From positions 160,001 to 224,000 of the forward strand of contig JAZDKB010000015.1 of assembly GCA_043803405.1 (NCBI GenBank): a DNA stretch of 64,000 nucleotides, given 5' to 3'. Shown piece by piece: positions 1 through 64,000 of this stretch. The translations under genes and the position numbers were made by a program. Each line of letters begins with the position of its first letter. Position 1 is the stretch's first letter. The notes under the pieces are model-generated. The model had not been told where the DNA came from. It did not search any database and was given only the letters and a program-made list of their open reading frames with translations. This DNA comes from Spirochaetota bacterium. Lineage in GTDB: Bacteria > Spirochaetota > UBA4802 > JAFGDQ01.

Positions 1-100
1 CCCGAAACCGACGGGGGTTTGAAATACGCTGCATGAAAAATAAAAGCTTTATTTTGATAAATGCCGCTAAGCCCGGCGGTCTTTAAAGATAAATAAAATT

Positions 101-979
101 ATGATATTATCCAGAATACTGCCTTTTACAGCAAAAAAGAAGCTAACATTTCAAAACGCGTCCGATACAAATAACAATCCTGGAAAATTAAACACCGATA
201 AGTTCAAGATAAGCAATAAAACTCATTCTATTGGGCAGGATATCCTGTATTTTACAAAAATAGATTCAACAAATACAAAGGCAAAGGAACTTGCGGATAA
301 AGGGGCAAAAGAAGGCACGATCGTAATAGCGGAAGAACAGACAAAAGGCAGAGGTAGGCTCAACCGCCACTGGATTTCGGCGCCGTACAAGAATATACTT
401 ATGTCACTGGTTTTCAGGCCAGCTCTGCCCCCATCCAGGATTTATTTGCTGACAATGTCTGCCTCTATCGCGATTGTTAAAGCAATTAAAAAAACCACCG
501 GACTAAGAACGCAAATAAAATGGCCGAACGATATTTATTATAAGAACAAAAAACTTGCAGGAATATTAACTGAACTGCATATCGACAAGAATAATATTAA
601 ATACGCTGTAATGGGGATAGGACTGAACGTAAACTTTGACCCTGCCCTATTCCCTGAGATTATTGATATTGCTACAAGCCTTTATAAAGAATGCGGGAGA
701 ATAATCTCCAGAGAAAAATTACTGAAAAAAATTCTGCTGGAAATGGCTAGGGAGTATTATTTGCTATTGAAGGGAGATGTAAATAAAATTCGCAAAAACT
801 GGAATAAACATTCATTAGTTACAGGCAAAGCAGTGATAATATCATCCGGCAAATACTCTGAAGAAGGCATTGCGGGAGCTGTTGCGGAAGACGGGTCCCT
901 CACCCTGATTAAAAGCAACGGCGAGATAAAAAACATATTCTGCGGTGATGTTTCGCTCAGAGTTAAACATCCGTTATAA
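101..979 (+). CDS. birA: Biotin--[acetyl-CoA-carboxylase] ligase, apparently without the N-terminal wHTH (monofunctional type)
   Basis: DSTN, QTKGRGRLNRHW, KWPNDI, KKLAGIL and GIGLNVN motifs; C-terminal GDVSLR. Confidence 0.95.
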   Translation: MILSRILPFTAKKKLTFQNASDTNNNPGKLNTDKFKISNKTHSIGQDILYFTKIDSTNTKAKELADKGAKEGTIVIAEEQTKGRGRLNRHWISAPYKNILMSLVFRPALPPSRIYLLTMSASIAIVKAIKKTTGLRTQIKWPNDIYYKNKKLAGILTELHIDKNNIKYAVMGIGLNVNFDPALFPEIIDIATSLYKECGRIISREKLLKKILLEMAREYYLLLKGDVNKIRKNWNKHSLVTGKAVIISSGKYSEEGIAGAVAEDGSLTLIKSNGEIKNIFCGDVSLRVKHPL

Positions 980-1137
980 AACAAATATCCTTGACTTTTT
1001 CCGATTATTTTCCTTTCTTGTAATTCTTGCTATAGAGATTGCGCCGAAAGAATGCCGCAAGTACAATGAGGCAAATCTTTTTTTACCGGGCAGCCCCTAA
1101 GATAATTCAAAAATACGGAACACTATAATATAAAGCT

Positions 1138-2163
1138 ATGAAAGAAAAACTAGAAGATATTTTAAAAACCGCGCTTACCGGAATAGAGAGTGCAAAGACC
1201 GCAGAGGATATCGAGAACCTGCGCATTAACGTGCTCGGCAGAAAAGGCGAGCTCACAGGTATATTAAGGTCGCTCGGCAGCCTCCCGCCTGCGGAAAAAG
1301 GCATAGTCGGCAAGCGCTCGAACGAGATAAAGAAGATAATCGAGAGCGCGCTTGACGAAAAGAAAGCGGCTCTCTCGGAAGTCTCTGCCGACCAGCTTGC
1401 CAAAGGTGAGTGGCTGGATGTCACACTTAATACGCCTAAACTCTTTGCCGGGCAGGGCCGTATGCACATTCTTTCTCAGGTTCAGTACGAGATCGAAGAT
1501 ATCTTTAGCTCAATGGGCTTCATGATTATAGACGGCCCCGAAGCCGAGATTGAGTATTACAATTTCGAAGCGCTTAACATACCCAAGCATCATCCCGCGC
1601 GCGACATGCAGGATACGTTCTGGACAGAGGACGGCAACCTGCTGCGGACGCAGACTTCCGCCATCCAGATACGCGCTATGGAAAAGCACACGCCTCCGTT
1701 CAAGATGGTAGGCCCCGGCCGCGTGTTCCGCTACGAAGCTGTAGACGCTTCCCACGAGCACACATTCCACCAGATTGAAGGCATGATGGTCGACAAAGAG
1801 ATATCTGTTTCAAATCTCATTTACATAATGAAGGAGTTCCTCTCCGCCATATTTAAAAAGCAAGCTGTTGTGAGGCTGAGGCCTTCGTACTATCCGTTCG
1901 TTGAGCCGGGATTTGATCTGGATTTTCAGTGCATGATCTGCGGTGGCAAAGGCTGCAAAGTGTGCAAGAACAACGGCTGGATAGAGTTCCTGGGCTGCGG
2001 GCTTGTGCACCCGAACGTGCTCCGCGCAGGCAAGATAGACCCGGACAAATGGTCGGGCTTTGCTTTCGGCATGGGACTTGAGCGCCTTGTAATGATGCGC
2101 TACGGCATAAACGACATACGTCATTTTCAGAGCGGCGACCTGCGCTTCCTGAGTCAATTTTAA
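1138..2163 (+). CDS. pheS: Phenylalanine--tRNA ligase alpha subunit
   Basis: HHPARDMQDTF, LLRTQTS, FHQIEG, YPFVEP and GFAFGMGLERL motifs; CxxC-x3-CxxC insert. Confidence 0.98.
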   Translation: MKEKLEDILKTALTGIESAKTAEDIENLRINVLGRKGELTGILRSLGSLPPAEKGIVGKRSNEIKKIIESALDEKKAALSEVSADQLAKGEWLDVTLNTPKLFAGQGRMHILSQVQYEIEDIFSSMGFMIIDGPEAEIEYYNFEALNIPKHHPARDMQDTFWTEDGNLLRTQTSAIQIRAMEKHTPPFKMVGPGRVFRYEAVDASHEHTFHQIEGMMVDKEISVSNLIYIMKEFLSAIFKKQAVVRLRPSYYPFVEPGFDLDFQCMICGGKGCKVCKNNGWIEFLGCGLVHPNVLRAGKIDPDKWSGFAFGMGLERLVMMRYGINDIRHFQSGDLRFLSQF

Positions 2164-2174
2164 AAGAATGTTAA

Positions 2175-2363
2175 CCACAGAGTCACTGAGACACAGAGGA
2201 GACGAATCACTATAAATACGGTACTTGATTATTAAAATAGAAAGAAATGGAATTACGTAACGACATTCTTAAGCAGAAGCATTGTAAATATCAAGATACA
2301 GGAATAAGGAACTAGTGTTTGGATATCCGGTCATTATAATTACAAATCTCTGTGCCTCTGTGG
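2175..2363. repeat. Inverted-repeat-bounded intergenic element between pheS and pheT
   Basis: ccacagagtcactgag (2175-2190) matches the reverse complement of ctctgtgcctctgtgg (2348-2363) at 14/16; AT-rich interior. Confidence 0.7.
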
Positions 2364-2416
2364 CAAAATAAATCATTAGATCAGTAAAATTTATATTTAT
2401 CTGGAGCACAACTTAC

Positions 2417-4813
2417 ATGTGGATTTCATTGAACTTAATCTCAACTATAACTGACATAAGCGGCATTTCGCCCGAGGACCTTGCGCACAGGCTTACCATG
2501 GCAACTGCCGAGATCGAAAGCATTAAATACATGAACGCGCATTTTGCTAATATAGTCACTGCAAAGATACTGAACGTCAAAAAGCACCCGTCCGCGGACA
2601 AGCTTACGCTCGTTGATCTTGATGCAGGAAGCGAGAACCTGCGCGTTGTGTGCGGCGCCCCGAATCACAAGATAGGCGACATTGTGCCTCTTGCCAGGAT
2701 AGGCGCAAAGTTCAGCGAGGAATTCGTCATAAAGAAGAGCAAGATACGCGGCGAGGAATCGAACGGCATGCTGTGCTCGGCAAAAGAGCTCGGTCTGTCC
2801 GATGATCATTCGGGCATCATGATTTTTCCTGCAGGCACACCGATAGGCAAAACGCTCGCGGAAATGTACCCGGACTGGGTGGACACCCTTCTAGAGCTGG
2901 ACAATAAATCGGTTACCCACAGGCCGGATCTGTGGAGCCATGTGGGCATTGCGCGCGAGATTGGCGCCCTGTTCAACAGACCTGTTAAAAGCATAATTAA
3001 CGAAAAGCTTGAGGCTACATTTAAAAATGCTGACAGCCTTAAGGTGACCATAAACTGCCCGAACGAATGCCCGAGATACTCCGGGCTGGTAGTAAAGAAC
3101 ATAAAGATAGCTGAATCGCCTGACTGGTTAAAGGCAAAGGTAACTGCCATAGGCATGAGGCCTATAAGCAATATAGTTGACCTCACTAACTATGTTATGT
3201 GCGAGGTCGGTGAACCTATGCACGCGTTCGACAGGAAGAAACTCGCAGGCGATGAGATAATAGTGCGCATGGCTACTGACGGAGAAAAGCTTAAGACTCT
3301 TGACCAGCGCGATCATGTGCTGTGCTCGGAGGACATTGTAATAGCAGACAAAAGCGGCCCTATCGCACTTGCAGGAGTAATGGGCGGCGGCAACAGCGAG
3401 ATAGAAGACAGCACAACAGAGATAGTGCTTGAAGCCGCGAACTTCAATGCAGTGAACATACGCAAAACAGCGCACAGGTACAATCTTCCGAGCGATGCTT
3501 CCATGAGATTTGAAAAGTCCCAGTCGCCTGAGCTTACGCGGCCAGCACTGCTCCGGATATATGAGCTGATCAAGCAGATTATACCGGAAGCCGAAGCAAC
3601 AACACCCATCGTAGACACTTATCCTGCAAAATTAAAGGAGATATCGCTCACCACTACCACATCCTATTTGAGGCATAAGCTGGGTGAACAGGTCCCTGAT
3701 GAAAGGATAATCGCGATACTGAGATCGCTTGACTTCGGTGTGGATGTATCCGGCGAAACGCTCAGCATAAAGGTTCCGCATTACAGGGCGACAAAGGACA
3801 TTTCAATAGAAGCCGACATTGTTGAAGAAGTAGGAAGGATTTACGGATACGACAACATTAAGCAGATGTCCCCGCTTGTGCCGTGCGAGGTACCCGAGGA
3901 AAACAGAACCAGGAAATTCGAAAGGCAGGTAAAGAGCATATTGACCGCGAATTATAATATGACAGAGGTAACAGGATACTCGTTCACAGGCGAGGAGCAG
4001 CTGAAGAAAACCGGCATTACAGGCGACAGGGAGCTTAGGCTCCGCCACCCGCTTTCGCAGGATCAGGACAGGCTGAGACGCAGTCTTGTGCCGGCAATGC
4101 TTAAGAACATAAAGTACAACTGCAGATTCATTGACAGCTTTGCCATGTTCGAGCTCGGCCGCGTTTACAAAAAGGAAGACAGGACATCGAAGGACCTTAT
4201 AGTAGAGGAGCGAAGGGTGTGCGGCACGTTCTATATGAAAGACACAAACGAAGAAATATTTTACTATGCTAAAAACGCGATTACTGGGCTTTTGAACGCT
4301 CTTAAAGTAAAAGGCCTTCGCACAAAGCCTGCTACGGATAATATTGAGCTGTACATGCATCCTGGCAGAACGCTCGCGATCGAGATCGGCCCCGGTGTTG
4401 CCGGCCACGTGTTTGAGCTGCACCCGAAGATGTACAAGAACTTCGACTTTGCTGGCAAGGCCGCCATGTTCGACATAAACCTTGAAACTGTGATGAGCAT
4501 CGGGAAAACCGAGATACGCTTTGCAGAGCTTCCGAAGTTCCCGGACGTTCCTTTCGAGATATCGGTCATTGCTGACAAGTACGCGTATGTCGCGGATATC
4601 CATTCGATCATCCAGAAAAGCGCAAAGGACTTTATAAAAAGCATTGACGTATTCTCTGTTTACGAAGGCGCGCCAATACCGCAGGATATGAAATCCGTAT
4701 CTTACAGGATAATATTCAATGCAAAGGACGCCACGCTCACGCCGCAGCAGATAGACGGCCTGCAGAAGAAGGTCATCGATGCACTGAACAAAGGCGGGTT
4801 TAAGCTGAGATAA
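2417..4813 (+). CDS. pheT: Phenylalanine--tRNA ligase beta subunit
   Basis: tRNA-binding OB domain (VVCGAPN, RGEESNGMLCS), HRPDLWS, B3/4, DIVEEVGRIYGY and a C-terminal FDX-ACB domain. Confidence 0.98.
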   Translation: MWISLNLISTITDISGISPEDLAHRLTMATAEIESIKYMNAHFANIVTAKILNVKKHPSADKLTLVDLDAGSENLRVVCGAPNHKIGDIVPLARIGAKFSEEFVIKKSKIRGEESNGMLCSAKELGLSDDHSGIMIFPAGTPIGKTLAEMYPDWVDTLLELDNKSVTHRPDLWSHVGIAREIGALFNRPVKSIINEKLEATFKNADSLKVTINCPNECPRYSGLVVKNIKIAESPDWLKAKVTAIGMRPISNIVDLTNYVMCEVGEPMHAFDRKKLAGDEIIVRMATDGEKLKTLDQRDHVLCSEDIVIADKSGPIALAGVMGGGNSEIEDSTTEIVLEAANFNAVNIRKTAHRYNLPSDASMRFEKSQSPELTRPALLRIYELIKQIIPEAEATTPIVDTYPAKLKEISLTTTTSYLRHKLGEQVPDERIIAILRSLDFGVDVSGETLSIKVPHYRATKDISIEADIVEEVGRIYGYDNIKQMSPLVPCEVPEENRTRKFERQVKSILTANYNMTEVTGYSFTGEEQLKKTGITGDRELRLRHPLSQDQDRLRRSLVPAMLKNIKYNCRFIDSFAMFELGRVYKKEDRTSKDLIVEERRVCGTFYMKDTNEEIFYYAKNAITGLLNALKVKGLRTKPATDNIELYMHPGRTLAIEIGPGVAGHVFELHPKMYKNFDFAGKAAMFDINLETVMSIGKTEIRFAELPKFPDVPFEISVIADKYAYVADIHSIIQKSAKDFIKSIDVFSVYEGAPIPQDMKSVSYRIIFNAKDATLTPQQIDGLQKKVIDALNKGGFKLR

Positions 4814-4848
4814 AGATATTTAAGATATAAACTATATTACTCACTTAA

Positions 4849-4883
4849 CAAAGCCCACGGAATATTCCGGGGCTTTGCTGTTT
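4849..4883 (+). terminator. Probable intrinsic terminator after pheT
   Basis: caaagcccacgg-aatatt-ccggggctttg hairpin followed by ctgttt. Confidence 0.55.
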
Positions 4884-4970
4884 AATGCTATTTCATTTAA
4901 TCTCACGTCACCTTTACAGATTGAAATTTCTCAGCCAGCGATAAGTTACCCAGTGCTGGATATCGTGTAT

Positions 4971-5269
4971 TTTATGCCCTCACCCCTAACACCTGTGCAA
5001 AGCCTCCCTGAGGGACTCCCGGTACTTTATTCTACAAGTAAAGTAATCCAGCAGTCCAGGAGAGGGGAACCTGAACGAACTACTTAAACAGGTCATATAG
5101 AAGAATATTCGCAATGAGTTTGAGTAACTACGCGATGTCTGAAGGACATTATATCTTGATTAAAACAAATAAGATTAAAGGATATAAAAGGTTCCCCTCT
5201 CCCAGAGCAAAAGAATCCTTTATGCAATATATTAAATTCTGGGAGAGGGGTTAGGGGTGAGGGCATAAA
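4971..5269. repeat. REP/BIME-like nested palindromic element (ccctcacccctaac...ggagagggg family)
   Basis: tttatgccctcacccctaac (4971-4990) pairs with gttaggggtgagggcataaa (5250-5269); inner ggagaggggaacct pairs with aggttcccctctcc; cccctctcccaga pairs with tctgggagagggg. Confidence 0.8.
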
Positions 5270-5317
5270 TAAATCCTTCTTTAACATCAATGCTAATTTA
5301 GCACAAAAGCTCACTGT

Positions 5318-5516
5318 GGCAGCAACCGAGTCAGCCTGAGACTCTGATATACTTAGCCTGAAATTCTTACAGACTTAGCCTGAGGCAGCATCCGAGTGAT
5401 CATGATCCCAGCACCCGAGTGATCACGGAGGTAGCATCTCTACCTCACGGTCATCGTATCTCTATGACCGTGAGACAGCGACCGGATGACCGTGTATAAG
5501 CATCAGAACCAGCCTG
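5318..5516. repeat. Degenerate ~22-bp tandem repeat, about 9 units
   Basis: agcctga ends recur at 5339/5361/5383; ccgagtgatca occurs twice; atgaccgtg ends at 5472/5494. Confidence 0.75.
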
Positions 5517-5585
5517 AAACTGTATAAAATTTAGATTTTGAATAGAAAAGTATAATAATGAGGTAAATTAAATAAATGCAGTACC

Positions 5586-6107
5586 TTATTTCCCTGCCTT
5601 CTCCAGTTTAAGCTCTAAATACGACTTTGTCTCAAACCTGGAAAGCCCCAGTTTTGCAGCCAGATCAAAAAGCTCCTTCTCCACTTCCATGTCAGTGCCC
5701 AGTTTCTCAAGCTCAACGAAAGCCCCAAGTCCGTCTATGCTGTCAAGACAGACTTCGGTATCGCCTATCCTGTAAATCGTCCTTGTCTTGGCGACTTCGT
5801 CCACAACAGCAAAGCCCAGGCTGCCAAGGATTTCCTTCATAGCAGCCAGATCATCGAACCCGGCTTCCTTTTCAACCCTTGTCTTCGTCTTTGTGCCGAG
5901 CTTCGGGCCCTTGTATGTAAGGATATTTTTCCCGTCCTCGGTTCTTATTCTGAACGCCTCGTCTGTCTCGGCAAAGTTCCTTGCAGGATGTTTATAGTAA
6001 GTGTCTCTTTCTTTAACTGTCTTTACAAGAGTCCCGCCCAGCGACTTTATCTTTGCGATAACCGCGTTATGACTGTCGCAGTATGCCTTTATTTCGATCT
6101 CCAGCAT
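5586..6107 (-). CDS. cyaB: Class IV adenylate cyclase / CYTH domain protein
   Basis: N-terminal EIEIKA (ExExK), DTYY, DEAFRIR, LTYKGPK, GLGAFVELE and C-terminal SYLEL. Confidence 0.9.
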   Translation of the reverse strand: MLEIEIKAYCDSHNAVIAKIKSLGGTLVKTVKERDTYYKHPARNFAETDEAFRIRTEDGKNILTYKGPKLGTKTKTRVEKEAGFDDLAAMKEILGSLGFAVVDEVAKTRTIYRIGDTEVCLDSIDGLGAFVELEKLGTDMEVEKELFDLAAKLGLSRFETKSYLELKLEKAGK

Positions 6108-6113
6108 ATATTC

Positions 6114-6986
6114 TCACTTCCCTCTTCTGCCTACAGGCCCGCTAACGGACAGGCCGTCCCCGCCAAGGAACTTCTTCTGCTTCCCGTTAACCTTGAATAT
6201 AACGCTTTCTATGCCTTCGAACTGCGTTGCAGTGTAAACAAGCTGGTCAATCCTTGTGAGCAATATCTCGCCGTTGGCGTTAGATTCAATTGCATCGTTA
6301 AAATCGAGCACCGCGTTTTTACCAACTACATGCACATTGCGTATCCTCAGGTCATCCGGTATTGCAGTCAGGAGCCCCTTCTTTTTCTCCAGCCTGCTTG
6401 GTCCCTTAATGAGCTCGTTTAAAGTATCCTTAAGGGGCGATGCGGAGTTAATGTTTCTTTTAACAGGCTGAAGCGACATCCGTTCGCTGTTTTCACTGTA
6501 TTTAACAAGATATATATAAAACAGGCTTTGCGCCGCATCCTTACTATCCTTAACTTTATTGTCTTTATTATCCTGCCCGGCTTTCTCTTCTTTATTATTC
6601 CTGGCAATCTTATCTTCTCCGGCGTTCTTTACAGCCTTCTCTTCTTTCTGTTCTTTGCCGGCTTTTTCGTTTGCCTTATCTTTCTTCTGCTTCTGTGCAT
6701 CAGCGTCGTTCTTTACTGTTAAATCTTTCGTGCCTGTATCCGAAGCCTTAACCTTTGAGGCAACATCACCCTTCCCTGCCCTGTAATTACTGATGAGCAT
6801 AATAGCAATAACAGTTAAAAGTGCCATTATAGTAAGTACAAACAGCGGGGTCTTGTCCGGTTTGCCTTTAACGGATTTTTTTCTTACCGCACCGGCAGAA
6901 GTCTTTGAGGTTCTCGGTTTTGTTCTGGCTGAACCCGCTTTTTTAGCAGCAGGCTTTTTCTTACCGCCTGTAGTTTTTCCTGCCAT
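6114..6986 (-). CDS. Membrane-anchored GerMN domain protein
   Basis: Lys-rich N-terminus, one TM helix, charged linker, C-terminal LNELIKGPS...LTAIP...QLVYTATQFEGIESV. Confidence 0.85.
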   Translation of the reverse strand: MAGKTTGGKKKPAAKKAGSARTKPRTSKTSAGAVRKKSVKGKPDKTPLFVLTIMALLTVIAIMLISNYRAGKGDVASKVKASDTGTKDLTVKNDADAQKQKKDKANEKAGKEQKEEKAVKNAGEDKIARNNKEEKAGQDNKDNKVKDSKDAAQSLFYIYLVKYSENSERMSLQPVKRNINSASPLKDTLNELIKGPSRLEKKKGLLTAIPDDLRIRNVHVVGKNAVLDFNDAIESNANGEILLTRIDQLVYTATQFEGIESVIFKVNGKQKKFLGGDGLSVSGPVGRRGK

Positions 6987-7090
6987 TGCTTATCTCCTTA
7001 AAAAATAGTACTCCTGTTATAATAATTCGGCTAATTTACCCTGTTTTATGATTGATTATTTGGCAGGAAGGATGATTTAATTATTCTAAA

Positions 7091-7371
7091 ACCTCATCCC
7101 CCTAACCCCTAGGTGAAGTCTCCCTATGGGACGGCTAACTTCTACCCACATTTTTAGGAATAGGGGAAAAAAACGGTGAGGAAAGTTCGCGGAATGCTGT
7201 ACTCGCCCCCTAAATCCCCCTAGAGGGGGACTTAAAAACGGAAAAAGTATAAGCGTTTCTCTTTAAAAAAAGCTAAAAGTCCCCCTCTAGGGGGATTTAG
7301 GGGGCCGAAGAAGCAATAATTATCTTTAATAAAATAACATGAAACAACTCCCGGGGATCAAAGGGTGAGGT
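7091..7371. repeat. REP/BIME-like nested palindromic element with a perfect 29-bp inner inverted repeat
   Basis: gccccctaaatccccctagagggggactt (7205-7233) is the exact reverse complement of 7277-7305; outer arms acctcatcccc.../...ggggatcaaagggtgaggt. Confidence 0.85.
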
Positions 7372-7393
7372 AAAAACTAATCATAGGTTCAAC

Positions 7394-9034
7394 ATGTCAT
7401 CATCATCAAAACGCATTATTATACCTGCAATCGCTTTTTTATTTATACTGGCATCCGGCTCTTTCGGAGCAGACAATTCACCGGACCAGAGTATCAATGA
7501 AAGCAGGCCTAGTGAAACATCCGGCATTTCGTTCTTTCCCCAGGTAGGGCTGCAGCTTGACTGCCGGGCATTTAAAGACAACAAGGCCGATTATACAGCG
7601 CAATCAAGCAGGATCATTGATCTCGATATATTCAGGAAGGGCAATATTCTATTCTCAATGTTTGTTAACGAATATATATGTTACGACGATAATTCGCGTT
7701 ATATCAATCCGAAAACAATCAATTATGAGATGGATTACGGGAAGCTGAGCCGCGAGTTCAGGTACGGCATTCTGAGCATTTTCATGGATCACATCTGCAC
7801 AAACATATACAATGAGAATCATACCGAGGACAGGCAGATGCGCTGGTATGGCTTCGGAATCAGATGGGAATCGTACGGGCTAAGGCCTGGGCAGAAAGAA
7901 TTAAAGAACAATTCCGATAACGCAAATGACATAAATATATTCAATAACCTGAAGTACAAAATATCAATCGACAGACGAATCCGCACAAAAGTAATGAACT
8001 ACGATTACCTGATCACAGGAAGCATAAGGTATGATATATTACACTATTATTTTCTGATCCCCTATATCGAAGGCGAATTCAGATCCCTTATAGATGAGCG
8101 CGCCAGGTATAACCGCTATTTTGAAACAGGAATACGTATGCACTTCGACAGGGGCGACCTGACGCCTTTTATCGGCATAAACCGTAAATACGATATTGAG
8201 TACTACAACAGGCATGCTGTGGACATGTATTATATAGGTCTCCGCGCAGAGACGCTCTTGGCAACCGGCAGCGATAGAACCGGAAGGGAATCCGGAAGCA
8301 GAACAGGAAAGCCGTTTATCTTCCCTGACTTCCGTTTCAGCGGAAGCTACGGGAAATACCTGGCAGACAACAATTTGAATTTCAACACGGATATCCTTAT
8401 AGGGCTGGACTGGTCCCGCGCGTATAAGACATCACCGTTTATAAGCAACACGCTGGTGCATAATTCACAGAAAGCAAGCGCAGGCATGTTCCCGAGATAT
8501 ATTGAAAACACTACCGAAGCAGGCATAGCGCACAGGCTGGATCTTCTCAATGCGTTCATAGAACCTTACTATACTTATGCCCGCTACGACAAGGGCAACT
8601 ACGATTACGGGCATAAGATGAATTATTCAGCCGCAGGCCTGCGTATAATCAGCAGCGAAATGAAAACAGGATACGCGGGTAACAGTGTTGACTTTGACTC
8701 TCCCGCTGTGTATAATTTTATGAACAGAATCGACTGGCTTATCTCTGCTTCAGGAATAATTAACAACAGTTATTATAAATACGACTGGGAGTATAACGTG
8801 AAACTCAGATGGAATCTTTGCCGTTATTACAGATCGGTTCCTTATATTACCGCAGGCATACGTTTATTACATAATAATAATTTCGATGCCGTATACAGCG
8901 CCGAACCCGGAATAAGGATCCAGAACGGGCTGTACTGGATGCTGTTTTACAGATTCGAATACCGCACGGATACAGATCCTGATAACGGCTATTTCAGGAA
9001 TTATCATCTTACAGGGATACGGCTTGAGATATGA
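7394..9034 (+). CDS. Exported hypothetical protein, probable outer-membrane beta-barrel with an internal duplication
   Basis: Signal peptide; Tyr/Arg-rich alternating strands; the two halves align; ends TGIRLEI. Confidence 0.6.
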   Translation: MSSSSKRIIIPAIAFLFILASGSFGADNSPDQSINESRPSETSGISFFPQVGLQLDCRAFKDNKADYTAQSSRIIDLDIFRKGNILFSMFVNEYICYDDNSRYINPKTINYEMDYGKLSREFRYGILSIFMDHICTNIYNENHTEDRQMRWYGFGIRWESYGLRPGQKELKNNSDNANDINIFNNLKYKISIDRRIRTKVMNYDYLITGSIRYDILHYYFLIPYIEGEFRSLIDERARYNRYFETGIRMHFDRGDLTPFIGINRKYDIEYYNRHAVDMYYIGLRAETLLATGSDRTGRESGSRTGKPFIFPDFRFSGSYGKYLADNNLNFNTDILIGLDWSRAYKTSPFISNTLVHNSQKASAGMFPRYIENTTEAGIAHRLDLLNAFIEPYYTYARYDKGNYDYGHKMNYSAAGLRIISSEMKTGYAGNSVDFDSPAVYNFMNRIDWLISASGIINNSYYKYDWEYNVKLRWNLCRYYRSVPYITAGIRLLHNNNFDAVYSAEPGIRIQNGLYWMLFYRFEYRTDTDPDNGYFRNYHLTGIRLEI

Positions 9035-10131
9035 TAAAGAAAAACTTTGCTGGAAATATCATACTGCCGATCACTGTGGCAGCCCTGCTATTCGGGCTGC
9101 CGCTGCCAGTTCTCATATTATCTGGCCGACCGGTTGAAAGATACCTGGAGTTCCCACCTATAACAGATTATGCCCGACATGCAGGCTTCTCATGGACAGC
9201 GTTTGCCATTTTTACGGTTATCATACTTATCTTTGTTCTGCCCATAATAATATATTTTATAAAATACCTTGCAGCCTCCCGGATGGAGCATCAGCCTTCG
9301 CCAGGCTGCAGGCTGCCATGGTGGGGCAAGCTCGGCATTTTCGCAATGCTTCTCTTCTGGATAATCGCGTGGGGGCAGTTTGAAATATTCGGAAAGATCG
9401 GCAGGCATACGTTCTTTCCCCTGTGGCTTTCCTTTATAGCTGTTGTAAACTCGCTGCAATATGCAAGGACCGGAGCCTGCTTAATGACAGATCAAACGCG
9501 GAAGTTCATTCTGCTGTTTCCTGCAAGCTCGGTATTCTGGTGGTACTTTGAATATATAAACGGCTTCACTCAAAACTGGTATTATGTAGGTGCAGACTAC
9601 AGCCCTATGGTCTTTTTTGTGCTTTCGACAATTGCTTTTTCCACAGTGCTGCCTGCTGTTTCCAGCATTAACAGCCTGCTGCTCTCCTTCCCGTGTATAT
9701 CGAAAGGATTCAGCGGTATAATAAAAGTAAACTTCTCTGGTTCAATGATCCCTGCTTTAATGATACTGGTTATTTCATGTTCGGCCTTGCTTTTGATAGG
9801 AACATACCCGGATTATCTTTTCCCGTTTGTCTGGGTCAGTCCGTTCCTGATAATAGTTTCATTGCAGGCATTCTTAAGTGAGAAACACATATTCTCGGAT
9901 GCTGCTGACGGAGTCTGGGCAGGCGTTGTCTCTGCGGCTCTGGCTGCTCTTGTCTGCGGACTCTTCTGGGAAATGTGGAACTTCTACAGCCTGCCTAAAT
10001 GGCAGTACTCGGTTCCTCTCGTACACAGATTCCTGATATTCGAAATGCCTGTTCTCGGTTTCTCGGGTTATTTGCCGTTCGGGTTATTGTGCGTATCCGT
10101 AAGCAGAATGATCGGGATAAGGTTTGAATAA
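9031..10131 (+). CDS. Polytopic integral membrane protein of unknown function
   Basis: About 10 hydrophobic segments; FWWYFEYIN..NWYY and GLFWEMWNFYS..KWQY..FEMPVLGFSGYLPF motifs; ATGA overlap with the upstream gene. Confidence 0.75.
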   Translation: MIKKNFAGNIILPITVAALLFGLPLPVLILSGRPVERYLEFPPITDYARHAGFSWTAFAIFTVIILIFVLPIIIYFIKYLAASRMEHQPSPGCRLPWWGKLGIFAMLLFWIIAWGQFEIFGKIGRHTFFPLWLSFIAVVNSLQYARTGACLMTDQTRKFILLFPASSVFWWYFEYINGFTQNWYYVGADYSPMVFFVLSTIAFSTVLPAVSSINSLLLSFPCISKGFSGIIKVNFSGSMIPALMILVISCSALLLIGTYPDYLFPFVWVSPFLIIVSLQAFLSEKHIFSDAADGVWAGVVSAALAALVCGLFWEMWNFYSLPKWQYSVPLVHRFLIFEMPVLGFSGYLPFGLLCVSVSRMIGIRFE

Positions 10132-10155
10132 GAATATATCTTGCTAGATGATTCT

Positions 10156-10272
10156 TAAATGAGCTAATAGAATAATATCTATGGAGCAGGCGACAGGAAG
10201 TCGCCGGAACTGCGTAAAACAGGATGTTTTTTACGAAGTTCCGAAATAGATATTATTCTATTAGCTCATTTA
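10156..10272 (+). repeat. MITE-like element: perfect 27-bp inverted repeats enclosing two GGA-loop hairpins
   Basis: taaatgagctaatagaataatatctat (10156-10182) and its reverse complement (10246-10272); interior ggcgac-aggaa-gtcgcc and ggaact..aaaac-aggat-gtttt..agttcc. Confidence 0.85.
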
Positions 10273-10334
10273 TAGCACAATTAAAGATCTACTGAATTCA
10301 GTATATTGGGCGAATGATTATTCGCCCATACAAG

Positions 10335-11399
10335 CTACACCTCAATCAAACTGTAATCCACACTCCCGAACTTAAGCTCGCGGGAATAATCAAGCTGAAA
10401 CCGGTATGGAATATTGTGCGCCATATCGGAGAACTTCTGTCCGGACCGCTGTTCAATAAGATCAAGGGAAGCCGCATCAGCAGCTACAGGATCGCGGGAG
10501 ATCACAACGCCGATATCCGGCATTATCTTTTTAAAGCTGTCCATGCAGTCGCAGTCTTTTGAAATGCGGGTCAGCATATTTATATAAATAGATTTACCCT
10601 TATAGAGTTCATAAACGCCCATAGCATGCTCAACGACCTTCTTCTGAAGCACTTCGTAAGTTGCGCCCCAGTTGTACTGAACAGCATCAAAACGGCATAT
10701 TGCAAGGCACTGGCCGCAGCCTATGCACTTTTCCTTATCGATGTCGGCAGTCTCCTCGCCGAGCGTTATAGCGTTTTCAGGGCACCACTTGGCGCACATA
10801 CCGCACAATGTGCACTTCTTTTTGTTGATCTTAGGCTTCGCGTTGGAATGCTGATCCAGTTTCCCTTTGCGGCTGGAACAGCCCATGCCCATATTTTTCA
10901 AAGCAGCACCGAATCCGGCAGCCAGGTGACCGGTAAAATGAGATACTAATACAAGCGCGTTGCACTTTGCCAAAAGCGCAGCTATTTTAACTGACTTGTA
11001 TATTTTGCCATTGATCGGGACTTCATATTCATCGTCCCCGAAAAGTCCGTCAGCCATGATGATCGGCATACCGGTCGAGTCAATGCGGAATCCCTGTGCA
11101 CTGGCATGAAGAAGATGCCTTATCGCATTATTCCTGTTCCCTTTATAAAGCGTGGATGTCTCTGTCAGGAAAGGTACACCGCCTTTTTTCCTGATTAAGT
11201 CTCCGAGCATTTTAAAATATACGGGACGTACATAACCCAGCCCCGCGACTTCCCCGAAATGCGTCTTTACTGCTGTAACGTCACGTTTATTAATTATATC
11301 CAGCAGGTTTTCCGAACTGAGAAGTCCTTCGAGCTTTCCGCATAAAACAGCGTCATCATCATTATCATTAGCTTTTAATAAATAAACCTTTTCGCTCAT
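10335..11399 (-). CDS. DUF362 domain iron-sulfur protein (2x[4Fe-4S])
   Basis: AVKTHFGE, SHFTGH..GFGAALKNMGMGC, two CxxCxxCxxxC motifs, DCDC and DPVAADAAS. Confidence 0.9.
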   Translation of the reverse strand: MSEKVYLLKANDNDDDAVLCGKLEGLLSSENLLDIINKRDVTAVKTHFGEVAGLGYVRPVYFKMLGDLIRKKGGVPFLTETSTLYKGNRNNAIRHLLHASAQGFRIDSTGMPIIMADGLFGDDEYEVPINGKIYKSVKIAALLAKCNALVLVSHFTGHLAAGFGAALKNMGMGCSSRKGKLDQHSNAKPKINKKKCTLCGMCAKWCPENAITLGEETADIDKEKCIGCGQCLAICRFDAVQYNWGATYEVLQKKVVEHAMGVYELYKGKSIYINMLTRISKDCDCMDSFKKIMPDIGVVISRDPVAADAASLDLIEQRSGQKFSDMAHNIPYRFQLDYSRELKFGSVDYSLIEV

Positions 11400-11406
11400 A
11401 ATCCCC

Positions 11407-12048
11407 CTACCTTATAATAAACTTATGTAATATCAAATAAGCGCATGCGCCTGTAATAATTAAAAAGACCGCGCCAATAACTATATATAAATATATATCA
11501 GGCCTGTTTTCTATTTCTGCCGAGCCGGAGCCGGCTGCCACTGCTGTAATTAATTTATCCTCTTTGTTAACGATAGTTTCGATTTTACCTTCCGGTTTCT
11601 TTTGCTTAATTTTCTCCGTCTTTCTGCGCTCGGCATTGGAAGTTACTCCTGATTTGCTTTTCTCTTTAGATTTAAAATGACTGTTATGATACTCCCATAA
11701 AACTTCCTTTTCAGTTTTACTCAGATTCTTTAATCCTTCATACTCGTTAAATTTGACTTCCTTTCCTGCATTTATCCTTTGCTTTGCCCAAGTAAGGTAA
11801 TCGTTTTTTAGCTGAATAACTCTTTTCTGATAATTAATATCCTCGCTTATCCATTTCTTTACATAGTCCTTCTTTTCATCTTTGTAAATCCCTTTTTTAA
11901 AATCCTGGTTCTGTTTTCTTTTAATATCCTCATAATGCTTGTATTGTTTCTGCGGCTCGCCGTTATCTTCATTATCTGCACTTAACTGATTGTTAAAATA
12001 CAGTAATATAATAAACAATAGGGTAAGATATTTTCTAATTCTTCTCAT
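11407..12048 (-). CDS. Hypothetical exported protein with a C-terminal membrane anchor
   Basis: N-terminal signal peptide, Lys/Glu-rich body, C-terminal TM helix. Confidence 0.6.
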   Translation of the reverse strand: MRRIRKYLTLLFIILLYFNNQLSADNEDNGEPQKQYKHYEDIKRKQNQDFKKGIYKDEKKDYVKKWISEDINYQKRVIQLKNDYLTWAKQRINAGKEVKFNEYEGLKNLSKTEKEVLWEYHNSHFKSKEKSKSGVTSNAERRKTEKIKQKKPEGKIETIVNKEDKLITAVAAGSGSAEIENRPDIYLYIVIGAVFLIITGACAYLILHKFIIR

Positions 12049-12167
12049 TGTATCTGGCCGGGATTTTGATTAGTTTGCTCCATTATTCGCCGGTTATAAA
12101 ATAATTTCAATTGTATTATTGTCCTGATGAACAAGCTAATTATAAAAAGCTATGGAGGCGTATTATT

Positions 12168-13250
12168 TTAATGAGGCAGCCCTTTGTAACTATGCATCAT
12201 TTTCGGCCTGCTGCCCGGCGAGTAACGAATGGTTCTGCCTATGGAGAGGATTTCCTTTTCCAGGTTACTCATAATCTCTGCAGCAGAAGCGACATCAATT
12301 CTGCCGGGGTAAATATCGTACCGGCTTTTATATATATCGGGTGTAAAGTCCGGCATAACAACATTTGCGCCAGCCTGCAATGCGTGGAGACGTCCGTGCT
12401 TGTGCATGGTCCCGAGCGCGGTCGTTGCCGGAATGTTCGTGTTGCGGGTGAGCAGACGTGCAACAGCCAGGACACGCAAAGTGAGCTCGTTATCGTCATT
12501 TTCAATACCGGCGAGCGGAGTATCCGGATGAGCGACAAAAGGCCCGATCCCCAGCATATCGGCATCAAGTTCCTTCATAAGCAGCAGATCATCTGCCAGT
12601 ATTTCGTAAGTCTGGCCGGGAAGGCCAACCATGTTTCCCGTGCCTGTTTCAAATCCAAGCTGTTTCAGCGAACGCAGACATTGCAGCCGTTTATCCATCT
12701 GGCAGCCTGGACGCAGAAACTTGTATAATTCATAAGAAGCTGTTTCATGTTTTAGAAGATAACGTGTTGCGCCCGCCTGCTTAAATGCCTGTAGTTCTTC
12801 AAAACTTCTCTCGCCTATGGAGAGCGTAATAATTAGGCCTGTTTCGCATATAATTCGTTCTATCAAACTGCATATTTTTTCTGTGGTATAGAAGGCGTCC
12901 TCGCCTGATTGCAGCACTACTGTAGGTATGTGCATCTTCTTTATTTCGAGCGCAGCAGCAAGAATTTCATCATCAGTCATCCGGTAGCGGCTTAAACCGG
13001 AATTGGCCTTGCGAAGCCCGCAGTAAAGGCAGTTGCGTTCGCAATAATTGGAGAACTCAATAATGCCGCGAAGATAAATCTCATCACCCATCTGCTTCTT
13101 TCTTACCCTGTCAGCGGCAGAGAACAGATCGGTAGAGTAATCCCTGTGCAGTGTTAGAAGCCCGACAATATCATCACGATCCAAATCATTGCCTGATTCT
13201 GCTTTAATCAACAGATCTTCGATCTCCTCTGATGTAAAAAAATCCTTCAC
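12168..13250 (-). CDS. hydE: [FeFe]-hydrogenase H-cluster radical SAM maturase HydE
   Basis: RGIIEFSNYCERNCLYCG, VLQSGED, RYLLKHET, GIGPFVAHPDTP, C-terminal YDIYPG; adjacent to hydF. Confidence 0.92.
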   Translation of the reverse strand: MKDFFTSEEIEDLLIKAESGNDLDRDDIVGLLTLHRDYSTDLFSAADRVRKKQMGDEIYLRGIIEFSNYCERNCLYCGLRKANSGLSRYRMTDDEILAAALEIKKMHIPTVVLQSGEDAFYTTEKICSLIERIICETGLIITLSIGERSFEELQAFKQAGATRYLLKHETASYELYKFLRPGCQMDKRLQCLRSLKQLGFETGTGNMVGLPGQTYEILADDLLLMKELDADMLGIGPFVAHPDTPLAGIENDDNELTLRVLAVARLLTRNTNIPATTALGTMHKHGRLHALQAGANVVMPDFTPDIYKSRYDIYPGRIDVASAAEIMSNLEKEILSIGRTIRYSPGSRPKMMHSYKGLPH

Positions 13251-13295
13251 TATTTTCTCTGTGTTCTAAAATAACTATAATGTATGAGCTCTAGA

Positions 13296-14549
13296 TCATA
13301 TTTTCTTTTTTTGTATTTCTTTCTCAATTGCCATAAGTGCCGACGGGAAACATTCCAGGCTGCGTTTAAGAACGCCCTGTAAAAACGATATAGCAACTCC
13401 GTAATTGGTAACCGGTACACCGGCTTCCTGCGCCTTGCGCATCCGGCTCAGCATCTCTCGGCGATTAAGCATACATGCGCCGCAATGAATTATCAGTTTA
13501 TATTCTTTTAGATTATCGGGATAATCGCGGCCTGCGGAAACATCGATCTGGAGTTCCCCGCCGGCATACTGACGCAGCCAGCGCGGAATCTTTACCCGCC
13601 CTATGTCGTCCTCAAGCGCGTGATGAGAACATGCTTCGGAGATCAGAACCTTGTCGCCCGGCTTTAAATGTTCGATGGCCGCAGCGCCGGCAGCCATTGC
13701 AGGAAGGTCCGATTTCTGCCTGGCAAACAGAATTGAGAAGGTTGTTACCGGAATATTCTTCGGTACATCGGCTGTCACCTTTAGTATTGCCTGCGAATCG
13801 GTAACTACTACCGATGGCGGAATTTTGAGATTGGCCAGTGTTGCGGACAATTCTCTTTCTTTAACTACAATGGCTGAAGCGTCATTATCAAGTATATCGC
13901 GTATTGTCTGCACCTGGGGAAGTATTAGCCTGCCTTTTGGCGCCTGTAAATCAATAGGAACAACCAGCACTGCAAAACCGCCCGGCGGCAGCAAGTCGCC
14001 GATGAGAGACGGAGTTGCAATAAAATCCGCAGGAGCAACCTCAAGCAATTGATGTTTCAACTCTTCCAGATACACTTCCCTGCCTGCCTGCTCCGTGCAT
14101 GAAACCAGCAAAACACGGCTGATTTTCTGTTTAACAAGTTTAAGGAATTCATCCGTAGGCGAATGCAGATCAACTTTATTGATAACCATCAGCATGGGTA
14201 TATTGCGCTCGGTTGACTCTTTAACAACATGTTCCTCATAATCAGTCCATATACCGGCTTCGCCTACCAGAATAATCACATCCGCGTGATCGAACACGGT
14301 TGCGGTTTTCTTTATCCTGGCTCCGGAAAGTTCCGAAATATCGTCAAGGCCGGCAGTATCCAAAAACAGCACAGGCCCCAGGGGCAGCAACTCCATTGCT
14401 TTTTCAACAATATCGGTTGTCGTGCCTGCAACCGGGGATGTTATGGCAATATCCTGTCCCAGCATCAGATTCATAAGGCTGGACTTGCCGACATTGGTCC
14501 GGCCAAGCAGGGCAATGTGCAGACGATTTGCTTTCGGTGTTTTATCCAT
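13296..14549 (-). CDS. hydF: [FeFe]-hydrogenase maturation GTPase HydF (start 14549, or 14564)
   Basis: GRTNVGKS, DTAG, NKVD, APKGRLILPQVQ, ACSHH and HCGAC motifs. Confidence 0.96.
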   Translation of the reverse strand: MDKTPKANRLHIALLGRTNVGKSSLMNLMLGQDIAITSPVAGTTTDIVEKAMELLPLGPVLFLDTAGLDDISELSGARIKKTATVFDHADVIILVGEAGIWTDYEEHVVKESTERNIPMLMVINKVDLHSPTDEFLKLVKQKISRVLLVSCTEQAGREVYLEELKHQLLEVAPADFIATPSLIGDLLPPGGFAVLVVPIDLQAPKGRLILPQVQTIRDILDNDASAIVVKERELSATLANLKIPPSVVVTDSQAILKVTADVPKNIPVTTFSILFARQKSDLPAMAAGAAAIEHLKPGDKVLISEACSHHALEDDIGRVKIPRWLRQYAGGELQIDVSAGRDYPDNLKEYKLIIHCGACMLNRREMLSRMRKAQEAGVPVTNYGVAISFLQGVLKRSLECFPSALMAIEKEIQKKKI

Positions 14550-15924
14550 TGTTTTTATATCCAAGCGCTGTTAATGCAAAAGGAGCAAGGCATTTATCGA
14601 CGATTTCCTTTCCAAGTTTCTGCTCCAGAAAATTCCGCATGTTCTTTTCGCTGCCGGCGGAGAATTCGTTAATCAAGTCTGTCGCGTGTTCATATCCGAT
14701 TACAGGCAGAAAAGCCGTAATTATCATTCTGCTGTGATTAAAATATTCTTCGCACTTCGATTTATCGGCAACAATATTTTTTACGTGATCCGTTAATAGC
14801 GTATTGATATTTATCAGCAAGTCCAGAGACTCAAGAATAGAATCTGCCAAAAGTGGAAGAAATTCATTTATCTGCTGTGTACCGCGGGCTGCCGCATCCG
14901 TAATTATCGCGTCGTTCGCGATCACTTTTATTCCTACCTGAACAACCGCTTCAGCCATCACAGGATTTACTTTGCCCGGCATAACGGATGAGCCTGCCTG
15001 CAGTTCCGGAAGATGAATTTCGCCAAGAAAGTTCATCAGGCGCAGATCGTTTGCAATCTTTATCAGGTTAACTGCGTGAGCCTTAAGGATACCGGAAACC
15101 TCAACGAATGAATCGGCATGCGCCGTTTCTGCCATCACGTTCTCCCCGCGTGATAGCCCCAGCCCGGTAACATCCCGTAATTTTTCATTAACCAGAAAAA
15201 TATAATTGCGCGGAGCAGTAAGTCCGGTCCCGACTGCCGTTCCTCCAAGATTTATTACCCGCAGGCGTTCTTCGCATTTAAACGTCCTCCAGCGGTCCCT
15301 GGATATGGCCTCTGCAAATGCGGAAAATTCCGCGCCAAGAGTGATCGGCACTGCTTCCTGCAATTCCGTCCTTCCGAGTTTAACAATGCCTGCGAAGGCC
15401 TTTTCTTTTTCCTGGAATGCTCCCTGCAAGTGAGAAACAGCGTCTGCCAGAATACGCAAACGATAAATTGATGCTATTTTGATTGCGGTTGGATAAACAT
15501 CGTTCGTAGACTGATGAAGATTTACATCCTCCAGAGGATGGACAACAGCATAATCTCCTTTTTGCCCGCCAAGCAGTTCAATAGCGCGGTTTGCAATAAC
15601 CTCATTGATATTCATATTGGTAGAGGTCCCGGCTCCGCCCTGTAAAGCATCTACCGGGAACTGATCGGCCATCAAACCCGATGCGATCTCCGTACAGGCT
15701 TCTTCTATTGCATGGGCTTTTTCAGCAGGCAGAAATCCGGTTTCCGCATTTGCCATACAGCAGGCTTTTTTAACCAAAGCAAGGGCTTTAATGAGCGATT
15801 GATTTGTGAATTTCCCGCTGATACGGAAATTGTCAATTGCGCGTTTTGTATGAATTCCCCAATATACATTACGAGGGATTACCAGTTCGCCCAATAAATC
15901 TTTTTCTTTTCTTTGATCTGTCAT
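14542..15924 (-). CDS. aspA: Aspartate ammonia-lyase (fumarase/aspartase family), hydrogenase-maturase-associated
   Basis: QGGAGTSTNMN, QSTNDVYPTA and GSSVMPGKVNP signature. Confidence 0.88.
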   Translation of the reverse strand: MTDQRKEKDLLGELVIPRNVYWGIHTKRAIDNFRISGKFTNQSLIKALALVKKACCMANAETGFLPAEKAHAIEEACTEIASGLMADQFPVDALQGGAGTSTNMNINEVIANRAIELLGGQKGDYAVVHPLEDVNLHQSTNDVYPTAIKIASIYRLRILADAVSHLQGAFQEKEKAFAGIVKLGRTELQEAVPITLGAEFSAFAEAISRDRWRTFKCEERLRVINLGGTAVGTGLTAPRNYIFLVNEKLRDVTGLGLSRGENVMAETAHADSFVEVSGILKAHAVNLIKIANDLRLMNFLGEIHLPELQAGSSVMPGKVNPVMAEAVVQVGIKVIANDAIITDAAARGTQQINEFLPLLADSILESLDLLININTLLTDHVKNIVADKSKCEEYFNHSRMIITAFLPVIGYEHATDLINEFSAGSEKNMRNFLEQKLGKEIVDKCLAPFALTALGYKNNG

Positions 15925-16094
15925 TGCAATTATTTACTCATTTTAACTCACTTCTTTATTAAAAAATAAGCCGCTTATTGACCCGGCATGAATCCAAAAA
16001 CAAATATATATTGAATTCATCTCCGGATCAATAAACACTGATTTTATCGATACTGTAAAAATAAAAGTCAACTAACTTGAGTAATTAAATTAAT

Positions 16095-16131
16095 AAAAAA
16101 AAGAGGTTTGCCGGTTAAGGTCAAACCTCTT
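16095..16131 (-). terminator. Intrinsic terminator downstream of hydA
   Basis: 10-bp stem aagaggtttg/caaacctctt with a U-tract on the minus strand. Confidence 0.8.
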
Positions 16132-16151
16132 CTTTCCTGTGATCCTATACC

Positions 16152-17930
16152 TTATCCCAACAATCCATTCTCGTCCAGTTTTTTATGAGGCATATCTGTG
16201 CCTCTTTTTTTGTACTTAGTGTGAAGCAGTTTATGTGATTTATGTCCCAAAGGTTCTTTCAGGAATTTCTCATAGAGCTTCTTGACCGACTCATTTTCAT
16301 GAGACTGACGATGTTTCTGAACTTTACCATCGTCCGCATATAGAGCTAACGAACGTTTTTTGCGTATCTCGTTGTTTGTCGGAATCGGTTCGCCGCCGCC
16401 GGAAATACATCCGCCCGGGCAGCACATTACTTCAATAAATGCGTAACTTGCTTTGCCTGCGCGGATAAGATCCATCAGTTTACGCGCGTTCCCGAGACCG
16501 TGAGCTACAGCAAACTTGACATCACCGAGAGGGCCAACTTTAACAGTGGCTTCTTTAATGCCTTCAAGGCCGCGAACAGGTGTTATATCCAGACTAGGCA
16601 GATTCTCTCCTGTTACAACTGCGTATACAGTACGCAAAGCTGCTTCCATAACACCGCCTGTTGCTCCGAATATCGTTGCTGCTCCTGTATATTCTCCCAT
16701 CGGCGCATCATAGTCCTCATCTTTCAGATTCAGGAAATCAATGCCGCCTTCTTTTATCATGCGGCCTAATTCTCTTGTGGTTAAAACAAAATCCACATCG
16801 CGGAATCCGCTGCTGTCCATTTCTTCACGATTGCATTCTGTTTTCTTGGCTGTGCAAGGCATAATGGAAACGGAAACTATATTTTTCGGATCAATTCCTG
16901 CTGTTTCAGCATAATATGTCTTTGCAAGAGCGCCGAACATCTGCTGAGGCGATTTGCAGGTAGACAGATGATCAAGCAGATCCGGATAAAAATGTTCGCA
17001 GAATTTAATCCAGCCCGGGCTGCACGAAGTGATCATCGGCAGCTTGCCGCCTTCTTTAACTCTCTTCAGCAATTCATTGCCTTCTTCTATGATTGTAAGA
17101 TCTGCGGTAAAGTTGGTATCGAATACCTTATCAAACCCGAGACGACGCAAAGCTGCAATCATTTTGCCTGTTACAAGACTGCCCGGCTCCATACCGAATT
17201 CTTCGCCAAGTGCTGCGCGAATAGCCGGCGCTTCCTGAACAATTACATGTTTTGTCGGATCATTTAAAGCTTTCCAAACTTCATTAACATCATCTTTTTC
17301 GTAAAGCGCCCCAACCGGGCAAACAAGGATACACTGTCCGCAGCCAACGCAATTTGATTCTACCAGCGGCAGATTAAACGCCGGTGATACCTTTACATCG
17401 CTTCCGCGATACGCCGGAGTTAAAACGCTGACAGTCTGAATTTTATCGCATACCTCCACGCAACGGTGACATTGAATACATTTTCTGCTGTCTCTTACAA
17501 TCGAAGGGCTTGAATAGTCAATTACTCCTTCTTTCGGGAACTGAGTATAATCAAAACGGACTTCTCTCAACCCGACAAATTCAGCAACTTTCTGCAAATC
17601 GCAATTCCCGTTTCTTACACAAAAGTTGCATTCCTGTGGATGATTTGCCAGAAGCAGCTCTACTACCATTTTTCTCGCTTTTCTGACTTTCTCAGTATTT
17701 GTATGTATAACCATCCCTTCTGTAACAGGAAAAACGCATGATGCAACCAGGCTGCGCTGTCCGTCAACTTCGCTCATGCAAACGCGGCAAGCTCCCGGTT
17801 TATGGTTGAGTTCCTGCCAGGCACAAAGCGTAGGGATTTTAACCCCCGCCTTGTTTGCAGCTTCTAAAACAGTAGAACCTGTCTCAACCGCAACTTTTAT
17901 ATTATCAATGGTTACATTAACATTCGACAT
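16152..17930 (-). CDS. hydA: [FeFe]-hydrogenase catalytic subunit, group A multimeric (HydA/HndD); ATG at 17930 after an AAGGAG SD
   Basis: N-terminal 2Fe-2S, HxxxCxxCxxxxxC and 2x[4Fe-4S]; H-cluster motifs TSCSPGW, MPCTAKKTE and EVMCCPGGCISGGGEP. Confidence 0.96.
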   Translation of the reverse strand: MSNVNVTIDNIKVAVETGSTVLEAANKAGVKIPTLCAWQELNHKPGACRVCMSEVDGQRSLVASCVFPVTEGMVIHTNTEKVRKARKMVVELLLANHPQECNFCVRNGNCDLQKVAEFVGLREVRFDYTQFPKEGVIDYSSPSIVRDSRKCIQCHRCVEVCDKIQTVSVLTPAYRGSDVKVSPAFNLPLVESNCVGCGQCILVCPVGALYEKDDVNEVWKALNDPTKHVIVQEAPAIRAALGEEFGMEPGSLVTGKMIAALRRLGFDKVFDTNFTADLTIIEEGNELLKRVKEGGKLPMITSCSPGWIKFCEHFYPDLLDHLSTCKSPQQMFGALAKTYYAETAGIDPKNIVSVSIMPCTAKKTECNREEMDSSGFRDVDFVLTTRELGRMIKEGGIDFLNLKDEDYDAPMGEYTGAATIFGATGGVMEAALRTVYAVVTGENLPSLDITPVRGLEGIKEATVKVGPLGDVKFAVAHGLGNARKLMDLIRAGKASYAFIEVMCCPGGCISGGGEPIPTNNEIRKKRSLALYADDGKVQKHRQSHENESVKKLYEKFLKEPLGHKSHKLLHTKYKKRGTDMPHKKLDENGLLG

Positions 17931-17993
17931 AAAATAAATCTCCTTATATTTACCCCGCAGCACAAAACCCTGCGGGGTAATTCTTTGCATTAT

Positions 17994-20900
17994 TTATACT
18001 GCAGCATCGCAACGCAGACATCTGCTCGCTTCTTTAATTGCATCCTCTTTTGTAAATCCAAGCTCTACTTCTGCGAAACTTAGTTTACGTGAAGCTGCTT
18101 CCAGTTCCGGCATAGCCATTTGCGGAGTTTCCACAGTTTCTTCATCTATAATTAGAGGAATTTCAATTCTTTCCAATGCAGGTTTTTCGAAAGCCGGTTC
18201 GCCGTTTGCAATGCGTATAGCTGAATCTATATCATCAGCAGCCTGATGCCCTGCCTGTATTGCCCCGATAACCGTATCCGGTCCGGTTTGTGCGTCACCG
18301 CCGGCAAAATAGCGCATATTGCTTGTGCGTGATTTATAACCGTTACCGACTTCGAAGTAATCCCACTTATTCACTACATTGGCTATCTTCTTATCAAGGA
18401 AGCTCATATCCGCTACCTGTCCTACAGATGCTATAACTGCATCTACATTAAGCGTAAATTCCGAACCTTTAATGGCAACGGGTTTTTTACGTCCGCTGTT
18501 ATCGAATTCGCCTAGTTTCATACGCTCGCAGGTAATTGAGCTAACCTTGCCATCCTTCCCTTCTATTTTTAAAGGAGCTACCAGATACTCTATCTTGATT
18601 CCTTCATGTTCGGCTGCTATGATTTCTTCCTCGGCTGCAGGCATATCCTGGCGCAGACGACGATAAATAATCGTTACTTCCGCTCCGAGACGAACTGCAA
18701 CGCGGGCTGCGTCAATTGCAGAATTTCCACCGCCGACTACAGCAACTTTCTTTCCGAGAGTCTTTTCGCCCTTCATCCATTTCTGCTCATCAGCATTGAA
18801 TAAGCGCAGGAATTCCACACCGCCGTAAACATTTTTCAGGTCTTCGCCCGGTATTCCGAGTTTCTGGCTCTTATGAGCACCTACTGCCAGGTAAACATAA
18901 TCAAATTCCTTATCAATCTTCTCAAATGATATGTCGCGTCCGATGCGTGTATTTAGTTTTAATTCAACGCCAAGAGAGATGACATCATCAATTTCTTTTT
19001 GCAGAATATTTCTCGGCAGCCTGTAAGAAGGTATGCCCCAGCGCATCATTCCGCCTGCATTGGGAAGTTCTTCAAAAACAACAACCTGGTAACCGCGCTG
19101 AGCAAGGTCACGTGCAGCTGTAAGACCTGCCGGGCCTCCGCCAACAACAGCTATCTTTTCTTTCCTTGTAACAAGAATCTTTGCCGTTACCGGACGGTCA
19201 GCGTTATCCGAAATAAAGCGTTTTAAGAATTTAATTGCCAACGGCTCGTCAAGGTTACCGCGACGGCATTTGGACTGGCATTTGTGATCGCATACTCTTC
19301 CGCAAACTGACGGAAAAGGATTGGATTGCAGCATAACTTTATATGCATCGCTGAATCTATCTTCTCTGATCAAAGCAATATACGATGGTATATCCATTTC
19401 AACAGGGCATGTATGCTGACATGGCGATTTAAACAACGCAGTACATACTGCTGCGCGGCAGGTATGTTCTCTGATGTGCTCTTCATATTCATCACGGAAA
19501 TAGCGTATTGTACTTAAAACAGGATTCGGAGCTGTTTGGCCAAGACCGCAAAGAGCTGCATTTTTAATAACCTCAGCCATTTCTTCCAGAAGTTCTATGT
19601 CTCCTTCTTTGCCCTTACCCTGGGTAATGTTCGTCAATATTTCAAGCATCCGCTTTGTGCCTTCACGGCATGGAGTACATTTACCGCAGGATTCATCCTG
19701 GCAGAAATCCATAAAGAAACGCGCCATGTCTACAGCGCATTTATCTTCATTCATAACGATTAATCCGCCGGAACCCATAATCGCTCCGAGTTCAACGACC
19801 TTTTCATAGTCAACAGGTGCATTCAAATGCTGAATCGGGATGCATCCGCCGGAAGGTCCGCCAAGCTGAGCAGCTTTGAATTTCTTTCCTTTCGGTATAC
19901 CGCCGCCGATATCGTATACAATTGTACCAAGGGTAGTTCCCATCGGTACTTCAACAAGACCTACGTTGGCAACGTCGCCGGTTAGCGCAAATACCTTTGT
20001 GCCTTTGCTCTTTTCTGTTCCGACTGATGCGTACCATTTTCCGCCGCGAACAATGATTTGTCCGATATTGGCTAATGTTTCAACATTATTCAAAATACTC
20101 GGTTTTTGCCACAGACCTGCAACAGCCGGGAATGGAGGCCTTGGTCTCGGCATACCGCGTTTTCCTTCAATTGAGGTCATCAGGGCTGTTTCTTCACCGC
20201 AAACAAAAGCGCCTGCACCCTGATAAATCTCTAAATGAAAATCAAAACCGGTTCCTAAAATATTTTCTCCAAGCAATCCTGCTTCTTTTGCCTGGTCTAT
20301 AGCAATGGTTAAACGGTGAATAGCTAAAGGATACTCAGCGCGGCAGTAAATATATCCCTGATGAGAGCCGATTGCTTTAGCTGCTATAACCATACCTTCA
20401 AGTACAGCATGTGGATCTGCTTCCAGAACGCTTCTGTCCATAAAAGCGCCCGGGTCACCTTCGTCTGCATTGCAAAGTACATATTTAATGTCGTTTTTAG
20501 ACTGCGCTGCAAATTTCCATTTCATTCCTGTCGGGAATCCTGCGCCGCCGCGTCCTCTTAGTCCGGACTCAAGAACCTCATTAACGATTTGTTCCGGGGT
20601 CATTTCAGTAAGTGCTTTGGCCATGCCGGAATATCCGTCTCTGGCAATATACTCTTCTATCTTTTCAGGATCAATTAATCCGCGATTTCTTAAAACTCTC
20701 AATTCCTGTAATGCGAAGAATGGAATATCCTGCATTGAAGGAATAACTTTGTCTGTAACAGGTTCTCTGTATAACAGGCGCTCTAAAATTCTTCCCTTTA
20801 CCAAATGTTCTTCAACAAGTTCGGGAATATCTTCCGGTTTTATTGTTATATAAATAATACCTTCCGGATAAACAACCATAATCGGCCCTAAAGCGCAAAA

Positions 20901-21050
20901 GCCGTTACAGCCGGTTTCAACAACCTTAATTTCCTCGGCTAAATTTCTTTTGCCTATTTCTTCTATTAAAGCTTTTTTAACTCCAAGACTGCCCGAAGAT
21001 TGACAGCCTGTACCTCCGCATATTAGTAAATGTGATCGAAAAACCTTCAT
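17994..21050 (-). CDS. hydB: HydB/NuoF-like NADH-FMN subunit fused to a GltD/NfnB-like FAD oxidoreductase module
   Basis: N-terminal thioredoxin-like 2Fe-2S, GRGGAGFPTG, NADEGDPGAFMD, GAFVCGEETAL, GGPSGG, SCGKCTPCREG, then PCQHTCP, NPFPSVCGRVC, GGGPAG, GGGNSAID..YRR and EASRCLRC. Confidence 0.9.
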   Translation of the reverse strand: MKVFRSHLLICGGTGCQSSGSLGVKKALIEEIGKRNLAEEIKVVETGCNGFCALGPIMVVYPEGIIYITIKPEDIPELVEEHLVKGRILERLLYREPVTDKVIPSMQDIPFFALQELRVLRNRGLIDPEKIEEYIARDGYSGMAKALTEMTPEQIVNEVLESGLRGRGGAGFPTGMKWKFAAQSKNDIKYVLCNADEGDPGAFMDRSVLEADPHAVLEGMVIAAKAIGSHQGYIYCRAEYPLAIHRLTIAIDQAKEAGLLGENILGTGFDFHLEIYQGAGAFVCGEETALMTSIEGKRGMPRPRPPFPAVAGLWQKPSILNNVETLANIGQIIVRGGKWYASVGTEKSKGTKVFALTGDVANVGLVEVPMGTTLGTIVYDIGGGIPKGKKFKAAQLGGPSGGCIPIQHLNAPVDYEKVVELGAIMGSGGLIVMNEDKCAVDMARFFMDFCQDESCGKCTPCREGTKRMLEILTNITQGKGKEGDIELLEEMAEVIKNAALCGLGQTAPNPVLSTIRYFRDEYEEHIREHTCRAAVCTALFKSPCQHTCPVEMDIPSYIALIREDRFSDAYKVMLQSNPFPSVCGRVCDHKCQSKCRRGNLDEPLAIKFLKRFISDNADRPVTAKILVTRKEKIAVVGGGPAGLTAARDLAQRGYQVVVFEELPNAGGMMRWGIPSYRLPRNILQKEIDDVISLGVELKLNTRIGRDISFEKIDKEFDYVYLAVGAHKSQKLGIPGEDLKNVYGGVEFLRLFNADEQKWMKGEKTLGKKVAVVGGGNSAIDAARVAVRLGAEVTIIYRRLRQDMPAAEEEIIAAEHEGIKIEYLVAPLKIEGKDGKVSSITCERMKLGEFDNSGRKKPVAIKGSEFTLNVDAVIASVGQVADMSFLDKKIANVVNKWDYFEVGNGYKSRTSNMRYFAGGDAQTGPDTVIGAIQAGHQAADDIDSAIRIANGEPAFEKPALERIEIPLIIDEETVETPQMAMPELEAASRKLSFAEVELGFTKEDAIKEASRCLRCDAAV

Positions 21051-21115
21051 ATTATCAACATCCTCCTTAAGAAATAATCATGCATCAAAATTATCCGTCA
21101 TGATGGATGAAAAAT

Positions 21116-21499
21116 TTATTTATTAATTTCTGAGCCTTTCGCTAAAACAAAAGGCGTTTGAATCTGTCCCTCTAAAATGTGCTTTTTAAAAACCTGTCTC
21201 ATTTTATTGGGATTCATATATTCATACTTGATCGGTTCCTGGTTAAGAATTTCTACAGTAACTAATGGTTCGCGGCTGCACAGACCCATACATCCGGATG
21301 TTGTTACGAAAACATCGTTTACAGCTGCGGCCTGTATTTCGTCTAATAAAGCATCCATAACTTCCTTTGCTCCTGAAGCTATACCACATGTTCCCATATG
21401 AACAGTTACCTTAGCTCTGCGCTCACCATCGCGCAAAGCCATTTCTTTGTGTACTTTCTCTTTTATTTTCTTTAAATCTGCGATATTCAGTTTTGCCAT
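21116..21499 (-). CDS. Thioredoxin-like (2Fe-2S) ferredoxin subunit, HndB/HydD-like
   Basis: VHMGTCGIASGA...SGCMGLCSREP (three Cys); lies between hydC and hydB. Confidence 0.85.
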   Translation of the reverse strand: MAKLNIADLKKIKEKVHKEMALRDGERRAKVTVHMGTCGIASGAKEVMDALLDEIQAAAVNDVFVTTSGCMGLCSREPLVTVEILNQEPIKYEYMNPNKMRQVFKKHILEGQIQTPFVLAKGSEINK

Positions 21500-21540
21500 T
21501 AGCAATACCTCCTGTTTTTTTCCTTATATTAAATTTGGCA

Positions 21541-22035
21541 TTACGTATATTGACTTAAAACTTCTTTAACTTTAGCTGGTTTAACCCGTCCATGAACAAT
21601 ATCATTCACAACAATAACAGGGCCAAGTCCGCATGCACCCAGACAGCGAACAGTTTCATAGGTAAACATACGGTCAGGTGTAGTTTCACCTTCTTTTATA
21701 TTCAGCTGTTTTTGTAATGTATCATGCAATGCTTTACCGCCACGCACATAACATGCTGTCCCAAGGCAAACACGAACTGTATACTTTCCTCTCGGTGTCA
21801 TTGTGAAAAATGAATAAAAGGTTACAACTCCATAAACACGACTTAACGGTAAATTCAAACCTTCGGCAATCCTTTTTTGGACAGGAAGCGGCAAAAATTC
21901 CAATGTGACCTGTGCTTCTTCAAGAACCGGAATTAATCCGCCTGGTTTGTCTTTAAATTTTTTAATTATTTGATCTAGTTTTGCAACTTGTTCCGGCGTA
22001 AACTCTTTTAATAGCTCGGCATCTTCAGCTTTCAT
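21541..22035 (-). CDS. hydC: HydC/NuoE-like 2Fe-2S subunit
   Basis: GVVTFYSFF, CLGTAC and CLGACGLGP motifs. Confidence 0.92.
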   Translation of the reverse strand: MKAEDAELLKEFTPEQVAKLDQIIKKFKDKPGGLIPVLEEAQVTLEFLPLPVQKRIAEGLNLPLSRVYGVVTFYSFFTMTPRGKYTVRVCLGTACYVRGGKALHDTLQKQLNIKEGETTPDRMFTYETVRCLGACGLGPVIVVNDIVHGRVKPAKVKEVLSQYT

Positions 22036-22062
22036 TTAAATCTTCCTCCATTTTGGGGCTTT

Positions 22063-22611
22063 TTAAACAATAGACTCTAGTGAATTGAGCCCTTCCTTAA
22101 TAACGCCCTTAATATACTTTAATATTTCAGGATGACTTATCGGTACATCCTCAATTTCTTGACGAATCAGGCGTGTATCAAGTATAAACCGCCTGCCATC
22201 ACACCAATGTTTATATATAAAATCAACTTCTGAATTTCCAACAATCAGAGTGATTAAAACACTGCTAATATTACCCATCGGCTGTCTGTCGACATGCCGA
22301 AGCCGGAAAGTAATTGTAAGTTTAGTGCCCTTACCTTCCACCGACTTCAGTTCCATTTTTCCGCCGGTTGTTTCTGCAGCACTCGCAATAAGCGGCAAAC
22401 CAAGACCGACGCGCCGAACCGTTTTTGTAGTATAAAACGGATCCATAACTCTTTTTAAATCTTCTTTCTTAATACCGCAGCCGTCGTCAGCTATTTCGAT
22501 CGTAAGCAAATCCTGCGCGGAATCCTCTCTCACTGAGATCTCAATCAGCTTTGCGCCTGCCCTTACGGAATTCTCAGCTATGTCGAGAATATGTTCAGCA
22601 AGCTCAAGCAT
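22063..22611 (-). CDS. Stand-alone HATPase_c (histidine-kinase-like ATPase), hydrogenase-operon associated
   Basis: ELAEHILDIAENS N-box, DDGCG, DPFYTT, GLGLP and GKGT; no HisKA or sensor domain. Confidence 0.85.
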   Translation of the reverse strand: MLELAEHILDIAENSVRAGAKLIEISVREDSAQDLLTIEIADDGCGIKKEDLKRVMDPFYTTKTVRRVGLGLPLIASAAETTGGKMELKSVEGKGTKLTITFRLRHVDRQPMGNISSVLITLIVGNSEVDFIYKHWCDGRRFILDTRLIRQEIEDVPISHPEILKYIKGVIKEGLNSLESIV

Positions 22612-23352
22612 TTATTGCTCCAGCACGCAGCGGCCGTTTTCATTGCTAAACGCCATTTTTAACTCAGAAAATGACGGTTTTTCAAAATTACACTTTATAA
22701 TGGACGTTCCAATATCTTTCAAATAATGGGCATCTGAGGATGTAATAAAGGAATATTTATTTAATTCTTTATATTTTTTCCTTGCCTCTTTGATCCCCAT
22801 AGCCGCCGATATTTCCAGAGCATCAAAATGCATATCCTCACTTATAAATCCCAGCTGACTTAAAACGCTAAAATTTTCATGATCGATGTGCGAAGCGATT
22901 GCCAGCCCATTATGCTGATGGATATGTGATATAACCGTATCTAGCGACAGATCGGTCGCTCCGATCAATAATCTATCGCTTAAACCTTCAACTTCCGCAT
23001 TTTCATTCACAATTGCCTGAACGCCAAACCGTTTTTCATTATTTTCACCCGGTAAATGGGCGTATATGATTTCCTGTAATTTCAACAAATCAGGTAAATT
23101 ATCAAAAATCGCCAGGACATGCACTTCTTCACTTGTTGTAACTTCCATGCCGGGTAAAATCTTTATATTTTTGTTAAGAGCGGCTTTAATTACATACTGA
23201 ACATTTTCAGATGAATTGTGATCACATATAGCAATTAAATCCAATTTAGCATCCAGTGCACGCTCAACTAAAGCGCTTGGATGCATATCCAGGTCTGCAC
23301 AGGGCGACAGGCAAGTATGAATATGTAAATCGCAATTAAAAACTTTTAACAT
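22612..23352 (-). CDS. PHP domain phosphoesterase
   Basis: DLHIHTCLSPC, ICDHN, GMEV..EEVH, SHID and SSDAH motifs. Confidence 0.9.
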   Translation of the reverse strand: MLKVFNCDLHIHTCLSPCADLDMHPSALVERALDAKLDLIAICDHNSSENVQYVIKAALNKNIKILPGMEVTTSEEVHVLAIFDNLPDLLKLQEIIYAHLPGENNEKRFGVQAIVNENAEVEGLSDRLLIGATDLSLDTVISHIHQHNGLAIASHIDHENFSVLSQLGFISEDMHFDALEISAAMGIKEARKKYKELNKYSFITSSDAHYLKDIGTSIIKCNFEKPSFSELKMAFSNENGRCVLEQ

Positions 23353-23372
23353 CTTCCTATTAGCAGATCAGG

Positions 23373-23720
23373 CTACCGAATATTATTTAATTCCATTAAC
23401 TTATATATTTCACCGGTCAGTTTAAAGGCGCTCATATCCGAAACCAGAACAGGTATTTTTTCCTCATTCGCCTTTTCCAATGTATCCTCATTAGGTTCGC
23501 ATGAATTAACTAAGATAATACCCGAATGCTCCTTTAAGCTTGCTACCGCAACTATATTCTGGTGCACCTGTCTTGTTATCCATACATCTCCTTCGTGGGA
23601 ATTTGCCATTACATCGCTTAAGAGATCTCCTGTATAACCTCCTTTAACGTTATTGGTAAGACTGTCATTTGCACATCTTACTTTCAAATTCAAAGCTTTA
23701 ACAATCGTATCTATATTCAA
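23373..23720 (-). CDS. DRTGG domain protein (HPr kinase N-terminal-like), TTG start
   Basis: GGYTGDLLSDVMA..WIT.Q.HQNIVAVA motif. Confidence 0.85.
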   Translation of the reverse strand: MNIDTIVKALNLKVRCANDSLTNNVKGGYTGDLLSDVMANSHEGDVWITRQVHQNIVAVASLKEHSGIILVNSCEPNEDTLEKANEEKIPVLVSDMSAFKLTGEIYKLMELNNIR

Positions 23721-23808
23721 TTTTTTACCTTGTAAAAGATGATTGAATTAGTCTTAAAAAAACGGCATTATATTTGCTGCGTATTAAATAAAAAGTATTG
23801 CTGTATAT

Positions 23809-24261
23809 TTATAAAATACTGATTGTCGCTTTAATAATTGTTCCTTTGCCCACTTCCGAAGATATATTCAGGTTATCGGAATATTTTTTCATATTAGGCA
23901 ACCCCATACCGGCCCCGAATCCCATCTCTCTTATATGATGATCTGCCGTTGAATATCCCTCCTGCATTGCAAGCTCAATATCCGCGATACCCGGCCCCTC
24001 ATCGACCGCTTCTATTTCTATGGTGTTCGGACTTACTTTGACAGAAATTACGCCTTTTATCGCGTGACAAACAATATTAACTTCCGATTCATACGAAACA
24101 ATTGCTGCTCTTTTTATCAAATCACCGGAAATCCCTATTTTCTTTAAACCTGATTTTATGCTGGTAGAAGCTATTCCGGCTTTACTAAAGTTATCACCTT
24201 CTATTTCAAAACAACCCTGATATAAATAATCTTTTGTTTCAGTCACTGTTTCAGTTAACAT
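23809..24261 (-). CDS. Anti-sigma-factor-type Ser/Thr kinase (RsbT/RsbW-like HATPase)
   Basis: YESEVNIVCHA, DEGPGI, MQEGYSTA and GFGAGMGLPNM motifs. Confidence 0.88.
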   Translation of the reverse strand: MLTETVTETKDYLYQGCFEIEGDNFSKAGIASTSIKSGLKKIGISGDLIKRAAIVSYESEVNIVCHAIKGVISVKVSPNTIEIEAVDEGPGIADIELAMQEGYSTADHHIREMGFGAGMGLPNMKKYSDNLNISSEVGKGTIIKATISIL

Positions 24262-24570
24262 TATCCGAATAACCGGTTACGTCTTCTTAATGTAGAAAGC
24301 AGCGGTTGTTGCAGGCAAAACGTGCCGGGTAAAAATTATCCAAACCGGGTAATATTTCTACATTTAAAAATATTCAGTGTCAAGAATAAGTTCCTTGAAA
24401 TTTTTAACAACTAATTTTTGTCAAATCATCAGGATTTTTAGTAAATAAACACAGTAATACGAATAATTAATTACTTTATATTTTAAATCTACAAAAATTA
24501 AAAAAACAGTCAATTACCAATAATTGTGATTTAAGAATAATAAATTTTGGGGATTAAATAACCTGAAGCA

Positions 24571-24933
24571 TCAAATGCTTTTTACAATCTCAAGCAATTC
24601 ATCCGGATTTATCGGTTTTCCCAGTATCCCATTTACTCCGGATGTGCATTCATTAAGGTTATTAGCCGTAAAAAAATTCATATTGCCGAAAAAATAGATT
24701 TTTACATCCATATTTTTTTTTCGCATTCTTTTTACGACATCAATGCTTCTGGTTATTTGTTCGGCCATTATGTTATATATAACCAGGCATGGTTTTTCAG
24801 CTTCGAATTTTTTATAACCATTCTCGCTATTCAAGGCTGTTACCACATGGAATTTGCCGGATTCCAGCGTATTACTTAATGAAGACAGCACTTCAGGATC
24901 ATCATCAATTATCAATATCTTCTTTTTTGCCAT
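24571..24933 (-). CDS. Single-domain response regulator receiver with an atypical phosphoacceptor site
   Basis: ILIIDDD and LGKP present, but beta3 reads LVIYNIM (Asn where Asp is expected). Confidence 0.75.
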   Translation of the reverse strand: MAKKKILIIDDDPEVLSSLSNTLESGKFHVVTALNSENGYKKFEAEKPCLVIYNIMAEQITRSIDVVKRMRKKNMDVKIYFFGNMNFFTANNLNECTSGVNGILGKPINPDELLEIVKSI

Positions 24934-25194
24934 GATAAACAGTTTCCTGACATCATTAAAAAAAGCATAATGCGGAATTCATTATAGATCATATTAAGCC
25001 GGTAACAAAATGTTTAATTTTCAGCAGGTTTTAATATCTTAAGATAATAAGGAAAAATCCGCTAATCTCTGTCTGACTGCTGAAATCTGTTTTAATGGTC
25101 GGAAATTTATTTTTTTATTTACTATGCGCTTAATTCACTAAAAAAGTAAATTCTTAATAATTGTTATTTTATTATAACAAAAATTAGGGATATG

Positions 25195-25860
25195 TTATTT
25201 ATGATGCATTATTACCCACTGGATGGCGTTTCTGGTAAGTTCCGAAGAATCTTTAATACGAAGCTTTTCTTTAATATTTTTTTTATGGCTTTCAACAGTA
25301 TATATGCTAAGACTTAATTTATTTGCAATTTCTTTGGTGCTGAAACCATTGCCTATAAACTGATAAATTTCAAATTCCCTGTTGCTTAAATTTTCAATAG
25401 TTAAATCCGAACCTCCCTGTTTGTGAATCAGCTTATTAAGCAGCTTTTTTGATAATTCGCTGCTTAGATAAAGTTCGTCATTTAATACAGTGCGTACGGC
25501 ATTGATAATGTTTTTTGCCGCATCTTCTTTCATTATATATCCATGCGCGCCCGATTTGATCGCCCTTTCGGCATATATCGATTCGCTGTGCATAGACAGT
25601 ACAAGTGTATAGATATCCGGAAATCTTTCTTTTATTGACCGTATCAGATCGATCCCGTTAACATTCCCCGAAAGTGTTATATCAATTATAGCAACATCCG
25701 GCTTGTCGCGGTTGATAATCTCCATTGCCTCATTCGCGCTGGCTGCTTCTCCGCTTATTACAAGATCGCTTTCTTTCTCCAGAACTCTCTTAATTCCCTG
25801 CCTCAGAATTGGATGATCATCAACGATTAATACTTTTTTAATTTCTTTATTTTCGTTCAT
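25195..25860 (-). CDS. NarL/FixJ-family response regulator (REC + LuxR HTH)
   Basis: IVDDH, AIIDI, LSMH, GYIMK and LSNREFEI..KEIA..SIYTVESH. Confidence 0.93.
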   Translation of the reverse strand: MNENKEIKKVLIVDDHPILRQGIKRVLEKESDLVISGEAASANEAMEIINRDKPDVAIIDITLSGNVNGIDLIRSIKERFPDIYTLVLSMHSESIYAERAIKSGAHGYIMKEDAAKNIINAVRTVLNDELYLSSELSKKLLNKLIHKQGGSDLTIENLSNREFEIYQFIGNGFSTKEIANKLSLSIYTVESHKKNIKEKLRIKDSSELTRNAIQWVIMHHK

Positions 25861-25878
25861 AATGAATTACCAAAAGTA

Positions 25879-26721
25879 TTAAATTGAATTTTCATATTTA
25901 TTTGGCTCTGTTTTTATTTCCAGAACGGCTTTAACTTCAAAACCCTTTTTACTGCGGTTACCTGCAAAAAATTCCGCGCCAATTATAGCAGCTCTGTATT
26001 TCATAATTCTCAGACCCATGCCGTTTCCCATCTCGCCTGCTTTACAGCCGCTTCCATCGTCAATGACAACCAGCTTGATTTTGTTGTTCTCTGATTTCAT
26101 GCAGATATGAATGTTTTTTGCTCTTCCGTGCTTAATAGCATTTGTAACTGCTTCGCGGGCAATATAATAAAGATGATTCGCAGCCTGATTATCATCCAGT
26201 AAAAAATCTCCTTTACTGGAAATTTTACATGATACGCTAAAAACCTTCTCAATAGTCGAGGCCATTTCACTCAAAGCCGAATAAAGTCCGTTTTTATTCA
26301 TCTCAACAGGATAAAGCACTTTTGAAATACTTCTGGTCTGAATAATCGATTTTCTTACCAGATTATTAATCTCATCAATATCGTCCAGTGCTTCATTGTA
26401 TTTCTCTTTCAGTTTTTCCCTTAGAGCTTCTATTAAAAAAGTAACAGCCGTAAGGTTTTGCCCAATGCCGTCGTGTAAATCCTCACCTATCCGTTGCCTT
26501 TCTTTTTCCGCTATCTGCATAATTTCTTTCTGAAGTATTCTTGTTTCATTTAATGCTTCAAATTTTATCTCTTCAGCCCGTCTTCGCTCATCGATCTCTA
26601 TTTGCAGTTTGCTTGTATGTATCTGGCTAAGTTCTTCCAAACGTTTCTTATATTTTTCTATTTCAGTCTCAGCATGCCTTTTATTAGATGTGTTTTTTAA
26701 TATCTTTTCCAGTCTTTTCAT
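25879..26721 (-). CDS. Cytoplasmic HisKA_3 histidine kinase without a recognisable sensor domain
   Basis: ERQRIGEDLHDGIGQNL, EAVTNAIKHG, DDGSG and GMGLRIM; N-terminal coiled coil only. Confidence 0.9.
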   Translation of the reverse strand: MKRLEKILKNTSNKRHAETEIEKYKKRLEELSQIHTSKLQIEIDERRRAEEIKFEALNETRILQKEIMQIAEKERQRIGEDLHDGIGQNLTAVTFLIEALREKLKEKYNEALDDIDEINNLVRKSIIQTRSISKVLYPVEMNKNGLYSALSEMASTIEKVFSVSCKISSKGDFLLDDNQAANHLYYIAREAVTNAIKHGRAKNIHICMKSENNKIKLVVIDDGSGCKAGEMGNGMGLRIMKYRAAIIGAEFFAGNRSKKGFEVKAVLEIKTEPNKYENSI

Positions 26722-26920
26722 AAAGTTGTTGCCTAATAAACAATTCCGTATATTAGTATTTTCATTTGTTATTCCGGCAGTTTCATCCGGCTAATAGTAT
26801 ACATACAAATTCTAAAAAGCTTTATAATATTTTTAAATCAAGCATAAAAAGTTATTTATCGCAATTATCAAAGAATGTTAAATATGCGAATTAAAACATA
26901 TATGCCTGAAGAAATTAAAA

Positions 26921-27451
26921 ATGAATAAAACCAATTCAAATATTATTAAAATCAACTGGATCAACGACAAATCGTTCCACAGTGCGCTTGTGCCGGGTTA
27001 TTCCGGAAAGAAAAAGACCAGGAAGTTAAAAGAGTTTTCTAAATCAAAAGGCAATTGTTTTTTTTCAAATGGAATATCGCATGGATTAATTGATTTTGTA
27101 TACAGGGCAGTAATTAATTTAAAACTTAAAGATAAAAAGCTGATTTTTTCCAAGGGAGCGGTAAAAATAAACGGAATATCTGCGCTAAATGCCGTTGCAG
27201 TTAGGGAACTGGACTGGGATGTAGGAATATCAATACGAATACCGCATAAATTAAATCATAATAAAAAAATAGTATTATTAATAGACGATAAACATTATAC
27301 TTTTAAAGTGATGGAAATCATTGTACTTGCAGCCCTTTTACGAATTGTATACCCGAAGAAAGCACTAAAATGGTGTTCGGATAAAGCTGTTTTTATTTTA
27401 GCATACGGCTGGAATTATCTTATACTTACAAATAAAGAAATAAAAAAATAA
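26921..27451 (+). CDS. Hypothetical basic protein
   Basis: 176-aa ATG ORF in AT-rich DNA; no recognisable motif. Confidence 0.5.
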   Translation: MNKTNSNIIKINWINDKSFHSALVPGYSGKKKTRKLKEFSKSKGNCFFSNGISHGLIDFVYRAVINLKLKDKKLIFSKGAVKINGISALNAVAVRELDWDVGISIRIPHKLNHNKKIVLLIDDKHYTFKVMEIIVLAALLRIVYPKKALKWCSDKAVFILAYGWNYLILTNKEIKK

Positions 27452-27561
27452 AAAAAGATTGATTTTTTATTAATTCTTTAAATAATAACTTATCAGCAAA
27501 AAAGTTAAATTATAATATTTTGATAATTGTAAGTCCTTATTAAATATAAAGAGAGGCAACC

Positions 27562-28167
27562 ATGGCAGTAAACACAAAAAATAGCTCAAAAACAGGAGCA
27601 AAAACTTCCGCTCAAAAGAAAGGCGCATCAAAACAAGCAAAAAAGCCGGAAAAGAAAGCATCGTCAAAAACTGTTGTGAAATCCGGCGCTGCTCAAAAAA
27701 CAGCTATTGATAAAAACTCAACAGAAACCAGTAAAGCCTTTGACAAAAAAATAGATGAATTGGCTCAAAAAAGCGCTTCTGTTCAAAAACAGAACGAAAA
27801 ATCAAAATCTTCGATGAAAACATATATCGGTATATTAGTTATTCTTATAGCAGCTGTACTTGTTTATTTCTTATATCCGAAAGGGAAACCGGCGACTGTA
27901 AAAGATCAGGCTATCCCCAAAGAACCGGCTGCACCTGCTCCTGAAGCAAAAGCAATCGAGCCAAAAACCGAGGCAGCAAAGCCAAAAACGGGCGATGTAA
28001 TAATATATAAAGTAAAGTACAAAGACCAGTTAACCGAAATAAGCAAACAGCAGTATGGCAGTTTTAAAGAATGGAAACGTATTTATGAAGCCAATAAAGA
28101 TAAAATAAAAAATCCCAACCTGATATATCCAGGCCAGGAATTCATTATACCCAAGATTGAAAAATAA
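27562..28167 (+). CDS. Membrane-anchored LysM peptidoglycan-binding protein
   Basis: Lys/Ala/Ser-rich N-terminus, TM helix, C-terminal YKVKYKDQLTEIS..YG..W..IYEANKDKIKNPNLIYPGQ. Confidence 0.9.
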   Translation: MAVNTKNSSKTGAKTSAQKKGASKQAKKPEKKASSKTVVKSGAAQKTAIDKNSTETSKAFDKKIDELAQKSASVQKQNEKSKSSMKTYIGILVILIAAVLVYFLYPKGKPATVKDQAIPKEPAAPAPEAKAIEPKTEAAKPKTGDVIIYKVKYKDQLTEISKQQYGSFKEWKRIYEANKDKIKNPNLIYPGQEFIIPKIEK

Positions 28168-28179
28168 TCTACGACAACT

Positions 28180-28203
28180 AGAGACAGCTGAAAGGCTGTC
28201 TCT
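28180..28203. terminator. Hairpin between the convergent LysM gene and alr (possible bidirectional terminator)
   Basis: agagacagc/gctgtctct 9-bp stem; weak U-tracts. Confidence 0.45.
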
Positions 28204-28227
28204 GGCATAGCCTCTAATTATAAGCAT

Positions 28228-29346
28228 TTAGCTGATATATACCTTCTGTACTCTTTTGGAAATACCGCAAGTCACTTCATAAGGTATTGTGCCTATCAAT
28301 TCCGCTATTGTCTCTGCTGTAACTTTATCTTTACCGAAAAGGACTACTTCAGTGCCAACCGGATATTCGTCATTGCCGAGATCAACGAGTATTTGATCCA
28401 TGCAAACACGTCCCGCTACCCAATACATTTTTCCGCTGATAATTACGCAGGCCTTATTCGAAAGAAACCTGCTGTAACCGTCACCGTAACCGGCAGGTAT
28501 TGTAGCAATATTAGTATCGGACCCGGTTTTATACGTAAGTCCGTACGAAAGAGGCGTATCCTTCTTAACCCTCTTTATAAAAACAATACAGCTTTTAAAT
28601 GTCATTGAAGGTATCAACTTAACACTGGAATTACAGTTCCTGGATGGTCTGTATCCATAAGCCATAATTCCCGGACGCACCATGTTGAACATTGATTCTT
28701 TGTAGTTAAGTATTGCTGCGCTATTGGCCATGTGTCTGTATTTAACATCTAATTTATTTTTTTCAAATTCAATAATTAATGATTTAAAGATATTTATCTG
28801 GTTCCGTGTAAATTCCGATTCGGGATCATCAGGTACAGGGCAATGTGTAAAAATGCCTTCGAGGATAACACCCGGAAGGACTGAAATTCGTTTACCGATT
28901 TCCAGCGCTTCATTTGGCATACACCCTATTCTACCCATTCCTGTGTCGATTTTCAAATGCAGTTTTAGAGTTTTCCTTTTTTTAGATGCTGCAGCCGATA
29001 TCATTTCTGCAAGGCTAAGATCAGCCACTGTCTGGGAAATATTGTAGTCGAGCAATGCTTCAATCTCTTCTTTGCGCGGAAGTATTAACCCGAGATTTAA
29101 CACCGGAAGTTTTATGCCTGCTTCACGGAGTTCTATCCCCTCTACAGGCGAGGACACGCCAAGCATATCAGCAAGGCTGTTTTCCTCAGCCAGCCTGGAT
29201 ACCTGAACCGCGCCGTGGCCATAGCCGTCGGCCTTCACTGCAAGAAGAACGGATTTATTATCAGTGTGTTTTTTTATCGACTCAAGATTTTTTCGTATAG
29301 CAGTCAGGTCGATTTCTATATATGTTTTCTTTAAAATATTCTTCAT
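28228..29346 (-). CDS. alr: Alanine racemase
   Basis: AVKADGYGHG PLP lysine, HLKIDTGMGRIG, GYGDGY, GRVCMDQ and TIPYEV. Confidence 0.97.
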   Translation of the reverse strand: MKNILKKTYIEIDLTAIRKNLESIKKHTDNKSVLLAVKADGYGHGAVQVSRLAEENSLADMLGVSSPVEGIELREAGIKLPVLNLGLILPRKEEIEALLDYNISQTVADLSLAEMISAAASKKRKTLKLHLKIDTGMGRIGCMPNEALEIGKRISVLPGVILEGIFTHCPVPDDPESEFTRNQINIFKSLIIEFEKNKLDVKYRHMANSAAILNYKESMFNMVRPGIMAYGYRPSRNCNSSVKLIPSMTFKSCIVFIKRVKKDTPLSYGLTYKTGSDTNIATIPAGYGDGYSRFLSNKACVIISGKMYWVAGRVCMDQILVDLGNDEYPVGTEVVLFGKDKVTAETIAELIGTIPYEVTCGISKRVQKVYIS

Positions 29347-29656
29347 TGATATATATGTTCAAAGCATTATTTATGTTAATTATTTATCCTGACTGACTTT
29401 TCCGTGATATTATAATCAGGTTAGAAATATATGTTGTTGCTCAATTATAATAAATACATTTTTTTATCAAGGTATATTTTTACCTGGAAAAATCTTTATT
29501 AGAGTCCGTGGATGGAGTATTTGCGGCGGTATAGCCGGAAAAATCGTGTATCTCATTAACATAAAATAATTGCCGAATATTGCTTGACTGATATGCAAAT
29601 AATGTATAAAAATCAAACCTATATAATAAAATTATCAAAATTCAGGGATATTTTTT

Positions 29657-30316
29657 ATGAAAAAACTAGCTTTAATCCTAATAATACCAATAATTATCAT
29701 AATGTCGGCAAGTGCATTCCCGTACGCAAAAACCATGGACGGGAAAATAGGCACAGGTTATGCTTCCGATCCTGAAAAATTCGGATGGCAATTAAACTTC
29801 GCATGGCTTGCAGATCTTGATCCGTTCTTCGCCCTCGGCTTTGAGCCCGGTTTTTACTGGGCTACATGGGAGAAGAAAGTAAGCAGCGTAGAAGTCGGCG
29901 AAGTAGGCGCCAATGTAAAAGCCGACTCGGACGCGTATATTATTCCCGTACTCGCAGACGCGCAGATACGTTTCCCGAACCTGCAAAGCAGACTGCATGT
30001 AATTCCGTACCTTACTCTTGGCCTCGGCTATTCATTCATGATTTTGCATTATGCTACGCCCGAATATGACGATTCCGGAGGACAACATCACGACTCCGAT
30101 ACCCAGACAAAATTCTTCCATGGATTTACATGGCAGTTAATGCTAGGGATGGCTTACGATCCTGGCCAATCGTCAAAGATAAAATTTATTGCTGAAGTCG
30201 GCTACAGAGGAGCAAAGCTTTCCAAAGGCAACCTGGAAATTGATATGTCGGGAGTTGTGTTAAATATCGGAGTAAAATATCCGCTCGGGGAATCCGAACC
30301 GGCAAAATCGATATAA
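29657..30316 (+). CDS. Outer-membrane beta-barrel protein (about 8 strands, OmpW/OmpA-TM-like)
   Basis: Signal peptide; IPYLTLGLGY, FIAEVGYR and LNIGVKY strands. Confidence 0.7.
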   Translation: MKKLALILIIPIIIIMSASAFPYAKTMDGKIGTGYASDPEKFGWQLNFAWLADLDPFFALGFEPGFYWATWEKKVSSVEVGEVGANVKADSDAYIIPVLADAQIRFPNLQSRLHVIPYLTLGLGYSFMILHYATPEYDDSGGQHHDSDTQTKFFHGFTWQLMLGMAYDPGQSSKIKFIAEVGYRGAKLSKGNLEIDMSGVVLNIGVKYPLGESEPAKSI

Positions 30317-30343
30317 ACTAATTATGCAATCTTATTACTATAC

Positions 30344-30375
30344 CGGGCTGCACTCACAAGGCAGCCCGTTTTTAT
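30344..30375 (+). terminator. Intrinsic terminator
   Basis: cgggctgc/gcagcccg stem followed by tttttatt. Confidence 0.7.
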
Positions 30376-30382
30376 TATTTTT

Positions 30383-31912
30383 TTATTTCTCCAGCAGTTT
30401 AAATTCAGTACGCCTGTTCTTTTCATCAAAGCCCGGGCCCATCTGCGGGATTATCGGCTTTCTTTTGCCGAAGCCCCTGATCGCAAATCTGTCTTTGGAT
30501 ATTCCTTTGCTGATCAGATAATCCATTACAGATTTTGCCCTTGCCATGCTCAGTTTATCGTTAAAGTCATCCGAGCCGTGAAGATCGGTATGTCCTATTA
30601 TCTCAAAACGCATTGAAGCATGTTTCTTTACATATTCAGCAAATGCATCGAGATACGGAAACGACTCAGGCTTGATTTTCGCAGACTCAAAATCGAAATA
30701 AATTGAATGGATATCGAAGCTTGCTTCTTTCTCAATCGGAGAAAGCTCAAATATCTGCGGCTTTCCTTTTAGAGCAGCTATATCGATTGAATCAAAAAGA
30801 GGCAGATATCCTTCTTCATTTATAAAAACATCCAGATTCTTTACCTGCGGTTTATGTTTTACCAGGGCTTCACCTTTAGCATCTGTTCTTTTTTTAATCT
30901 CGTATGTTGCCGGACTTTTATCGCCTTCTTTTACTTTTGTAGATAACTTCATTTCAGTTTCCACGGGCTTTTTGGTTTTTTTATCGCGGACAATTATTTT
31001 TAATGTATCGTCCTGAACTGATATCCCTGCTGTATATATATCGTATGAACCGTATCCGCCTTCCCTGTCCGAACAGAAATATATTGAATCATTTATCAAT
31101 GAAAGATTAGTCTCATTCTTCGGCGAATTTATTTCAGAGCCAAGATTTACCGGTTTCCCGAACGCCCCGTTTTCGTACTTCACGTAATACATATCCCAGC
31201 CGCCATATCCGCCCGCCCTTCTTGAAGAAAAGAAAAAGCCTTTGCCGTCCAGCGAGGGCACTAGCCCGGTATCCTGTGCGTTAACATTTACAGGCACAGG
31301 AAGCGGTTCAGGATTGATGAACTCGCCGTCGCTGTACGCAGCTTTCATGATGCGCGCCCTGCTGACATCTCCGAAAGGCATGCTGGTATAATACAGGGTA
31401 AGCGCGTCAGAGCTAAGGCTGGGGCTTCGCTCATGGCTTATAGTGTTTATTGCACCGGGCACTTTGATGGGGCTTGACCATCTTCCTTCAACATTTTTAC
31501 TTACATAAAGATCGAAAGATACTTTAATCTGCCCGGACATATCTTTAGGCATTTCAAAACTGCCGTCCCTGTCGGAAGAAAAAAATATAAATGAGCCGTC
31601 GGGCGTAATATATGGGCTTTCATCATCGTACCTGGAATTAATTTCACTTATAGGCACGGGATTTGTCCATGCATCGTTCTTATAGTAGCTGATGTATATA
31701 TGCTGATACCCGCTGCTGCCGCGCTTGGAGTTGAACACAAGGGTTTTACCGTCTGCAGTAAAGGAAGGAGCAAAATCCGCGCCGGCAGAATTTATAGGAG
31801 GTCCAATGTTCAAGACTTTATCAACATGAATAGTCTGCGCACTTATCTGTATTTTTATTAATAAGCATATAACAATTAAAGCTGACTGCAGTAATACTCT
31901 CCGGATGTGCAT
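30383..31912 (-). CDS. OmpA family protein with PD40/WD40-like beta-propeller repeats
   Basis: Repeated INS..D..P....DG..LFFSSxR units; C-terminal IYFDFES..IIGHTD..N..LS..RA..NRRTEF. Confidence 0.92.
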   Translation of the reverse strand: MHIRRVLLQSALIVICLLIKIQISAQTIHVDKVLNIGPPINSAGADFAPSFTADGKTLVFNSKRGSSGYQHIYISYYKNDAWTNPVPISEINSRYDDESPYITPDGSFIFFSSDRDGSFEMPKDMSGQIKVSFDLYVSKNVEGRWSSPIKVPGAINTISHERSPSLSSDALTLYYTSMPFGDVSRARIMKAAYSDGEFINPEPLPVPVNVNAQDTGLVPSLDGKGFFFSSRRAGGYGGWDMYYVKYENGAFGKPVNLGSEINSPKNETNLSLINDSIYFCSDREGGYGSYDIYTAGISVQDDTLKIIVRDKKTKKPVETEMKLSTKVKEGDKSPATYEIKKRTDAKGEALVKHKPQVKNLDVFINEEGYLPLFDSIDIAALKGKPQIFELSPIEKEASFDIHSIYFDFESAKIKPESFPYLDAFAEYVKKHASMRFEIIGHTDLHGSDDFNDKLSMARAKSVMDYLISKGISKDRFAIRGFGKRKPIIPQMGPGFDEKNRRTEFKLLEK

Positions 31913-32010
31913 AAATCCTCCTTAAAAATAGTATATCGTAATAAGATATTATTTTAATATTCAAAAGCAAATATTTTTTTGAATTTAAAAGGATTATTGC
32001 CGGATTTAAT

Positions 32011-32283
32011 TTAAATTGTGCGTGATCTTTTCGTACGTATTCTCTTTATTGGACGACTTTTAATTTGGGTAGTTTTATTTGCGAGTTGTATTAAGGATAA
32101 TAGAGCCGAGTTTACTGCTTCTTCATTTTGAAAGATATCGGCAACTTCCGGTTTAAGCACAATGACGTTTGATGATTCTTTTATACGTTTAGTATATTTA
32201 CCGCGTACAAATCCTTTTGCAAAATCCTCTATTTTATACTCGGCGCGAAGTTCATCATTTTTCTTTTGATTAATTTTCTTCAT
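32011..32283 (-). CDS. BrnA-like antitoxin (ATG at 32283)
   Basis: DELRAEY..RGKY..VLKPEVADIF..EAVNSAL; overlaps the 3' end of brnT. Confidence 0.75.
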   Translation of the reverse strand: MKKINQKKNDELRAEYKIEDFAKGFVRGKYTKRIKESSNVIVLKPEVADIFQNEEAVNSALLSLIQLANKTTQIKSRPIKRIRTKRSRTI

Positions 32284-32542
32284 ATATCTTTCTTTCACCT
32301 CGAGTTGCTGGTCGGGCACTAATTATTCTTATAATTTCACCATCATCGGTATGCGCTACTACTAATAAGCGACCTTGTTTTGACAGGCCGAAAGTAATAT
32401 ATCGCTTTTCTGTAAGTGAATGGTCAGGATCAAATCCAGTCGCGGACATTGGGTCATTCAGAGCAGTAACGGGTTCCTCAAACGAAACTTCGTGTTTTTT
32501 TAAATTTGATCTTGCTTTATTTGAGTCCCATTCAAATTTCAT
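32270..32542 (-). CDS. brnT: BrnT family ribonuclease toxin
   Basis: MKFEWDSNKARSNLKKH.VSFEE, DPDHS..EKR and IRIISARPAT..ER. Confidence 0.92.
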   Translation of the reverse strand: MKFEWDSNKARSNLKKHEVSFEEPVTALNDPMSATGFDPDHSLTEKRYITFGLSKQGRLLVVAHTDDGEIIRIISARPATRGERKIYEEN

Positions 32543-32663
32543 TATTTATAAAATAAAACTTCTAATTGAGTTGTCAACCTATTAAAAAGCTATCCAAATA
32601 TATTTTTCTGGCCAAACTGCAATATAGAATGCTTCCTAAAACCAAAAGGTTGAACGATGCTCA

Positions 32664-32841
32664 ATGGGCTGTCACAAAAACAAAACTGCCGATTAACACG
32701 TGTTATATAAATAATAAACGTTGTCATTTTTGCCGAAAGGAGAAATCTCAAGAAAATAGATTTCTCACCCTGCTTTCCGTCGACTTCGATCGGGATTCGC
32801 AGGGTTCGAAATTACATTACCTGTTTTTAAGCCAGCCCCAT
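32664..32841. repeat. REP-like element (tgtcattt..gagaaatct..agatttctc..cgaaat family) with outer imperfect inverted repeats
   Basis: gagaaatct/agatttctc and accctgc/gcagggt pairs; outer atgggctgtcacaaaaaca / tgtttttaagccagccccat; related copy at 51909-51984. Confidence 0.7.
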
Positions 32842-32868
32842 GACTTATCTAGTGAAAAAGAAGCTTAC

Positions 32869-33858
32869 TCATCTGCTTTCTATAGTTAAATATACCATTG
32901 TCTGATTTAATAATTGATACGCGATCTCGCCGAAAGTGATTGGGCCTGTTACACCGCCTGTCTTTTTCCCTTCCAGTTCGGAATAAAGATAATTCAGAAT
33001 ACAGTTGCACGAGAAAAAAATAGCATTCGCATCTTTACTGGGCATTTGCTCATTAAAACATGATACATAATCCCCAACGGGAGCTGCGAGTTTATATTCA
33101 ATTCCCTTGAATATTGGGGCATAAAAATTTACTTTTTTCTGCTCTTTATCTATGCTCTGGAAGCTTGTATTAACCATTGCGCCTAAATAATCCGCAACCA
33201 GCGGCAGCTTTGTATCCGCTTTTATCTCTGTAAGATACTCGGCAAAATTTCTTTTTTTGCCGTTTATAAACGCATCAACTGCATAGAATGCATCCATGGG
33301 GAACGTAATTGTATCTCCGGTGCTCTGTTCAAAAATATTAATAATATTAATATTTGCGTATTTATTATCAGGAAGAGTGACGTGCATTACAACAGCGCCA
33401 TCCTCAATTATCTCTTTATTTTGGCCGGAAAATACCTTAGGAGTAATTTTCCCTAAATTTTCAAGATTTATGCCGGATATCCACCCAATCAGGGGTTTTG
33501 TTCCAAATCCGTCAAAGCCCGGAGCATTAAGCGCAAACTGCAGATGTGTCGTGCTTGTTGCAGGAATAATGATGACGCTTAATCCGTTTGCAGGAGCATC
33601 TTTAAAAACTTTTTCAATATTTGCAGCATTATATTTTTTTATGCTTACTTCCTTAACATATGATGGGATCTCGGTTACACAGATTTTATCCGTAGAAAAC
33701 ACTCCTCCGTTTTCAGCCATAAAGTACGGGATTGTGCCGGCGATCCATTTTCCAGAGGGTATCTGTTTAAGCAATTCCTCGTCACCGGCAAGAATGAGAC
33801 CCTGTCCCCCGGCAATTTTTTCTTTAACTTCGCTTAATGTATACATTACTCTTTTCAT
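32869..33858 (-). CDS. DUF6976-type protein with a FIST-like C-terminus
   Basis: LAGDE..L..P.G.WIAGTIPYFM; C-terminal FSCNCILNY..GPITFGEIAYQLLNQT resembles the FIST_C end. Confidence 0.7.
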   Translation of the reverse strand: MKRVMYTLSEVKEKIAGGQGLILAGDEELLKQIPSGKWIAGTIPYFMAENGGVFSTDKICVTEIPSYVKEVSIKKYNAANIEKVFKDAPANGLSVIIIPATSTTHLQFALNAPGFDGFGTKPLIGWISGINLENLGKITPKVFSGQNKEIIEDGAVVMHVTLPDNKYANINIINIFEQSTGDTITFPMDAFYAVDAFINGKKRNFAEYLTEIKADTKLPLVADYLGAMVNTSFQSIDKEQKKVNFYAPIFKGIEYKLAAPVGDYVSCFNEQMPSKDANAIFFSCNCILNYLYSELEGKKTGGVTGPITFGEIAYQLLNQTMVYLTIESR

Positions 33859-34103
33859 TTAATTCCTCCTGCATTCAGTATTTTTTCAAAATCGCTATGC
33901 GCTACAGGGAACATTGCGCTGTTTTTAAAGAATTCGCGTAATTCAATAATGCAGCTGAGCAAATTGGATTCCGACGGATCGACTTTTACTTTGAGCTGCA
34001 ATCGTACGACCAGGAACTTTAAACCCAGAAATTCGAACTTGCAATCCAGCTTCTGCAACAATAACTTTTTCCATAATTCATCCGGAACTCTTGTTATATC
34101 CAT
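33855..34103 (-). CDS. Small hypothetical protein (82 aa) translationally coupled to the FIST-like gene
   Basis: GGAGG SD before the ATG at 34103; stop overlaps the downstream start (ATGA). Confidence 0.7.
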   Translation of the reverse strand: MDITRVPDELWKKLLLQKLDCKFEFLGLKFLVVRLQLKVKVDPSESNLLSCIIELREFFKNSAMFPVAHSDFEKILNAGGIK

Positions 34104-34253
34104 ACTTCCTCCTTCAATAGTATTAACAATTAAAGAATTCAATTTAAATAGATCCTTTAACGATTGAGGAATACGCTTTTGCGTTTTTCCAGGTATAAAG
34201 TAAAAAGTAAACGGACTTTTGATCTAATGAAATTGATTAAAAATAATAAAAAG

Positions 34254-34281
34254 ATTATATCACTATTTTTAAAAAAGTCAA
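34254..34281 (-). promoter_or_regulatory. Sigma70-type promoter for the small-protein/FIST-like operon
   Basis: Minus strand TTGACT-16 bp-TATAAT with an extended -10 TG. Confidence 0.65.
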
Positions 34282-34384
34282 AATAATTCTGGTAATATTT
34301 TTAATAATATCTAAACAATATCAGATCTCATTTTATAATTACGTACTTATTTAAATTCATATTTCTACGATGACTTGTATACTT

Positions 34385-35377
34385 ATGGAAAAACTAACAG
34401 ATACTGAAATACGCATACTGAACCGCGTGCAGAAAGACTGGAAGCTCGGTGCAACTCCGTTTGCTTATCTTTCGGACGAACTTGGCATAAGCGAAGATAC
34501 TTTGATTACTGCGATAGAGAAATTAAAACGCGGGAAAATAATACGCGACATTTCCGCGATCTTTAACGCCGCGTCCATGGGTTACAAATCCGCGCTTGTA
34601 GCGCTGGAGGTACCGGAAGACTGCATAGGTAAAGCCGTGTCTGCAATAAACGCCAATACCGGAGTGAGCCATAATTACCTGAGGGATCATAAGTATAATA
34701 TCTGGTTTACGCTTTCGGTCGCAAAAGACAGATCGCTTGACGAAGAAGCAAAAGCCCTTGCAGACAAATCTGAAGCTAAAGACTTCCTTGTTTTAAGAAA
34801 CGAAAGGCTGTTAAAGATAGGGGTGAATTTCCACTTTGGGGAAAATGAGGATAATACTGAAGCTCCTGGTAACGTAAACATAAAAAACGTTCCCGTGCGG
34901 GAACTTTCGCAGCAGGAGAAACTGGCTGTAAATATCCTGCAAATGGATTTGCCCTTAACAAACAGGCCGTTCAGGGAGCTTATTCAAAAATCGAATTCTG
35001 ATATTGAAGAAAGCCGGGTTGTTGCTTTGGGAGAAGCATTTAAAAAAGAAGGCATAATGCGAAGGTACAGCGCTATTGTTAAACACGCAGGTGCCGGCTA
35101 CAGATTTAACGCAATGACTGCGTGGAAGCTCGCGGATTACGGTGACGACGTGCTGATTAAAAAATTCGCGTCTGTTCCGGATATCTCACATCTTTACCTG
35201 CGGACAATTTACCCGGGCAGATGGGAGCACGGGCTGTTTGCAATGATACATGCGAAAAGCAAAGACGAACTGGATGCAATCATCGTTAGGCTGGAGACGC
35301 AGACCGGGATTAAAGATTATCTTGTATTAAACACGGTCAGGGAACTTAAAAAGCAGCGCGTTATGTATTTCATATAA
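34385..35377 (+). CDS. ahbAB: Siroheme decarboxylase, fused AhbA/AhbB (NirDL-like, Lrp/AsnC fold x2)
   Basis: Two wHTH+RAM halves with VSHNYLRDHKYNIWFT and NAMTAW..ISHLYLR..W...LFAMIHA. Confidence 0.85.
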   Translation: MEKLTDTEIRILNRVQKDWKLGATPFAYLSDELGISEDTLITAIEKLKRGKIIRDISAIFNAASMGYKSALVALEVPEDCIGKAVSAINANTGVSHNYLRDHKYNIWFTLSVAKDRSLDEEAKALADKSEAKDFLVLRNERLLKIGVNFHFGENEDNTEAPGNVNIKNVPVRELSQQEKLAVNILQMDLPLTNRPFRELIQKSNSDIEESRVVALGEAFKKEGIMRRYSAIVKHAGAGYRFNAMTAWKLADYGDDVLIKKFASVPDISHLYLRTIYPGRWEHGLFAMIHAKSKDELDAIIVRLETQTGIKDYLVLNTVRELKKQRVMYFI

Positions 35378-35391
35378 ACTGCCTGACACTG

Positions 35392-35955
35392 CTAAAATCC
35401 ATCATATTTTTTACTGTCTTTTTTCTTCTGTGTCTCCAGATTAAGATTCAGTTCATGTTTTTCCTTTGCTTCTTTGAGTTTAAGATCTAAATATTCGACG
35501 AAGATTACGCATGGTATGAACCTTGAAGTACGGCAATACTCGCTTTGCCACACCGAGATTTTGTATCTCTTTTCCTCAAGCCATCTTCCCATAAGATGAG
35601 CATTGATTTCCCTGTTGAACTCCTCGCCGGCGTAGTCGTTGGCTTGACCATATTTTTCAACCATTCTCTGTTTCACCTTTGCAATTTCTCCGGACGTTAT
35701 CTCAACTTGTATAAAATACAACCTGTCCGAATGGTCAAAAAACAGTTTGGAACTTACAAGATCCCCTGTTTCGATTTTCATGTCTTCGTTTCCGAAAAAA
35801 GTGACATTGTTATATTTCCCTTTAACAAGATTTTTAATCTCATTTCTTGTCTGACCCAGATAAAACTCTTTATATCCGATCTTTGATACTTCTGAAAAAA
35901 CTGATGTTGACAGTATAAGGCTCAGTACCCCTGTTATTAACGTGACTTTTTTCAT
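35392..35955 (-). CDS. Exported hypothetical protein
   Basis: Signal peptide MKKVTLITGVLSLILSTSVFS; 187 aa. Confidence 0.65.
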   Translation of the reverse strand: MKKVTLITGVLSLILSTSVFSEVSKIGYKEFYLGQTRNEIKNLVKGKYNNVTFFGNEDMKIETGDLVSSKLFFDHSDRLYFIQVEITSGEIAKVKQRMVEKYGQANDYAGEEFNREINAHLMGRWLEEKRYKISVWQSEYCRTSRFIPCVIFVEYLDLKLKEAKEKHELNLNLETQKKKDSKKYDGF

Positions 35956-36254
35956 AATCTTTCACCTGCATTGTTAAGGATGAATTAAAAAATATTAAAA
36001 AAAATTGTAACTAATTAGAAATATCAATAAAATATTATAAAAAGTCAATTGAATTTTTTTTATTGTTTCACAGATACGGTTCAAAAAATTATTGATTTAT
36101 AAAACCGCCTCTGCTATCGTATCGAGATTTTCATTTTTCAGACTGTTCATTCTAAAAGACTATATTAGACAGATTTATTTTCCTGCTATACTTGTTTACT
36201 TTCAGACCAATCCGACAAACAGGAAGAAGTTTATTTTACATAGGGAGAATAACT

Positions 36255-38120
36255 ATGAACAATCTTTCTCAAAAATTAAAACATTGCATAATATTAAAAA
36301 TTATTTTTATATTTATCATTTCCTGCCAGATAGTATTTTTTGCGGGCTGCAATAATAGTTCGCAGAACAGCGGGAATCCAAATGGCGGTACAAATGGCCC
36401 GATTATAATTTCAGTAAGCACATCCAGATTAAGCGGAGTTGCTCCTTTGTCCGTATTTTTTGATGCTACAGGCACTACTGGTCTTACCGATCTAGGCTTT
36501 TTTGCAGATAACGCAGCATACATGGATGCAACATTCGCATGGAACTTTGACGCAGATAATACTGATCCGGATGGCAAATATGAAAATGCCAGCGGATTTG
36601 TAGCAGCTCATGTTTTTGAGCATCCGGGCACATACAGGGTTCACCTCGATGTTTATGATGCAGCAGGTAATACAGCTTCCAAAGATACAGTCATTACAGT
36701 TTCCGCTTTTAGCGGAACGACTTATTACGTTGCTGCTGATGGTGACGATAGTGGCACAGGAGCAATAGATGATCCGTTCCAGACAGTTTCCCACGCTCTT
36801 ACCGGTTCTCATGTACAGAATAATACAAGAATATTATTTAAGCAAGGTGATATATTTAATACAGCTTATGTCGGAATCACGAGTTCTGCTACACCAGTTA
36901 TTGTAGGTACTTATGATGATCCGAGTGATCCTTCCAGTGACAAACCAATTATCTATTCTACCGAATCAAACGGGGCTTATTCAACAATTGATCTTACGGT
37001 TAACGATTGGCGAGTAATGAATTTAGAAGTACAATCAGGTGGGTATTCTTATAATGTACCTCCACGTTATCCATCCGGTATAAATTTTACATCATCCTCA
37101 ACTAATTGTTTAAAATATAGAACCGCAGAGAATAATCTAGGTCAATTACCTTTGAATATAGGAGGTCATTATAATACAATTGCAGAATGTGAATTTTATA
37201 ATGTAAATCTCGGAGGATATTCTTCAGGTACTGCAACCAATTATGAGAATGCTATTATTGGTAACAATGTACATGACCAAATAGGAGATCACGAGGGACA
37301 TACTTTCCGTTTACAGGGTGGAAATAGATTTTTTATTGCGCATAATACATTTGGGCCGAATATTGAAACAGTTGTTTGGGATGCGCTAACTATAAGGGGT
37401 AATTCAGAAAAAGTAGTTATTTATAAAAATACGATGTATGGCAACGTACTTTCTATTAGACCGCAAAATACAAATTCTGCTGAAGAATATCAACATCATG
37501 TTTTGGCAGATTCTAATTTATTTATAGGTGTTAGCGGACATCGTCAAAGTTCAGTACAAATAGATGCAAAAGATATTGTCTTCAGAAATAATATATTTTA
37601 TAATTATGAATATATATTCTCTATTCAAGATGACTCCATTGTTGGTTCTTCTCAAAGAATTAAAATATATAATAATACTTTTATAAATCCTTCTGTAAGT
37701 AATGCTTTTTATTTATTTTATATCGATCAACCATGTACTAATTTAGAATTTAAGAATAATTTAATGCTAGATGTAGCTAGTGTTAACACTATTTGTTTTC
37801 TGGGAATCGAAAATGGTAACACATTGACGAATTGTATATCAAATCATAATATGTTTTATGGTAGTAATTGGGTAGCTTCTCCTGTATTATTCAATGGAGG
37901 GACTTTAGCTATCTGGCAATCTTCTACCGGCAATGATCAAAATAGTTTTATTGCGAATCCAAATCTTATAAGTACTGATCCCAATAATATTAATTTTGGT
38001 AAACCGCAAGCAGGCAGCCCAGTCATAGGTGCAGGTGAGGCTTTGCTTTATAACGCTCTCGATTACAACGGAAATTTAAGAGGAGCTTCGCACGATATTG
38101 GAGCTTGCGAATATTATTGA
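36255..38120 (+). CDS. Lipoprotein with a PKD domain and a right-handed parallel beta-helix (pectin-lyase-like fold)
   Basis: GGAG SD plus ATG at 36255; lipobox FFAGC; GVAPLSVFFDA..WNFD..HVFEHPGTY; YYVAADGDD; NNIF/YNNTF repeats; DIGACE end. Confidence 0.8.
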   Translation: MNNLSQKLKHCIILKIIFIFIISCQIVFFAGCNNSSQNSGNPNGGTNGPIIISVSTSRLSGVAPLSVFFDATGTTGLTDLGFFADNAAYMDATFAWNFDADNTDPDGKYENASGFVAAHVFEHPGTYRVHLDVYDAAGNTASKDTVITVSAFSGTTYYVAADGDDSGTGAIDDPFQTVSHALTGSHVQNNTRILFKQGDIFNTAYVGITSSATPVIVGTYDDPSDPSSDKPIIYSTESNGAYSTIDLTVNDWRVMNLEVQSGGYSYNVPPRYPSGINFTSSSTNCLKYRTAENNLGQLPLNIGGHYNTIAECEFYNVNLGGYSSGTATNYENAIIGNNVHDQIGDHEGHTFRLQGGNRFFIAHNTFGPNIETVVWDALTIRGNSEKVVIYKNTMYGNVLSIRPQNTNSAEEYQHHVLADSNLFIGVSGHRQSSVQIDAKDIVFRNNIFYNYEYIFSIQDDSIVGSSQRIKIYNNTFINPSVSNAFYLFYIDQPCTNLEFKNNLMLDVASVNTICFLGIENGNTLTNCISNHNMFYGSNWVASPVLFNGGTLAIWQSSTGNDQNSFIANPNLISTDPNNINFGKPQAGSPVIGAGEALLYNALDYNGNLRGASHDIGACEYY

Positions 38121-38235
38121 TAGAAAGGCAATAGAAAAATGTCATAAATCACCAGGGAATTTTCGGGTATTGAGCTGATTCAAAGTTCTTATTTGGGAAT
38201 TAAACGATTCATTGTTGTAAGGATATTGAGTTGTA

Positions 38236-41200
38236 TTATATCTTCTCCTGATGCTTCAGCATAGGTTCCAGAATCTTAAGTGAGGTTTCAGTAAAATCAT
38301 CGTTTACAGGAGAAATATTTCCAAAGCACAGGTTGTAATATGCATCAGTGCCCTCCCCGCCTCCCTGATACTCATTGCCTGTCCATTCATCTTCAGCCTG
38401 CGATCTGGCCTTTTCAGCGGAATTGCCCTTAAACATTGAATCGGCAAATTTAAGGGAAGTTTCCGGGAAAAAGCGGATAAGCTCATTGTGGCCTTTAATA
38501 AATAAATCCAGCAAATCGCAGAGCAGATCGCCGCAGTTCTGGGGCCGGCTAATTTCCCATTCCGCGTTCTTGCAAATTAAAATGCTCTTTGCAGAGCAGT
38601 CGCTATTGTTAAGCGTATTCAGTATAATATGTTCTATCCATGCTTTTATTCTGTCAGCGGCTTTTGCTTTAGCATACCTGTACCGCAGCATTCCATTTTG
38701 CCGGATATTATCCAGCCTGCCTGTCAGCTTAAAACCGCGGATATCCAGATCGACCTCAACAGTATCCGGCCTGACACATCCGGAAATTTCTTCTATCCTG
38801 CACACAAAATTTTTTATTCCGGGTAATGAATTTTCAAAAAGCGCCCTTCCCGTCTCTCCGTGAGGAAGCATTCCGCGGGCGCGGACAATATTATACAGAT
38901 CGTCCAGGTTTCGGCCTGCCATACAATGCCCGCATATCATTTCCTCAAGGAGATATTTCTGTAACCCCTCGACGCTAAACGGTTCTTTCTCATCCAGGAC
39001 GTCCGTTCTGTTGTCCAGATAAATGCCAAGTACATTCGTGCAAAGATATTTTGCAGGATTGCTGAAAAACGAAAGCAGGCTGCTCACTGTGATCGTTTTC
39101 CCCGGAACAAGACAAGTATCGGAAAGTCTGCCTTTTATGAACAGGCTTTCGTCTTTTCTTTCCGACACTGTAATTTTGCAGGCTGCATGATTTTCTTCCG
39201 AGTAGCTGAACAGGTTTTTATTATCTGTAAAATATTTACCGCTGAATGACTGCAAGGGATGCTTTATAAGTATATGATCTTTTATTGCAGCGTCCTTTGC
39301 CATGTATTTCCCTATATAGTCCAGGAGTTCGCTTACCACGACCGAAGGCTGAATTTCGCTGTTGTCTTTAATGCTTTGCCCTGTGTAGCTGATATACAAA
39401 CTTTGCCCTGCAGATATGATCGCTTCCAGAAAAAGATACCGGTCATCGTCGCGGCGCGACCTGTCGCCGCGTATGGGCTTCTGAGATATCAGGTCAAAGC
39501 TTACGGGATTGTCGGCTCTTGGGAATGAGCTGTCGTTCAGTCCCATAAGACAGACTGCCTTGAAAGGGATGCTGCGCATGGGCAGCATTGCGCAGAATGT
39601 GACGCCGCCTGTTAAAAAGCCGCTGCTTATGCGCCTGTCCTTAAACAACGCCCGCAGCCATGTTATAATAACCACGGGTTCTATCTCCTCATGAAAATCA
39701 GACTTTTCCTCTATTGAAACAAGTTTAATAACAGCATCCCGTATCATCTGAATATTTTCAGAGTCGTCGTTAATATCAAATATTCTGCTGACTATTGTTT
39801 CAAGAACATTGGTCCAGCCGGAGAGCGTATATTTTTTTGAGAGCGATTCTGTTATGCCTGTAAGCGTATTGAAATATTCGATGAACTTTCCGAGTACTGC
39901 AGAATCGCTGCCCTCAATGTCATAAGGCAGAATATCCTGAAACATTGTTTCGGCATTGCCCGGCATCGCGTAACCCAGAAGCATACGCTCAAGACCGGAC
40001 TCCCACGTGTTCTCTTTAAAAGCAGGCAAACCCAGCTTTCCACGAAAATCCGCGTCGATTCCCCAGCTTACGTTCGTGCCTTTTATCCATTCGCGGATCA
40101 GTTTAAGATCGCTCAGAGTAAGGCCGAAGTTATTTAATACATTGCCGTTTTCCAGAATATCCAGAATCTTTGCTGCTTCGAACCTGCTGTTCTTAAGCTC
40201 AAGCACGGCAAAGAATGTCCTTTCGGTAAGGCTGTCTTTTTCAATGCTCCTGTCTGCAATTGAGAATGGAATTCTGCGGCGCTCGTCGCGCGGTTCACCG
40301 AATACCGCAGAAATATATGGCGAATATGCTTCGATATCCGGTGTCATCACGATAATATCGCGTGGTTCCAGCGCCGGGTCCGAATTAAACATATCGAGGA
40401 TATTATCATACAAAACTTCCGTTTCACGCATCGGGCTGTGGCACGAATGCACTCTTACCGACATATCTGCAGCAAGCGCAGCCGCAGTAAACTTCGCGCG
40501 CCCGTTCTCATCGGGCTCAGTCATGTCGAGTATGTCGCGCTGAATATTGTGAAGCAGTGAATCGCGAGGCTGCTCCGAAAACAGGGGGTATTCCTGCGTG
40601 TTGTCGTCTTTCGTTAGCATTGAAAAAAAATCGCCTCCCACCCTTCCCAGCGAAGCAAGAAGACTGTTGCCCTTTTCCAGATGCAGTTCGTTTGTGGTGA
40701 TATTATCCTTATATTTTCCCATGGTCTTTGCGATGTTTTTTTCCGGGTAAATATCGGCCCAGTATTCCCTGCACGGATTCATGAAAAAGATATTTACCTG
40801 AAGATAACCTGATATCGCGGAGAGAATATCCAGGTGAAATTCAGGTATCGAAGATATCCCGAATACTGAGATCCTTTCCGTAAGAGCAGCCGGATTGAAA
40901 TCCTCGTTCTTTAGCTGCCCGAAAAATTTATTTTTTAAATCATGCGGAAGCTGCGGTTTACGACCGCTTATCAGGTTACGCCATAGCTCAGGCTGCCAGC
41001 CGCTGCCCTTTCCGCTGTTCCAGCCGAGCATCATGTCCGGCCTGTATGTGAGGTACTGATCGAACGTGTCAGCAATACGCGCTGACAGCTGGTAGCTGCG
41101 CAGCATAGCGTCATCTGCAGTCAGGTATTCTTTAAGGCTTTCGAATTCTTTTTTTTCAAGACAGCCAGGCAATACTTTCATTATCTGCCATGCTGCAACT

Positions 41201-41469
41201 GAAGTATCGAAAAGACGCTCGCCGCTGTAATCCGGAATGATCCTGCTGAAAATCTCATCAATGATATTGTTCGGGTAATAATATTTGCAGTTCGACCATA
41301 CGCCAAGCCTCTCAGCCATCTGCATGGATATCCAGCGCGCCATGCCCGGGCTCTGTACAACGATCGCTTCCGGCTTTAACGGTGAAGAAAGCGGCTTTCT
41401 TATAGTATCAGCGAGCTTGTCAGCAAGGGCTTCCAGTTTATTGCTTGTGTATAGTTGGATATTGGGCAT
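38236..41469 (-). CDS. recC: Exodeoxyribonuclease V gamma subunit
   Basis: SNKLE.L, IVVQSPGMARW, FDQYLTYRP, NPCREYW, HSCHSPMRETEVL, VMTPDIEAY, LPMRSIPF and DDRYLFLEA. Confidence 0.96.
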   Translation of the reverse strand: MPNIQLYTSNKLEALADKLADTIRKPLSSPLKPEAIVVQSPGMARWISMQMAERLGVWSNCKYYYPNNIIDEIFSRIIPDYSGERLFDTSVAAWQIMKVLPGCLEKKEFESLKEYLTADDAMLRSYQLSARIADTFDQYLTYRPDMMLGWNSGKGSGWQPELWRNLISGRKPQLPHDLKNKFFGQLKNEDFNPAALTERISVFGISSIPEFHLDILSAISGYLQVNIFFMNPCREYWADIYPEKNIAKTMGKYKDNITTNELHLEKGNSLLASLGRVGGDFFSMLTKDDNTQEYPLFSEQPRDSLLHNIQRDILDMTEPDENGRAKFTAAALAADMSVRVHSCHSPMRETEVLYDNILDMFNSDPALEPRDIIVMTPDIEAYSPYISAVFGEPRDERRRIPFSIADRSIEKDSLTERTFFAVLELKNSRFEAAKILDILENGNVLNNFGLTLSDLKLIREWIKGTNVSWGIDADFRGKLGLPAFKENTWESGLERMLLGYAMPGNAETMFQDILPYDIEGSDSAVLGKFIEYFNTLTGITESLSKKYTLSGWTNVLETIVSRIFDINDDSENIQMIRDAVIKLVSIEEKSDFHEEIEPVVIITWLRALFKDRRISSGFLTGGVTFCAMLPMRSIPFKAVCLMGLNDSSFPRADNPVSFDLISQKPIRGDRSRRDDDRYLFLEAIISAGQSLYISYTGQSIKDNSEIQPSVVVSELLDYIGKYMAKDAAIKDHILIKHPLQSFSGKYFTDNKNLFSYSEENHAACKITVSERKDESLFIKGRLSDTCLVPGKTITVSSLLSFFSNPAKYLCTNVLGIYLDNRTDVLDEKEPFSVEGLQKYLLEEMICGHCMAGRNLDDLYNIVRARGMLPHGETGRALFENSLPGIKNFVCRIEEISGCVRPDTVEVDLDIRGFKLTGRLDNIRQNGMLRYRYAKAKAADRIKAWIEHIILNTLNNSDCSAKSILICKNAEWEISRPQNCGDLLCDLLDLFIKGHNELIRFFPETSLKFADSMFKGNSAEKARSQAEDEWTGNEYQGGGEGTDAYYNLCFGNISPVNDDFTETSLKILEPMLKHQEKI

Positions 41470-41527
41470 TGTAAATAATTATATCTATAGAGTAGGATTT
41501 TACCGTGTACTTAGATATACTATAAGA

Positions 41528-41800
41528 TCAATATATCTCATCATGGCTTCCGATATCAATCGGAATTACTTTATTATCTTCGATTAAAAAATCAATTGAT
41601 ATCCGATAAGAAATATTTATTGATACAGAATACAATTCAGACATTCTGCCGTGCAATTTGTGTAATCTTAATGAAGGATGATTTGGATTCAGTTCCAGCA
41701 ATTTTAGAGTTTTTTCATATTGAGATATTAATTCAGGATGTTTTTTAGCAAATTTTGCTGCCCGTTTTAAATAACTCTCAGTATAAATTATGTCAAACAC
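41528..41800 (-). CDS. RelE/YafQ-like (plasmid stabilization) toxin
   Basis: Y.KRAAKF..HP..LELNPNHPSLRLHKL.G..SVSINISYRI..IDIGSHDEIY. Confidence 0.85.
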   Translation of the reverse strand: MFDIIYTESYLKRAAKFAKKHPELISQYEKTLKLLELNPNHPSLRLHKLHGRMSELYSVSINISYRISIDFLIEDNKVIPIDIGSHDEIY

Positions 41801-42050
41801 GAGTTATTCTCTTTATATGTTTTTCAACGGATTCTTTTATAAACTTTCCTTCTTTGATATCTTTTCTGGTTTCCTGAAGCGCAGTTTCCAGTTCACATTC
41901 CCTTAAATAATTATATTTTTCAATTGGAAGAACAACAAATTTATTTTTTCCTCTAACAGTTATAATTACTTCTGTTCCATCTGCTGTTTCCTCTTCCAAA
42001 ATAGAAACACCCTTTGTTTTTAATTCGTTTGCTGTTATTATTTGTGGCAT
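41793..42050 (-). CDS. Phd/YefM family antitoxin
   Basis: ITANELKTKG..EVIITVRGK..FVV; overlaps the toxin start. Confidence 0.85.
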   Translation of the reverse strand: MPQIITANELKTKGVSILEEETADGTEVIITVRGKNKFVVLPIEKYNYLRECELETALQETRKDIKEGKFIKESVEKHIKRITRV

Positions 42051-42067
42051 TTTTATTAATCCTTTTA

Positions 42068-42109
42068 ATAGTACGATTTATAATACTATCATTATGTTTA
42101 ATCTGTCAA
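42068..42109 (-). promoter_or_regulatory. TA promoter with an overlapping operator palindrome
   Basis: Minus strand TTGACA-18 bp-TATTAT; inverted repeat atagta(42068-73)/tactat(42084-89) overlapping the -10. Confidence 0.55.
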
Positions 42110-42196
42110 TATTTTTTTATTAAAAAATTTTTGTATTGAAGTAATATTTATCTTCATAAATATATATTTATAATTTATTCGCAGACATTAAAAAAA

Positions 42197-43168
42197 ATGC
42201 CAGAACCAACAACATTATCATCCGTAATCAATAAAAACAATGCCGGTGCCCGGCTTATTGACTTTCTGAGTTCGCGGTTCAGGTATCACACAATCGAAAA
42301 ATGGGAAGAGATTATTAATGCACAGGATGTAAAAGTAAATGGTTCAGCTTCTTTGCCTGATTATATCCTTAAAAACAAAGACATCGTTTCATATACAGTT
42401 ATACTTAACGAACCTCCAGTTGATTCGAATATTAAAATTATTCATAATGAAGACAGTTTTCTTGTAGCGTTTAAACCGGGTAATCTTCCCTCACATGCTG
42501 ACGGTAACTTTATTAAGCATACTTTTTCTTACTTAATAAAGAAGATGATGTCGGATAAAGGTTATGACGGATACCTTAAACTGGCGCATCGGCTCGACCG
42601 CGAGACGAGTGGCCTCCTTGTTGTTGCAAAATCGAAAGATGCTAACCGCGCCCTTGCCCGTCAGTTCGAGGCCCATGCTGTTGAGAAAGAATATATCGCG
42701 ATAGTCCGCGGTTCAATTCAGGACGCTTCATTTGAAGCAGACGGCGCGATCGCGCCCGATCCCGAAAGCTCTGTGTCTATCAGGAAGCGCGTTGTGCCTG
42801 CAGGTACACCGAACGCGCAGGCTTCCCTCACCCGCTTTGAAGTGATCGAGCGTCTTACAGACTATACAGTCGTGCGATGCCTGCCTGCTACCGGCCGCAC
42901 GAACCAGATACGCGTGCATCTCGCGCACATTGGGCACCCGCTCGCGGGAGACAAGCTTTACGGCAGAAGCGATGCAGAGTTCCTGGAATTTGTGCGAGCT
43001 GCACGCAGAGGAAGTTTTGAGATGCTGCCGTGGATGGACGCGCCCCGGCATATGCTCCACGCGTCCTCAATCGCGTTCAAGCATCCGGTAACAGGCGAAC
43101 GGGTACAGTTCCTGTGTCCGGTGCCTGAGGATATGATGGAGTTTATTAGGAAAGTATTAAAAAAATAA
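42197..43168 (+). CDS. RluA/RluD family RNA pseudouridine synthase
   Basis: S4-like N-terminus, KPGNLPSH, HRLDRETSG, TGRTNQIRVH, GDKLYG and LHA motifs. Confidence 0.93.
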   Translation: MPEPTTLSSVINKNNAGARLIDFLSSRFRYHTIEKWEEIINAQDVKVNGSASLPDYILKNKDIVSYTVILNEPPVDSNIKIIHNEDSFLVAFKPGNLPSHADGNFIKHTFSYLIKKMMSDKGYDGYLKLAHRLDRETSGLLVVAKSKDANRALARQFEAHAVEKEYIAIVRGSIQDASFEADGAIAPDPESSVSIRKRVVPAGTPNAQASLTRFEVIERLTDYTVVRCLPATGRTNQIRVHLAHIGHPLAGDKLYGRSDAEFLEFVRAARRGSFEMLPWMDAPRHMLHASSIAFKHPVTGERVQFLCPVPEDMMEFIRKVLKK

Positions 43169-43169
43169 T

Positions 43170-43514
43170 TTACCGAGTTTTACAGTTTGAGAGGTAGTAT
43201 TTTACTTTTTTCTTTTCGATTTCTTCGTACCCGAATATTTTTATATGACGCCTCTCTTTTCCATTACCTTCCAGCACAGAATATGGATCATCCATCATTG
43301 ATCCATTTCCGAATTCTATAGATATATATTTTTTTCTTTGAAATATCCCACATAAAAGAAAATCGGTTTTATAAACTATTCCGCCATACATTATAACTTC
43401 CGAAGCTTCCGGAATAATCTTCAATATTATTTTACGCAGGACAGTAATCATCTTTGCCTCTTCCGGCATAAATGCTTCTAAATCCTGAATAAACCGTTTA
43501 ACATCTTTATCCAT
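43170..43514 (-). CDS. DUF1801 domain protein (ATG at 43514)
   Basis: LRKII..P.ASE.IMYGG..Y..CGIF..F.NG..DP..LEG.GK..RHIK. Confidence 0.75.
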   Translation of the reverse strand: MDKDVKRFIQDLEAFMPEEAKMITVLRKIILKIIPEASEVIMYGGIVYKTDFLLCGIFQRKKYISIEFGNGSMMDDPYSVLEGNGKERRHIKIFGYEEIEKKKVKYYLSNCKTR

Positions 43515-43519
43515 TTTTA

Positions 43520-43933
43520 TTAACTCTGCTTTGCAAAACCCAGAATATAGCCGTTGCAATCTGCAATATAAAACTCACGCATTCCGTACCAACTGGTATG
43601 GATATCTTTTATTATTTTTACTTTGTCTTTAAATTTTTTATAAATAGAATCAATGTCATCTACTTCGAAATAAAATGACACAGATGCTCCAATTGGCTTA
43701 TTCGCAAAATATGGAATATCAGATGAAAGGCTTCCTTTCGATTGAAACATAATCTCAATTGATTCTGATTTAACTAAAGCGTATACTAATTTTCTTTTGT
43801 AATCATTTTCAAACAATCCTTCATTTTTATCTTCAGGGACTCCCATCACAAAAGTGAAGTTCAGATAATCCTGATAAAATTTAACTGTTTCTTGGACATC
43901 ATTGACCATTAAATTTGCCGTTAATTTTTGCAT
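43520..43933 (-). CDS. VOC/glyoxalase/bleomycin-resistance family protein
   Basis: NLMVNDV..TVKFY..LNF, YFEVDDID and WYGMREFYIADCNGYILGF. Confidence 0.88.
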   Translation of the reverse strand: MQKLTANLMVNDVQETVKFYQDYLNFTFVMGVPEDKNEGLFENDYKRKLVYALVKSESIEIMFQSKGSLSSDIPYFANKPIGASVSFYFEVDDIDSIYKKFKDKVKIIKDIHTSWYGMREFYIADCNGYILGFAKQS

Positions 43934-44026
43934 CCTATGCCTCCGAATTTATTATTGATCATGTACACTCAGCAGCAGTATACTAAAAATTCCTTTCACT
44001 AAATAATTTATCTATTAATTTTAGTC

Positions 44027-44042
44027 TTGTAAAAATGCGACA
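44027..44042 (-). promoter_or_regulatory. Candidate AraC-family activator site upstream of the VOC gene
   Basis: Minus strand tgtcgcatttttacaa directly after the AraC stop; near-identical copy at 44089-44103; similar cgcaactttatacaa at 45994-46008 upstream of the cupin gene. Confidence 0.45.
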
Positions 44043-44765
44043 TTACTGTTTTTTTAGCGGGACAGTTCCGGAGAGCATTTTATATTCTTTGTAAAAATGT
44101 GACTGGTCATAATAGCCGGCATTTTGAGCAATAGAAGCGAGTGAGTCTTCAATATTTACTTTGAGTATTTTATTCACATATTGAAAGCGGGTTATCCTTG
44201 AATAAAATTTGGGGGATATTCCTACAGAATTCATAAATTTACGTTCAAGATGGCGTCTTGATACGCCTATAATATCTGCAATTTCATCTACTGTTCTTAA
44301 TCCATTATTATCCTTAATTAAAACAGCAGCCGAATATGCAATCTTATCAAATTGCTTTTCCATGAAGCACTTCTTTAATTTATTTTCTATGGCAGAAAAA
44401 ATAAAGTTTTTATTAGAAACACAATCTGCATCAATTGCAGGAATATTCAGTTCGCAGATTTCGTCAAGAGGGATATTTTTATCTGTCAATTCTATCAGGG
44501 GAATATTTAAAAATGGAGAAGCACAGCAGGGTCTAAAACGAATACCGATGCTTATTTCGGCAGGTTCAATAAACACTTCAGCAGGCCTGGTCATACATCC
44601 AACAACGAATTGATTACATCGCCCATTATTAAACGATAATATAATATCAGTACATCCATCAGGGGGAATTATCGCTTTTATTCTTTTACTGGTATTGTTA
44701 GAGTAAGTCCAATATGCTTCAATATACTGCGCTGCCCAGTTTTCGGGAGTTAATTCATAATACAT
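44043..44765 (-). CDS. AraC family regulator (DUF6597-type N-terminus)
   Basis: IPPDGCTDII, GIRFRP, SRRHLERKF..VGISPK and GYYDQSHF. Confidence 0.9.
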   Translation of the reverse strand: MYYELTPENWAAQYIEAYWTYSNNTSKRIKAIIPPDGCTDIILSFNNGRCNQFVVGCMTRPAEVFIEPAEISIGIRFRPCCASPFLNIPLIELTDKNIPLDEICELNIPAIDADCVSNKNFIFSAIENKLKKCFMEKQFDKIAYSAAVLIKDNNGLRTVDEIADIIGVSRRHLERKFMNSVGISPKFYSRITRFQYVNKILKVNIEDSLASIAQNAGYYDQSHFYKEYKMLSGTVPLKKQ

Positions 44766-44839
44766 ATAAGTACACAGAGTAAAATATTTTCAGCAGTCAA
44801 TTACTATTGTTTTTATAAATCTTATATCCTTCTTCCGGG

Positions 44840-45544
44840 TTATGCTTTTATCATCCTTACGGAATCAAAATATCTATTAGGCGTTATTCCGACATGCTTT
44901 TTGAAAATTCTGATTAAATGGCTCTGATCATAAAAACCGCATGAGAAAGCAACATCCATTTTATCCTTTTGCTGCATTCCTCTTTCTTTAAATTTTTTCA
45001 CCCTAGATTGCAAAATATACTGATGTAATGATAAACCTACCACTTCTTTAAACAAATGAAGAAGATAATGCGGGCTCAGGCCAATATTATGCGCCAGTAA
45101 ATCAACTGTCAGTTGTTTTGTGTAATTATTATCTATATATTTCAGTATTTCATCTATCTTACTATATTTTTTCTTGTAACTGTACTTGCTTTGTTTTAAA
45201 TAATAGGAAATAAGAGATCTAAAATTCCCATTCTTAAAAGCTTTATGAAACTTTTTATCAAAATTAGTTCCCTCATAAAGCTGATTAATGTCATCAGCAC
45301 ATATAATCGAATAACTGGCTTCATCAACATAACTCATGTGAACTTTATACGGCGGCACAATGAATAAATCATCTTTCTTTAATTCAATTTTTTTCCCATC
45401 AATAAATAATACTTTTGTACCGGAATCAATCCGTCCTATGCAAATCCTTCTGTTAATGTGCATCGGAAAAACATGAGATAAGTTGTTTACCTCTAGTATT
45501 TCTAAAGAAGAATTTGATATTAATGTTTTATATTCCGTTTGCAT
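44840..45544 (-). CDS. AraC family transcriptional regulator
   Basis: FPMH cupin-like N-terminus; LA..IGLSPHYLLHLFKE.VG and GFYDQSHLIR.FK..GITP. Confidence 0.9.
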   Translation of the reverse strand: MQTEYKTLISNSSLEILEVNNLSHVFPMHINRRICIGRIDSGTKVLFIDGKKIELKKDDLFIVPPYKVHMSYVDEASYSIICADDINQLYEGTNFDKKFHKAFKNGNFRSLISYYLKQSKYSYKKKYSKIDEILKYIDNNYTKQLTVDLLAHNIGLSPHYLLHLFKEVVGLSLHQYILQSRVKKFKERGMQQKDKMDVAFSCGFYDQSHLIRIFKKHVGITPNRYFDSVRMIKA

Positions 45545-45549
45545 GATGA

Positions 45550-45936
45550 TCAGTTCAACGGCGGAGTAAATTTTGCCAAAAGGATCATACCTTTTTTACC
45601 GGCTTTAATGTTATGCAGAATATTTCCCGGGATTAAAGAAATAACACCAGGATAATAATTTAAAGTCGTATTATCAACCATCGCTTCTCCATCTCCATCA
45701 ATTATCTCATGTAATTCCGCTTTGCCTTCATGGATATGATTGCCTATCTCATGATTCGGCTCAATTTTCACTATCATGGCGCTTAAATTATTATTGCTGT
45801 CCGAACCGGTAAATAAATTTTTTATAAATACGCCTTCAAATTTAGGATGCTTTTCCCATTGAATACTTGAAGTATTGTTAAGCTTTTCCCCATTGATAAA
45901 AACACTGCCATTTTCCAGCCAATTAGCATTATTCAT
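45550..45936 (-). CDS. Cupin domain protein
   Basis: W..HP.F.GV, GNHIHEGKAELHEII.G and IPGNILH motifs. Confidence 0.85.
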   Translation of the reverse strand: MNNANWLENGSVFINGEKLNNTSSIQWEKHPKFEGVFIKNLFTGSDSNNNLSAMIVKIEPNHEIGNHIHEGKAELHEIIDGDGEAMVDNTTLNYYPGVISLIPGNILHNIKAGKKGMILLAKFTPPLN

Positions 45937-46143
45937 TTAATAACCTCCATTAAATTTATTACAATAAGGATAATATATTTATTGGAAAGTGTATTGTATA
46001 AAGTTGCGGTTAATAAAAAAATAATAAAACTAACATCCCAAATACAGATCACATACAATCGAAAATAGCTATAGCATCCATACAGGCATCAGAAATAAAA
46101 GTATTATTATTCAATAATTCAGTAGATTTAATCATCGTATAGC

Positions 46144-46938
46144 TTAATCAACATAGTAATCAATTGTAATATTTTTAATTTTATCGTTTTTAAATTCAAA
46201 AGTTATACTGTCTGGGTCAGAAGAAAAAGCAAGAGTGTCGTTCTCGTTTGTGACTGGTTCGCCGAATATTTTAATTATATCATCCTTTGATTTTTTAAAA
46301 TTAATACCATACTTCAGTTTTATTTTATCGTTTAGAATATATATATTCCGTAAGAACTGTTTAGAAAAATCGCGCGTCTGCACAATATAAAACCGATTAT
46401 TTAGAAAACATATATCAATGCAATCAATGATTACACCTGCTGAATGTTCAATTTCACCTTTATGATTTATCTGCTTAGATGGTTTACCAAACTGTGAAAT
46501 CAAATACTGCAGCATTGAATTTCTTTTATTAGTCCTGGATTGAAAATTATAATTATGTACATACGGATTTTGGATGAATGATTTTATGATCTTTTTATAT
46601 TTGTCTTCACGTACTTTTTCAAGAAAATATTCTTTGGATAATAGGCCACTGCTTAGCACCCAGCCTTTTTGATTTTTATAGATCACCTGCAGCCAGTACC
46701 AGTTTAATTCTTTTATTTCTGAAGCATAACTTATTTCCGACAATGGCTTTAATTTTGTCCCGTATGGGATCACTGCTAAAGTTTTGCTTTTTAGATAAGG
46801 TTCCTCTAACAGGTTTATACCTGCGTTTTCCGACACAATCCTCTCTTGGGATATTTCATCATTATGTATTTCATTATTGCTGCATGAAAATACATGTAGA
46901 ACCAATAATAGCGGTAAAATAAAAAGTTGTTGTTTCAT
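46144..46938 (-). CDS. SH3b domain lipoprotein
   Basis: Lipobox-like VFSC; GINLLEEP..S..LAVIPYG..W..V.Y....GWV.S. Confidence 0.75.
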   Translation of the reverse strand: MKQQLFILPLLLVLHVFSCSNNEIHNDEISQERIVSENAGINLLEEPYLKSKTLAVIPYGTKLKPLSEISYASEIKELNWYWLQVIYKNQKGWVLSSGLLSKEYFLEKVREDKYKKIIKSFIQNPYVHNYNFQSRTNKRNSMLQYLISQFGKPSKQINHKGEIEHSAGVIIDCIDICFLNNRFYIVQTRDFSKQFLRNIYILNDKIKLKYGINFKKSKDDIIKIFGEPVTNENDTLAFSSDPDSITFEFKNDKIKNITIDYYVD

Positions 46939-47013
46939 AATTTGACTTAAACTCCAAAAATTCGCTCTTCCAAAATTATTACTTTAACAGACCACCATAA
47001 TTTCTGTTTAGGT

Positions 47014-47970
47014 TTATTCAATATTAAAAACAGCCCAGCATATCCCCTTCACGACCTCACGCATTTTATTAAAATCAAGAGTATCAATAGTATCCGTATC
47101 CTGGTGATAGTTTGTGTTCCTGTAGAAGGCGGTATCCGTAACCATGACCGCATCATACCCGAACTTCCAGTAATTGCGGTGATCGGAGAAATCCAGCCCA
47201 TGTATAAATGACGGAGCTTTCAGCATACTTACGTCAATCGATGATCTGCGCATGTGTCTGTCAATCTGATTGGCAAAAGTAGAACTCCCGTAATTACTTA
47301 CGATTCCAATAAAGTTTCCTGTAGTGGGATAAAATAATTTTAAAATTCCAAGCGGATATGACTGAGATTTTTTTTCATCAGTGAAAAATCCGATCATCTC
47401 AAGACAAATCATTCCTTTTATGTTTACATTGCCTTTGCGTAATGACTCAGCATGAACATAACTTCCCATATTTTTAGTACCGAAAAAAGGGGGCTCTTCA
47501 AGAGTATATGCAACGAACTCGATCCCGTATGGCAGCCTGCTTTCATGAGTTTTTGCAAAGCGGGCGATTTCGAGCAGCCCCGCAACCGCGCTCGCATTGT
47601 CATCTGCGCCTGGCTGGCTGCCGCATACATCATAGTGAGCTCCGATAATCAGGCGGCTGCCATCCCGGGGTCCGGCATTGGCTATGATATTCCGGTAGAT
47701 TTTTTCAGACACAATAAATTTCTGCTCACGGGTATTTAGTCCGAATTTTTTAAATTCTTGGAGGATAAATTCAGATGCTTTAATCATCGATACCGGATGT
47801 TCGTAGTTTCGCGGAGGATCAATCGAAGTAAGATACTGAATAGTTTTCTTCATGCTTTCTAAACGGATGTCAGGTTCAGGATAAAAGTACTGCTTGCTAG
47901 CGCATCCGGATGTCAGGATCACGAAAATGAGAAGCAGCCTAATATTATGCTGGTTAAATTTACTGTTCAT
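47014..47970 (-). CDS. M28 family peptidase (lipoprotein)
   Basis: TSGC lipobox, IIGAHYD, PGADDNASAVA, LEEPP, SDH and YHQDTDT motifs. Confidence 0.92.
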   Translation of the reverse strand: MNSKFNQHNIRLLLIFVILTSGCASKQYFYPEPDIRLESMKKTIQYLTSIDPPRNYEHPVSMIKASEFILQEFKKFGLNTREQKFIVSEKIYRNIIANAGPRDGSRLIIGAHYDVCGSQPGADDNASAVAGLLEIARFAKTHESRLPYGIEFVAYTLEEPPFFGTKNMGSYVHAESLRKGNVNIKGMICLEMIGFFTDEKKSQSYPLGILKLFYPTTGNFIGIVSNYGSSTFANQIDRHMRRSSIDVSMLKAPSFIHGLDFSDHRNYWKFGYDAVMVTDTAFYRNTNYHQDTDTIDTLDFNKMREVVKGICWAVFNIE

Positions 47971-48052
47971 GATTTTCTCCGAGAAATCACAATACGATGA
48001 ACTTTACACTCTTTCGAGTTTGCTTTTAGCAGTTTGCAAACCAAAGAAAAAA

Positions 48053-48580
48053 TTACTCAGGAGGCCTGTACCCGATTTTAAATTTAAAAGCCCACAATGA
48101 CGCCCCGTCAAATGTTGGAACCCGTGATGCGGGACTGTTATGAAAATATCCTTTTTTAGTGACTATACCGATATGGCAGTTTCCTCCGCCTGTGCATTTC
48201 CCGTCCTTTCTTCCGCTGAATCTGTTAACCCAGACAATAACATCTCCCGGCTTCAGACTGCTTTCATCTTCTATTTTTTTCCAGTGTCTTAGCAATTCCT
48301 CAACCCTTCCCACTCCCAGCATTATTTCTTTAATCGCACCGGCCTTTTGCAGTATGATTGTGGCAACCTTTGCACATGCCCATTTGCCGTATCTGGTATC
48401 TGCATCGTTGGTTCTGATTCCATAAAGTTTTACGATACCATTTTCATCAGTAAAATACTTCTTATCCAGGGCTTTGCACGCAACATCGTTAATTGCCTTT
48501 GCGTTTTGAGCAAAAGCAGAAGAAGTAAACAGGCTATGTGTAAGTAAGATAACGAATAAATATATTTTAATTTGTGTCAT
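48053..48580 (-). CDS. Secreted NlpC/P60-like (papain-fold) Cys-His hydrolase
   Basis: Signal peptide; WACAKVAT.IL..AG, LKPGDVIVW, CHIGIV and FHNS. Confidence 0.6.
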   Translation of the reverse strand: MTQIKIYLFVILLTHSLFTSSAFAQNAKAINDVACKALDKKYFTDENGIVKLYGIRTNDADTRYGKWACAKVATIILQKAGAIKEIMLGVGRVEELLRHWKKIEDESSLKPGDVIVWVNRFSGRKDGKCTGGGNCHIGIVTKKGYFHNSPASRVPTFDGASLWAFKFKIGYRPPE

Positions 48581-48616
48581 AGGCTGTTTATTTTATTCAG
48601 ATCAAAAATTTCTGCT

Positions 48617-49096
48617 TTATTCTTTATTATCCGGCAAGCCTTCAATCCGGTGCCACATATTTTTAAAGCGAAAAAAATAAAACCAGAGTAATAACGAACC
48701 GGTTAAAGCTGCAGCAATTATTGCGCATAATGCCTGTCCAATTGCCATAAGCCCATGCCTTATGCCGTCAACGATCACATATGGCGGATTTACAGCTAAA
48801 AATAATGCGAAGAATATTATAAATGATCCGGTATATATGAATATTACTGAAAAAACAGTAAAATACCAGCGGCATAGCCTGAATAATATCCTTTGCAATG
48901 TATGTTTTCGAATGACCAAAAAAACAGGAATTATAAACGAACAAAGATAGACAAAAAGAAAAACGCATAGAAGAAAATTTGGTACATCTTTTAATGAACC
49001 GTTTATAATTAAAAACATTTGCGGAACTGCTGCATATGCGATAAATATGACATCAATTATAAAACTAACGTTGTTTTTCAAATTATTAAAACCCAT
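48617..49096 (-). CDS. Hypothetical membrane protein (about 4 TM)
   Basis: Four hydrophobic segments. Confidence 0.55.
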   Translation of the reverse strand: MGFNNLKNNVSFIIDVIFIAYAAVPQMFLIINGSLKDVPNFLLCVFLFVYLCSFIIPVFLVIRKHTLQRILFRLCRWYFTVFSVIFIYTGSFIIFFALFLAVNPPYVIVDGIRHGLMAIGQALCAIIAAALTGSLLLWFYFFRFKNMWHRIEGLPDNKE

Positions 49097-49137
49097 TTTA
49101 AAAATTGTTAAGATTATTTAAGCAAAAGCCTAATCGA

Positions 49138-49464
49138 TTATTTCAGTTCGGGACTTCCATCCCCTTTTTTCCATTTGCCGTCTGGATCGCCCAGCATTTG
49201 GCCGTTGGTTACTCCTGAACCATTGGAACATTTTTTCGCGAGAGTAACATCCCATATTCTTCCGTTTGCTTCATAGTCTTTGCCGAACTGTGTCAGATTA
49301 TCATCCAATCCTTTTCCATCAGCATGACAGATAGCGCACGAAAATTTTTTGCCGTTCGGAATATTCCTGATGTCCCTTGATTTGCCGGATACTTTGTAAG
49401 AAAATAAAAATGCGGCTGCAATTAACGCAGAATAGACAACAATGCTCCTTCTGAAACGATTCAT
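49138..49464 (-). CDS. Small exported protein with a single CxxCH motif (putative monoheme cytochrome c)
   Basis: Signal/anchor; IPNG..SCAICH..FG.D..W..TNG..LGDP.G.W. Confidence 0.6.
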   Translation of the reverse strand: MNRFRRSIVVYSALIAAAFLFSYKVSGKSRDIRNIPNGKKFSCAICHADGKGLDDNLTQFGKDYEANGRIWDVTLAKKCSNGSGVTNGQMLGDPDGKWKKGDGSPELK

Positions 49465-49575
49465 ATTATATCCTTATTGAATACTAAATATTACAAGTCA
49501 TCTCAAAATTAGATTTTATGTTCGATAAATTGAATTACTCACAAAATTTTTAAGATAACTTGTTATAAATTCCTG

Positions 49576-50916
49576 TTATATTGAAAATCTTTCAAGATGA
49601 ATCCGTGATTTTTTAATTTTTAATATCTTCAGTGCATGAAGCACTCTCCGCAGCATTGGAGCAGGTCCGCAAAAATAAAATCCCGTTTCCTCTATTTTTA
49701 GACCCCCGATTTTGAATATTGTTTCAATTTTTTCTTCATCGATAATGCCTTTTTTACCATTCCATTCATCTTCACGGAATACTACCGGAATATAATGAAA
49801 ATTTTTCATATCTTTCTTTAATAATTCTGCATCGTCAAACATAATCAGATCGCGCTTGTAATCAACGCCCCAGAACAATATGACCGGCCTGTTCCTGTCG
49901 CAAGCGTGCATGTATCTGAGCATACTAAGCGCCGGAGTAATACCGATGCCGCCGACAATAAAAACGATACCTTTCTCCTCAGGATGAAGCAGATAAGAGA
50001 ATCTTCCATACGGTGCGTCAATATAAGCTTTATAGCCGGTTTTAACATTTGCAATAGCTGAACTGTAATCGCCCAGAGCTTTGATTGTTATAGATATGCG
50101 CGTTTTATCCATAGGATGGGATACTATGGTAAACGGATGTTCCTCACGTTTTATTCCTTCACCTTTAATTCTGAAAAATCCGAACTGGCCCGGAAGATAA
50201 TTAAAAATTTTTCCATTGTCCGGTACAAGAACAAGCGTTTTAATATCATCAGAAAACGAAATCACCTCTTTTACTGTATATGGGTTGCGAATTACAAATA
50301 TCAATTTTATAAATTTATGATAAATATAAAAACATAGACCTATTGCAAGGTACATAAAAAATGCCAAATTTACATAAGGACTTACCTGTGCGGAACACGT
50401 CTTTGTAACATGAACGTACATTACAATAATAGCCGGGAGGGCAATGTTATGAAGCGCAACCTGGTACTCATATTTCGCGATATACAGTTTCTCGCAAAAT
50501 TTCCGGAATCGAAAAAACGGCTCGAACCGCATTAAAAAAGAGTCGGATATAAACACGAGTGCAAAAACGCAAACGCAGCAAAAGAGAATGAAAGCCGCAT
50601 CCCCGAATCTTCCTGCAGGTATTTCGCCCAGAGCAGACTCTTCGATAATTTTATGTGCCAGAACCAATACCAGGCACAAAAATGCCATAACGGCATGTAT
50701 TCTATAAAAGCGGTCCTGCCCGAACTCTTTCTCTAAAAATTTAACTCTGGATATCAGAACAAATTCCGCAATTAACCATGCATAAGCTGTTGCGCCCAAT
50801 ATCATTCCTATAAGGAGAGCAATATCTGAATATTTTTCCGGATCGGCAATGAACAATACTACGCACAAAGGCACAGGACTTAAAAAATATAATGTTATCA
50901 GGATTACCTTTTTCAT
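49576..50916 (-). CDS. Ferric-reductase-like transmembrane oxidoreductase with an FNR-type FAD/NAD(P)H domain
   Basis: About 6 TM with His pairs (IHAVMA..LAHK; LHNIA..YVH); PGQF, EEHPFT, GGIGITP, FCGP and ERF. Confidence 0.88.
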   Translation of the reverse strand: MKKVILITLYFLSPVPLCVVLFIADPEKYSDIALLIGMILGATAYAWLIAEFVLISRVKFLEKEFGQDRFYRIHAVMAFLCLVLVLAHKIIEESALGEIPAGRFGDAAFILFCCVCVFALVFISDSFLMRFEPFFRFRKFCEKLYIAKYEYQVALHNIALPAIIVMYVHVTKTCSAQVSPYVNLAFFMYLAIGLCFYIYHKFIKLIFVIRNPYTVKEVISFSDDIKTLVLVPDNGKIFNYLPGQFGFFRIKGEGIKREEHPFTIVSHPMDKTRISITIKALGDYSSAIANVKTGYKAYIDAPYGRFSYLLHPEEKGIVFIVGGIGITPALSMLRYMHACDRNRPVILFWGVDYKRDLIMFDDAELLKKDMKNFHYIPVVFREDEWNGKKGIIDEEKIETIFKIGGLKIEETGFYFCGPAPMLRRVLHALKILKIKKSRIHLERFSI

Positions 50917-51068
50917 AAATTGTTTTTTTTAATGACAATTATTTGGTAAATATAATATTTTCAAGAATATAATTTTCGATAATTTTTATTTTGACTTTTC
51001 CGTTATTAATAATAGCAATATCAATTGACCCGTGCAATCATTTATCTTAAGAATATAAAGGTATATAA

Positions 51069-51605
51069 ATGAAAAAAATACTGTTTTTAACAATTTGTTT
51101 CCTTAGCTTCATCTCATCGCAGATATTTGCAGAAAATAATATTAGTTATCTTCATCAAAAGAATTTTGCATATAACACAAACTGGCAATATAATATTTCT
51201 TTGCTTGCATTATCCGACGCAAATACATCGTCTGAAACCAGGGCTGTAAAAGCAAAATCGTCCGGAATAAATCTACACAGGATTCTGGGCTGGTCTACGA
51301 TTCTTTCTGCTGCTGCAACGATTATAACCGGAGCTGCCGGTGCAGGCGATGATAAAATTCATTGCGGTCTTGCAGGACTATCGACAGTGCTTGCAGCAGT
51401 TACCTGCGCAAATGGTTTTTATGAGTATAACGATACGATCGGATTTGACGGCGATAAACGCTATACTGCACACGCGGCTGCGGGCATGTTCGCGACTGCA
51501 GGATTCGCCGCCTCATTGCTGCTGGCGGACGGCAAAAGCCATGCTGCAGCAGGTAGTATATCGGGGGCAGCGTTTTTATTTACAGTTGGAATTATTTACT
51601 TTTAA
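51069..51605 (+). CDS. Exported/membrane hypothetical protein, 4 TM each preceded by His (cytochrome b-like?)
   Basis: Signal peptide; LHRILG, IHCGLA, AHAAAG and SHAAAG. Confidence 0.55.
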   Translation: MKKILFLTICFLSFISSQIFAENNISYLHQKNFAYNTNWQYNISLLALSDANTSSETRAVKAKSSGINLHRILGWSTILSAAATIITGAAGAGDDKIHCGLAGLSTVLAAVTCANGFYEYNDTIGFDGDKRYTAHAAAGMFATAGFAASLLLADGKSHAAAGSISGAAFLFTVGIIYF

Positions 51606-51890
51606 ATTAGCATTGTAAGATATGCTTCATGGCTGCTTTAATAGCTTCAGTAATTAATTCTCTGGAACATCAGCCTATTCGTTCTTCATTTTATTCTGTG
51701 CCCTGTACCGCAAAAAATTTATAAGTTATCCTGATTATAAAAGATATAGAAATCATAATAGTTTTGAATATAGACTGTCAGGTTTTTTCTGAAAAACTTA
51801 TATACAATAAAAAATTATTGTTTTAATTTAGTATTGCTATTATTCTTTTAATATCACTCTTACCCATTATTTTAAAGGAAACAGATTATA

Positions 51891-51997
51891 CTTATTGCAA
51901 ATCTAAAGTGTCATTTCGACCGAAGAGGGAAATCTATCTTTGGAAATTAAGAGATTTCTCGTCGCTACGCACCTCGAAATGACAGTTCTGCAACAAG
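51891..51997. repeat. REP-like palindromic element (tgtcatttcga...tcgaaatgaca)
   Basis: Perfect 11-bp arms 51909-51919/51974-51984; inner gaaatct/agatttc; outer cttattgca/tgcaacaag. Confidence 0.8.
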
Positions 51998-52135
51998 TCT
52001 ATTATATAAATACAAATCGAATTAAAAGGATTTCTGATTCAATCAACCAATTTGCTGAAAAATAATGATTCGAAAAATGGAAATTAGTTTAATTTATATA
52101 ATATGGTTACAATTTTTTATAGTTAAGAATAATAA

Positions 52136-54844
52136 ATGAGGTATACATATATGAAACCGACGATTAAAAATAACAGCCCAGCCTGGCATACACTGTCCAT
52201 CGAAGACGTATTCTCTCACTTAAAAGCAACACCCGCAGGCCTGACAGTACCGGAAGTGCTTGAGCGTATGGCGGAATATGGTCCGAACGAACTGCAGGCC
52301 GCCCATCGCATATCGCCATGGACAATTCTTATTGATCAGTTTAAAAATGTATTAATTATCATACTTCTTGCAGCTACTGTACTTTCTTTTTTCCTTGGTC
52401 ATGGCATTGAATCCATTGCCATTGCAGTTATAGTACTTTTTGCGGTGTTCCTGGGATTTATTCAGGAATTCCGGGCAGAGCGCGCAATTGAGGCTTTGAG
52501 ACAAATGGCAGCGCCGACTGCTGCAGTGCTCCGCGATGGACAGGAAGTAAGCCTTCCAGCCAGGGAACTTGTTCCCGGGGATGTTATAGTGCTGACTGCA
52601 GGCAACAAAATCCCGGCAGACGCAAGGTTGCTCGAATCCGTCAATCTGCAGGTCGAAGAAGCTGCGCTTACCGGAGAATCGCTGCCGGTAGACAAGAATA
52701 CATCAGTTCTTGACAACCGCGATCTGGCCTTGGGAGATCGAAAAAATATGATTTTTGCCGGTACGGCCGCGACTTATGGACGGGGCCGCGCGATGATTGT
52801 TGCAACAGGCATGAATACCGAGCTTGGCAAGATAGCTCAAATGCTAGAGACAGTTGAAACAGGCAAGACTCCTCTGCAGGAAAATCTCAATAAGGTCGGC
52901 CACATGCTGGCACGTGCAGCACTTGTAATAGTTGCACTTATTGTAGCACTCGGACTGTTCAGGGGTCAGCCGGTCATCGAGATGCTGATATTCGGTATCG
53001 CTCTGGCTGTGGCTGTAGTCCCTGAAGCCTTGCCAGCCGTGGTTACCATCTCACTCGCTCTTGGAGTACAGAGGATGGTAAAACGCAACGCGCTTATGCG
53101 GCGCCTTCCGGCTGTTGAGACGCTTGGCAGTACGTCAGTTATCTGTTCCGATAAAACAGGTACGCTTACAAAAGATGAGATGACTGCCCGCAAAATTTTT
53201 GCCGGAGGACAAATTCTGGAAATATCCGGAGCCGGTTATGATCCGAAAGGCAAATTCTCGTTAAATGGGACAATTGTTGAGCCATCCGGCCCTTTACTGC
53301 AGCTGCTTAAAGCATCCGCTCTTGCCTCCGACGCTCATATAACTCATGATGAGGAAGACGGCCGCTGGCATGTTAAAGGCGACCCTACCGAAGGCGCACT
53401 GGTAGTAGCTGCCGCCAAAGCCGGATTGTCCAAAGCGGATCTTGATTTGAAATTTCCCCGCGTTAATGAAATCCCATTCACTTCAGAAACCAAACGCATG
53501 ACTACTATTCATACAGGGTTCGGGGAGAGCATGGCTTTTTCCAAGGGCGCGCCGGAAGTTATCCTCGGTTCCTGTGTAAAGCAGTTAAGCACTGAAGGGG
53601 AAATATCGCTCGATACTGCCGGCAGGGATGCAATTCTTGAAACAGCCAGAAGTATGGCTGGCGAAGCCTTGCGTGTACTGGCTGTGGCAAGTAAGCAGGC
53701 TTCACAACCGGAAAACGCAGAAAATGAAATGACCTTTCTCGGATTGGTGGGAATGATTGACCCGCCGCGCCCTGAAGCAAAAGAGGCAATCCAGAAATGT
53801 GAGCAGGCCGGTATCAAAGTAGTAATGATCACAGGCGATCATCCAATCACAGCGCAGGCTGTTGCGCGCGAACTGGGGCTTCTTAAGACCGGGCGCGTTA
53901 TTACAGGCATAGAACTTGAAGCAATGAGCGAAGAAGAATTCGACCGGGAGGTCAAAAACATCGAGGTTTATGCCCGTGTCTCTCCGGCTCATAAATTGCG
54001 CGTGGTTACTGCCATGCAGAAGAAAGGTTACGTTGTCGCGATGACAGGCGACGGTGTGAATGACGCGCCGGCTCTCAAGAAAGCAGATATCGGAATCGCG
54101 ATGGGCATCACCGGAACTGACGTTACAAAAGAGGCTGCCGCAATGACGCTTACGGATGATAACTTTGCTTCAATCGTAGCTGCTGTTGAAGAAGGCCGTG
54201 GCATTTTCAGCAACATCAAGAAATATCTTATGTACCTGATCTCATCCAATATAGGCGAAATCGGTTTAATGGCAGGGGCAACTCTAATGGGACTGCCGCT
54301 GCCTTTGACGGCAGTGCAAATCCTGTACGTTAACCTGGCAACTGACGGCCTGCCCGCTCTGGCTTTATCAGTTGACCCGCGCGAACCGGACCTTATGCTT
54401 CGCAAACCGCGTAATCCGCGCACTGGTATTTTTACAAGGCCGGTTATAGTCCTTATGGTAACCGGTGGAGTATGGTCTGCACTTGTAAACTTAAGCCTGT
54501 TCGCATGGGCGCTGAATACTGACAGGAGTGTTGAAGAAGCCATTACTATGACTTTCGTTTCACTGGTGCTCATCCAGTTCTTTAAAGCCTATAACTTTCG
54601 CTCCGACCGCAATTCAGTGCTTAACCGGCCGTTCATCAATAAGTGGCTTAACATAGCCATACTGTGGGAACTTGCGTTGCTGGCACTCATCATTTATATT
54701 CCTTTCCTGCAGAGACCGTTCGGAACCTTTAGTTTGCCGTTGATTGATTTGATAATAATTATCCTTCTTTCGCTTACTATTTCACCTGTACTTGAATTAG
54801 TGAAGTGGATGGAACGTCGCGGCTGGTTCGGTACGCTGAACTAG
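52136..54844 (+). CDS. P-type ATPase, P2A (Ca2+-type); start 52136 or 52151
   Basis: TGES, VPEALP, DKTGT, KGAPE, DPPR, TGDGVND, SSNIGE and VNLATDGLP. Confidence 0.95.
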
Positions 54845-55022
54845 AAATTCAGCTTGGTAAAACTTTTTTTCAGCAAGAATAAATATATTTAAAATATATT
54901 TTTTTCTATCGATAATATTTTCCACAATATTTAGAAACTATCGCAGTAAAATCTATTTGACTTTTAGGAATATTAAATTGAGATTTCCGTTAATAGTCTG
55001 TTTTCCAAAAAGGATTTTTATT

Positions 55023-55739
55023 ATGAGTTATAAATATGTCAGATGGGTTTTAATTTATATGATAATATTTGCACTTGTTTTTACTGCAAAATTATATGCC
55101 CAGGAAGATGCAACTCCAAGTGAAAATTCACCCAGAAGATATTTCAATGCCTATATTTATCCGGCATCATTAATATTAACCTGCCTTATGCTCCCGGATT
55201 CTGACAATGATAAAGACAGCAACTATACAACTGAAAAAACTGAAAAAGACAGAACATATTTTACAAATATTTATTTAACCTTTGAATTTATTCCGATCAA
55301 TCCTTTAAGTATCATTATTACACCTTCATATCAGGGATGGAATTTTACGGATGAGGGATATGAAGATAAAGGTAAATTGAATCATGACAGGATAGGAGGC
55401 GATTTAGGATTACGTTTATATTTTACCGGAAATCCAAACTTGGATGGATTTTTTATTCAGGCAACAGGCGGTATGTACTATTTCAGCAGAGATATTAATT
55501 ATAAAGATAACTCTGTAAAAACTGCTTCGTACAGGGCTGTTTTATATCAGGGAATGGGATATATCGGTTATAAATACGGCGTAGCTTGTTTCAGCATAGG
55601 TGCCGGATATAATTATTATAAAGATAAAAAATTATCATATAAATATAAAGATGAAAGATATGATCTCAGGGAGGACATGGCGCAGAGAGGCTTTGCGATA
55701 GACGTATCACTTTCCATCGGATTATTCTATGAATATTAA
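55023..55739 (+). CDS. Probable outer-membrane beta-barrel protein (ATG at 55023)
   Basis: Signal peptide; LGLRLYF..LDGFFIQ, IGYKY, SIGAGY and SLSIGLFYEY. Confidence 0.6.
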   Translation: MSYKYVRWVLIYMIIFALVFTAKLYAQEDATPSENSPRRYFNAYIYPASLILTCLMLPDSDNDKDSNYTTEKTEKDRTYFTNIYLTFEFIPINPLSIIITPSYQGWNFTDEGYEDKGKLNHDRIGGDLGLRLYFTGNPNLDGFFIQATGGMYYFSRDINYKDNSVKTASYRAVLYQGMGYIGYKYGVACFSIGAGYNYYKDKKLSYKYKDERYDLREDMAQRGFAIDVSLSIGLFYEY

Positions 55740-55745
55740 ACAGAT

Positions 55746-58700
55746 CTAATTCATCTTCCTTATCTCTTCCAATACCTGCTCCAGTCTTTTCCCGGAGATC
55801 TTTATTCCAGACTTTATCTCGGGTGCGAAAACGGAAATCTTGTATTCTTCTATAAGCCAGAAGAATGTCCTGAGAGCTTTCTTTTTTTCATTTGAGGTTG
55901 TCTTTGTAAGGATATTGTATTCATGATCCAGAGCGTCTTTAAATAATAATATTTCCTTTTCTTTCTGGATATCCTTTTGAAGATTAGCGCATCCGCGCTC
56001 CGCTCTGATCGCCAAGGCCTTGATGTATTTTCCGAGACTAGCGAGTTCGTTATCATCATAAACAAGCAGAAAATCGCGCGGAACAAGAATGTTCAGTTCG
56101 TCTTTAATTTTATTCAGAAAAACGAGGTTCGGTTTAATGGCTTTATTTTGCAATTTTAAAATGCCAAGTTTATCTGTTGCTGTTGTATAATTCTCAAGTA
56201 CATCGATCAGTAAAAGACGGAGATGGACTCCGTGTTCCCGTAAGGATTCCCGCATCATTTTAATATTATTAATAAAGTCCTGCTTTGATCTTATATCCTT
56301 ATAAAAATTTTTACTCATCATCCGCTTGTGATATTGTTCCCGGATCGATGAAAGCCCTCCGAAAAGCATGACAGCACTTTTTAATTCATCCGGAACATCG
56401 AGTTCATTTTTAATTATGTTCAGCTGGCCGGATAATTCTTTTGCCGTTAGTTCCGCGACAGCTTCCTTGTGAGAACCGGCTGCTGTTTCCATGTCCATGA
56501 AAATCCGCAGGCTTAGCTTCCCGTTCTCTTTTCTCAGCCCGGGATAAAAAACAAACTGTAACCCATTTTCATTTTTTGTTTTTATTTCTTCCGGCAGATC
56601 GCCGAAATCCCATTCGCGGATATCTTCTTTTTCCCATTTGTTTTTTATTTCATTAAAGGCGCGTGCTTTATATTTTTCGGTCAGCTCCCTGATAATATTT
56701 CCAGCGTCTTTGCCGGATGTTATCTCAATGCCGTTTTTATCTCTTATGGATAGTTTTAATCTCAGATGATCCGGTAATTTCTCCGGAGGCCATTCCTGAT
56801 TTGGTATCTCAATATTATATTTTTCATAAATAAATTTTTGAAGCGACGCGATCATAGGATTGCCTTTCGGCATTTCCCTAATAATCTTTTCAACTGAGTC
56901 TGCCGCCGGTATAAAATACCTCCTGTACTGCTTTGGCAGGTTCTTTATCAGTTCGGTAATTTTTTCTCTGTATAGTCCGGGGATCGCTGATTCAATTAAA
57001 TTAATATTTATAGACTGTAATACTGAAACAGGGATGATAAGTGTTATGCCGTCATCCTCGCTTCCCGGATTAAACTTATATAACAAATCCAGCGTAATGT
57101 TATTTATGGATATCGTTTCAGGATATTCCTTTAACTTATTATAATCCGGCAAAGAAGAAAGCATGTCCTCATCATTCATGCATAAAAAATCATCATTCCT
57201 GTTCTTTTTTATAAGCGAATCAAGAGTGCCGATATTATATGCATCATGTATGTGATCAGCATAAAACATATACAGATCATCCCTGCTTATAAGTATCTTT
57301 TTGCGTATCCTTTTTTCAATCCGCATAAAGTTTTTTATAAGCTCTACGTTATGCTGCAGGAACTGAAACTCACGGCCAAGCTGAAAGAGTTCTGCTGTTT
57401 TTCCTGCGTATGCCGTGCCGTCAAGCCCGATCTCGGTAAACATATCCTCTATAAGCGCATCGCGTATAAAGACTTTGCATGCTTCCTCAGGATTCTTCCT
57501 GCCGTATAGAACCCTTCTGTTTCTGATAATTTCAAGGCCGTATAACGTAACTTGTTCAGAGGCATATACATCGCCCTTTTCCCTGTCCCAGTACGGGTCT
57601 CTGTACGAATATTCGCACAGATCTCCTGCAAGCTCCTCCAGCCAGTCCGGCTTTATATTCGCTGCAGTTCTCGCGAATAAAAGCGAAGTCTTTACTAATT
57701 CCGCGCACACTATCCAGTCTTTCGCCCTGCCGAACAGTCCGGAACCCGGAAATATCACCACTTCCCTCTGCTTTGATGCAATGAACAGGTTGTTTGTTTT
57801 TTTATTTGCAATGTTTGATAAAAAACCTGTCAGTATGGATTTATGTATTGCATTGTACAGCAGGTCATACTCCTTAATAAATCTGTGCTTTTTCTTAACC
57901 GCTTTTTTCAATGTAAGACCATTCTCTTCGAGCGTACCCGAAAGCTGCGCGTGGATTTCCCGTATATCTTTCATCCTGTTGTATGATATAAAATTTTCCC
58001 TGCAGAATTTCCTTATCTTATTCTGGCTCGCATTGTCATTATACAGATCAGTAAATTTATTCCATATATTCAAAAGAGTAATAAAGTCCGAAGAACGGTC
58101 TGTAAAAGCGGCATGTTTTTTATCCGCTTCGTTTTCTTTACCTGGTGGCCTTTCCCTCGGATCCTGAACCGAAAGCATGGAAGCAATGGCAAGCACTTCT
58201 GACATGCATTTACGTTCGCCTGCTTCAATAAGCATTCTGGATAATCTCGGATCAACTGGGAGAGCTGCCATTATCCTGCCCCTGTCAGTAAGAGAAAAAC
58301 TATTATCTTCCTTTCGGATAGCACCAAGTTCAATCAGGGTATTATATCCGTCAGTAATCGCCTGCTGCTTAGGTTTATCAATGAAGGGGAATAGCGATAT
58401 ATCGCCAAGCCGCAGTGCTGTCATTTTCAATATGACTTCCGCGAGGTTTGTCCTGAATATTTCAGGCTTTGTGAACCGGTCACGGCCTTCATAATCCTCT
58501 TTAGCATACAGCCTTATGCACACGCCCTCCCTTACCCTTCCGCATCTTCCCATTCTCTGGTCCGCGCTGCTTCCGGAAATTGCTTTTATTGGCATGGATA
58601 CGATTCCGCTGGTAGGCGAATATTCGGACATCCTTGCGAGCCCGGTATCTATAACATAACTTATATTCGGTATTGTTAGCGATGTCTCTGCAATGTTCGT

Positions 58701-59915
58701 GGATACAATTATCTTTCTTTTTGATATGGGGCTGAATATCTGTTTCTGCTGGCCGGCAGGCAGTCTTGAATAAAGAGGAAAAACCGCGAAATTATATTTA
58801 TTCTTTTTTTGAAGCAGATCACATGTCTCGCGTATGTCCAGCTCCGTCGGCATAAATATGAGTATATCTCCGCCCGACGGGCATGGATGCCCTAGTGCAG
58901 GATGCGGACAGGATGTCCTCTTGTATCCTGCAGACGGGCAGGATGCCCTAGTGTCGAGTACGGTCACGGATGACTGTTTGTGTTCGACCGACGGGCAGGA
59001 TGCCCTAGTGTCGGGCACGGTCACGGATGACCGTTTGTGCTCGAAAGACATATCTTCTCTTAATAAAGATAATGCCACGTCGGCTGCCTGTTCAATATAA
59101 TCTGCCGGAATATTTTCTGCATCTTCAGCAGCATCGGTATACCGGACTTCAACTGGATACATTTTTCCAGATACTTCAATAACAGGAGCATTGTTGAACG
59201 CCTTTGAGAACTTGTCCGTATCAATTGTCGCGGATGTTACAATGAGTTTAAGGTCCCTCCGCCTGGCAAGGAGCCTTTTCAATATTCCCAGTATAAAATC
59301 AATATTGATGCTTCTCTCATGCGCCTCGTCTACGATGATGGTATCATAAGCATTCAGGTACGGATCGCCTGCTGTCTCTGCGAGAAGGATGCCGTCGGTC
59401 ATTATCTTAATGAATGAATTCTCCCCGGTCTTTTCATCAAAGCGAATTTTGTATCCGACTGAACTTCCGACTTCCTCTCCGAGTTCTTCCGCGATCCTGT
59501 TCGCAATGCTTATCGCGGCTATTCTTCTCGGCTGGGTGCAGCCTATAATGCCGTTTATGCCTCTTCCTGCAGCAAGACAGAACTTGGGCAGCTGCGTCGT
59601 CTTGCCAGATCCGGTCTCGCCGGATATAATTACAATATTATTAGTCCTGATAGCTTCTATTATTTCATCTTTTTTCGCGGTTATAGGAAGTTCCGGAATA
59701 TAAGAGAATGCCGGGATGTTTTTTTTACGCCATTCTTTTTTCTGAATAGAAAAACTTATCTTTCTCTTGAGCCTAAGGAGCTTATTTTTATCTTCAGTTC
59801 CGGATTTATTTTTTCTGCTTTTATGAAGCAGACGCTTTAATTCTTTTCTAAAGCCGTACCTGTCCGGGCTCATCACTTGCGGAAGCAGCAATTCAAGTTG
59901 TTTATATGGATCCAT
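55746..59915 (-). CDS. hrpA: ATP-dependent DEAH-box RNA helicase HrpA, carrying a 57-aa repeat insertion
   Basis: GETGSGKTTQ, TQPRRIAA, DEAHER, SAT, STNIAETSLT, QRMGRCGR, HA2, OB and C-terminal DUF3418-like WLIEEYKISVFA. Confidence 0.96.
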   Translation of the reverse strand: MDPYKQLELLLPQVMSPDRYGFRKELKRLLHKSRKNKSGTEDKNKLLRLKRKISFSIQKKEWRKKNIPAFSYIPELPITAKKDEIIEAIRTNNIVIISGETGSGKTTQLPKFCLAAGRGINGIIGCTQPRRIAAISIANRIAEELGEEVGSSVGYKIRFDEKTGENSFIKIMTDGILLAETAGDPYLNAYDTIIVDEAHERSINIDFILGILKRLLARRRDLKLIVTSATIDTDKFSKAFNNAPVIEVSGKMYPVEVRYTDAAEDAENIPADYIEQAADVALSLLREDMSFEHKRSSVTVPDTRASCPSVEHKQSSVTVLDTRASCPSAGYKRTSCPHPALGHPCPSGGDILIFMPTELDIRETCDLLQKKNKYNFAVFPLYSRLPAGQQKQIFSPISKRKIIVSTNIAETSLTIPNISYVIDTGLARMSEYSPTSGIVSMPIKAISGSSADQRMGRCGRVREGVCIRLYAKEDYEGRDRFTKPEIFRTNLAEVILKMTALRLGDISLFPFIDKPKQQAITDGYNTLIELGAIRKEDNSFSLTDRGRIMAALPVDPRLSRMLIEAGERKCMSEVLAIASMLSVQDPRERPPGKENEADKKHAAFTDRSSDFITLLNIWNKFTDLYNDNASQNKIRKFCRENFISYNRMKDIREIHAQLSGTLEENGLTLKKAVKKKHRFIKEYDLLYNAIHKSILTGFLSNIANKKTNNLFIASKQREVVIFPGSGLFGRAKDWIVCAELVKTSLLFARTAANIKPDWLEELAGDLCEYSYRDPYWDREKGDVYASEQVTLYGLEIIRNRRVLYGRKNPEEACKVFIRDALIEDMFTEIGLDGTAYAGKTAELFQLGREFQFLQHNVELIKNFMRIEKRIRKKILISRDDLYMFYADHIHDAYNIGTLDSLIKKNRNDDFLCMNDEDMLSSLPDYNKLKEYPETISINNITLDLLYKFNPGSEDDGITLIIPVSVLQSININLIESAIPGLYREKITELIKNLPKQYRRYFIPAADSVEKIIREMPKGNPMIASLQKFIYEKYNIEIPNQEWPPEKLPDHLRLKLSIRDKNGIEITSGKDAGNIIRELTEKYKARAFNEIKNKWEKEDIREWDFGDLPEEIKTKNENGLQFVFYPGLRKENGKLSLRIFMDMETAAGSHKEAVAELTAKELSGQLNIIKNELDVPDELKSAVMLFGGLSSIREQYHKRMMSKNFYKDIRSKQDFINNIKMMRESLREHGVHLRLLLIDVLENYTTATDKLGILKLQNKAIKPNLVFLNKIKDELNILVPRDFLLVYDDNELASLGKYIKALAIRAERGCANLQKDIQKEKEILLFKDALDHEYNILTKTTSNEKKKALRTFFWLIEEYKISVFAPEIKSGIKISGKRLEQVLEEIRKMN
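58876..59046 (+). repeat. Three tandem 57-bp twin-hairpin units inserted in frame in hrpA
   Basis: Units start gacgggca at 58876, 58933 and 58990; they encode x3 19-aa repeats ending ...CPS on the minus strand. Confidence 0.92.
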
Positions 59916-59957
59916 GATTATATCTGTAAAAATGATTTATATTAAGAAGCTATTTCA

Positions 59958-60007
59958 CTAGATAATTCCAGAATGAGCTAATATGGATATTATCTATTGA
60001 GCAGGCG
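59958..60007 (+). repeat. Truncated copy of the left end of the 10156-10272 element
   Basis: ctagataattccagaatgagctaatatggatattatctattgagcaggcg vs ctagatgattcttaaatgagctaatagaataatatctatggagcaggcg (10144-10192). Confidence 0.75.
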
Positions 60008-60009
60008 TC

Positions 60010-60420
60010 TCATCTTCCGGGTACTGAACATTTCCATATCGGGGGCAGGTACCCGCTTTCCTCCCACATTTTTGCCGCCTCCTCAATGAATATCCCTTCC
60101 GGTTTGCAATGCTCATTGTCCAGCTCTCTCGGACGCAGCATGCGGCAGCCATAAGGCCTGTCCTCCCACTTCAGTTCGCAGCCGTTTTCCTTTAAAAAGA
60201 TGCAGCCCACTCTGCGTACAGGATCTTTGTAATGCGGACGCACTACCCGCGCCTTTATGTGCTCATCCAGCAGCAGTATAATAGCATACCTTCCGCTTTC
60301 CACGGCAGCCCTTACAGCCTGGGCAGATCCGAATTGTGTCGGCAAACAGTGACCGGACTGCCGCCGACAGCACTCGCCCATACAGTGCGTGCACATTTCG
60401 GTTTCTCTATATCCTTCCAT
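60010..60420 (-). CDS. YkgJ-like cysteine-cluster (Zn/Fe-binding) protein (ATG at 60420 after GGAGG)
   Basis: CTHCMGECC...GCIFL...GC.L....RPYGCR motif. Confidence 0.75.
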   Translation of the reverse strand: MEGYRETEMCTHCMGECCRRQSGHCLPTQFGSAQAVRAAVESGRYAIILLLDEHIKARVVRPHYKDPVRRVGCIFLKENGCELKWEDRPYGCRMLRPRELDNEHCKPEGIFIEEAAKMWEESGYLPPIWKCSVPGR

Positions 60421-60882
60421 GCCTCCCCCTTCGTAAACAGCTCCTGTTTCATAACCAGGGCGACAAAATATTCTGCTAAAACTAATATTATTGGCCATCT
60501 TAAAAATACTAAAAAATGAATGCGATATTAAAAATTTTATTTATTTTATCAAATTTTTAAAGTTCCGGTAATTTTTAAGATGATAAAACATAGTGATTTT
60601 TTATTTTTATTCTGTAATCTGCATTTAGTGAATGATTCGTAATCCGCTAAAACAGGCACTTGTTTTTTATAGTAAACTGTTTAACCTATTCTAATAAGCA
60701 ACATATTTTTGTTAAATCAATATTACTTAAATTAATATTAAATTTTTTCTTTTTCTGAGAAATCCAAAAAGTTTAATTGACTTTTAAAAAGCTCATGTTG
60801 AAATTCGACCAATTTAATCAAGTCATTAATACTGGGTTAACAGGCGTTATTTATATATTTTCGACATCAGGAGTTAGATTTT

Positions 60883-61449
60883 ATGTCAGCAATTTCCGAA
60901 TTCCGCAAAGGTATGGCTATCCGTTACAATAATGATATCTGGGTCATTACCGAATTTCAGCACGTTACGCCGGGCAACTGGCGCGCTATGGTGCGAACCA
61001 AGCTGAAAAATGCAAAGACCGGGCGAGTGCTTGAAAATACTTTCAGAATGACGGATCAGATTGAAGAGGTTCGCCTCGAAGAAAAGGAAATGCAGTATAT
61101 CTATAAATCCGATGACGATCTATACTTTATGGACAATGATACGTTTGACCAGATCTTTATACCCGCGGACCTTTTAGGAGATCAGCAGCGGTTCTTAAAG
61201 GAAGGCGGCCTTGTCAAAATCATGTTCCTGGAAGGAAATGCCATATCGGCAGAACTTCCTGTGTCTATTGAGCTCCTTGTAGCAGAGGCCGATCCATCGA
61301 TCAAAGGCGCCTCTGTACAGAATATTATGAAAAATGCCATTCTCGAGACACGTGCCAAGGTACAGGTACCGTCGTTTGTAAATGCAGGTGATGTTCTCAA
61401 GATCGATACCAGGACAGGCAAATATATGGAACGAATTTCCCGCAAATAA
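60883..61449 (+). CDS. efp: Elongation factor P with a non-canonical PGNW loop
   Basis: FRKGM, FQHVTPGNWRAMVRTKLKN, FMD..TFDQ, VQVP.FV..GD..KIDTRTG.Y..R; AGGAG SD. Confidence 0.95.
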   Translation: MSAISEFRKGMAIRYNNDIWVITEFQHVTPGNWRAMVRTKLKNAKTGRVLENTFRMTDQIEEVRLEEKEMQYIYKSDDDLYFMDNDTFDQIFIPADLLGDQQRFLKEGGLVKIMFLEGNAISAELPVSIELLVAEADPSIKGASVQNIMKNAILETRAKVQVPSFVNAGDVLKIDTRTGKYMERISRK

Positions 61450-61715
61450 ACTATATATATTTAAAAATATAAGGCTGATTTTCTTTATTCAGAAAAAGCA
61501 ATTCATTTCTATTTGAATAATAAAATTTCTAAATCTCTTTTAATTCAATAATATATTATATAAGCTTAGTGATATCTTATCTTAATAGAATTATTTTCCC
61601 CAGATAAAATAAAAAATAGAAAATTATATTGACCTTTGCTAAAAACCGGTTATCGTAGCTGCCATTGTTCCAATATCCTTTTAATCATATTGAAATTCAA
61701 TAAGAGACAGGTATT

Positions 61716-62054
61716 ATGGATAAAACTCTTTCAATACAAAGCGGCCTTGGTAAAAGGCTGAACCAGGTAAAAAAGTTCGAAGAAAGAACGATTATGTTTA
61801 AAGGAAAAGAGATACCGCTGGTCAGCAAAATCACGATAGGCAGGGATCCGGATAATAACATAGTACTTAAAGACAAAATGGTTTCACGGTATCATGCCGA
61901 GATTCAAAAGATAAAACAGGAGATTTTCGTAAGAGACCTGAACAGTTCCAACGGAACTTATGTAAATGACTTCGAAATCCCGCAGAATAAATACGCAAGG
62001 CTTCAGGGAAAAGACAGGATAAGGGTCGGCAAAACAGAATTGATTATAAGATGA
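61716..62054 (+). CDS. FHA domain protein
   Basis: IGRDPDNNIVL.D..VSRYHA, DLNSSNGTYVN and D.I.VG. Confidence 0.92.
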   Translation: MDKTLSIQSGLGKRLNQVKKFEERTIMFKGKEIPLVSKITIGRDPDNNIVLKDKMVSRYHAEIQKIKQEIFVRDLNSSNGTYVNDFEIPQNKYARLQGKDRIRVGKTELIIR

Positions 62055-62182
62055 TAAAGGCAACGATGCTTTCCGCTTCATTTCCTGGCAATTACCATAT
62101 GGCTTAAAAGACTTTTATACCTGCATTCGGCACGGTACTGAATAATCCTTTCATACAGTTCAGTCAGTATTTTACTGCCACA

Positions 62183-63505
62183 TTAAAACTTATGAGTAAA
62201 CATAAAAATGGGAATTGCCATTGAAAGCACAGGCGCAGCATAATAGAGTCCGCGGTTATCACCGAAATATTCTGTAAAATGATATTTCTTTGTAATGATT
62301 ATCGCAGCAGGCACGCCGATGCATAAGCCTGCCACAATGCCCATCATTAATGACGCTGCTCCCTTTGCAAATCCGCTGGATTTATCCAGGTTCATAAATA
62401 ATTCATAGGCGATAAATGTAGTAATGCCAAAGAACAAAGCGCTTGTTGTTAAGTAAGTATTGAATTTTACCATGGGATTCGAATCGGGATTGTTCTTATA
62501 TCTATGCTCATAACAATAGATAGATAACGAAATGTACATAAGGGACAGTGCGCCTGCAGTTACACATTCAAACATATTCTGTCTGAACTGCGATTTCTGT
62601 GCTACTTTTACTTCACTGTAAGCTTTATCCTGAACATTATCGCTTTTTTCTTTTAAGAATGATTCAACATCGTCGTTCCTGTTTAAAGCCGCGTAATATA
62701 TTGCCGTCTTTTTATCGTTTGATAATAATTCGGCATCCGCGCCATGCTCAGCACCAAGCTTAACCAGTTTAAGGATTTCTTCTTTTGCTTCTGATGTATA
62801 ATGATGTCCGCGGGAATGAACATTAGAAAGAATATGCAGCTGCGTAAAGCCGTCGCCCGGCCTTTGAATGTTCGCATCTGCCCCGTTATCCAGGAGGATA
62901 CGGATTACATCTACTGAATCCTTAAACATGGCTTTCAATATTTTATAATACTTATCGTTTTCGCATTCGGATTTATAAATATCGCGTATGCGCATCATTT
63001 CATCCATGCTGTGTACTGCCCTTTCCGTTGCAACATGCAGAGCTGTTCCAGCTTTCAGCTTATATTGGTCACCGCTGCTTACAGCATTTACTTTTGCACC
63101 CTGCTTTATAAGGAGTTCAGCAATGCGCGGCCGATGCCAGTACGCAGCAGCATGCAGCGGAGTCTGATTATCGTTTCCGTAAATATTTATCTTTGCGCCA
63201 TGATCAATTAAAAGCTTTACCAGCTTTTCATTGCCGGAATATATTGCACCGAAAACAGGTGTACTGTCTTTTTCAAATACTCCTGTATTTCTTTCGTTCA
63301 CAGAAGCGCCCGATTTAAGCAGCCTGTTTGTCTCTTCAATATCCCCGCGTATGCATGCCTGGTAGAGCTGTGTTTCATCGTTATGTATCTGGGCAATGGA
63401 GTTATTTGGGAATAGCATGCAAACAAAAATAAATAAAGTATAACATACTGAGGCTATTATAATTCGTTTTGATTTCAGAAAAGATTTATTTGTATTCATG
63501 ATCAA
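62183..63505 (-). CDS. Exported ankyrin-repeat protein with a C-terminal multi-TM domain
   Basis: Signal peptide; TPLHAAA, TALHVA and LLDNGADAN ankyrin repeats; 3-4 C-terminal hydrophobic helices. Confidence 0.88.
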   Translation of the reverse strand: MIMNTNKSFLKSKRIIIASVCYTLFIFVCMLFPNNSIAQIHNDETQLYQACIRGDIEETNRLLKSGASVNERNTGVFEKDSTPVFGAIYSGNEKLVKLLIDHGAKINIYGNDNQTPLHAAAYWHRPRIAELLIKQGAKVNAVSSGDQYKLKAGTALHVATERAVHSMDEMMRIRDIYKSECENDKYYKILKAMFKDSVDVIRILLDNGADANIQRPGDGFTQLHILSNVHSRGHHYTSEAKEEILKLVKLGAEHGADAELLSNDKKTAIYYAALNRNDDVESFLKEKSDNVQDKAYSEVKVAQKSQFRQNMFECVTAGALSLMYISLSIYCYEHRYKNNPDSNPMVKFNTYLTTSALFFGITTFIAYELFMNLDKSSGFAKGAASLMMGIVAGLCIGVPAAIIITKKYHFTEYFGDNRGLYYAAPVLSMAIPIFMFTHKF

Positions 63506-63600
63506 CAGTACCTTTTCACGATGTTTATTTTAATTTAAAATAAGCATTATTTAATTAGTTCTTGATGAATAATTCAGTTTAACACAGCAAAAGCATGGTT

Positions 63601-63625
63601 TTTCTCCCGCCTGCGGCGGGGGAAA
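63601..63625. repeat. Short GC hairpin (REP-like or terminator) between the ankyrin paralogs
   Basis: tttctcccgcc-tgc-ggcgggggaaa. Confidence 0.45.
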
Positions 63626-63685
63626 GGGCATTGTTCACCAAAAAACTAATTAAATTTTCTACTTTAAATAATTCATTATTAAGAA

Positions 63686-64000
63686 TCAAAAATGATATAT
63701 TATTAATGGAATTAAAATTGAAGCAACAGGAGCAGAATAATAAAGCCCGCGGTTGTTCTTAAATGATTCACGATTATGAAAACCAATAATCCCACCTGCT
63801 ACTCCGCCTGCAATACCACCGATAAGCATATACAGCTTACCTGTGTAGATACGGCCTATTGCAACACTAAAACCTCCTTCAACACCTGTAAAAGTATTAA
63901 TTGCTACAGAAGCGCCGATAAGAGCACCTCCAAGAAATCCAATCGCGCCGCCTGTTACAACAGAATTAAAATTTCCCATGGGATTATCGGCAGGATTGTC
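63686..64000 (-). CDS. 3' end of a paralog of the ankyrin/TM protein (5' truncated by the window edge)
   Basis: Frame is open to 64000 (DNPADNPMGNFN...NRGLYYSAPV); matches NNPDSNPMVKFN...NRGLYYAAPV of 62183-63505. Confidence 0.8.
   Translation of the reverse strand, partial: DNPADNPMGNFNSVVTGGAIGFLGGALIGASVAINTFTGVEGGFSVAIGRIYTGKLYMLIGGIAGGVAGGIIGFHNRESFKNNRGLYYSAPVASILIPLIIYHF

Follow-up and report, generated by a model that had tools for sequence, protein, structure and literature searches.

The window analysed here is the whole stretch of 64,000 nt (C15:160001-224000) taken from the 3.98-Mb assembly, of 39% G+C, of an uncultured spirochaete. Its reverse strand carries hrpA, recorded in the ORF list as an intact frame of 1389 codons (55746-59915), the best-matching named relatives of which belong to Spirochaetes and Leptospirales MAGs. 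Three repeat units lie within this frame, and the features relevant to them are as follows.

55746-59915, - strand: hrpA, a DEAH-box RNA helicase of 1389 aa, the ORF staying open through the insert
58875-58931, + strand: unit 1, 57 nt, composed of CGAC, a short GGA hairpin, a TAGT linker and a long GGA hairpin with a 4-nt 3' bulge, of the GCAG-stem subtype, which the hrpA genes of G002 and of protein P0005 also have
58932-58988, + strand: unit 2, 57 nt, of the GTCG-stem subtype, starting with AGAC and not CGAC (synonymous in hrpA)
58989-59045, + strand: unit 3, 57 nt, of the GTCG-stem subtype, its outermost pair broken (G-A)
59046-59049, + strand: AGAC of the host, marking the insertion point, an hrpA codon boundary that is used in four homologues
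10187-10245, + strand: divergent sibling GGA twin-hairpin (subfamily C), lying between genes in the middle of a longer inverted repeat (E 0.024)

In the protein, the insert amounts to 57 extra residues that come after a helix ending at about residue 285 and before the GDILIF strand, the first strand of RecA2; the 57 residues, their place before GDILIF and the 19 codons per unit are as an earlier note on this DNA had claimed. The HrpA of Escherichia coli (6ZWX) aligns to the window protein in two stretches, residues 13-284 and 347-649; the alignment breaks at 284/347 of the query and 285/289 of the chain, so that the insert takes the place of chain residues about 286-288. An AlphaFold2 model of residues 1-650, obtained with 13 sequences, is poor overall (mean pLDDT 50) and presents the insert as coil between helix and strand (pLDDT 23-34), too weak for use.

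Tandem Repeats Finder reports the array with a period of 57, 3.0 copies and 80% matches at 58874-59044, while we place it at 58875-59045, immediately followed by the AGAC of the host. The three exact periods of the earlier note are consequently exact in length and not in sequence, and the units begin one base before the phase that it had assigned. Read on the + strand, each unit consists of a tetranucleotide, a 3-bp stem, the loop CA(N)GGATG, a 3-bp stem and TAGT, after which comes a long hairpin made of a 9-bp stem, a 3-bp stem, again CA(N)GGATG, a 3-bp stem, a 4-nt bulge and a 9-bp stem. The A(N)GGA motif previously seen in all six loops extends in each of them to CA(N)GGATG, either as CA(T/C)GGATG or as CAGGATG. 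In this modular two-hairpin fold the + strand has the five G-U pairs that had been taken to account for all its mismatches, and also one G-A mismatch that had been left out, in the outermost pair of unit 3 (59010/59045). The fold had further been said to be favoured on the + strand, a preference that is real but small: as RNA, single units fold better on + than on - by 2.2, 3.3 and 4.5 kcal/mol, whereas as DNA unit 1 slightly prefers the - strand, and the shuffle z-scores of the whole array are similar (-4.95 on +, -5.14 on -). The minimum-energy fold of the whole array (-88.3, vs. -69.6 for the modular fold) consists of inter-unit pairing.

These units belong to a family of repeats that BLAST and hairpin scans find spread over the assembly. 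A twin-hairpin scan of the genome returned 58 rows, some of them overlapping, with the GGA core and none or one with each of 11 control cores; a twelfth control, TCC, returned 11 rows, which are these GGA elements read in reverse complement. The covariance model was seeded with 20 aligned units from G000 (the genome of the window), G001 and G002, copies that match it by construction; unit 1, for instance, scores 79.5 bits with model R1, in the seed of which it sits. Within the 20-unit alignment 97.3% of the cells are paired and 15 of the 17 pairs show two-sided changes, while none of 500 shuffles was as good and slid partners paired in 34-40%, this being a control that ignores relatedness. The model matches 25 sites in G000 at E<=0.01, or 28 at E<=1, and the element is matched in 36 of 61 genomes of the order, G000 included. 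The structured repeat with strong covariation and further genomic copies that had been predicted is therefore present; the four units previously counted in the window are the three in hrpA plus the divergent sibling of subfamily C. Outside these genomes, a metagenome search for exact copies of the unit-1 subtype gave no match, a plasmid BLAST likewise gave none, and viral contigs yielded a single match.

The ends of the element could be defined by parsing G000 together with the fetched loci, which produced 76 contexts (71 distinct, with four rows representing another subfamily), the parser requiring the loop motif and hence providing no measure of loop conservation. Units measure 57 nt in 48 contexts, 58 nt in 18 and 56 nt in seven; the 57-mers come in two builds, having either two 7-nt loops and a 5-nt bulge or loops of 8 and 7 nt and a 4-nt bulge. 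Base 1 of the unit pairs with base 3 of the linker in 63 of 66 distinct units (C-G in 51, T-A in 12, largely one subfamily split), and the ends of the element therefore coincide with the feet of its two hairpins. The tetranucleotide on the left is CGAC in 41 of the 76 contexts and TGAC in 12, whereas 41 different tetranucleotides occur on the right, CGAC being found there 12 times. Left and right are the same in only 13 of the 76 contexts, which rules out a general target-site duplication.

Several observations document the movement of these elements. In an array resembling toxin-antitoxin cassettes, at a distance of 2-10 kb from the window, two attC-like repeats hold a unit after GTAG and a third is empty; in the empty repeat GTAG is joined straight to the downstream flank, while in the filled ones the unit, which ends in its own GTCG, sits between the two. 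We read these repeats as attC-like from their flanking inverted boxes. Units at C15:42843 and C9:160983 contain a nested 58-nt sibling (TGAC...TAAT), and this sibling in turn harbours units in reversed orientation. An RHS gene is broken into two overlapping ORFs at the position of a 56-nt copy, and in other genomes copies often occur inside other hairpin repeats and in tandem. For insertion at hairpin feet, 37 sites gave p values of 0.06 upstream and 0.56 downstream; no bias for replication strand was seen (25 vs. 33 by local GC skew in this fragmented assembly). The element is thus mobile DNA: it is dispersed and covarying, has its own 5' tetranucleotide (CGAC or TGAC), produces no general target duplication and enters hairpin repeats, genes and its own copies, or lands next to the latter.

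The hrpA locus presents the same behaviour at a single codon boundary. A pattern search parsed 64 of 80 fetched hrpA loci, which have 28-46 residues at the loop compared with 89 in the window; the 16 loci that it missed include L017, from G002, a genome of the same genus in which unit 1 occupies the same codon boundary. There unit 1 itself houses a 58-nt sibling and one base is lost, so that 38 residues are added and the frame is kept. The site is empty in G001 and in two genomes of the same family. Among 13 close HrpA homologues, four have units at this boundary and nine do not, the carriers holding one, nested or three units of two subtypes: one unit of the unit-1 subtype in P0005, one of the other subtype in P0002, and the nested arrangement in P0003, which is the protein of G002. 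A metagenome scan for hrpA relatives returned 80 distant loci which, judged by their match spans of 357-399 nt, are all too short for a unit. The earlier proposal that orthologues would lack the insert or vary in its copy number agrees with the range of 0 to 3 copies observed, and the peptides differ among carriers.

When the tree is computed without the loop, the HrpA of the window is nested among four empty proteins (96/98), while P0003 and P0005 form a clade of their own (100/100) and P0002 branches separately. Monophyly is rejected both for all carriers (p-AU 7.1e-5) and for the carriers of unit 1 (8.6e-5), in AU tests that used a quick LG+G4 tree and groups named after the first tree had been seen. 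Because the carriers are not monophyletic, there must have been at least three gains, or else a single gain, then no fewer than two losses without scars and one replacement; either way, the loop of hrpA that precedes the first strand of RecA2 has repeatedly gained, or lost, units within the genus. The suggestion that a mobile structured repeat has created new peptide in a helicase is borne out by the dispersed copies, their covariation and the orthologues that are empty or have other copy numbers. We regard the insert as, most probably, a head-to-tail series of three copies of one small mobile element that is non-autonomous, formed by two abutting hairpins and 57 nt long in most copies.

How would such an element move? 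We propose that a folded single strand of its DNA is the moving form, and that cutting and joining fall to an enzyme that would be supplied in trans and would read the hairpins, along the lines of IS200/IS605 or REP-type transposition. By analogy with those systems, the mobilising enzyme could be a nuclease of the HUH type acting in trans, an assignment to which we give somewhat less than an even chance. The element resembles IS200/IS605 members such as IS608 in having hairpin ends and a terminal tetranucleotide that is carried along, in leaving no duplication and in its apparently precise loss; in the peel-and-paste cycle described in PMC5027513, the element is excised precisely and inserts 3' of a tetranucleotide. 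It differs from them in its length of 57 nt, in the absence of tnpA, in its loose target tetranucleotide and in not co-occurring with Y1 genes. Thus Y1_Tnp does not track the element, being present in 29 of the 36 positive and 22 of the 25 negative genomes (Fisher p 0.50, with draft assemblies and kin that are not independent); it was not found in G002, which has 27 copies and is 93% complete, or in G026, a single contig that is 98% complete and has 13 copies, and it was matched by none of 114 ORFs neighbouring copies at loci other than that of the RAYT-like gene described below. A Pfam scan of these ORFs revealed no shared mobility gene beyond two matches to DUF559, one to GIY-YIG and one to DDE, and no mobilising enzyme was found in the genomes or neighbourhoods examined. 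In G019, an IS200-type gene is separated from a copy by some 250 nt. Whereas REP repeats flank their own RAYT, the family found in hrpA has no linked RAYT; G000 yielded a single RAYT-like gene, which has GTAG-type palindromes on its flanks and is a pseudogene, frameshifted upstream of the point where a unit has invaded it and added 19 codons in frame.

A less probable but serious alternative is that the element moves by another route, be it an RNA copy with a reverse transcriptase, an integron integrase with folded single strands as its substrate, or a small nuclease of the DUF559 kind. An integrase gene that we take to be IntI-like from its sequence is encoded at C9:269625-270626, and copies of the element sit in the attC-like repeats among the toxin-antitoxin cassettes; the units, however, lack a GTT crossover core. 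Copies have a DUF559 gene as their neighbour at five loci (G001:C87, G015:C70, G015:C71, L140 and L143), and the copy number of DUF559 correlates weakly with that of the element (Spearman 0.33, kin not being independent). The family is present in 25 of the 36 positive and 12 of the 25 negative genomes (Fisher p 0.11, with the same reservation regarding drafts and kin), but at E<=1e-15 it was not found in 11 of the 36 positive ones, including G034, which is 96% complete and has 24 copies, and the adjacency of the genes would be explained if the element just targets the hairpins flanking them. The G-U bias of the family, for its part, would suit an RNA stage.

Under the folded-DNA model, insertions into this surface loop would leave HrpA intact and so survive, since 57 nt correspond to 19 codons and one frame is open on each strand. 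Units 2 and 3 would probably have been added at the foot of unit 1, and the added peptide would be a tolerated passenger. The GGA loops, in turn, may be kept for the sake of the element itself, most likely for recognition by a protein, and not for the regulation of hrpA.

Unit 1 raises a further question: Why is it identical at 54 of 56 nt in G000 and G002, when the hrpA genes around it are 75% identical and agree at only 116 of 265 fourfold sites (44%)? The difference is significant by a binomial test (2e-5), and unless recent transfer or selection is invoked, it is difficult to account for an independent insertion at one and the same site by this rare subtype, of which G000 yielded one copy and G002 one exact match. 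It might be that unit 1 entered hrpA only once, early in the genus, was conserved in nucleotide sequence for a useful structure or peptide and was later precisely lost or replaced. The unusual TCTT bulge common to unit 1 of both genomes fits such a history, as does the failure to find a second copy of the subtype in G000; moreover, the flanking codons follow the vertical lineage, and co-conversion of the hrpA flanks is ruled out. Nonetheless, we consider this history improbable. The tree would require at least two scar-free losses and one replacement, unit 1 is split by the nested element in G002, and the peptides of the carriers are not alike. Intergenic copies, too, are near-identical between G001 and G002 (L113 and L114), making cross-species identity a trait of the family. 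It is for this last reason that we prefer to explain the identity of unit 1 by a recent exchange of element types between species, with a unit 1 kept by selection as the alternative.

Considerably less likely is the idea, also advanced in the earlier note, that the array acts as an antisense RNA sequestering CsrA via its six GGA loops. These loops fit the SELEX consensus RUACARGGAUGU and the CsrB-type repeats (PMC7652899), and like the units, CsrB, CsrC, RsmY and RsmZ present repeated hairpin loops of the form CAGGA(N)G. TwoAYGGAY and Bacillaceae-1 have been proposed as CsrA-binding RNAs along the same lines (PMC4333381; preprint 10.64898/2026.09.22.753630). The GGA strand of the family is richer in G-U than in A-C apposition (22 vs. 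10, p 0.05), and the csrA gene that the earlier note had suggested looking for is indeed present in the genome. However, it directly follows fliW, an arrangement in which CsrA is antagonised by a protein, and FliW-type antagonism is described in PMC7652899 as anti-correlated with the sRNA-activating system. The element, in contrast to the Csr and Rsm RNAs, is dispersed in both orientations, 15 sense and 12 antisense to genes (p 0.70, after collapsing loci by hand), and promoter-like sites on the + strand are at chance level (2 found vs. 2.2 expected by a consensus scan), both of them downstream of the array, with no outstanding site upstream. Furthermore, csrA does not track the element (34 of 36 positive vs. 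24 of 25 negative genomes, not significant by a Fisher test, again with drafts and dependent kin) and the copy number at the hrpA site ranges from 0 to 3. The sponge is thus unsupported, even if incidental binding of CsrA to transcribed copies would be plausible given their loops. An assembly artefact, finally, can practically be dismissed, for although no reads span the triple repeat, the three units differ (80% matches) yet keep their pairing and reading frame, and independent assemblies have units at the same hrpA codon; of two sequencing runs, X1 gave contigs that reach three short stretches of hrpA outside the repeat, and X2 gave none.

In-frame repeats in HrpA are already known: the HrpA of Opitutus terrae (Oter_0009) contains two GTAG REPs in frame (Di Nocera et al. 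2013, PMC3733652). Those intragenic REPs and the Rickettsia palindromic elements, according to the same paper, are likewise short palindromic repeats translated within genes, often for nucleic-acid enzymes. REPs, however, have a GTAG or CGTC tag before a single stem of 8-13 bp, whereas the hrpA units have no such tag, start with CGAC or TGAC and combine two hairpins with invariant GGA loops. What is new here is the 57-nt family itself, together with the locus-level proof that pairs of GGA hairpins come and go precisely; a literature search, thin on subscription journals, found no description of a 57-nt GGA twin-hairpin family. A class of motifs usually read as regulatory RNA hence shows clean evidence of precise gain and loss. 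The empty and filled pair within one genome, along with the hrpA alleles, defines the ends of the element and provides substrates for an enzyme hunt and for CsrA-binding tests.

The closest known structures are TwoAYGGAY (RF01731) and Bacillaceae-1 (RF01690), both of which originate from PMC2864571; GGAM-1, also considered as a relative, proved a wrong lead, being the guanidine-IV riboswitch. TwoAYGGAY likewise has two hairpins with A(Y)GGAY loops, as well as a variable copy number and a suspected mobility; in the preprint 10.64898/2026.09.22.753630 its mobile-like spread is deduced from copy number and doublets only, and the link between mobility and regulation is left unresolved. Our structural relative of TwoAYGGAY adds filled, empty, nested and tandem alleles at one codon boundary of a housekeeping gene. 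It differs in its 57-nt length, in nesting within itself, in entering genes and in having no common basal stem, single-unit folds and covariation both indicating two abutting hairpins. Bacillaceae-1, when reverse complemented, shows the same order as the hrpA units, a short GGA-loop hairpin and then a long interrupted one, and is also multicopy; the units have a one-sided 4-nt bulge instead of its internal loop, and a CGAC/TAGT foot. It is conceivable, if rather doubtful, that TwoAYGGAY, Bacillaceae-1 and the 57-nt family together make up a single class of mobile elements devoid of genes, which would move without scars via an enzyme other than the usual partners that recognises GGA loops, possibly with the involvement of CsrA or of an RNA stage, and in which the length of 19 codons, held by compensating changes in loops and bulge, would allow entry into and exit from essential genes.

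The Rfam models themselves separate the hrpA units from their siblings. An Rfam scan of the region gave no match for the three units at E<=5; they have no match to TwoAYGGAY, falling short of its Rfam cut-off, and lie below that of Bacillaceae-1, being absent from the 12 matches that G000 gives with this model at E<=1. With 34.0 bits for a Bacillaceae-1 cut-off of 35, the element nested in the hrpA of G002 falls short of it, and two sibling copies pass, among them that at C9:161019-161084 with 36.7 bits. Sibling subfamily B passes the TwoAYGGAY cut-off at C3:114662-114786, with 52.9 vs. 43 bits.

Among the close homologues of HrpA, one (P0011) carries, in the loop immediately upstream of the site at which the units are inserted, a local duplication of 14 residues that is unrelated to them. 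On the opposite strand, an open reading frame of 88 codons (window 58834-59100, +) extends across units 1 to 3, since the unit likewise lacks stop codons in one of its plus-strand frames; there is no evidence that this frame is a gene. Elsewhere in the window, two adjoining degenerate tandem repeats of 22-23 nt, followed by short palindromes, lie at 5333-5436.

Other genes of the same assembly (G000) also harbour units. A RAYT-like gene on contig C18 (L005:1012-1728), flanked by GTAG-footed palindromes, has a frameshift close to its start and one unit within it; a decayed GGA element with a weak match to RF01690 (Bacillaceae-1) lies about 400 nt upstream. On C10, an RHS-repeat gene (L092:659-2426) is broken into two overlapping ORFs, and the split point holds a 56-nt unit plus a second, inverted GGA hairpin element. 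Among viral contigs, one (L230:3001-3025) has a 60-nt family unit, apparently tandem, where terminase and portal adjoin.

The roughly 20 GGA twin-hairpins of subfamily B in G000 are intergenic (e.g., C34:30072, C3:114696, and C19:376599), and each lies midway between the arms of an inverted repeat that is long, rich in AT and nearly perfect, the arms differing between sites; one copy passes the cut-off of TwoAYGGAY (RF01731). On C7, a 21-nt tandem array (L004:1876-2142) immediately follows a short IS200-type tnpA ORF.

Just outside the window lies an array of small cassettes (L001:5900-11850), separated by long conserved repeats, of which some are attC-like:

G000:C15:227900-233850, cassettes encoding HicA/HicB-like proteins; ParE with an addiction antitoxin; a nucleotidyltransferase with HepT; and a SEC-C protein

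The array is distant from the gene at C9:269625-270626, which we take from its sequence to encode an IntI-like integrase. A second cluster of the same kind of cassettes is found at C19:70900-72400.
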